Source of the DNA: Neisseriaceae bacterium
GTDB lineage: Bacteria > Pseudomonadota > Gammaproteobacteria > Burkholderiales > Neisseriaceae
DNA: 40,516 nucleotides
Direction of reading: 5' to 3'
Assembly (NCBI GenBank): GCA_017645365.1
Contig: JAGCOT010000021.1
Coordinates: 1 to 40,516, forward strand
This document shows positions 1 to 40,516 of the stretch, one piece after another. Below the pieces are notes generated by a model. That model saw only the letters and a program-made list of their open reading frames with translations, did not search any database and was not told the origin of the DNA. How positions within the stretch are numbered: the first letter of the stretch is position 1; the number at the start of each line of letters is the position of its first letter. A program made the translations under genes and the position numbers.

Positions 1-140
1 CATTGACCGCAAATCTTTCCCACTTTTCTTGAAAGAATGTGAGTTTAGATTTAACTATGGGACACCAAAACAGCAACTCAAAACATTGCGAAAATGGTGT
101 GGAATTTAACAATTTTTTGGGCTAATCTAATACAGCCCCT
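1..140 (+). mobile_element. 3' end of an IS1595-family (IS1016-like) insertion sequence, truncated by the window edge
   Basis: Positions 8..140 are a perfect reverse complement of 40384..40516. The terminus is ...TACAGCCCCT at 140. The segment contains the transposase C-terminal coding tail (2..109). Confidence 0.8.
2..109 (+). CDS. IS1595-family DDE transposase, C-terminal fragment (5' part outside the window)
   Basis: The frame translates to IDRKSFPLFLKECEFRFNYGTPKQQLKTLRKWCGI*. The FLKECEFRFN tail is typical of IS1016-group transposases (recalled from memory). Confidence 0.75.
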   Translation: MDRKSFPLFLKECEFRFNYGTPKQQLKTLRKWCGI

Positions 141-162
141 TTATTTTTAAGGAAATGACATT

Positions 163-408
163 ATGAATGTGATGGCAATTATCATCGCTTTGGCGATTGG
201 TGCAGTGGCTGGCTGGTTGGCTGGCTTGATTATGGGTGGCAAAAGCGGCTTGATTCGCAATATTATTTTTGGCATCTTGGGCAGCGTGGTTGGTTCCTTT
301 TTGTTGGGGATGATTGGCGTTGGAGGCGATAGTTTAATCGCACAGATTTTGGTTGCCGTATTTGGTGCTTGTGTATTGATTGCCGTAGGGCGACTTTTAT
401 TTAAATAA
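163..408 (+). CDS. GlsB/YeaQ/YmgE-family small membrane (stress-response) protein
   Basis: 81 aa with three Gly-rich TM helices (GAVAGWLAGLIMGG, GILGSVVGSFLLG, VAVFGACVLIAVG). ATG start preceded by AAGGAA. A hairpin terminator follows. Confidence 0.75.
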   Translation: MNVMAIIIALAIGAVAGWLAGLIMGGKSGLIRNIIFGILGSVVGSFLLGMIGVGGDSLIAQILVAVFGACVLIAVGRLLFK

Positions 409-418
409 CTTTTTTGTA

Positions 419-449
419 GCGTGGGCAACTTGTGCCCACGCATTTTCAT
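419..449 (+). terminator. Rho-independent terminator after the GlsB-like gene
   Basis: Stem GCGTGGGCA/TGCCCACGC with loop ACTTG, followed by ATTTTCATT. Confidence 0.6.
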
Positions 450-813
450 TCATATTTCCCCCATTTGCATAGTCCCCAAGCTGCCACGCCATGCTAAATT
501 GGGCAGTATTCAAGTAGAGTTTGTGTTGAAATGTTCAATATAAAAAAAGCACAAAATATATTTTTCGGTGCGGTCGTTTGTCTATCGCTCTTATATTGGA
601 ACCTGTTCTTTGGTAGTACAAAAACAATAAATGGAAGTTAAATATTAAATCCAATTATTCAAAGACTTCATGTTCATTAGCGAGATTGTCATCTTTCTAA
701 TCATTGAGGAAATGTCCGCAAAACAAGCAGGATTGTATTTTATTACCTCTACTACATCTAAACTTTGAATTTATTGCACATTTTCCAGCTTTGCAAAGGT
801 TTCAGGCTGCCTG

Positions 814-3800
814 TTAATCAAAGCGTTTGCTGTAACGCACTTCGCCACCGCTGTCGTAAGAACCGACTCGTCCAATTAACTGAATGGCTTTGCCTAATTG
901 ATAAATCATTTTGACGGTTTGAGTGGTGGAGGTTAATCCATATTCATAACCTAAATAAATTTTTTCTGACAAATGTTTGCCGACAACTACCATTTGCTCT
1001 GCTGGATTGACTTGTCCTCCTTGTACGCCTTCTTCTTTGCCTGCCAAGCCAATATCGTCTACCAAACCAATTTTATCGTTGATGGTTCCAGCAGCCATTG
1101 CAGCGGCGGCAGCGGCTAATGATGGTCCATCTGCGGAAGTGGCAGCGTGCCCTAAAATCAACCAAGAAAGTTTATCTTTATCCGACATAGGACTGTCTGC
1201 AAACAAACGAACATGAGGGTGTTCCACATTGCCTGACACTTCCAAACCTGCACCCACTGGCGACATATTGCGTTTGGCTTTGATGCTCAATGATGGATTG
1301 GCAAGCGGTCCTGTGAAGGTAACTTGCCCATGCTCAACGGCTAAATCTTGACCAAAGGCTTTGTATCGTCCTGATAATACTTTTACCTTGCCCAATAATT
1401 TAAAATCTTCTTGCGGTTTAGCAGTGAGATTGAGTTGTCCGCCCATTAAGATGTCTAAACCTTTTCCTGAAAAGTGGAAAGCATCATTCAAATCGACATC
1501 AACATTCATCGAAAGCAATAATGGCGTCCCTTTTTCAATCTGTGGTAAATCTTTAATCACCACATCTTCGTCCAATTTAGGCATATTGGATTTAGGAAAA
1601 TCCATTTCGGCTTTATCCAGTTTCAGGTTGCCGTTTAGCCCTAAACCTGATTGATTGGCATAGCGTACATCAGCATCGCCGCTGATGGTTACTCTGCGGT
1701 CTGGACGGCGGAGAATAGGATAGTGTTCGACATGAACCCCTAAATCAACAGATGGCAATTTACCCAACAAAGAAACAATGCCTTTGCTTTCTAAAAAACC
1801 GCCATCACGATGGGTAAATTTAAGGCTGTCTAATTTCCATTCTTGCCCATCAAAACGAGATTGCAGGGTGCCTCCTGTAAGAAATATCCCTGTATCCATT
1901 TCTAAATAGGATAGTTGTTCTCCATTCAGGCTGCCTGAAAGTTGTGGGCTGGCAAGTGTTCCATGTATTTTGACATCAGACAGCAAAGAACCACGCAATC
2001 GCATATTGATTGGAATAAACGATTTAAATTGTGATAAATCATCTGCACGAATATTCAGGCTGCCTGAAAGAGGTGCGTGCATTAAAGAATCACCATAGCG
2101 TTGAGCAATGTCTAATGCCCCTTCTGCATTGGCAAAACGCGTTTTGGCAATAAGATTATTGCGAATATGTCCTGATGATAAAACGGTGTTTAAACGAAAA
2201 TCTTCAATGCCAATGGGGCGTTTTTTGCCTTTTAGAGTAACATCACCCGATTGTCGGACGATATTCAGGGTGCCTTGTGGATTGTGGTTGTATTGGATAT
2301 TCCAATCGGCGTTTAGGATTAAATCTTGTTGTACAGGCAGACTGAAAAGTTTTTCTAATTCGTTTAATTGTATATGATTGGCAACACCTCGCGTATGAAT
2401 CCCATCACCTGCTTTCCATTGCAGGTGATTTAAATGCAAGTTTCCACCTAAAATCTGCCAACGGGCATCGCCCACATTGATTTGCTTTGCCCCTGCCAGC
2501 AAAGATACTGGATTTTCTAAAACGACATTGAGCGTGTCGCTGATATTCAACTGGGAAATGGTGCCTTTCCATTGATAATCATTATTCAAACCGCCATTGG
2601 CAGTGATGTTCAGTTGATATGGTTTTTGACTTAAATTCATAGCAGCCTGTGCATGGGCATGATGAGAAGACAAACTGCCATTGGCATTCAGATTGATTTG
2701 GGCAATTTCTTGTGTGCCAACGCGAAGATTTTTGCCGTCAATCGCGACATCTAATGGGGCTTTTAAATCTGGTGATGTAACGACATGAAAGCGTAAATCT
2801 TGTAAATTAAGTTGTTCTCGAAAACCCAAAGATTGAGCTTGTCCGTCTAAATTCATGCGGATTTTTTTCGGTTCTCCTGCGATAAAACCTTTGGCAGACA
2901 ATGCCCCTGTTAATCCAAAACCTAATTGTGCTAACTGTGGTGCGTTGATGTTGAGATTGAGTTGGTCTTTGGACAAACCAAATGTGCCTTCTGCATGAAT
3001 TTGATTATTGCCTAAATCCAAACGCACAAAAGACGGGGCGATGTGGCTGTCTCGATAATCGATATGGCTTTTTAAGGTAAATGGATGTCCTGAAAGTTGG
3101 CTTTGATTTAAATCGGTTTGTACATCAAAAATCATGGGATTCAGGTTGCCTGAAAGGGTCGTTTTGCCATTCAGGCTGCCTGTGGGAAAATCTTTTCCTA
3201 ATAGGGCAGGGTTGAAATTTTGATGTTCTAAAACCAAATCAATCGGACGCTTGCCTGCGGTATTCAGGCTGCCTGAAAGTTTCATCAATCCGTTTTGCGT
3301 ACTGTCTTTAAAATCTGCTTGATGAATGGTGATGGTTTGTCCATTGTTTTTTGAGTCAGGACGAATGGTGATTTTGCCCTGTGCAAGCAGTTGCAAGCGT
3401 TTTAAATCCCATGAGATGTCAGGTTCTGTGGTTTTGCCATCGACATGAATTTTTCCAAATAAAGGCTCAATGGGTTTTCCACCCATGATATCCGCCAAAG
3501 TAAGATGTTCGATATTGGCATCTATATTGAGTTTTTCCCCAATAGAACCTTCAACATTCAATAAGCCGTTTTGCAACATTTCAGATTGCAATGATTCAAT
3601 ATGAATCAAATTATCAGCATCAACACGCCAAGTTCCAAAAGAGTTGCGTACGGGAATCCCTTTTCCTGCTGGCAATGGTTTTTCATTGGTCATCAACAAA
3701 ACACCGCCTAAATCCTGTTGATTTTGCGGTTCAATGGAAAGATAGAGATACAAATCGGCAGAAGGGGCACTTGTCCAAAAAATTTGCGGTTGGAAATGAT

Positions 3801-4635
3801 GGGTTTTAACAGTAACCTGATGCAGTTTTTCTGGCAATGATGCACCAAATGGCGAGGCGTGAACATCTGCCAACATCAACATAGCACGATTGGATAATTC
3901 ATTGTGAATGTTTAAATCTTTCAGGCTGCCTGAAAAATGAGTATTGCCTGTAACGAGTTCTTGCTCAATGAGACCTGATAAATCAATATGACCATCAACA
4001 GGAAAAGGCGTTTGGGTTTTGACGGTGAGTTGTCCTGCGGCTTCGCCCCAAGATGTTCCGATGTGTGAAACTTTTAATGCGTGTTGTTGGTGGTCGTAAG
4101 CAAATGATAATAAAGCATCAGATAAAATTACATCGTGTTTTTCGCCCCATGTGATGCCACGACTGATGAATTGGTCTATGCTCACTTTAATGGGCAGACG
4201 AATGCTTTTGGGAAAAGATACGGGTTTGGATGGCGTTTCTTTTTCTGATGATGAAGCGGTTTTTTGTAAATGCATCACCCCCAATTCAAGGCGTTGAATA
4301 TGCAAATGGCGTTTGAAAAGTTTTGATGATTGCCAATCAAAGTTCAGATGGTCTAAATCAATGTTCATATCGGGCGTGGCAATCACAACACGATTGGCAT
4401 TAAATCCACGCCAAAATGTTCCTTGAAGTGATTGGGCAGTGATTTGGGTTCCTGCCATTTCAGGCAGCCTGAATAAAGCAAAACGCAAACCTGCGTGCGT
4501 GCCCAAAAGCCAACTGAATGTGCCTGCCAATAAGATAAGCAGTATCAATACGGTAAACAAGGCGTATCGCCACCAACGCCGTCGGGCTGGTTTTTTGGGG
4601 CTATCTTGCGTTGTTTGTTCTGCTTCTGTTGTCAT
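814..4635 (-). CDS. tamB: Translocation and assembly module inner-membrane subunit TamB (DUF490 family)
   Basis: About 1273 aa. N-terminal anchor RRRWWRYALFTVLILLILLAGTF, a long beta-rich body and a DUF490-like C-terminus. Lies directly downstream of tamA. The preferred ATG at 4633-4635 overlaps the tamA stop (TAATG). The ORF track extends it to 4665. Confidence 0.85.
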   Translation of the reverse strand: MTTEAEQTTQDSPKKPARRRWWRYALFTVLILLILLAGTFSWLLGTHAGLRFALFRLPEMAGTQITAQSLQGTFWRGFNANRVVIATPDMNIDLDHLNFDWQSSKLFKRHLHIQRLELGVMHLQKTASSSEKETPSKPVSFPKSIRLPIKVSIDQFISRGITWGEKHDVILSDALLSFAYDHQQHALKVSHIGTSWGEAAGQLTVKTQTPFPVDGHIDLSGLIEQELVTGNTHFSGSLKDLNIHNELSNRAMLMLADVHASPFGASLPEKLHQVTVKTHHFQPQIFWTSAPSADLYLYLSIEPQNQQDLGGVLLMTNEKPLPAGKGIPVRNSFGTWRVDADNLIHIESLQSEMLQNGLLNVEGSIGEKLNIDANIEHLTLADIMGGKPIEPLFGKIHVDGKTTEPDISWDLKRLQLLAQGKITIRPDSKNNGQTITIHQADFKDSTQNGLMKLSGSLNTAGKRPIDLVLEHQNFNPALLGKDFPTGSLNGKTTLSGNLNPMIFDVQTDLNQSQLSGHPFTLKSHIDYRDSHIAPSFVRLDLGNNQIHAEGTFGLSKDQLNLNINAPQLAQLGFGLTGALSAKGFIAGEPKKIRMNLDGQAQSLGFREQLNLQDLRFHVVTSPDLKAPLDVAIDGKNLRVGTQEIAQINLNANGSLSSHHAHAQAAMNLSQKPYQLNITANGGLNNDYQWKGTISQLNISDTLNVVLENPVSLLAGAKQINVGDARWQILGGNLHLNHLQWKAGDGIHTRGVANHIQLNELEKLFSLPVQQDLILNADWNIQYNHNPQGTLNIVRQSGDVTLKGKKRPIGIEDFRLNTVLSSGHIRNNLIAKTRFANAEGALDIAQRYGDSLMHAPLSGSLNIRADDLSQFKSFIPINMRLRGSLLSDVKIHGTLASPQLSGSLNGEQLSYLEMDTGIFLTGGTLQSRFDGQEWKLDSLKFTHRDGGFLESKGIVSLLGKLPSVDLGVHVEHYPILRRPDRRVTISGDADVRYANQSGLGLNGNLKLDKAEMDFPKSNMPKLDEDVVIKDLPQIEKGTPLLLSMNVDVDLNDAFHFSGKGLDILMGGQLNLTAKPQEDFKLLGKVKVLSGRYKAFGQDLAVEHGQVTFTGPLANPSLSIKAKRNMSPVGAGLEVSGNVEHPHVRLFADSPMSDKDKLSWLILGHAATSADGPSLAAAAAAMAAGTINDKIGLVDDIGLAGKEEGVQGGQVNPAEQMVVVGKHLSEKIYLGYEYGLTSTTQTVKMIYQLGKAIQLIGRVGSYDSGGEVRYSKRFD
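1925..1939. repeat. Palindromic DUS 15-mer TTCAGGCTGCCTGAA (representative intragenic copy, tamB)
   Basis: Exact match read from the sequence. Encodes SGSL in TamB. Confidence 0.9.
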
Positions 4636-6608
4636 TAGAATCGTGTTCCTAAATTGATGTACCAAGCGATTTTGCGAGTATCGTGTCCGTAGGCAATATC
4701 AAACGATAAGGGTGCAATCGAACTGAACCAACGCACCCCCAAACCTGTGGCGTGTTTGAATTTTAAATCACGGTATTGGTCTTTGACATCGCCTGCGTCA
4801 TGGAATACTGCCAAAGCAAAATCGTTTTTAATTGGATATTGATATTCCAAAGTGCCCATAGCCATTACTTTGCCTGGAATAACGGTGTTTTTATGTTGTT
4901 TGACACCGATGGCTTCATTGGCATAACCACGAACGGTATCAGGTCCGCCCAAACGGAAGAGTAGGGGAGATGGAACATCTTTATGTCGAGTATGAACATA
5001 ACCTGTTGCCCCACGCACCATCCATGTGCCGTATTTTCGCTGTTGGGGGGTGTAAAAATAAGCCACATCGGTCGTGATTCGCTGTGCTGATGCAGAAGAC
5101 AATAAAGTTCCCAAAGTTGTTCCTACTTTCAGATTGACATAATAGCCATTCATGGGGCGAGTTTTGGTATCAATATGATTGCGTTTCCAAGATGCGGTAA
5201 GCAAGGTGGTATAACTGTTGCTGATGGAATCTGTGGGATCATCAGACTCAACATTTTCATAATAAAATTCCGTACCCAAGCGTGCATCAATATTATTGCG
5301 AATACGCGCTCGCCATAAACCTGATGAAAAGGTGGTGGAATCAATCCCTTGCAGTTTTTTATGCTCCAAGCCTAACGATGAAGTGAGAAAATAGCCTTTG
5401 GCATCACGCGGTTGACTCAAACCCCAAGCCAATTTCTGTTTGTATTGATTGACATCTAAAATGGTCGAAGCGGTATAACCTTTGTGGAATAAGTTGTAAT
5501 AATCATAACCAAAGCGAAAACCTACGCCGTCTTCGGTACTGAAACTTAACCCTAAATCCAATTTTTTCAGTGGAACTTCTTCGACTACTACTTTTAAAGG
5601 GACAATATTATCTTGCATATGGTCAAAATCAGGTTGTACCATCACAGAACCATAATGCCCGTCTTGCTCTAAACTTTGTTGATATTCGGAAATTTTATCA
5701 ATATCGTAAAAATCACCTTCTTTTAAGATGGATAAATTGCGAATCACGCTTTCAGGATAGCGTTGCGTGCCTTCTACGGTCATGGCACCATAAACGACGG
5801 CAGGCTGACTGTCGATGATTAAAGTGAGGTCGGCAGTGCCTGCATTGCCATCAATTAAGGCTTTGCTTTGTGTGATTTTAGCTTTGGGATATTTTCTTTT
5901 CGCGATGAGTGCCAAAGTTTTGGCTTTGGCGGTACTCCAAGCGGATTGCGTAAAGCGAGAATCAAAGGGCATATTCCAGTCGAGCAACGCTTCGGCATAA
6001 AAATCAGAGATTTGTTCATCTTGTTCAATATCACCGCGTAATTCGATATTGACGGAAGAAACTTTAACTTCGTTACCCAAGCGGACATCGACTTGATAAT
6101 TTTTCCCTTTGGGCGTAATGGCAACCGTATTTTTGAAAAAGCCTTGTGTATTTAAAATTTGCTCAACTTCGGTATGGGTTTCTTGTAATAGATATTCCAT
6201 CTGGTCTTCGTCCAAATCAGGCAGACGGCGTTTATTGACCAAAGTTAAATGTTCTTGCAGTAAAGATTGTAAAGAGTTTGCCAAAGTTAAATCTGTGGTG
6301 GCATAACGGTGCGTATCGACTCGAATGTTGACTTGATATTGTTCTGGAAATTCTCTGCGTGGTGTTTGCCCATTGGATGCAGGTCTTGCATTTTCTGTTG
6401 CTTGGGCAGCCTGAATATTGGGTGATGAATTTTTTGTATTTTCTGTTGCTTGGGCAACCTGAATATTGGGTGATGAATTTTCAGGATTTTCTGCGGAAGT
6501 GGCAGGATGAACATCTGTTGCGGTCGTTTGTTGAGGCGATTTCATTCCTGCACAGGCAGACAATGTCGTCAATAAGACCATCAAAAGAGAAAAGCGAGAT
6601 TGCAACAT
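4635..6608 (-). CDS. tamA: Omp85/BamA-family outer-membrane protein TamA, with an N-terminal lipobox and repeat-containing linker
   Basis: 657 aa. C-terminal barrel ends ...WYINLGTRF, and a POTRA-like region precedes it. Paired with tamB. N-terminus MLQSRFSLLMVLLTTLSAC has an L-S-A-C lipobox. Confidence 0.8.
   Translation of the reverse strand: MLQSRFSLLMVLLTTLSACAGMKSPQQTTATDVHPATSAENPENSSPNIQVAQATENTKNSSPNIQAAQATENARPASNGQTPRREFPEQYQVNIRVDTHRYATTDLTLANSLQSLLQEHLTLVNKRRLPDLDEDQMEYLLQETHTEVEQILNTQGFFKNTVAITPKGKNYQVDVRLGNEVKVSSVNIELRGDIEQDEQISDFYAEALLDWNMPFDSRFTQSAWSTAKAKTLALIAKRKYPKAKITQSKALIDGNAGTADLTLIIDSQPAVVYGAMTVEGTQRYPESVIRNLSILKEGDFYDIDKISEYQQSLEQDGHYGSVMVQPDFDHMQDNIVPLKVVVEEVPLKKLDLGLSFSTEDGVGFRFGYDYYNLFHKGYTASTILDVNQYKQKLAWGLSQPRDAKGYFLTSSLGLEHKKLQGIDSTTFSSGLWRARIRNNIDARLGTEFYYENVESDDPTDSISNSYTTLLTASWKRNHIDTKTRPMNGYYVNLKVGTTLGTLLSSASAQRITTDVAYFYTPQQRKYGTWMVRGATGYVHTRHKDVPSPLLFRLGGPDTVRGYANEAIGVKQHKNTVIPGKVMAMGTLEYQYPIKNDFALAVFHDAGDVKDQYRDLKFKHATGLGVRWFSSIAPLSFDIAYGHDTRKIAWYINLGTRF
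6391..6486. repeat. Two-copy 48-bp tandem repeat inside the tamA 5' region
   Basis: The unit ttttctgttgcttgggca(g/a)cctgaatattgggtgatgaatttt occurs twice, starting at 6391 and 6439. It encodes ENPENSSPNIQVAQAT / ENTKNSSPNIQAAQAT. Each unit contains a DUS-like GGCA(G/A)CCTGAA. Confidence 0.85.
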
Positions 6609-6727
6609 CGTTCTTCCAAGTCAAAAAGAAAGGTGAATTTTATCATAATCTACATCTATAATTTTGCCAGTTGTCGTGTATCTGTGGGATAATCGAGATG
6701 TTTTGTCGTTTTTTGGAGCAATGACTT

Positions 6728-7393
6728 ATGGATTTTGAAAAAGCCCGTTTTAACATGGTGGAACAACAAATTCGTCCTTGGGATGTTTTGGATTTCAAAT
6801 TATTAGATGTCTTGCAGTCTATTCCGCGTGAACTTTTTGTATCAGAAGAACAAAAACCTTATGCTTACGCTGATATGGCTTTGCGTATGCCTAATCAATC
6901 ATATATGTTAGAACCCAAAATTGTTGCTCGTTTGATTCAATCGCTGAATATTCAAGAAAACGATAAAGTTTTGGAAGTGGGCACAGGGGCAGGTTATGCC
7001 ACAGCCATTATGGCAAAATTGGCAAAAAATGTGGTTACTTACGACATTGACGCCCAACAATCTACGCGTGCAGCTGCAACTTTAAAAAGTTTGTCGATTG
7101 AAAATATCGACTATCAAGTGGCAGACGCTTTTCAGGCTGCCTTAAAAGATGAACAAACTTATCAAGCCATTTATATTGGTGCTGCGGTGCATATTATTCC
7201 GCAAGAATTATGCTCTAAACTTTCAATTGGTGGTCGATTGGTGGCGATTTCAGGCGAAGATGCCGTACAGCGTGCCCAGTTGATTACTCGTCAAAGCGAA
7301 ACAGAATTTTCACGCGAAACCTTGTTTGAAACCCAAGTGCCCATGTTGATTCAAGGGGCAAAATCTTTGGGGCGTCAGGCATTTTTCTTTTAA
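6728..7393 (+). CDS. pcm: Protein-L-isoaspartate O-methyltransferase family protein
   Basis: 221 aa with the SAM-binding motif VLEVGTGAGYATAIMAKLA. The overall layout is typical of Pcm-like methyltransferases. Confidence 0.75.
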   Translation: MDFEKARFNMVEQQIRPWDVLDFKLLDVLQSIPRELFVSEEQKPYAYADMALRMPNQSYMLEPKIVARLIQSLNIQENDKVLEVGTGAGYATAIMAKLAKNVVTYDIDAQQSTRAAATLKSLSIENIDYQVADAFQAALKDEQTYQAIYIGAAVHIIPQELCSKLSIGGRLVAISGEDAVQRAQLITRQSETEFSRETLFETQVPMLIQGAKSLGRQAFFF

Positions 7394-7407
7394 ATAGAGT
7401 TTCTTGA

Positions 7408-7433
7408 AACCCCTTGTTGAACAAGGGGTTTTT
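7408..7433 (+). terminator. Rho-independent terminator after pcm
   Basis: AACCCCTTGTTGAACAAGGGGTTTTT: a perfect 8-bp stem plus a T tract. Confidence 0.75.
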
Positions 7434-7661
7434 GTTGTCATCAATCAGATTAAATGCTGATTTTGCATTTGCTGCATCATGCTGCCCATAATGGAAGCAT
7501 CAGCGGCGACATCGGCAACGAGTATGTCTATGTTTGAATTGATTTGAGCGTATTGAAGTATTTTGGGAAGATAATAAATTGGTGAAGTATTGTTTTACAA
7601 TCAATATTGAACTTTTCAGACTACTTACATATGTAGAGATGACTACGCCCAACTTTGAAAA

Positions 7662-8408
7662 TTAGGCAGCCTGAAAAGAAGATTGCCATTGAATAAAACC
7701 ATGTACCCCCAAAGATTGAAACCACGAAATTTTTGTAGGATCGGGATTGGCAACATAAACCACGCAAGATAAGCCGTTTTGTGCAATAGTCATTAAATCC
7801 TCTTCGCTTCCAGTCCAAATAATCGCTTGGGCGTCGGCAACTTCTAAAAAATGTTCCTTTTTAGCAACTACTGCCCAAAAATGTTGGCGATGCAAGCTGA
7901 AAGATTGTCCTGAATAATCAATCAGTTGTGCTGCTTTTGGATTTTGATGTAAGCGTTCATCGGATAAAGCAAAATCTTCAATTCCATTCAGGCAGCCTGA
8001 AAGATATTCGGGTAAAGCCAATGCTTGCAAAATGGGAAGATTATTGTTTAAAACAGGTGATACGGTAATATTTTGTGGATTTTCCCAAACAAAATTCTGA
8101 TTTTCTTTTGGAATACATTTTCCAGACCATTCATGGGCACGAATACGAAAAAATTTAAGAAGAATTTCTGCATCTTCGCGTACAGTAAAAAGTGTCAGCC
8201 AAGTGGTTGCGTGGTGAATGGATAAATTGATTTCTTCATACAATTCGCGTTGCAAAGCTTCTAAATCGCTTTCGCCTGTTTCAATTTTTCCGCCTGGAAA
8301 CTCCCAAAAGCCAGCAAAAATTTTGTCTTGGGGACGAGAAGTCAATAAAACGCTTCCATCTTGATTGAATACAACAGCAGCAACAACGCGAATCAAAGGT
8401 TTTTTCAT
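7662..8408 (-). CDS. Nudix (MutT-like) hydrolase with a C-terminal extension (possibly a TenI/ThiE-like domain)
   Basis: Nudix box GFWEFPGGKIETGESDLEALQRELYEEINL in the N-terminal half. About 115 extra C-terminal residues, as in neisserial MutT-ThiE-like fusions (from memory). The start overlaps the acpS stop (ATGA). Confidence 0.7.
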   Translation of the reverse strand: MKKPLIRVVAAVVFNQDGSVLLTSRPQDKIFAGFWEFPGGKIETGESDLEALQRELYEEINLSIHHATTWLTLFTVREDAEILLKFFRIRAHEWSGKCIPKENQNFVWENPQNITVSPVLNNNLPILQALALPEYLSGCLNGIEDFALSDERLHQNPKAAQLIDYSGQSFSLHRQHFWAVVAKKEHFLEVADAQAIIWTGSEEDLMTIAQNGLSCVVYVANPDPTKISWFQSLGVHGFIQWQSSFQAA

Positions 8409-8785
8409 GATGTCATCTCCGCAACCACCATGGCAACTACGAGATTTTTTTCATCGCTAATGCTCAAATGCAGGTGTTCGATATGGCGTTTTTGCAACCA
8501 TGTTTGTAAGACGGCATTCACTGCAAAGTAAGGTGCTCCCCATTGATCATGCAAAATACTGATGTTATGCAAAGAAACTGGGGCGATTAAACCTGTTCTG
8601 ACCGCTTTGGCAAAGGCTTCTTTTGCCGCAAAGCGTTTGGCTAAAAAGCGTGCTGATGGCGTATTTTGAAACAACTCCCATTCATCAGCCGTTAAAATAC
8701 GCCGTGCAAAGACTGCACCATAACGCTGGTAAATATGTTCAATCCGCTGAATGTCTAAAATATCTGTACCGATGCCGTAAATCAT
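8405..8785 (-). CDS. acpS: Holo-[acyl-carrier-protein] synthase
   Basis: 126 aa. N-terminus MIYGIGTDILDIQRI and motif FAAKEAFAKA are typical of AcpS. Confidence 0.85.
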   Translation of the reverse strand: MIYGIGTDILDIQRIEHIYQRYGAVFARRILTADEWELFQNTPSARFLAKRFAAKEAFAKAVRTGLIAPVSLHNISILHDQWGAPYFAVNAVLQTWLQKRHIEHLHLSISDEKNLVVAMVVAEMTS

Positions 8786-8827
8786 GCTGATGTTTTATTT
8801 TGAACAGAGAAAGGCGATTTTATCTCA

Positions 8828-8842
8828 TTCAGGCAGCCTGAA
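8828..8842. repeat. Palindromic DUS 15-mer TTCAGGCAGCCTGAA (intergenic, acpS/uspA)
   Basis: Exact match read from the sequence. Confidence 0.9.
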
Positions 8843-8846
8843 ACAT

Positions 8847-9272
8847 TTAAGATTCTTGCGGACGACCACGACGCAATAACATGACAGGGACTTCTGCTTG
8901 TCGCAAAACACCTTCCGCAATAGATCCCATTAAAAGGTGCATCATGCCAGAAAATCCATGTGTTCCCATAATGACTAAATCTGCTTGATTTTCTTTAACG
9001 CTGCGAAGAATAATATTGGCAACCTTTTCACCTGTATTTTGTTGAATTTCTGTGGTGTAAGGTATACCGTAGGATTCAACGGTGTTTTTGGCAATGCTTA
9101 ATGGACTGTCTTGTTCATGATTTTCTTTGTCCAAAGGATGGGCAATCATGTTGGAAACATGCAAAATATGCAAGTTGCTGTTGAGTCGTTGACATAATTC
9201 GCAAGCCTCTTTTAAGGCTGCCATGCTGGCACGGCTGGTATCTACGGGGACGAGAATTTTTTGATACATCAT
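8847..9272 (-). CDS. Universal stress protein (UspA family)
   Basis: 141 aa. Motifs ILVPVD, DLVIMGTHG and VPVMLL are characteristic of the Usp fold. Confidence 0.8.
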   Translation of the reverse strand: MMYQKILVPVDTSRASMAALKEACELCQRLNSNLHILHVSNMIAHPLDKENHEQDSPLSIAKNTVESYGIPYTTEIQQNTGEKVANIILRSVKENQADLVIMGTHGFSGMMHLLMGSIAEGVLRQAEVPVMLLRRGRPQES

Positions 9273-9448
9273 GCAACTCCTTCAATTAAAGTGGTTTTTA
9301 GATGAAGATTTTTTATGTTCAAACGGTATCATAAAATATTGCAATACCTTATTTTTTATGCAATTTGTTTGCGTTATCACAAGTTTTTTGGTGTGCGGTG
9401 CAACGAAAAATGAAGTATTGACTATAATCTCGTATCTTTAAAGAAAAC

Positions 9449-9599
9449 CTGCAAAACAAGCGTCTGTGGTACATTTCTTCGTTGTGAGTTGCTCGAAAAC
9501 GAAGTTTCGGCGAAGCCGAAAACTCGCCTAACTATTTGTGATGTCTTCGTTTTTCTGTGCTACAACTTTGAACCGTACTCACATCTACCAGTTTTGCAG
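9449..9599. repeat. About 150-bp imperfect long palindrome (MITE-like element or structured 5' leader)
   Basis: Ends CTGCAAAAC (9449) and GTTTTGCAG (9591) are inverted. Nested complementary blocks CGAAAACGAAG/CTTCGTTTTT and a central hairpin TTTCGGCGAAGCCGAAA. Confidence 0.4.
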
Positions 9600-9623
9600 A
9601 GATTTCTTAAAATGGAGAAAAAT

Positions 9624-10052
9624 ATGGCAAGAGTTAAAATCAACTTACCGCAATGCTTTGATTTTTCAACAAAAATAAATATTCAAATTGGCGACATCAA
9701 TTATGGCAATCATTTGTCGAATGATGCGGTATTACGGTTGTGTCATGAGGTACGATTGCGTTTTTTGCAAAAGTATCACTTTTCAGAAATGGACATCGGC
9801 GGTTGTGGTTTGATTATGGCAGATGCCTCTATTCAATATATCAATCAGGCATTTTACGGCGATGAATTAAATTGTTCTGTGGCAGTTACGGAAATAAGCA
9901 AAATGGGCTTTCAACTGATGACTCAAATGCTACGCATCAGCGACCAAAAGGAAATTGCACGCATACAAAACAACATGGTCTTTTTCGATTATCAAAAACA
10001 ACGCATTGTAGAAACGCCAAATATTTGGAAAGAATATTTTGAAAAGTCTTAA
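9624..10052 (+). CDS. 4HBT/YbgC-like acyl-CoA thioesterase
   Basis: 143 aa from ATG 9624, with GGAG 6 nt upstream. The motif INYGNHLSNDAVLRLCHEVRLRFL resembles the hot-dog thioesterase N-terminus. The ORF track's 9489 start is a TTG lying inside the palindromic element. Confidence 0.65.
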   Translation: MARVKINLPQCFDFSTKINIQIGDINYGNHLSNDAVLRLCHEVRLRFLQKYHFSEMDIGGCGLIMADASIQYINQAFYGDELNCSVAVTEISKMGFQLMTQMLRISDQKEIARIQNNMVFFDYQKQRIVETPNIWKEYFEKS

Positions 10053-10080
10053 AATCATACCATTGCAAGATAAATTCATT

Positions 10081-10086
10081 TATAAT
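10081..10086 (+). promoter_or_regulatory. Candidate -10 box (TATAAT) for ssrA
   Basis: A perfect TATAAT lies 18 nt upstream of the mature tmRNA 5' end. No well-spaced -35 was found (TTGCAA at 10063 gives only a 12-nt spacer). Confidence 0.35.
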
Positions 10087-10103
10087 TTGCAAGTTTTTCA
10101 TCT

Positions 10104-10467
10104 GGGGGCGATCTTGGTTTCGACGGGGGTTGCAAAGCGGATGCGGGCATACCAGGGTCTCAGATTCCTGTAAAACACTGAAATTTTAATAGTCGCAAAC
10201 GACTCTTCTTACGCTCTCGCAGCTTAAGCGAAGCCGCTGCAACGATTGGTTAATGGGTCGTGTGGGGCAACCCACCGCAGCGTCATTGAACATTAACTGG
10301 TTGGCTATTGGGTTACTTAATAGTCAATAAGATTTAAGGTAACGGGTTTTCTTTTCAGCCTGTCTGTCGGCGGTGAAGAAAATGGGATTGAAATAGGCAA
10401 GACTAAGTATGTAGAACGCTTCGTAGAGGGCTTTCGGACGCGGGTTCGATTCCCGCCGTCTCCACCA
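10104..10467 (+). ncRNA. ssrA: tmRNA (SsrA)
   Basis: 5' GGGGGCGATCTTGGTTTCGACGGGGG and 3' GGACGCGGGTTCGATTCCCGCCGTCTCCACCA form a tRNA-Ala-like acceptor stem with a G3-U pair. The tag ORF at 10195-10227 encodes ANDSSYALAA*. Confidence 0.95.
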
Positions 10468-10512
10468 AATTTCTGAATCATTGTGTTTTCAGGTTGCCTG
10501 AAAATAGAATGA

Positions 10513-11877
<1,365 letters not shown>

Positions 11878-11880
11878 TTT

Positions 11881-11959
11881 TTCAGGCAGCCTGAAAAGAT
11901 AAAAACGGTGTATTTTCAATAATATACCGTTTTGTTTTTAGGTTTTCAGGCTGCCTGAA
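11881..11959. terminator. Terminator region between the convergent argG and pgeF: two DUS 15-mers flanking a hairpin
   Basis: TTCAGGCAGCCTGAA (11881) and TTCAGGCTGCCTGAA (11945) flank the hairpin AAAACGGTGTAT...ATACCGTTTT. Confidence 0.6.
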
Positions 11960-11960
11960 T

Positions 11961-12731
11961 TTATTTTTCCAACCAAATGGCAGATAACATTCGTCCTGTT
12001 TGCCCATCTCGCCGATAGGAAAAAAAGCGATGGCGTTCTAAAACGGTGCAGTGCGTACCGCCGAATGTTTGGTGAATGTTTAAATCGGCTAAAAATAATT
12101 TAGCCAAGCCATATAAATCGGCTAAAAATTGTCCGTCTCCAATATCCGCAAAATAGTTTTGCGTTTGCGGATTTTTTTGTATGAATAATTGACGAACATC
12201 GTCTTTAACTTCAAAGGCATCGGCACTAATCGCCGCACCCAAATACGCCATGATTTTAGTAGGATTGACCGCCATTTTTTTGACGGTTTCTGCCAAAACA
12301 CCATTCAGTAAAGAACGCCAGCCACAATGAGCAGCGGCAACGACATTTCCTTCGGCATCGCACAATAATACAGGCAGACAATCTGCGGTCATCACCGCAC
12401 AAGCCACTGTGCCAGTGTGATCGTAAGAAGCATCAGCATCAGGGGTTTGGTGAAGATATTGGCAGGCTTCAACGCATTCAATTCCGTGCACTTGATTTAA
12501 ATAAACCACTGGTACTGGAATGTGTTGTGCCACTCGACGCCTGTTTTCTAAAACATGGTCAGGATTGTCGCCCACATGTAAACCAAGATTTAAAGAAGCA
12601 TATGCCCCTTGACTGACGCCTCCATGACGCGTGGTCATCAGGGTTTTGACACAGGAAGGGGCATCCCAATCGGCATATAAAAAGCAAGAATCATCGTCAT
12701 GCGTTTCAAGAATTTGATTGATGTTCATCAT
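11961..12731 (-). CDS. pgeF: YfiH/PgeF-family (peptidoglycan editing factor / laccase-domain) protein
   Basis: 256 aa. Motifs NQVHG, ADCLPVLL, AAAHCGWR and FFSYRRDG are typical of DUF152/YfiH. Confidence 0.8.
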   Translation of the reverse strand: MMNINQILETHDDDSCFLYADWDAPSCVKTLMTTRHGGVSQGAYASLNLGLHVGDNPDHVLENRRRVAQHIPVPVVYLNQVHGIECVEACQYLHQTPDADASYDHTGTVACAVMTADCLPVLLCDAEGNVVAAAHCGWRSLLNGVLAETVKKMAVNPTKIMAYLGAAISADAFEVKDDVRQLFIQKNPQTQNYFADIGDGQFLADLYGLAKLFLADLNIHQTFGGTHCTVLERHRFFSYRRDGQTGRMLSAIWLEK

Positions 12732-12811
12732 AAAACCATATCGTTGATTGAATAAACAGGATTATAATCAACATATTCGCATGAACTGTACAAAATTCAG
12801 GAGATTGAATC

Positions 12812-13624
12812 ATGAAGCGTGGTTTATGGTTGTTTTTCAGTATGTTGTTTGTTACTTTGCTAACTGCTTGTGGTGGAGAGAAAAAACAAGAGCAAATGGT
12901 TACCAAAGTGGCAAAAAAAGCTGATTATATTGTGGCGGTTGAGCCCAATTATGCTCCTTTGGCTTTGCGAGACGCACAAGGTTTGCCAACGGGATTTGAT
13001 GTCGAAATCATGCAAGCGATCGCCAAAGACCAACAATTCACTATTGAAGTGGTGTCTGATGATTTTGCGAATTTATGGCAAAACATGCAGTTAGGACAAT
13101 ATGATGTGGTGATTGGTGGCGTTGGGGCAAGCGAAGAACGCCGTGCGTTTGCATCTTTTTCCAATCCTGTACTCAAAGACCGTTTGGCTTTGGTGGTGCG
13201 TAAAGACAGTCATATCAATTCCTTTGAAGAAGCACAGGGAAAGCGTTTTAGTGTACAAAATCACACTAATTTGAAGCGTAGTTTGGAAGAAAATCCGATT
13301 GCGGGCAAAATCATCACCGAAGCTTCTCCTTATTTGGCACTGACTCATGTGATTGACAATAACGCAGATGCCTTGCTGGTTGATGCTTCTGTGGCAGAAG
13401 GCTTGGTTAAAGATAAGCCAAACTTAAAAGTGGTGCTGATTCCAGATTCGGTTTATGGGGTTGATGAACGAGGTGTTTCTGCTACTTTGGAATTTGCCAT
13501 CAGCAAACAAAAACCTGAATTGGTAGATAAAATCAACATTGGTTTGCAGCATATTCGCAGCGAAGGTACATACGATGCGATTTATCGCAAATGGTTGGGG
13601 GATGATTTGTGGTTAAAACCTTAA
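12812..13624 (+). CDS. Amino-acid ABC transporter substrate-binding lipoprotein (orphan; no adjacent permease or ATPase)
   Basis: 270 aa. Lipobox LLTAC. Type-3 SBP-like blocks (GFDVEIMQAIAK, YDVVIGG, YDAIYRKWLG). Confidence 0.7.
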   Translation: MKRGLWLFFSMLFVTLLTACGGEKKQEQMVTKVAKKADYIVAVEPNYAPLALRDAQGLPTGFDVEIMQAIAKDQQFTIEVVSDDFANLWQNMQLGQYDVVIGGVGASEERRAFASFSNPVLKDRLALVVRKDSHINSFEEAQGKRFSVQNHTNLKRSLEENPIAGKIITEASPYLALTHVIDNNADALLVDASVAEGLVKDKPNLKVVLIPDSVYGVDERGVSATLEFAISKQKPELVDKINIGLQHIRSEGTYDAIYRKWLGDDLWLKP

Positions 13625-13634
13625 ATTAAGATGA

Positions 13635-13664
13635 AGGCAGCCTGAAAGTTTCAGGCTGCCTGAA
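13635..13664. terminator. DUS-pair hairpin terminator
   Basis: AGGCAGCCTGAAAGTTTCAGGCTGCCTGAA: perfect 12-bp inverted DUS arms. Confidence 0.7.
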
Positions 13665-13734
13665 ACAAAATAAAACACTCGTCCATATTCCCATTTATAA
13701 TACCCCCTTTGAATTTTGAAACACGAGAAACGAA

Positions 13735-14664
13735 ATGAAAACCGCATTTTTCTTTCCAGGACAAGGTTCGCAAAGTTTGCAGATGATGGCAGGTTTTGCG
13801 GGTGAATCCATTGTCAAACAAACTTTTGATGAAGCGTCTGACGCTTTAAATCAAGATTTATGGGCGATGATTCACGCTGACAATGCCGATATGATTAACC
13901 AAACCGAAAACACACAGCCGATTATGCTTGCCGCAGGTTTTGCTGTGTGGCGAGTGTATCAGGCTCGTGGCGGTAAAACGCCGTCTGTTTTGGCAGGGCA
14001 TAGTTTGGGCGAATATACTGCTTTAACTGTTGCAAATAGCCTAAATTTTGCAGACGCAGTGAAATTAGTACGCCAAAGAGCAACGCTTATGCAAACCGCT
14101 GTGCCACAAGGCAAAGGAGCAATGGCGGCTGTGTTGGGCTTGGAAGACAATGTTGTTGTGGCTTTGTGTACTGATGCGGCACAGGGCGAAGTGGTTGAAG
14201 CGGTGAATTTTAATTCAGTTGGACAAGTGGTGATTGCGGGCGACACCGCCGCAGTTGAGCGAGCAATGACGCTTGCCAAAGAAAAGGGGGCAAAACGAGC
14301 CTTGCTGTTACCTGTGTCTGTGCCGTCGCATTGTGCTTTGATGAAACCTGCGGCAGAAAAATTAGTAGAAGCCTTTGCCAATGTGCCTTTCAGGCTGCCT
14401 GAAATTTCGGTTATTCACAACGCCGATGTGTGTGCTTACAACGATTTAGATAAAATCAAAGACGCTTTGGCTCGCCAGTTATATTCCCCTGTGCGTTGGA
14501 CAGAAACCGTTCGCAAAGTGGTTGCGGACGGCATAACACAATCCGCAGAATGTGCTCCTGGCAAAGTTCTGGCAGGTTTGGTAAAACGCACCGACAAAAA
14601 TCTGCCCTGTGCTGCATTAACGGATATTGCGGCTGTGGAAGAATTGATTGCAAGTCAAAATTAA
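13735..14664 (+). CDS. fabD: Malonyl-CoA:ACP transacylase
   Basis: 309 aa. FPGQGSQ and active-site GHSLGEY motifs. Confidence 0.92.
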   Translation: MKTAFFFPGQGSQSLQMMAGFAGESIVKQTFDEASDALNQDLWAMIHADNADMINQTENTQPIMLAAGFAVWRVYQARGGKTPSVLAGHSLGEYTALTVANSLNFADAVKLVRQRATLMQTAVPQGKGAMAAVLGLEDNVVVALCTDAAQGEVVEAVNFNSVGQVVIAGDTAAVERAMTLAKEKGAKRALLLPVSVPSHCALMKPAAEKLVEAFANVPFRLPEISVIHNADVCAYNDLDKIKDALARQLYSPVRWTETVRKVVADGITQSAECAPGKVLAGLVKRTDKNLPCAALTDIAAVEELIASQN

Positions 14665-14710
14665 TTTCAGGTAGCCTGAAAATATTGTTTAATTCTGGAA
14701 ATTAAAGAAA

Positions 14711-15550
14711 ATGAATATCATCAACGCCATTATTCATTGTGTTGAAAATCCTGTGATTGAATTAGTTGCAGAATACAAAAACCGCAATCGTGCTAATCAG
14801 GCAGGTGATGCTTTGGAAGAATACATTAAAGACTTGTTTTCAGGCAGCCTGAATTTATCAGAACAAGAAAGAATAAAACGCCATAATGAAGTGTTTTCTT
14901 ATTTGGGCAATAACAATAATCCTCCTGATATGATGTTGAAATATGGTGATGCAATAGAAGTCAAGAAAATTGAAAGTCCTACTTCTGCTTTGGCTTTGAA
15001 CAGTAGTTATCCAAAAGCCAAATTGTTTTCCGATAGCAATATGATTTCAACGGCTTGCAAAAATGCTGAACCAAACTGGACAGAAAAAGATTTGATTTAT
15101 GTTGTTGGTGTTGTGAATAAACAAAATCAGTTAAAACAACTGTGTATGGTTTATGGTGAAGATTATTGTGCCGCCGAAGAATGTTATACACGAGTCAAAA
15201 ATACCATTAAACAAGGGGTTGAAAATATTGTTGGTGTGGAATTTTCTGAAACCAATGAATTGGGGCGTGTCAATCGCATTGACCCACTTGGCATTACTTA
15301 TTTGCGTGTGCGTGGTATGTGGGGAATTGATAATCCGTGGTCAGTTTTTCACTATATTTATCAAAAGAATACAAGTCAGGATTTCAATTTTATGTGTTTG
15401 ATTAACGAAGAAAAATGGCAAAGTTTGCACAATAAGCAAGATTTATTGAATGTACAAAACCAAGCGTTAATTATTCTTGATGTCCAAATCAAAAATCCCA
15501 ATAATCCAGCACAATTAAAAAATGCTAAATTGATTGCTTTTAGTAGATAA
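14711..15550 (+). CDS. Type II restriction endonuclease, NgoPII family (predicted GGCC)
   Basis: 279 aa. Colinear with my recollection of R.NgoPII ([55 protein letters not shown]). Ends 4 nt before the cognate methylase gene. Confidence 0.8.
14839..14853. repeat. Palindromic DUS 15-mer inside the restriction endonuclease gene
   Basis: TTCAGGCAGCCTGAA encodes FSGSLN, at the position where R.NgoPII has FSGSFN (from memory). Confidence 0.85.
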
Positions 15551-15554
15551 GTTT

Positions 15555-16544
15555 ATGAAAATTATTAGTTTATTTAGTGGCTGTGGCGGTTTGGATTTAG
15601 GATTTGAGCGTGCAGGATTTCAGGTTGCTGTTGCCAATGAATATGATAAAACCATTTGCCCAACTTTTAAAGCCAATCACCCTAAAACTCTATTGATTGA
15701 GGGTGATATTCGTCAAATACAGGCATCTGATTTTCCTGATAATATTGACGGCATTATTGGTGGTCCTCCGTGTCAATCTTGGTCGGAAGCAGGTTCTCTT
15801 CGTGGGATTGAGGATGTGCGTGGGCAATTATTTTTTGATTACATTCGTATTTTAAAAGCCAAACAACCCAAGTTTTTTTTAGCAGAAAATGTAAGCGGAA
15901 TGCTGGCCAATCGCCATAATCAGGCAGTACAAAATATTTTAAAAATGTTTGATGAGTGTGGTTATGATGTTGATTTAACGATGGTGAATGCCAAAGATTA
16001 TGGTGTTGCACAAGAGCGTAAGCGTGTGTTTTACATTGGTTTTCGCAAAGATTTAGATATAAAATTTCAGTTTCCAGTCGGTTCAACCATTGATGATAAA
16101 GATAAAATTACATTAAAAGATATTTTGTGGGATTTGAAAGATAACGCTGTTCCTGCTTTGACAAATAATAAAGCCAATCCACAAGCGGTTAATCACCACG
16201 AGTATTTTATCGGCAGTTTCTCACCGATTTTTATGAGCCGAAATCGTGTTAAATCTTGGAATGAACAAAGTTTTACAGTTCAAGCATCTGGACGACAATG
16301 CCAACTTCACCCTAACGCCCCTAAAATGGAAAAAATGGGAAAAGATATTTATCGCTTTGTTCAGGGAAAAGAAAATTTATATCGCCGAATGACTGTTCGT
16401 GAAGTGGCAAGAATTCAGGGTTTTCCTGATGATTTCACATTTATTTACAACAATGTTAATGATGCTTATAAAATGATTGGCAATGCAGTTCCTGTGAATT
16501 TGGCATATGAAATTGCACAAGGAATTAAACAGTATTTAATTTGA
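15555..16544 (+). CDS. C-5 cytosine DNA methyltransferase, M.NgoPII/M.HaeIII-like (predicted GGCC)
   Basis: Motif [14 protein letters not shown], motif [14 protein letters not shown], and [10 protein letters not shown]. The target-recognition region ([18 protein letters not shown]...[16 protein letters not shown]) closely resembles M.HaeIII/M.NgoPII. Start ATG at 15555; the ORF track extends it to 15534. Confidence 0.88.
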
Positions 16545-16571
16545 ATTTTCAGGCAGCCTGAAAGCAAAAAA

Positions 16572-16590
16572 AACCGCCATTTCGGCGGTT
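16572..16590. terminator. Bidirectional hairpin terminator between the methylase gene and tal
   Basis: AACCGCCATTTCGGCGGTT is flanked by an A tract and a T tract. It is preceded by the DUS 15-mer at 16548-16562. Confidence 0.75.
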
Positions 16591-16604
16591 TTTTGTTAGG
16601 ACGC

Positions 16605-17843
16605 TTATTCAAACGCTTCAATAAACGCCAAGATTTCATCAAAGGCTGCCTGAAATTGTTGTAAGCCTTTGATTTGTAAGTCGTTTGCTATTGCAGATAA
16701 ATCGGCGTATTGAGCCACTTCTGTTAAAATTTGTTGTGCGTTATCTGTATTCATCAACTCTGCCTTGCCGTGTTCCAAAAAGGCGTTCATTGCCTTTTCA
16801 GGGAGCGTATTGACGGTGTTTTTGCCAATTAAGTTGTCGATATACAGCGTGTCTGAATAAGCGGGGTTTTTTGTGGCGGTTGATGCCCATAATAGCGTAA
16901 ATAATGGGCAATCTTCGCGATATTGTGGGCGGATTTTAACAGGTTCGTCATCACAATGGCAGTTATCGCACTCATCGCAATCGCCACAACACTCGTGTTT
17001 GTCATCGTGGTGATGGTGATGAGCACCGCAACACTCGTGTTTTTCATCGTGGTGATGATGATGATGAGAACCACAGCCACAGCCGCCACAGCAGGTGTCT
17101 TCTTCTTCGTCTTCGTGATTATCGGCGTTTTGCCACGCTTCAATCAATGCGGCAGGCGGGGTGTGGTCTTTCATTTCGTCATACAAGGCTTGTGCCATAG
17201 CCACAGCGGTTTTGCCTTGTAAGTGGGCGGGCAATTTGTCGTCAATTGCCGTGTCTATGCGAGATAAAAACACGCTGGCAACAATGCGTCCGTTAGCAGG
17301 CGGATTGCCTTTGTAAAAGGCTTGTTCAATTTTTTTCACGGTTTCACCGTCAAAAATCAGCGTGGTGTTGATATTGCATTCGCACGATAGGCGTTCTACT
17401 GCCTTAATGCCAGCCGCTGTGGCGGGGATTTTAATCATCACATTCGGGCGGTTGATTTTTTGCAGCAAACGCCGTGCTTCAAATACTGTGCCGTCTGTAT
17501 CGTTTGCCAAAGCGGGATTCACTTCAATGCTCACAAAACCTGCATTGCCGTTACTGTATTGATATTCCGTTAAAAATATATCGCAGGCAGCCTGAACATC
17601 GGCACACGCCATTGTTTCGTAAATTTCTTGGGCGGTTTTGCCGTCGGCTTTGAGCGTTCGCATTTGTTGTTGATACAGTTCATCATTTTTAATGGCGGAC
17701 AGAAAAATCGCAGGGTTTGTGGTAACCCCCGATACGCCTTGACGAATTTTTTCGTTTAACTCGCCTTTGATAATCATTGAACGAGATAGGCTGTCTAACC
17801 AAATTTGCTGCCCTAATAGGCGTACTTGTTGAATGTTGTTCAT
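16605..17843 (-). CDS. tal: Transaldolase carrying a Cys/His/acidic-rich insertion
   Basis: 412 aa. GQQIWLDSLSR, TTNPAIF, the catalytic-Lys block MIKIPAT, and LLWASTATKNPAYSD. An extra roughly 70 residues (241-313) are absent from the neisserial Tal I recall. Confidence 0.85.
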   Translation of the reverse strand: MNNIQQVRLLGQQIWLDSLSRSMIIKGELNEKIRQGVSGVTTNPAIFLSAIKNDELYQQQMRTLKADGKTAQEIYETMACADVQAACDIFLTEYQYSNGNAGFVSIEVNPALANDTDGTVFEARRLLQKINRPNVMIKIPATAAGIKAVERLSCECNINTTLIFDGETVKKIEQAFYKGNPPANGRIVASVFLSRIDTAIDDKLPAHLQGKTAVAMAQALYDEMKDHTPPAALIEAWQNADNHEDEEEDTCCGGCGCGSHHHHHHDEKHECCGAHHHHHDDKHECCGDCDECDNCHCDDEPVKIRPQYREDCPLFTLLWASTATKNPAYSDTLYIDNLIGKNTVNTLPEKAMNAFLEHGKAELMNTDNAQQILTEVAQYADLSAIANDLQIKGLQQFQAAFDEILAFIEAFE

Positions 17844-18090
17844 GTTTTTTTTTCCTTGTTTATTTTTCAGGTTGCCTTATTTTAAGCAAACGACCATTAT
17901 ATAAATGGTCTCATCAATAGACAATAGTTTCATAACTTCCTCTCAAACTGGCATCTATATTTTTAAAAACTTTACATCTAACAGTTTTTCATGGCTTTAT
18001 TTCAGGCAGGCTGAAAATTTTGACGAAACTTGCAAAGATAACTTGCCAAACTGCTATTTAATCAAGTATCTTCTTCGGTTTGCCAAGTGA

Positions 18091-19203
<1,113 letters not shown>

Positions 19204-19217
19204 TACAAGGAAATCAT

Positions 19218-20300
19218 ATGCATACATTGATGGTTGATGCACCTTCTCATCGTTATCCTATTTATATTGACGCAACATTGTCATCACTTTTAGAAAAGCA
19301 TTTGGCAGAACACATCACCAAAGATTGTGTGATTGTCAGTAATGATACGATTGCTCCCTTGTATTTAAAAACAGTTCAAGATGCAGTTCGTCGTTTAGGC
19401 ATTCGTGTTTTTGACATCATTTTGCCTGATGGCGAACATTATAAAAATCTGAATACCATCGAAAAAATTTACGATGGCTTGATGCGTGAGCGAATGGAAA
19501 GACAATCCACTTTAATTGCTTTGGGTGGGGGTGTGATTGGCGATATGGTAGGGTTTGCCGCTGCAACTTATCAACGCGGTATGCCCTTTATTCAAATTCC
19601 AACAACGCTGTTGAGTCAGGTGGATTCTTCTGTTGGTGGGAAAACAGGGGTCAATCACGCTTTGGGCAAAAACATGATTGGTGCGTTTTATCAGCCACAA
19701 GCGGTTTTTGCTGCCCTCGATGTGTTAAATACGCTCCCTGAAAGGGAATTTTCCGCAGGATTGGCGGAAGTGATTAAATATGCACTATTGGGTGATGCAG
19801 CGTTTTTCGATTGGCTGGAAACGCATATGGAAGAATTGATGCGTCATGATGCAGACGCCTTGTCGTATGTCGTGCATCGCTGTTGTGCGAAAAAAGCAGA
19901 AATTGTTGCCGCCGATGAAAAAGAAAAAGGCATTCGTGCTTGGTTGAATTTGGGGCATACCTTTGGTCATGCGATTGAAACTGAACTGGGTTACGGTGTT
20001 TGGTTGCATGGTGAAGCGGTGGCTGCGGGTATGGTGGTGGCTTGTCGATTATCAGAACAGTTAGGCTACATTATGCCACAAGAAACGCAACGCGTACAAC
20101 AATTACTGCAAAGAGCCAAACTGCCTGATACGCCTCCATCGTTTGCGTGGGAAAAATGGATTGCCCATATGCAACACGATAAAAAAGTAGAAAGCGGTAC
20201 CATGCGGTTTGTTGTTATGCGTCAATTAGGGCAGGCTGAAATCTATCCTTGCCAAGACATCAGTATCATTCAAAAATCTTTGCAGGAATGGTTGCCTTAA
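19218..20300 (+). CDS. aroB: 3-dehydroquinate synthase
   Basis: 360 aa from ATG 19218, with AAGGAA upstream. [29 protein letters not shown] and [12 protein letters not shown] motifs. The ORF track start at 19200 is less likely by N-terminal alignment to neisserial AroB (from memory). Confidence 0.9.
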
Positions 20301-20320
20301 ATTTTTACGCATCAAAAAAA

Positions 20321-20339
20321 GCACCCTATTTCAGGGTGC
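20321..20339. terminator. Hairpin terminator shared by the convergent aroB and mscL
   Basis: GCACCCT ATTTC AGGGTGC is flanked by A and T tracts. The arm AGGCACCCTGAA is a one-mismatch DUS variant. Confidence 0.7.
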
Positions 20340-20356
20340 CTTTTTTATCGATTCAT

Positions 20357-20809
20357 TTAATTGATGTCAGAAGTACAATTAGGGCAACGAGACGCCTTGA
20401 TGTTGATTTCAGAACAACATTTTGGGCATTCTTTGGTGGTTGGGGCTTCTTCTGGTTTGTCGGCTTGTAATTTATTGACCAATTTCACCAAAGTAAATAC
20501 CGCAGCACCCACAATCATAAAGGTGATTAAGGTGTTGATGAATAAGCCAATATTCATGGTAACTGCACCTGCTTCTTTGGCTGCTTCCAAAGAAGCGTAA
20601 GGAGCTGCTTTTTCCGCACCTTCTTTCATCACCCAAAATAAATTAGAAAAATCAACCCCGCCCAACAGCAAACCAATCGGAGGCATGATGACATCATCAA
20701 CCAAAGATTTAACAATGCCCGTAAAAGCACCGCCAATGACGATACCCACAGCCATATCAACCACATTGCCACGCATTAAAAATGCTTTAAATTCGTCTAA
20801 AACTTTCAT
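20357..20809 (-). CDS. mscL: Large-conductance mechanosensitive channel MscL with a C-terminal CxxC...CxxC zinc-ribbon tail
   Basis: 150 aa from ATG 20807-20809 (SD AGGAAAG). N-terminus MKVLDEFKAFLMRGNVVDMAVGIVIGGAF is typical of MscL. Tail: ECPKCCSEINIKASRCPNCTSDIN. Confidence 0.88.
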   Translation of the reverse strand: MKVLDEFKAFLMRGNVVDMAVGIVIGGAFTGIVKSLVDDVIMPPIGLLLGGVDFSNLFWVMKEGAEKAAPYASLEAAKEAGAVTMNIGLFINTLITFMIVGAAVFTLVKLVNKLQADKPEEAPTTKECPKCCSEINIKASRCPNCTSDIN

Positions 20810-20842
20810 GTTACTTTCCTCAAAAATAATTAAAACAAAAAA

Positions 20843-20867
20843 GCACCCTGAAAAGTTTTCAGGGTGC
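20843..20867. terminator. Hairpin terminator after fabI
   Basis: GCACCCTGAAAAGTTTTCAGGGTGC: 10-bp arms of the AGGCACCCTGAA DUS variant. Confidence 0.65.
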
Positions 20868-20878
20868 CTGACCATATA

Positions 20879-21670
20879 TTAAGATTCTTCGGTAAGACCC
20901 AAAGCGTTGATACTAAAACCGCAATCAACATAGGTAATTTCGCCAGTAACCGCAGATGATAAATCAGATAATAAAAATGCGGCGACATTGCCAATTTCTT
21001 CAATGGTTACATTGCGACCTAATGGATTTTGTTCGGCAGCATATTTCAGCAATTTATTAAAATCTGCAATACCAGATGCGGCAATGGTTTTGACAGGACC
21101 TGCTGAAATACCGTTGCAACGAATGCCATCACGCCCCAATGCTGCGGCTGTAAAGCGAATGGCAGATTCCAACGATGCTTTGGCTAAACCCATCACATTG
21201 TAGTGTGGAATAGCACGCACTGCACCTAAATAAGTTAATGCCAATAAGGCGGCATTGCGACCTTGCATCATGGGACGGGCGGCTTTCGCAAGTGCGGGCA
21301 AACTGTAAGAAGAAACATCATGGGCAACCTGAAAGGCTTCACGAGAAAGATTATCTAAAAAATTCCCCGTGAGTGCTTCACGCGGTGCGAATGCAATGGC
21401 GTGTAATAAGCCATCTAAACCATCCCAATGTTGTTTTAAATCGACAAATAGTTGATTGATGTCGTCATCACTTTGTACATCGCAGCGGAAAACCAATTCT
21501 GAATCAAAATCTTTCGCCATTTTGCGAATACGGTCTTCCAATTTATCAACTACATAAGTAAAAGCCAATTCCGCCCCTTGCTGATGACACGCTTTGGCAA
21601 CGCCATATGCAATGGAACGGTCTGAAATCATGCCTGTAATAAGAATTTTTTTACCTTGCAAAAAGCCCAT
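20879..21670 (-). CDS. fabI: Enoyl-ACP reductase (NADH), FabI
   Basis: 263 aa. N-terminus GKKILITGMISDRSIAYG and the block SYSLPALAKAARPMM, typical of FabI. Confidence 0.9.
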   Translation of the reverse strand: MGFLQGKKILITGMISDRSIAYGVAKACHQQGAELAFTYVVDKLEDRIRKMAKDFDSELVFRCDVQSDDDINQLFVDLKQHWDGLDGLLHAIAFAPREALTGNFLDNLSREAFQVAHDVSSYSLPALAKAARPMMQGRNAALLALTYLGAVRAIPHYNVMGLAKASLESAIRFTAAALGRDGIRCNGISAGPVKTIAASGIADFNKLLKYAAEQNPLGRNVTIEEIGNVAAFLLSDLSSAVTGEITYVDCGFSINALGLTEES

Positions 21671-21829
21671 GAAGTGTTCTCTTTCTTTATTCTGTATTTT
21701 TTGATAAACGCGTTATTATACTTAAATTTCAGCCAAGATAACAGAAGCCAATCACTGAAAAATGTTTAATTTCATGCGGATTATGTCTTACAATAACGCC
21801 CCAATATCCACTATTGTGAGGAGTTGAAC

Positions 21830-22369
21830 ATGAAATATTTTTGGACTTTTTTGGCGACTTGTTTGACACCACTGGCAGCATTGGCGAATCCTCCAATTCC
21901 CACAGCGTTTGCTAATCCTGATACGCAATATCATCGTCCGCCACCTCCACCATCTCATGTTCACAAGCGACCGCTTCCTCCGCCTGTGTATTATCCGCCT
22001 GCACATTATGGTTATAACAATCCCAATGGCTATGGTGGCATCACCATTCGCAATGGCAAAATCAGCGGTGGTTTGATGATTGATTTAGGTGTTAATCGTG
22101 GCTACAACACCGCCTATACACAGGGTTATTATGACGGTTATTACAATAACCGTAATAATGATAAAGTCATCATCATCAACAACGGAAACAGCAGCGATGC
22201 AGCAGGCGAAGATCGCTATGAATGTACGATTAAACTTCGTGGCAACAAATACACTGCACGCGGACATTTTCGCGATACCGCACAAAGTCGTGCGATTGAA
22301 TCCTGTCGTGATGATTATGATGCATCGCAATGTCGTTCTGCGAATATGTCTTGTGAATCAATTTGGTAA
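21830..22369 (+). CDS. Hypothetical secreted protein: Pro-rich, then Tyr/Asn/Gly-rich, then a 4-Cys C-terminal module
   Basis: ATG at 21830 with GGAG 6 nt upstream (the ORF track start at 21824 is a TTG). Signal peptide [19 protein letters not shown]. No family recognised. Confidence 0.55.
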
Positions 22370-22373
22370 TGAT

Positions 22374-23315
22374 ATGGCATTAGAACAGCATTTCAGCCTG
22401 CCTGATTTAGATACCGCTGCTATGCAGCGGTTGGCAGGACCTTTGGATCAACATTTAATCGAACTTGGACAAGCGTTAGAAATTCATATTATTCGCCGTC
22501 ATCATGACTTTTCTCTTTCAGGGAGCCTTGCAGAAGCAGGGGTTGTCGCATTGCAGCAACTGGCACGCATTGCACAAAAAAGAGAAATTACCGCAAACGA
22601 TATTCAATTAAGTGCGGTAGAAGCACGCACCAAAGATCACACACATTCCACTCCAACGCCCACAGGTTTTAAAACGCGGCGTGGGATTTTGCAAGGCAGG
22701 ACGCCCAGACAAGATTCGTATATTCAAGCCTTACTCAAACACGATATTGTTTTTGGATTAGGTCCAGCAGGAACGGGAAAAACTTACTTGGCAGTTGCCG
22801 CAGCCGTTGATGCGATGGAAAGACATCTGATTGAACGCATTGTTTTGGTGCGTCCAGCGGTGGAAGCAGGGGAAAAGTTAGGTTTTTTACCAGGTGATTT
22901 GGCACAAAAAGTCGATCCGTATTTGCGTCCCTTATACGATGCCTTGTTCGATTTAATGGGTTTTGACCGTGTTACCAAATTGTTGGAAAAAGGTTTGATT
23001 GAAATTGCCCCACTGGCATATATGCGTGGTCGCACTTTAAATAATGCTTTTATTATTTTAGATGAAGCCCAAAATACCACACCTGAACAAATGAAAATGT
23101 TTTTAACGCGTATTGGCTTTGGGGCGAAAGCAGTGATTACAGGCGACATCAGTCAAATTGATTTACCAAGACACATCAAAAGCGGATTAAAAGATGCACG
23201 AGAAAAGTTGCACGATATTGATGGAATTTATTTCCATGTATTCACTTCCTCCGATGTGGTGCGACATCCTTTGGTGCAAAAAATTGTTGATGCATATGAC
23301 GCTGTTGAATCTTAA
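22374..23315 (+). CDS. phoH: PhoH-like ATPase (YbeZ family)
   Basis: 313 aa from ATG 22374. Walker [13 protein letters not shown] and the block [10 protein letters not shown]. The 22089 start in the ORF track overlaps the preceding gene and is rejected. Confidence 0.85.
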
Positions 23316-23324
23316 TGTTATTTT

Positions 23325-23386
23325 AACAGGCAGGCTGAAAAATGATTCATATAGGAAATGCTATTGATTTTTTCAGCCTGCCTGTT
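23325..23386. repeat. 18-bp perfect inverted repeat built from the DUS variant AGGCAGGCTGAA
   Basis: AACAGGCAGGCTGAAAAA (23325-23342) and TTTTTCAGCCTGCCTGTT (23369-23386), with a 26-nt loop. Lies between the convergent phoH and pheT. Confidence 0.8.
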
Positions 23387-23573
23387 TTATGGACCATGCA
23401 CCCTGAAAGCCTCTGAAAAACTGGCAGATATGAGTACAGAGTGAAAGCATGCCCTTGCAAAACAGGGTGAGTTGGTGGGTCGAAGACCCACCCTACGGCG
23501 TTTTGTTTTCAATTAAGCGGAGCAGGGTTTGCTCTTATCTTCTTGCCGTGAAATAGATGCAGTTGCAGGCTTT

Positions 23574-25928
23574 TTAACTACGCAATACAGCACCGATACT
23601 TTGGGCAGCCTGAATCATTTGTGCCATAACAGCATCAGTTTCCTCGGTTTGCAAGGTTTTTTCAAAACTTTGCAACATAATGCGTACCGCAATGCTTTTG
23701 TGATTTTCAGGCAGCCCTTTGCCTCGATACACATCAAAAATGGCAATTTCTTGAATATCAGAATGTTTGACCGTTTTCAGCGTATTGAGCAAATCGTATG
23801 CACGAACACTTTCAGGCATGATAAATGCTAAATCACGGCGTACAGCTGGAAATTTGGAAATTTCCTGATACTGCGTTTTGTCTTTTTGCATGATGGCTGA
23901 TAAATCAATTTCTGCCACAATCGGTGCATGGGTAAGGTCGTATTTTTGCACCCATTGCGGATGCAACTCCCCAATAACCCCAACGATTTTTTGATGATGC
24001 ACAATATGGGCGGTGCGTCCAGGATGCAGAGCAGGGTGGCAGGCAGCCTGAAAAATAACATCTGCTGGCAATAAGGATTGTATGTCTGATTTAACATCAT
24101 AAAAATCCACTCGGCGTGATGGTTCGCCCCATTGTTCTGGCTGTGCAAAACCATGTGCTAACAATGCAAGTTTTTGATTTTGAATAAAATTTTCTCCATC
24201 ACGCACAAAAACTCGGGCGATTTCAAAAATGCGTACTCGTGTTTGTTTGCGATTTAAATTAGCTTGCAAGGTATTGACCAAACCGCCAATTAAAGTAGAA
24301 CGCATCACACTCATTTGCGATGCAATCGGATTTTGCAAACGAATGGCTTGATGATTGTCGGCAAAATCATGTTCCCAAGCCTCATCAACAAAAGCATAGT
24401 TAATCACTTCGTGATAACCACGCTGAGCAACGCGTTGGAAAACTTGCGATAAAGGATAAGCGGTTTCAGGCTGCCTGATGATGCTTAATGAACCATGAGG
24501 TGTGCGGTCTGGAATTTTGTCGTAACCATAAACACGCACAATTTCTTCAATGATGTCGGCTTCTATTGCCAAGTCAAAGCGAAAACTGGGGACGGTAACG
24601 CTAAATCCGTCCTCGATGGCTTGGGGTTGCAAATCCAAATCATGCAGAATATTTTCAATTTCTTTTGTTTCTGGACAAAAGCCTAATAATTGTTTGATGC
24701 GTGTCAAACGCAAGTGGATAGTAGTAGTTTCGGGCAATATGCCTATGGCTTGGTTAATTTGACCACAACGCCCACCGCATAAACCTATAATCAAAGCGGA
24801 AGCACGCTCAATCGCTGTTTCTTGCAGTTGATAATCTACGCCTCTTTCAAAACGGAAAGATGAATCTGAACCAAAACCATATTGACGCGATTTACCAGCA
24901 ATGGTGTTAGGATAGAAAAAGGCTGATTCTAATAAGATGTTTTGTGTTGCATCACTTACTGCGGAGGACTCTCCGCCCATTACCCCTGCAATACTCAAAG
25001 CTTGTTTATCGTCTGCAATCACCAGTGTGTTGTCGGATAAAGTAACGGTTTTGCCATTTAAACAGGTTAAAGTTTCCCCAGCAACGGCACGACGAGCATT
25101 CAGGCTGCCTGAAAGTTTGTCTAAATCAAACACATGCATGGGCTGACCTAATTCCAACATCACATAATTGCCAATATCAACCAAAATGCTTACCGAACGA
25201 ATGCCACTGCGTTCAATGCGTTGGCGTATCCATTGAGGTGTAGGGCAGGTGGCGTCAACGCCTTCAATCACACGAGTGAGTAAACGCCCACAATCTTGTG
25301 GCGATTGAATGTTGGTTGCAAACGAATGTTCCACAGAAACAGGAACTTTGGGAACAGATAAAGGAGTGGCATCGCAGTGGGTCAGGGCTTTTACTTCGCG
25401 TGCAATGCCTTGAATACTCAAACAATCTGCACGATTCGGCGTGATTTTGAGTGTGAATAAAGTATCGTCTAAATCTAAATAATCACGAATATTTTGTCCA
25501 ACAGGAGCATCGTCAGGCAAAATCAACAAGCCTGATGCTTCTTCGGCGATGCCTAATTCTTTTGCAGAACACAGCATTCCATTGGATTGCTGTCCACGCA
25601 TTTTGGTTGGCTTGATTTTAAAATTTCCTGGCAAAATGGCACCAGACAAAGCACAAGGAACTTTCACTCCTGCTCGAACATTGGGTGCTCCGCATACAAT
25701 TTGCAAAAGTTCGCCTGTGCCTGCATCTACTTGTGTAACATTTAAGCGGTCGGCGTCGGGGTGTTTTTCGACTGATTTAACCTGTGCAATCACCACGCCA
25801 GAAAAGGCTGGGGTGGCAGTGTTTTGTTCTTCTACTTCCAATCCAGACATGGTGAGTAAGTGTGCCAATTCGTCTGCGGAAAGTTGTGGATTTGCCCAAG
25901 TTTTGAGCCAAGAATATGAAAATTGCAT
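23574..25928 (-). CDS. pheT: Phenylalanine--tRNA ligase beta subunit
   Basis: 784 aa. N-terminus MQFSYSWLK and a tRNA-binding domain. Length and blocks are typical of PheT. Confidence 0.92.
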   Translation of the reverse strand: MQFSYSWLKTWANPQLSADELAHLLTMSGLEVEEQNTATPAFSGVVIAQVKSVEKHPDADRLNVTQVDAGTGELLQIVCGAPNVRAGVKVPCALSGAILPGNFKIKPTKMRGQQSNGMLCSAKELGIAEEASGLLILPDDAPVGQNIRDYLDLDDTLFTLKITPNRADCLSIQGIAREVKALTHCDATPLSVPKVPVSVEHSFATNIQSPQDCGRLLTRVIEGVDATCPTPQWIRQRIERSGIRSVSILVDIGNYVMLELGQPMHVFDLDKLSGSLNARRAVAGETLTCLNGKTVTLSDNTLVIADDKQALSIAGVMGGESSAVSDATQNILLESAFFYPNTIAGKSRQYGFGSDSSFRFERGVDYQLQETAIERASALIIGLCGGRCGQINQAIGILPETTTIHLRLTRIKQLLGFCPETKEIENILHDLDLQPQAIEDGFSVTVPSFRFDLAIEADIIEEIVRVYGYDKIPDRTPHGSLSIIRQPETAYPLSQVFQRVAQRGYHEVINYAFVDEAWEHDFADNHQAIRLQNPIASQMSVMRSTLIGGLVNTLQANLNRKQTRVRIFEIARVFVRDGENFIQNQKLALLAHGFAQPEQWGEPSRRVDFYDVKSDIQSLLPADVIFQAACHPALHPGRTAHIVHHQKIVGVIGELHPQWVQKYDLTHAPIVAEIDLSAIMQKDKTQYQEISKFPAVRRDLAFIMPESVRAYDLLNTLKTVKHSDIQEIAIFDVYRGKGLPENHKSIAVRIMLQSFEKTLQTEETDAVMAQMIQAAQSIGAVLRS

Positions 25929-26050
25929 ATGATGAAACCGTTAAGAATTTTGTTCAAAAAATGATACTCAATAAATCTCATGAGTTGCCTGAAAAAACCT
26001 TGAATTTTACCTTTATACAGGCAGTGATTCAATCTATTTTATTGATAAAA

Positions 26051-26078
26051 AAACTTCCTGAAATTTTTCAGGAAGTTT
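26051..26078 (-). terminator. Hairpin terminator after the 128-aa orphan gene
   Basis: AAACTTCCTGAAATTTTTCAGGAAGTTT: 12-bp arms. Confidence 0.65.
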
Positions 26079-26103
26079 CAATATCCTTATAAAGGAGTGC
26101 GAA

Positions 26104-26490
26104 TTAGATAAGTACAGTACCGCGTTGAACGATGCTGTCGAGAATCATCACGGCGTGTTTTTGGAAACTGTATTCATGGAAAATTTTGTTTTGAAACATG
26201 GCAGTGTTACCTGTTTTGGTAACTTCTGACCATAATTGCACGGTGTTGCCCGTTTGACCAAAAATCCACAAACGGTTGTCTTGGTCGTGATTGTTGCGTA
26301 AATCTTCTGGGGATAATGTTAATTGATTGTACCCTGCGATGTTGATGCTTTCGAAACCTGTCATGCCTGATAAGGAGATGTCTTTACCAGAATTAGGAAC
26401 CAATTTTTCAACCACTTCGGTTTGTTTGACTTGCTCAACAGGTGTATTGTTTTTGTTGATGATGTTGTTTAAACGCTCCAGAAATTTCAT
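26104..26490 (-). CDS. Hypothetical 128-aa protein (no recognised family)
   Basis: ATG preceded by AGGAG. Has its own upstream terminator and own downstream hairpin. No signal peptide or TM segment. Confidence 0.55.
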   Translation of the reverse strand: MKFLERLNNIINKNNTPVEQVKQTEVVEKLVPNSGKDISLSGMTGFESINIAGYNQLTLSPEDLRNNHDQDNRLWIFGQTGNTVQLWSEVTKTGNTAMFQNKIFHEYSFQKHAVMILDSIVQRGTVLI

Positions 26491-26732
26491 AAAATCACTC
26501 CTAAATTCAATGTTGTTGTTGATGTTGATGAGTTACTTTGATGACTCTATTGTTGCGTAAAATGCACATGAAATAAAGGCAACCTGAAAAAATCGCCTAT
26601 TTTTTTCTGATTTTGTTGTGTTTTTGTAACAAATTTTTTCAGGCTGCCTGATGGCAAAGATTGAATAAAGGTAAGATGGATAGACAAAAAGCATTCAAAC
26701 GCATCATTTAAAGCGTTCAGGCAAGCTGAAAC

Positions 26733-27845
26733 TTATTTACGATACAAAAGACGAATGAGTTGAATGAGCTTGAGCCAAGGATTTTTTGATGATTTAACAA
26801 AATGAAGCAACTGGGAAATTTGAACAATACGCTTATCCCATAAGCGTTGTTTTTTTGTTTTTGAAACCGATGTTTCTTTTTGTTTTTTGATGATGTCGAT
26901 AACAGTCAAAATATCCGTATGCTGTCCTGATGTGTCGACATAGGTAGGATACAAAATCAAAGCCCCTGCAATCAATTCGTGTAAGGTGAGTTTGCGTGTG
27001 TGGCGTGGAATGGGAATATAATCAGAGGTCAGTCCCCAGTTGGAATACCAAGGTCTACCATAACAAACGACTTTTTTTCCATGCAATAGGGCTTCAAAAC
27101 CTGATGTAGAAGTCATGGTATGAAGTTCATCAATATCAGGAAAAATGGCGTTGATGTTGGTGTTTTCGACAATTAAATCTGCCAGTTGTACGGCATCGTC
27201 TTGAATTTTACCCATTCGTTCTTGAAACAAAACATCGGGATGGATTTTGTAAATAATAAATGCATCAGGATTGTTTTGACGAACGGTTTCTAAAAGTTTT
27301 TGATTAGTAAAAATATGTTCTGTTCCATATCGTATGGACTTGTCGTCTTCCACTTGCCCAACAATCAAAATAACGGTTTTTCCTGCTGCCTGTTTGGGCA
27401 GGCTGAAAGAATCATTGCCAATATTGTATTTATTGATGTTGTTTTCCAGAAGTGCTTGATGAACTTGTTGTGCCAAAGCAATTTCATCAGGAGTGAAAAC
27501 ATGATGTTCTAAAATGTTTTCTAAATGCGAAGGACGAGTGGTATCAAAATAGATGCCTACTGGGTCTAAATTTAATGACAGTGGAAATGTTAAATGTGCT
27601 CCTAATCCGCAAGAACGAATAAAACCATCTTCCACCTGCCAAATGGGAATATGATGCTTATCGGCAAAGGTCTCAATTTCAGGAGACGGAAGACCAAAAA
27701 CCAATATTTGTGTATCATCAGTTGCAGGTAAAGGAATATCTTGCACAGAAGAAACAACATGAATATGGGTATTTGGTCGATCCAAATAGGGAAAGAGCAT
27801 AAACCGTTTCCAGCGTTGCATCTGGATCAGATAGATATGCCCCAT
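26733..27845 (-). CDS. Stand-alone protein resembling the KpsC/LipA C-terminal half; putative beta-Kdo glycosyltransferase (Capsule_synth family)
   Basis: 370 aa from ATG 27843-27845, which overlaps the upstream stop (TAATG). Motifs WQVEDGFIRSCGLG, GIYFDTTRPSHLENIL, NKYN, GQVEDDKSI, YKIHPDV, HTMTSTSGFEALLHGK, WGLT, RKLTLHELIAGALILYPTY. It aligns along its length with the second domain of E. coli KpsC as I recall it. Confidence 0.7.
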   Translation of the reverse strand: MGHIYLIQMQRWKRFMLFPYLDRPNTHIHVVSSVQDIPLPATDDTQILVFGLPSPEIETFADKHHIPIWQVEDGFIRSCGLGAHLTFPLSLNLDPVGIYFDTTRPSHLENILEHHVFTPDEIALAQQVHQALLENNINKYNIGNDSFSLPKQAAGKTVILIVGQVEDDKSIRYGTEHIFTNQKLLETVRQNNPDAFIIYKIHPDVLFQERMGKIQDDAVQLADLIVENTNINAIFPDIDELHTMTSTSGFEALLHGKKVVCYGRPWYSNWGLTSDYIPIPRHTRKLTLHELIAGALILYPTYVDTSGQHTDILTVIDIIKKQKETSVSKTKKQRLWDKRIVQISQLLHFVKSSKNPWLKLIQLIRLLYRK

Positions 27846-30013
27846 TATTTTAGCCCGAGATAACGATTGCATAAAACAGTATATTCCTCTAGGGTGTAAT
27901 AGTGTTTTTCCCAAACAAGTGAAATATCTAAAATTTGTCCAGCAGTAACGGGAATACTGTGTTTGATGGGTTTATCATGACTTGCGGCGGTGGTTTCTGA
28001 AATAATTCTCTGACCATTGAAATCAAACTTTGTAACATCTACAAAGTAATGAATACGCTTGTTTTCTATATCTTTAACATCTTGTGTCCGTAACCAAATT
28101 TGCAATTCACCATCGTGAACGCATTTCACCTTGATGTTTAAAGTATTTTTATCAGCATGAATGACATAGCCCTGCCCATTTTTTTGAAACCATTTAGGCT
28201 GTTGAATATCTGCTTTGAAACGATCTGGAATCACGATTTTAAGATCATTATCAGGATTAGATTCGCTGAAATTTTTGATATCTAATCTGATTTTGGACAG
28301 CAATGTATTTAAAAACTCATTTTCACCTGCATGCATCCCTTTGTTATCTTCTGGCTTGTATGATGAGTCTAAATCTGTCAATTCAGCAAAAAAATCACCA
28401 TGATTTTGTCTTTTAAGCAAGGCGTTGGTGTAATAAGTTGCCAAGATGGGAGTAATTTTTTTCTCTGGATGATATTTGATGAAATTTCGATGTTTTAAGG
28501 CATCCAAATAGATATTCTCTGGGAATAGTTGTACAAAATCATCGAAAAGTTTCGTGGAAAGAAAAGCTCTTGTCCATAAATTGACGAATTGTTGGTAATT
28601 GGCACGAGTGCTACTAGGGTTATCAGGAATGGTTTTTTCTGAATAAGCACTCTGAAAATTATCAGTGGATGGTTCTGTTGCCACAAATGGATATTTTTTA
28701 CTGATTTGACGAGCATACGCCAAAATTTCAGGGTCAATAAATCGACCTGAATCAAATTTAAATTTCAATAAATCAGGACAATAGCGCTCAAAAATGACAG
28801 ACATAATCAAATCACGCTTTTGAGTTTTGCAGCCATTTAAATTGAGTTTTGCCAAAGCAGTGTCCAAGAGTGGTGCCATAGTAAAAATATTCAAGCAAGA
28901 TTTTTCTGCCATATCTTTACCAAAATGATTACGACAACGAGTTTCTTGATAAAAGGCATTTACTGCTTCTGGTGAAGTTGTGTCATCGATATGATATTTT
29001 TCACAAGCAGCCTGAAAAGCGGTGTTTAAAATTTTGTTTACTGAAGATTCAAAATTGATTCCCAGTGTTTTGTTTTGACGATTGATATCAGCGATGAATT
29101 GTTTGGGCGAAACCTCCCAGTGAGAACGCAAAGCTTCACCACCATTGCCTGTAAAAGCAAATAAAGGAGTTTTATGCGACTGGTTTCTAAAATAAATTTC
29201 GGTACAAAATCCCAAGCGGATGTAAGAACTTAAATTGACAAATTCTTCTGTTGATAATGGGTGAGCATCTTGATTGTAAGATGGGTTGTTCAAATGAGCA
29301 TGATAAAAATTGGCAATTTCTGTGGCGATTTCAAAATCTTCGATATGCGTGTGAAGACCGTCAGTATTAGAACGAATATGAAGACGAGACATATCAATGC
29401 CCGATTTCACAAACAATAAAAACACCATACGAGAATCCATGCCACCTGATAAATCAACAGTCAGTTTGTTGGTTTTGCTTGCTAAATAGCGGATAATGCT
29501 TGTCCATTTATAAAACCAAGCATCTAAAATCTGCATGCCTTCTGCACTGTTAAGTGATACCGAATTAGGCTGATAATCAATGGTCTTAATATTCAGGTTG
29601 CCTGTTTTACAATCAATATGAAGTTGAGTATCTTTGGGCAGACTACGAATTTCTTTTACCATTGTTTCAGAATAAGCCAAACTAGCCAAACCTGATAAAA
29701 AATACGCCTTAATATAATCTTCATCTAACGATAGACTAACTTTGTCTTTAAGATACTCAATGAGCAAAGTCAATGAGTTGGAAATAGCAAAATAATCGTC
29801 TTTTTGATAGAGATATATTCCAAAAGAGCCTGTTGAATCTTGTGAAACAGTGATTTTGCCATTCTGCACATCAACCAAACAATACGCCCCATCTAAATGG
29901 GGTGCTGAATCATTTTCATTGGAAATATTGCTTTTGACACAATAGCCATACACTTGTGATTGAACTTTGTCTAAATGTTGGCTATCAATAATAAAAAAGT
30001 TATTTTTCATCAT
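27845..30013 (-). CDS. Asparagine-synthetase-B-like PP-loop (adenylating) enzyme lacking the N-terminal Cys nucleophile, with an unassigned C-terminal region of roughly 250 aa
   Basis: 722 aa. AsnB-like N-terminal half (GAYCLVDVQNGKITVSQDSTGSFGIYLY...YFAISNSLTLL) and PP-loop DLSGGMDSR. The N-terminus is MMKNNF (no Cys2). The start lies 3 nt after the permease stop. Confidence 0.65.
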   Translation of the reverse strand: MMKNNFFIIDSQHLDKVQSQVYGYCVKSNISNENDSAPHLDGAYCLVDVQNGKITVSQDSTGSFGIYLYQKDDYFAISNSLTLLIEYLKDKVSLSLDEDYIKAYFLSGLASLAYSETMVKEIRSLPKDTQLHIDCKTGNLNIKTIDYQPNSVSLNSAEGMQILDAWFYKWTSIIRYLASKTNKLTVDLSGGMDSRMVFLLFVKSGIDMSRLHIRSNTDGLHTHIEDFEIATEIANFYHAHLNNPSYNQDAHPLSTEEFVNLSSYIRLGFCTEIYFRNQSHKTPLFAFTGNGGEALRSHWEVSPKQFIADINRQNKTLGINFESSVNKILNTAFQAACEKYHIDDTTSPEAVNAFYQETRCRNHFGKDMAEKSCLNIFTMAPLLDTALAKLNLNGCKTQKRDLIMSVIFERYCPDLLKFKFDSGRFIDPEILAYARQISKKYPFVATEPSTDNFQSAYSEKTIPDNPSSTRANYQQFVNLWTRAFLSTKLFDDFVQLFPENIYLDALKHRNFIKYHPEKKITPILATYYTNALLKRQNHGDFFAELTDLDSSYKPEDNKGMHAGENEFLNTLLSKIRLDIKNFSESNPDNDLKIVIPDRFKADIQQPKWFQKNGQGYVIHADKNTLNIKVKCVHDGELQIWLRTQDVKDIENKRIHYFVDVTKFDFNGQRIISETTAASHDKPIKHSIPVTAGQILDISLVWEKHYYTLEEYTVLCNRYLGLK

Positions 30014-30016
30014 GTT

Positions 30017-40516: not shown

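Follow-up and report, generated by a model that had tools for sequence, protein, structure and literature searches.

What does a stretch of cysteines, histidines and acidic residues do in the middle of an otherwise ordinary metabolic enzyme? The question is raised by the transaldolase (Tal) encoded in the window, by which we mean the whole 40,516-nucleotide stretch of DNA that we analysed. The window belongs to a Neisseriaceae genome (G000) of 1.78 Mb in 144 contigs, with a GC content of 40.5%, a completeness of 99.99% and a contamination of 0%. An earlier reading of the same DNA, made from the letters and called the sequence-only reading below, had flagged the stretch as a possible metal-binding segment. 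The gene itself is the following.

16605..17843, minus strand: tal, the only transaldolase gene of the genome, an open frame of 412 aa

Judged by its profile matches, the 412-aa protein belongs to the transaldolase family, as a long Tal of the Neisseria/actinobacterial type. Pfam PF00923 (TAL_FSA) covers residues 14-406 (6.1e-69, 233 bits against a cut-off of 27). The NCBIfam model TIGR00876 (tal_mycobact type) is passed narrowly, with 236.7 bits against a cut-off of 233.75, because the match is split by the insert. NF002881 scores 336.9, under its cut-off of 367. The best matches in the PDB are the Tal structures of N. gonorrhoeae (NgTal), 3clm and 7bbw, with an E value of about 1e-84.

The catalytic core is complete. 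The open reading frame and the intact catalytic blocks claimed by the sequence-only reading both hold: MIKIPAT (with Lys138) and LLWASTATKNPAY are intact and lie in invariant alignment columns. Among 52 aligned Neisseriaceae Tal, the 412-aa protein included, D17, E107, K138, T161, R195 and S321 never vary, and conservation of N159 and K325 reaches at least 90%. We take the six invariant residues to correspond to D17, E96, K132, T156, R181 and S226 of E. coli TalB. The genome holds a single TAL_FSA gene. Since this is the sole tal of a 99.99%-complete genome, it must be functional, an activity that we infer. Outside its insert the protein is apparently an ordinary transaldolase, which would catalyse S7P + G3P -> E4P + F6P.

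The comparison with NgTal (3clm, 6zwf, 7bbw) shows what is shared and what is not. Both proteins have the same family and fold, with about 50% identity outside the insert and a TM score of 0.91, and Lys138, Asp17, Glu107, Thr161, Arg195 and the LLWAST block are all kept in the 412-aa Tal. In contrast, NgTal and the other Neisseriaceae Tal (341-352 aa) lack about 70 residues that the 412-aa Tal carries. Relative to NgTal, the 412-aa Tal has an 8-residue deletion around aa 179-186, and the Lys8/Cys38 redox-switch pair of NgTal is replaced by Arg8/Ser38. These two positions are marked by the NgTal PDB variants K8A (7bbx) and C38S (7bbw). The other Tal of the insert clade carry Arg8, with either Ser or Cys at position 38.

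The alignment with NgTal is lost at query residue 236 and picked up again at 316; these positions set the limits of the insert and bear out the insertion of about 70 aa described earlier. Its parts are the following.

16905..17123, minus strand: the insert as flagged, aa 241-313, 73 residues
16944..17117, minus strand: the 58-residue Cys/His/acidic core, aa 243-300
17026..17064, minus strand: repeat unit 1, the first in the protein, HHHHHDEKHECCG, one copy of direct repeat D1
16984..17022, minus strand: repeat unit 2, HHHHHDDKHECCG, the other copy of direct repeat D1, then the conserved CCGxCDE end motif

The composition of the core is extreme. It consists of 15 His, 12 Cys, 10 Asp, 9 Glu, 6 Gly and 2 Lys, and the His and Cys counts of the sequence-only reading were exact. 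Cys or His make up 27 of the 58 residues and Asp or Glu another 19, and there are four CC pairs. The remaining 354 residues of the protein contain 5 Cys and 3 His, and in the genome background Cys makes up 1.0% and His 2.5%. In a six-frame scan of the 1.78 Mb genome the insert ranks first for Cys+His (18 of 30 residues), and no other real protein comes near its richness. There is no genome-wide habit of Cys/His insertions; the scan shows just the His loop of a ZnuA-type protein and one His-rich lipoprotein. The insert also contains the string GSHHHHHH, which is the same as in common His-tag linkers.

The direct repeat measures 39 nt, with copies that are 92% identical and a period of 42 nt; the earlier estimate of about 43 bp near 16986 and 17029 was essentially right, and none of the checked details of that observation proved wrong. 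The only runs that Tandem Repeats Finder reports are (CAT)5 and a short one of GAAGAC. Together with the mixed codons, this output shows that the insert is not a simple triplet repeat. Readings of the insert as an intein, a mobile element or an alternative frame were rejected. The overlapping open reading frames at 16829-17143 (minus strand) and 16923-17222 (plus strand) are by-products of the repeat composition.

How widespread is the insert? A Cys/His/acidic insert occupies the same site in 15 protein clusters (389-441 aa or partial), which are 62-98% identical to the query. The named clusters among them are labelled as uncultured 'Neisseriaceae bacterium' MAGs. In every other neisserial Tal found (341-352 aa, at most 57% identical) the insert site is empty. 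Orthologue alignments show a gap in all Tal outside the clade, in agreement with what the sequence-only reading had said of neisserial Tal. We scanned 176 Neisseriaceae species genomes. The insert is present in seven of the eight species genomes of the GTDB genus of the window (G000, G146-G151) and absent from all 168 genomes of the 24 other Neisseriaceae genera. The eighth species of the genus (G152) has a Tal of 350 aa that is 55% identical and carries no insert. The segment is shared across a clade of genus rank, and our literature search found no paper characterising a transaldolase with a His-rich metal-binding segment. Contigs with an insert-bearing tal are also found in the NCBI assembly GCA_017508845.1 and in the ENA assemblies XIEF21 and TONG22. 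The two ENA assemblies are presumably ruminant digestive-tract metagenome sets. Neisseriaceae have been reported in the literature on rumen epithelial microbiota (PMC8005654).

The same copies decide whether the insert is real. An assembly artefact, a contamination by a vector His-tag or a pseudogene would be suggested by the GSHHHHHH string and by a phmmer search of the insert against PDB sequences, which matched recombinant His-tags only. However, the frame is open, and the insert gathers synonymous changes as a real coding region does. Furthermore, diverged versions (62-98% identity) occupy the same site in seven species genomes and in several independent NCBI and ENA assemblies. Because these copies are independent and diverged, artefact, contaminant and pseudogene, which had been named earlier as possible objections, are excluded; we give them practically no credence.

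The predicted structure places the insert outside the barrel. An AlphaFold2 model built from an alignment of 52 sequences has a mean pLDDT of 86.7 and a pTM of 0.83, with the barrel blocks at 90-98. Foldseek matches the model to 3clm (E 4e-33, TM 0.91), which identifies a (beta/alpha)8 barrel. The insert is placed between the helix 231-240 and the strand 315-320, both of which have a pLDDT above 90. Residues 248-300 have a pLDDT below 50 and no predicted secondary structure, in a kind of model that cannot represent metals. The insert is predicted to be a disordered alpha-to-beta loop outside the barrel core, in line with the tolerated surface loop proposed from the sequence. In TIM barrels, the catalytic face is the one at the C-terminal ends of the strands, and alpha-to-beta loops are found at the other, N-terminal ends. 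Hence the insert would be on the far side of the barrel from the active site. The strand that follows the insert carries LLWAST-x-x-K, in which Ser321 and Lys325 vary little or not at all. We infer that this strand binds the substrate phosphate.

All versions of the insert follow a common plan. Each opens with a run of acidic residues and closes with H-x-CCG-x-CDE, and CCGxCD(E) is common to all members of the clade. A CCGGCGCG-type block follows the acidic run in most versions, but not in the G150/G148 subclade. The C-terminal end of the insert reads CCGDCDECDNCHC, with CxxCxxCxxC spacing, in the G000-type subclade only. The units are arranged in tandem, are 11-14 residues long and range in number from 1 to 5 across species and clusters, with 2 to 5 in the seven species genomes, for example as follows.

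G000: two HHHHH(D/E)xKHECCG units
G149: four HHHHH(D/E)xKHECCG units
P0006 and P0011: one HHHHH(D/E)xKHECCG unit
G150: five HHCCGECDDHE units
G148: two HHCCGECDDHE-type units

In a maximum-likelihood tree calculated with the insert masked, all 13 insert-bearing proteins form one clade (100/100). The stem of this clade is long, with 1.1 substitutions per site. Since the insert-bearing proteins form one clade, a single gain is sufficient to explain their distribution.

Once gained, the insert may have persisted simply because it does no harm. Replication slippage would then have inflated a surface loop into a functionless, tolerated low-complexity expansion. Several features fit such a history: the units are tandem and vary in copy number from 1 to 5, the 39-nt repeat copies are 92% identical, and both disorder and a position remote from the catalytic face are predicted for the loop. 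The insert also changes fast. Between the two closest genomes it differs by 15 changes in 59 codons, compared with 11 in 351 for the core, which is about 8 times more per codon.

However, the composition does not change with the DNA. Between the G000-type and the G150-type subclades the Tal core has saturated synonymous sites (dS>2), and yet Cys and His still make up about 40-50% of the insert in both. Cysteine and histidine codons swap between TGT and TGC and between CAT and CAC while the residues stay, and such mixed synonymous codons indicate conservation at the level of the amino acids. Where it can be estimated, dN/dS is well under 1, ranging from 0.07 to 0.24 in the insert and from 0.06 to 0.19 in the core; the values for the insert come from about 35-60 codons aligned at the protein level inside repeats, which biases dN down, and conversion between units may contribute. 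The change counts and the retained Cys and His together show that the insert DNA turns over fast while its composition is kept. No other protein of the genome carries such an expansion, and a dozen reactive thiols in the cytosol are unlikely to be neutral. A functionless expansion is, on this evidence, rather unlikely. The insert is conserved at the amino-acid level and evolutionarily maintained.

If the insert is maintained, what is it maintained for? One answer would be a defined cofactor site, for example an Fe-S cluster on the CCxxCxxCxxCxC segment, that lends the enzyme a new redox activity. The CxxCxxCxxC spacing of CCGDCDECDNCHC does recall ferredoxin-type motifs. This spacing is, however, confined to the G000-type subclade, and the other versions keep only CCGxCD units. 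The region is also acidic, repeated and predicted to be disordered, and Pfam gives TAL_FSA alone. We therefore regard a cofactor site as very improbable.

Another answer would be a regulatory switch. Metal occupancy or thiol oxidation to disulfides in the loop would alter the geometry of the adjoining strand, so that Tal activity and with it pentose-phosphate flux track metal or oxidative stress. A NOS bridge between Lys8 and Cys38 was reportedly described in 2021 as a redox switch in N. gonorrhoeae Tal, and the loop would take the place of this switch. With Arg8 and Ser38 in the 412-aa Tal, the NOS bridge cannot form here. In favour of a switch, the end of the insert lies about 14 residues before LLWAST-x-x-K, the motif with the (nearly) invariant S321 and K325. 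The coupling between tail and domain in SlyD, where nickel inhibits the PPIase activity, provides a precedent (PMC7055735). But the nearest relatives that lack the insert (P0016, P0018) also carry Arg8/Ser38, and so the loss of the NOS switch is not tied to the insert. Moreover, the loop joins the strand at its N-terminal end, away from the face of the barrel where catalysis takes place, and a variable number of units suits the tuning of a capacity better than a precise switch. We consider such a switch unlikely.

A third answer comes from known metal-binding segments, above all the tail of E. coli SlyD. This tail is unstructured, rich in His, Cys, Asp and Glu, contains vicinal cysteines of the GCCGG type and is attached to a housekeeping protein, and the insert, with its predicted disorder, is similar in these respects. 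The E. coli tail binds up to 7 Ni(II), and that of H. pylori SlyD binds Ni or Zn (PMC7055735). SlyD tails bind several Ni or Zn ions and are thought to act as a reservoir; Ni on the tail reversibly inhibits the PPIase activity of SlyD (PMC7055735). In a BLAST comparison without composition correction, made against a provisional SlyD sequence, the insert and the E. coli tail are 52% identical over 31 residues. There are differences as well. The SlyD segment is a terminal tail, whereas the Tal insert is an internal loop. Furthermore, SlyD is a PPIase that acts with HypB in hydrogenase maturation, a pathway that is absent from the insert-bearing genomes. In G000 itself, SlyD has at its end just a short tail of the His-only kind, AHGHVHGAHGHHH.

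Domain B of H. pylori HspA (a GroES) and the proteins Hpn and Hpn-2 are likewise rich in His and Cys and contain Cys-Cys anchoring motifs, as the insert does. In this host-associated bacterium, HspA, Hpn and Hpn-2 form pools that store or detoxify nickel (PMC3856676). The same source describes the Cys-Cys motif of Hpn and HspA as a metal anchoring site (PMC3856676, citing Rowinska-Zyrek 2011), and the HspA tail is stated to bind Ni and Zn (PMC3856676). HspA is a precedent for an essential housekeeping protein with a metal-binding module (PMC3856676). In contrast to the Tal insert, HspA and Hpn are specific to gastric Helicobacter and tied to the nickel demand of urease and hydrogenase. The insert is internal to a metabolic enzyme, consists of tandem repeats and occurs in a lineage without nickel enzymes.

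Bacterial metallothioneins (SmtA/BmtA, MymT) are a third point of comparison. They are Cys-rich with some His, bind Zn or Cu(I) and show similar CC, CxC and CxxC spacings. However, they are small, free-standing proteins that fold around a metal cluster, and the Tal insert is far richer in His and acidic residues. Pfam gives no metallothionein match, with TAL_FSA the only family at E<=0.01.

None of these likenesses appears to reflect common descent. With the 73-residue insert as query, phmmer found no hit among 1.84 billion representative proteins, as the composition and bias filters remove the insert. A word-seeded search with aa 240-300 found the same Tal clade only. Because composition-corrected searches find no relatives outside this clade, we read the likeness to SlyD, HspA and Hpn as convergence in kind and not as homology.

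On balance, we hold with moderate confidence that the insert is a multi-site metal-binding sponge on transaldolase, similar to SlyD, HspA and Hpn by convergence. This reading draws on the composition, the four CC pairs, the acidity and the predicted disorder, all of which fit the class of His/Cys appendages. It would imply the following history. The common ancestor of a ruminant-gut Neisseriaceae lineage would have gained a strongly acidic, disordered, low-complexity loop in Tal, at the alpha-to-beta loop just before the LLWAST strand. Units made of a His run, acidic residues and then His-x-Cys-Cys-Gly-x-Cys-Asp would subsequently have expanded and contracted among species. The loop would bind soft or borderline metals (Zn2+, Ni2+, Co2+, Cu+) at multiple sites. 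The ligands would be the thiolates of the vicinal Cys-Cys pairs and the imidazoles of the histidines, as in the SlyD tail, HspA domain B and Hpn. A housekeeping enzyme present in abundance would thereby take on a second role as a buffer or store of metal in the cytosol, and the number of units would set its capacity.

Which metal would such a sponge bind? The urease alpha subunit (PF00449), the [NiFe]-hydrogenase large subunit (PF00374) and bona fide PF02492 proteins (CobW/HypB/UreG/COG0523 GTPases) are absent from all seven insert-bearing genomes. Classical nickel delivery is therefore unlikely. The sequence-only reading had compared the insert with Hpn, HypB, the SlyD tail and UreE. The resemblance to the SlyD tail, Hpn and, as we add, HspA stands in composition and in the Cys-Cys motifs, but the nickel-chaperone side of the analogy (HypB, UreE and Hpn) is weakened, as there are no nickel enzymes or GTPases. 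Given a lineage without urease, [NiFe]-hydrogenase and HypB/UreG/COG0523 GTPases, our guess is that the loop probably serves to buffer or detoxify Zn or Cu and not to deliver nickel. Gene content singles out no metal, because every one of the eight genomes of the genus, including the member without the insert, encodes CopZ, two HMA P-type ATPases and a CDF exporter. G000 also encodes a ZnuA-type protein with a His loop.

The missing GTPase invites a bolder proposal. A COG0523 gene with a GCxCC motif is present in the insert-less G152, and COG0523 occurs in 153 of the 176 Neisseriaceae genomes and in 23 of the 25 genera. The loop could act as a metallochaperone or metal sensor that replaces part of the job of the lost COG0523 GTPase. 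It would retain Zn (or Cu) and hand it out and, via the adjacent strand, couple pentose-phosphate flux and NADPH to metal or oxidative stress. We think this distinctly improbable. The coincidence of COG0523 loss and insert is only a lead, because it amounts to one phylogenetic event. A link between COG0523 and zinc in Neisseria was considered and is not established: a review of Zur regulons lists no COG0523 gene for N. meningitidis (PMC6103462).

If the insert of Tal does bind metal, as the sponge reading has it, the protein would be a clear bacterial case in which an enzyme of central metabolism has been recruited to buffer metals in the cytosol. Its metal-binding module would be internal, with a size set by repeat number, in a lineage without nickel enzymes or a COG0523 chaperone. 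The idea behind HspA, SlyD and Hpn would then reach beyond nickel-dependent pathogens, and it would add to what is known of how commensals handle Zn and Cu in the guts of livestock given metal supplements. The range of 1 to 5 units found in nature would be a ready dose-response for capacity against fitness. The 412-aa Tal should also purify on IMAC resin without a tag.

The surroundings of the gene contain the following features.

17896..17924, minus strand: promoter-like site TTGTCT-17-TATAAT, 5' of tal, from a consensus scan (10/12)
17892-17910: palindrome GACCATTTATATAATGGTC overlapping the -10 of tal
16568..16594, minus strand: intrinsic terminator-like hairpin 3' of tal, common to the convergent methyltransferase gene

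The palindrome at the -10 is not conserved upstream of tal in the relatives, where the upstream regions are unrelated. Hence we claim no operator at tal, and a Zur, NikR or Fur type operator, which was considered upstream of tal, was dropped for the same reason. The gene stands alone, flanked by obg and a restriction-modification cassette, and its genomic context is uninformative. The hairpin 3' of tal is found again in the relatives L003-L006. One public MAG annotates its copy of the gene as a 'hypothetical protein', which can be corrected to transaldolase.

Every transaldolase (Tal) that carries the Cys/His/acidic insert also differs from the other Neisseriaceae Tal proteins elsewhere in its sequence. 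In alignment A1, which compares Tal proteins with and without the insert, all insert-bearing proteins are 8 residues shorter in the loop G--------NPPANGR.

Window ~17285-17310, minus strand: 8-residue shortening in Tal, aa ~179-186 (alignment A1).

The stem branch of the insert-bearing clade is very long (1.1 substitutions per site). Such a long stem indicates that the Tal core changed greatly at about the time the insert was acquired.

A further feature concerns the pair Lys8/Cys38, the residues of the NOS redox switch of N. gonorrhoeae Tal. The Tal of the window has Arg8 and Ser38 at the same positions (window 17720-17843, minus strand). The remaining members of the insert clade have Arg8 together with either Ser or Cys at position 38. 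The closest Tal relatives without the insert, P0016 and P0018, are Arg/Ser as well. Hence the Lys8/Cys38 switch is absent from a broader set of Neisseriaceae than the clade with the insert.

One natural stretch of the insert itself matches, residue for residue, the His-tag linkers that are common in recombinant proteins.

Window 17053-17073, minus strand: GSHHHHHH in the Tal insert, aa 258-264.

Because of this identity, insert queries against the PDB match tagged constructs only. The native, untagged Tal should, by prediction, bind IMAC resin.

Besides Tal, a six-frame scan of the genome yields only three real His-rich proteins: a small lipoprotein, a ZnuA-type protein and a PriA-like zinc-finger protein on contig C24. 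The genome's SlyD homologue ends in a short His-only tail; the Cys-rich extension that E. coli SlyD carries is missing.

Contig C72, minus strand: small lipoprotein, ~118 aa, with His-rich repeats (HQHEHHTHANHSHENHSHENH ... HSHEHGDEHHCQHDD).
Contig C65, minus strand: ZnuA-type binding protein, ~300 aa, with a HEHAHAHGHHHHHH loop.
Contig C99:9900-10391, plus strand: SlyD homologue, C-terminus ...AHGHVHGAHGHHH*.

COG0523/CobW-family GTPases occur in 153 of 176 Neisseriaceae genomes, including the genus member without the insert (G152). None was found in the seven genomes whose Tal has the Cys/His loop (G000, G146-G151; 7/7), where the search gives just weak matches of ~20-25 bits to another P-loop protein.

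Locus L027:1381-2400: COG0523/CobW-family GTPase of G152.

Upstream of tal, a perfect palindrome (7+5+7) lies over the predicted -10 of the promoter.

Window 17892-17910, minus strand: palindrome GACCATTTATATAATGGTC.

This palindrome was not found upstream of tal in other species, where the region is unrelated except for a DUS-like element, TTTCAGGCAGCCTGAAA, and the ribosome-binding region, AACAAGGAAAAAA.

On the other side, a restriction-modification pair separates tal from an acyltransferase (fabD-like) gene.

Window 14711-16544, plus strand: 279-aa endonuclease and 336-aa C5 cytosine methyltransferase.

In a close relative (GCA_017508845.1, locus L022) tal directly adjoins the Acyl_transf_1 gene, which shows the cassette to be a strain-specific insertion in the window's genome.
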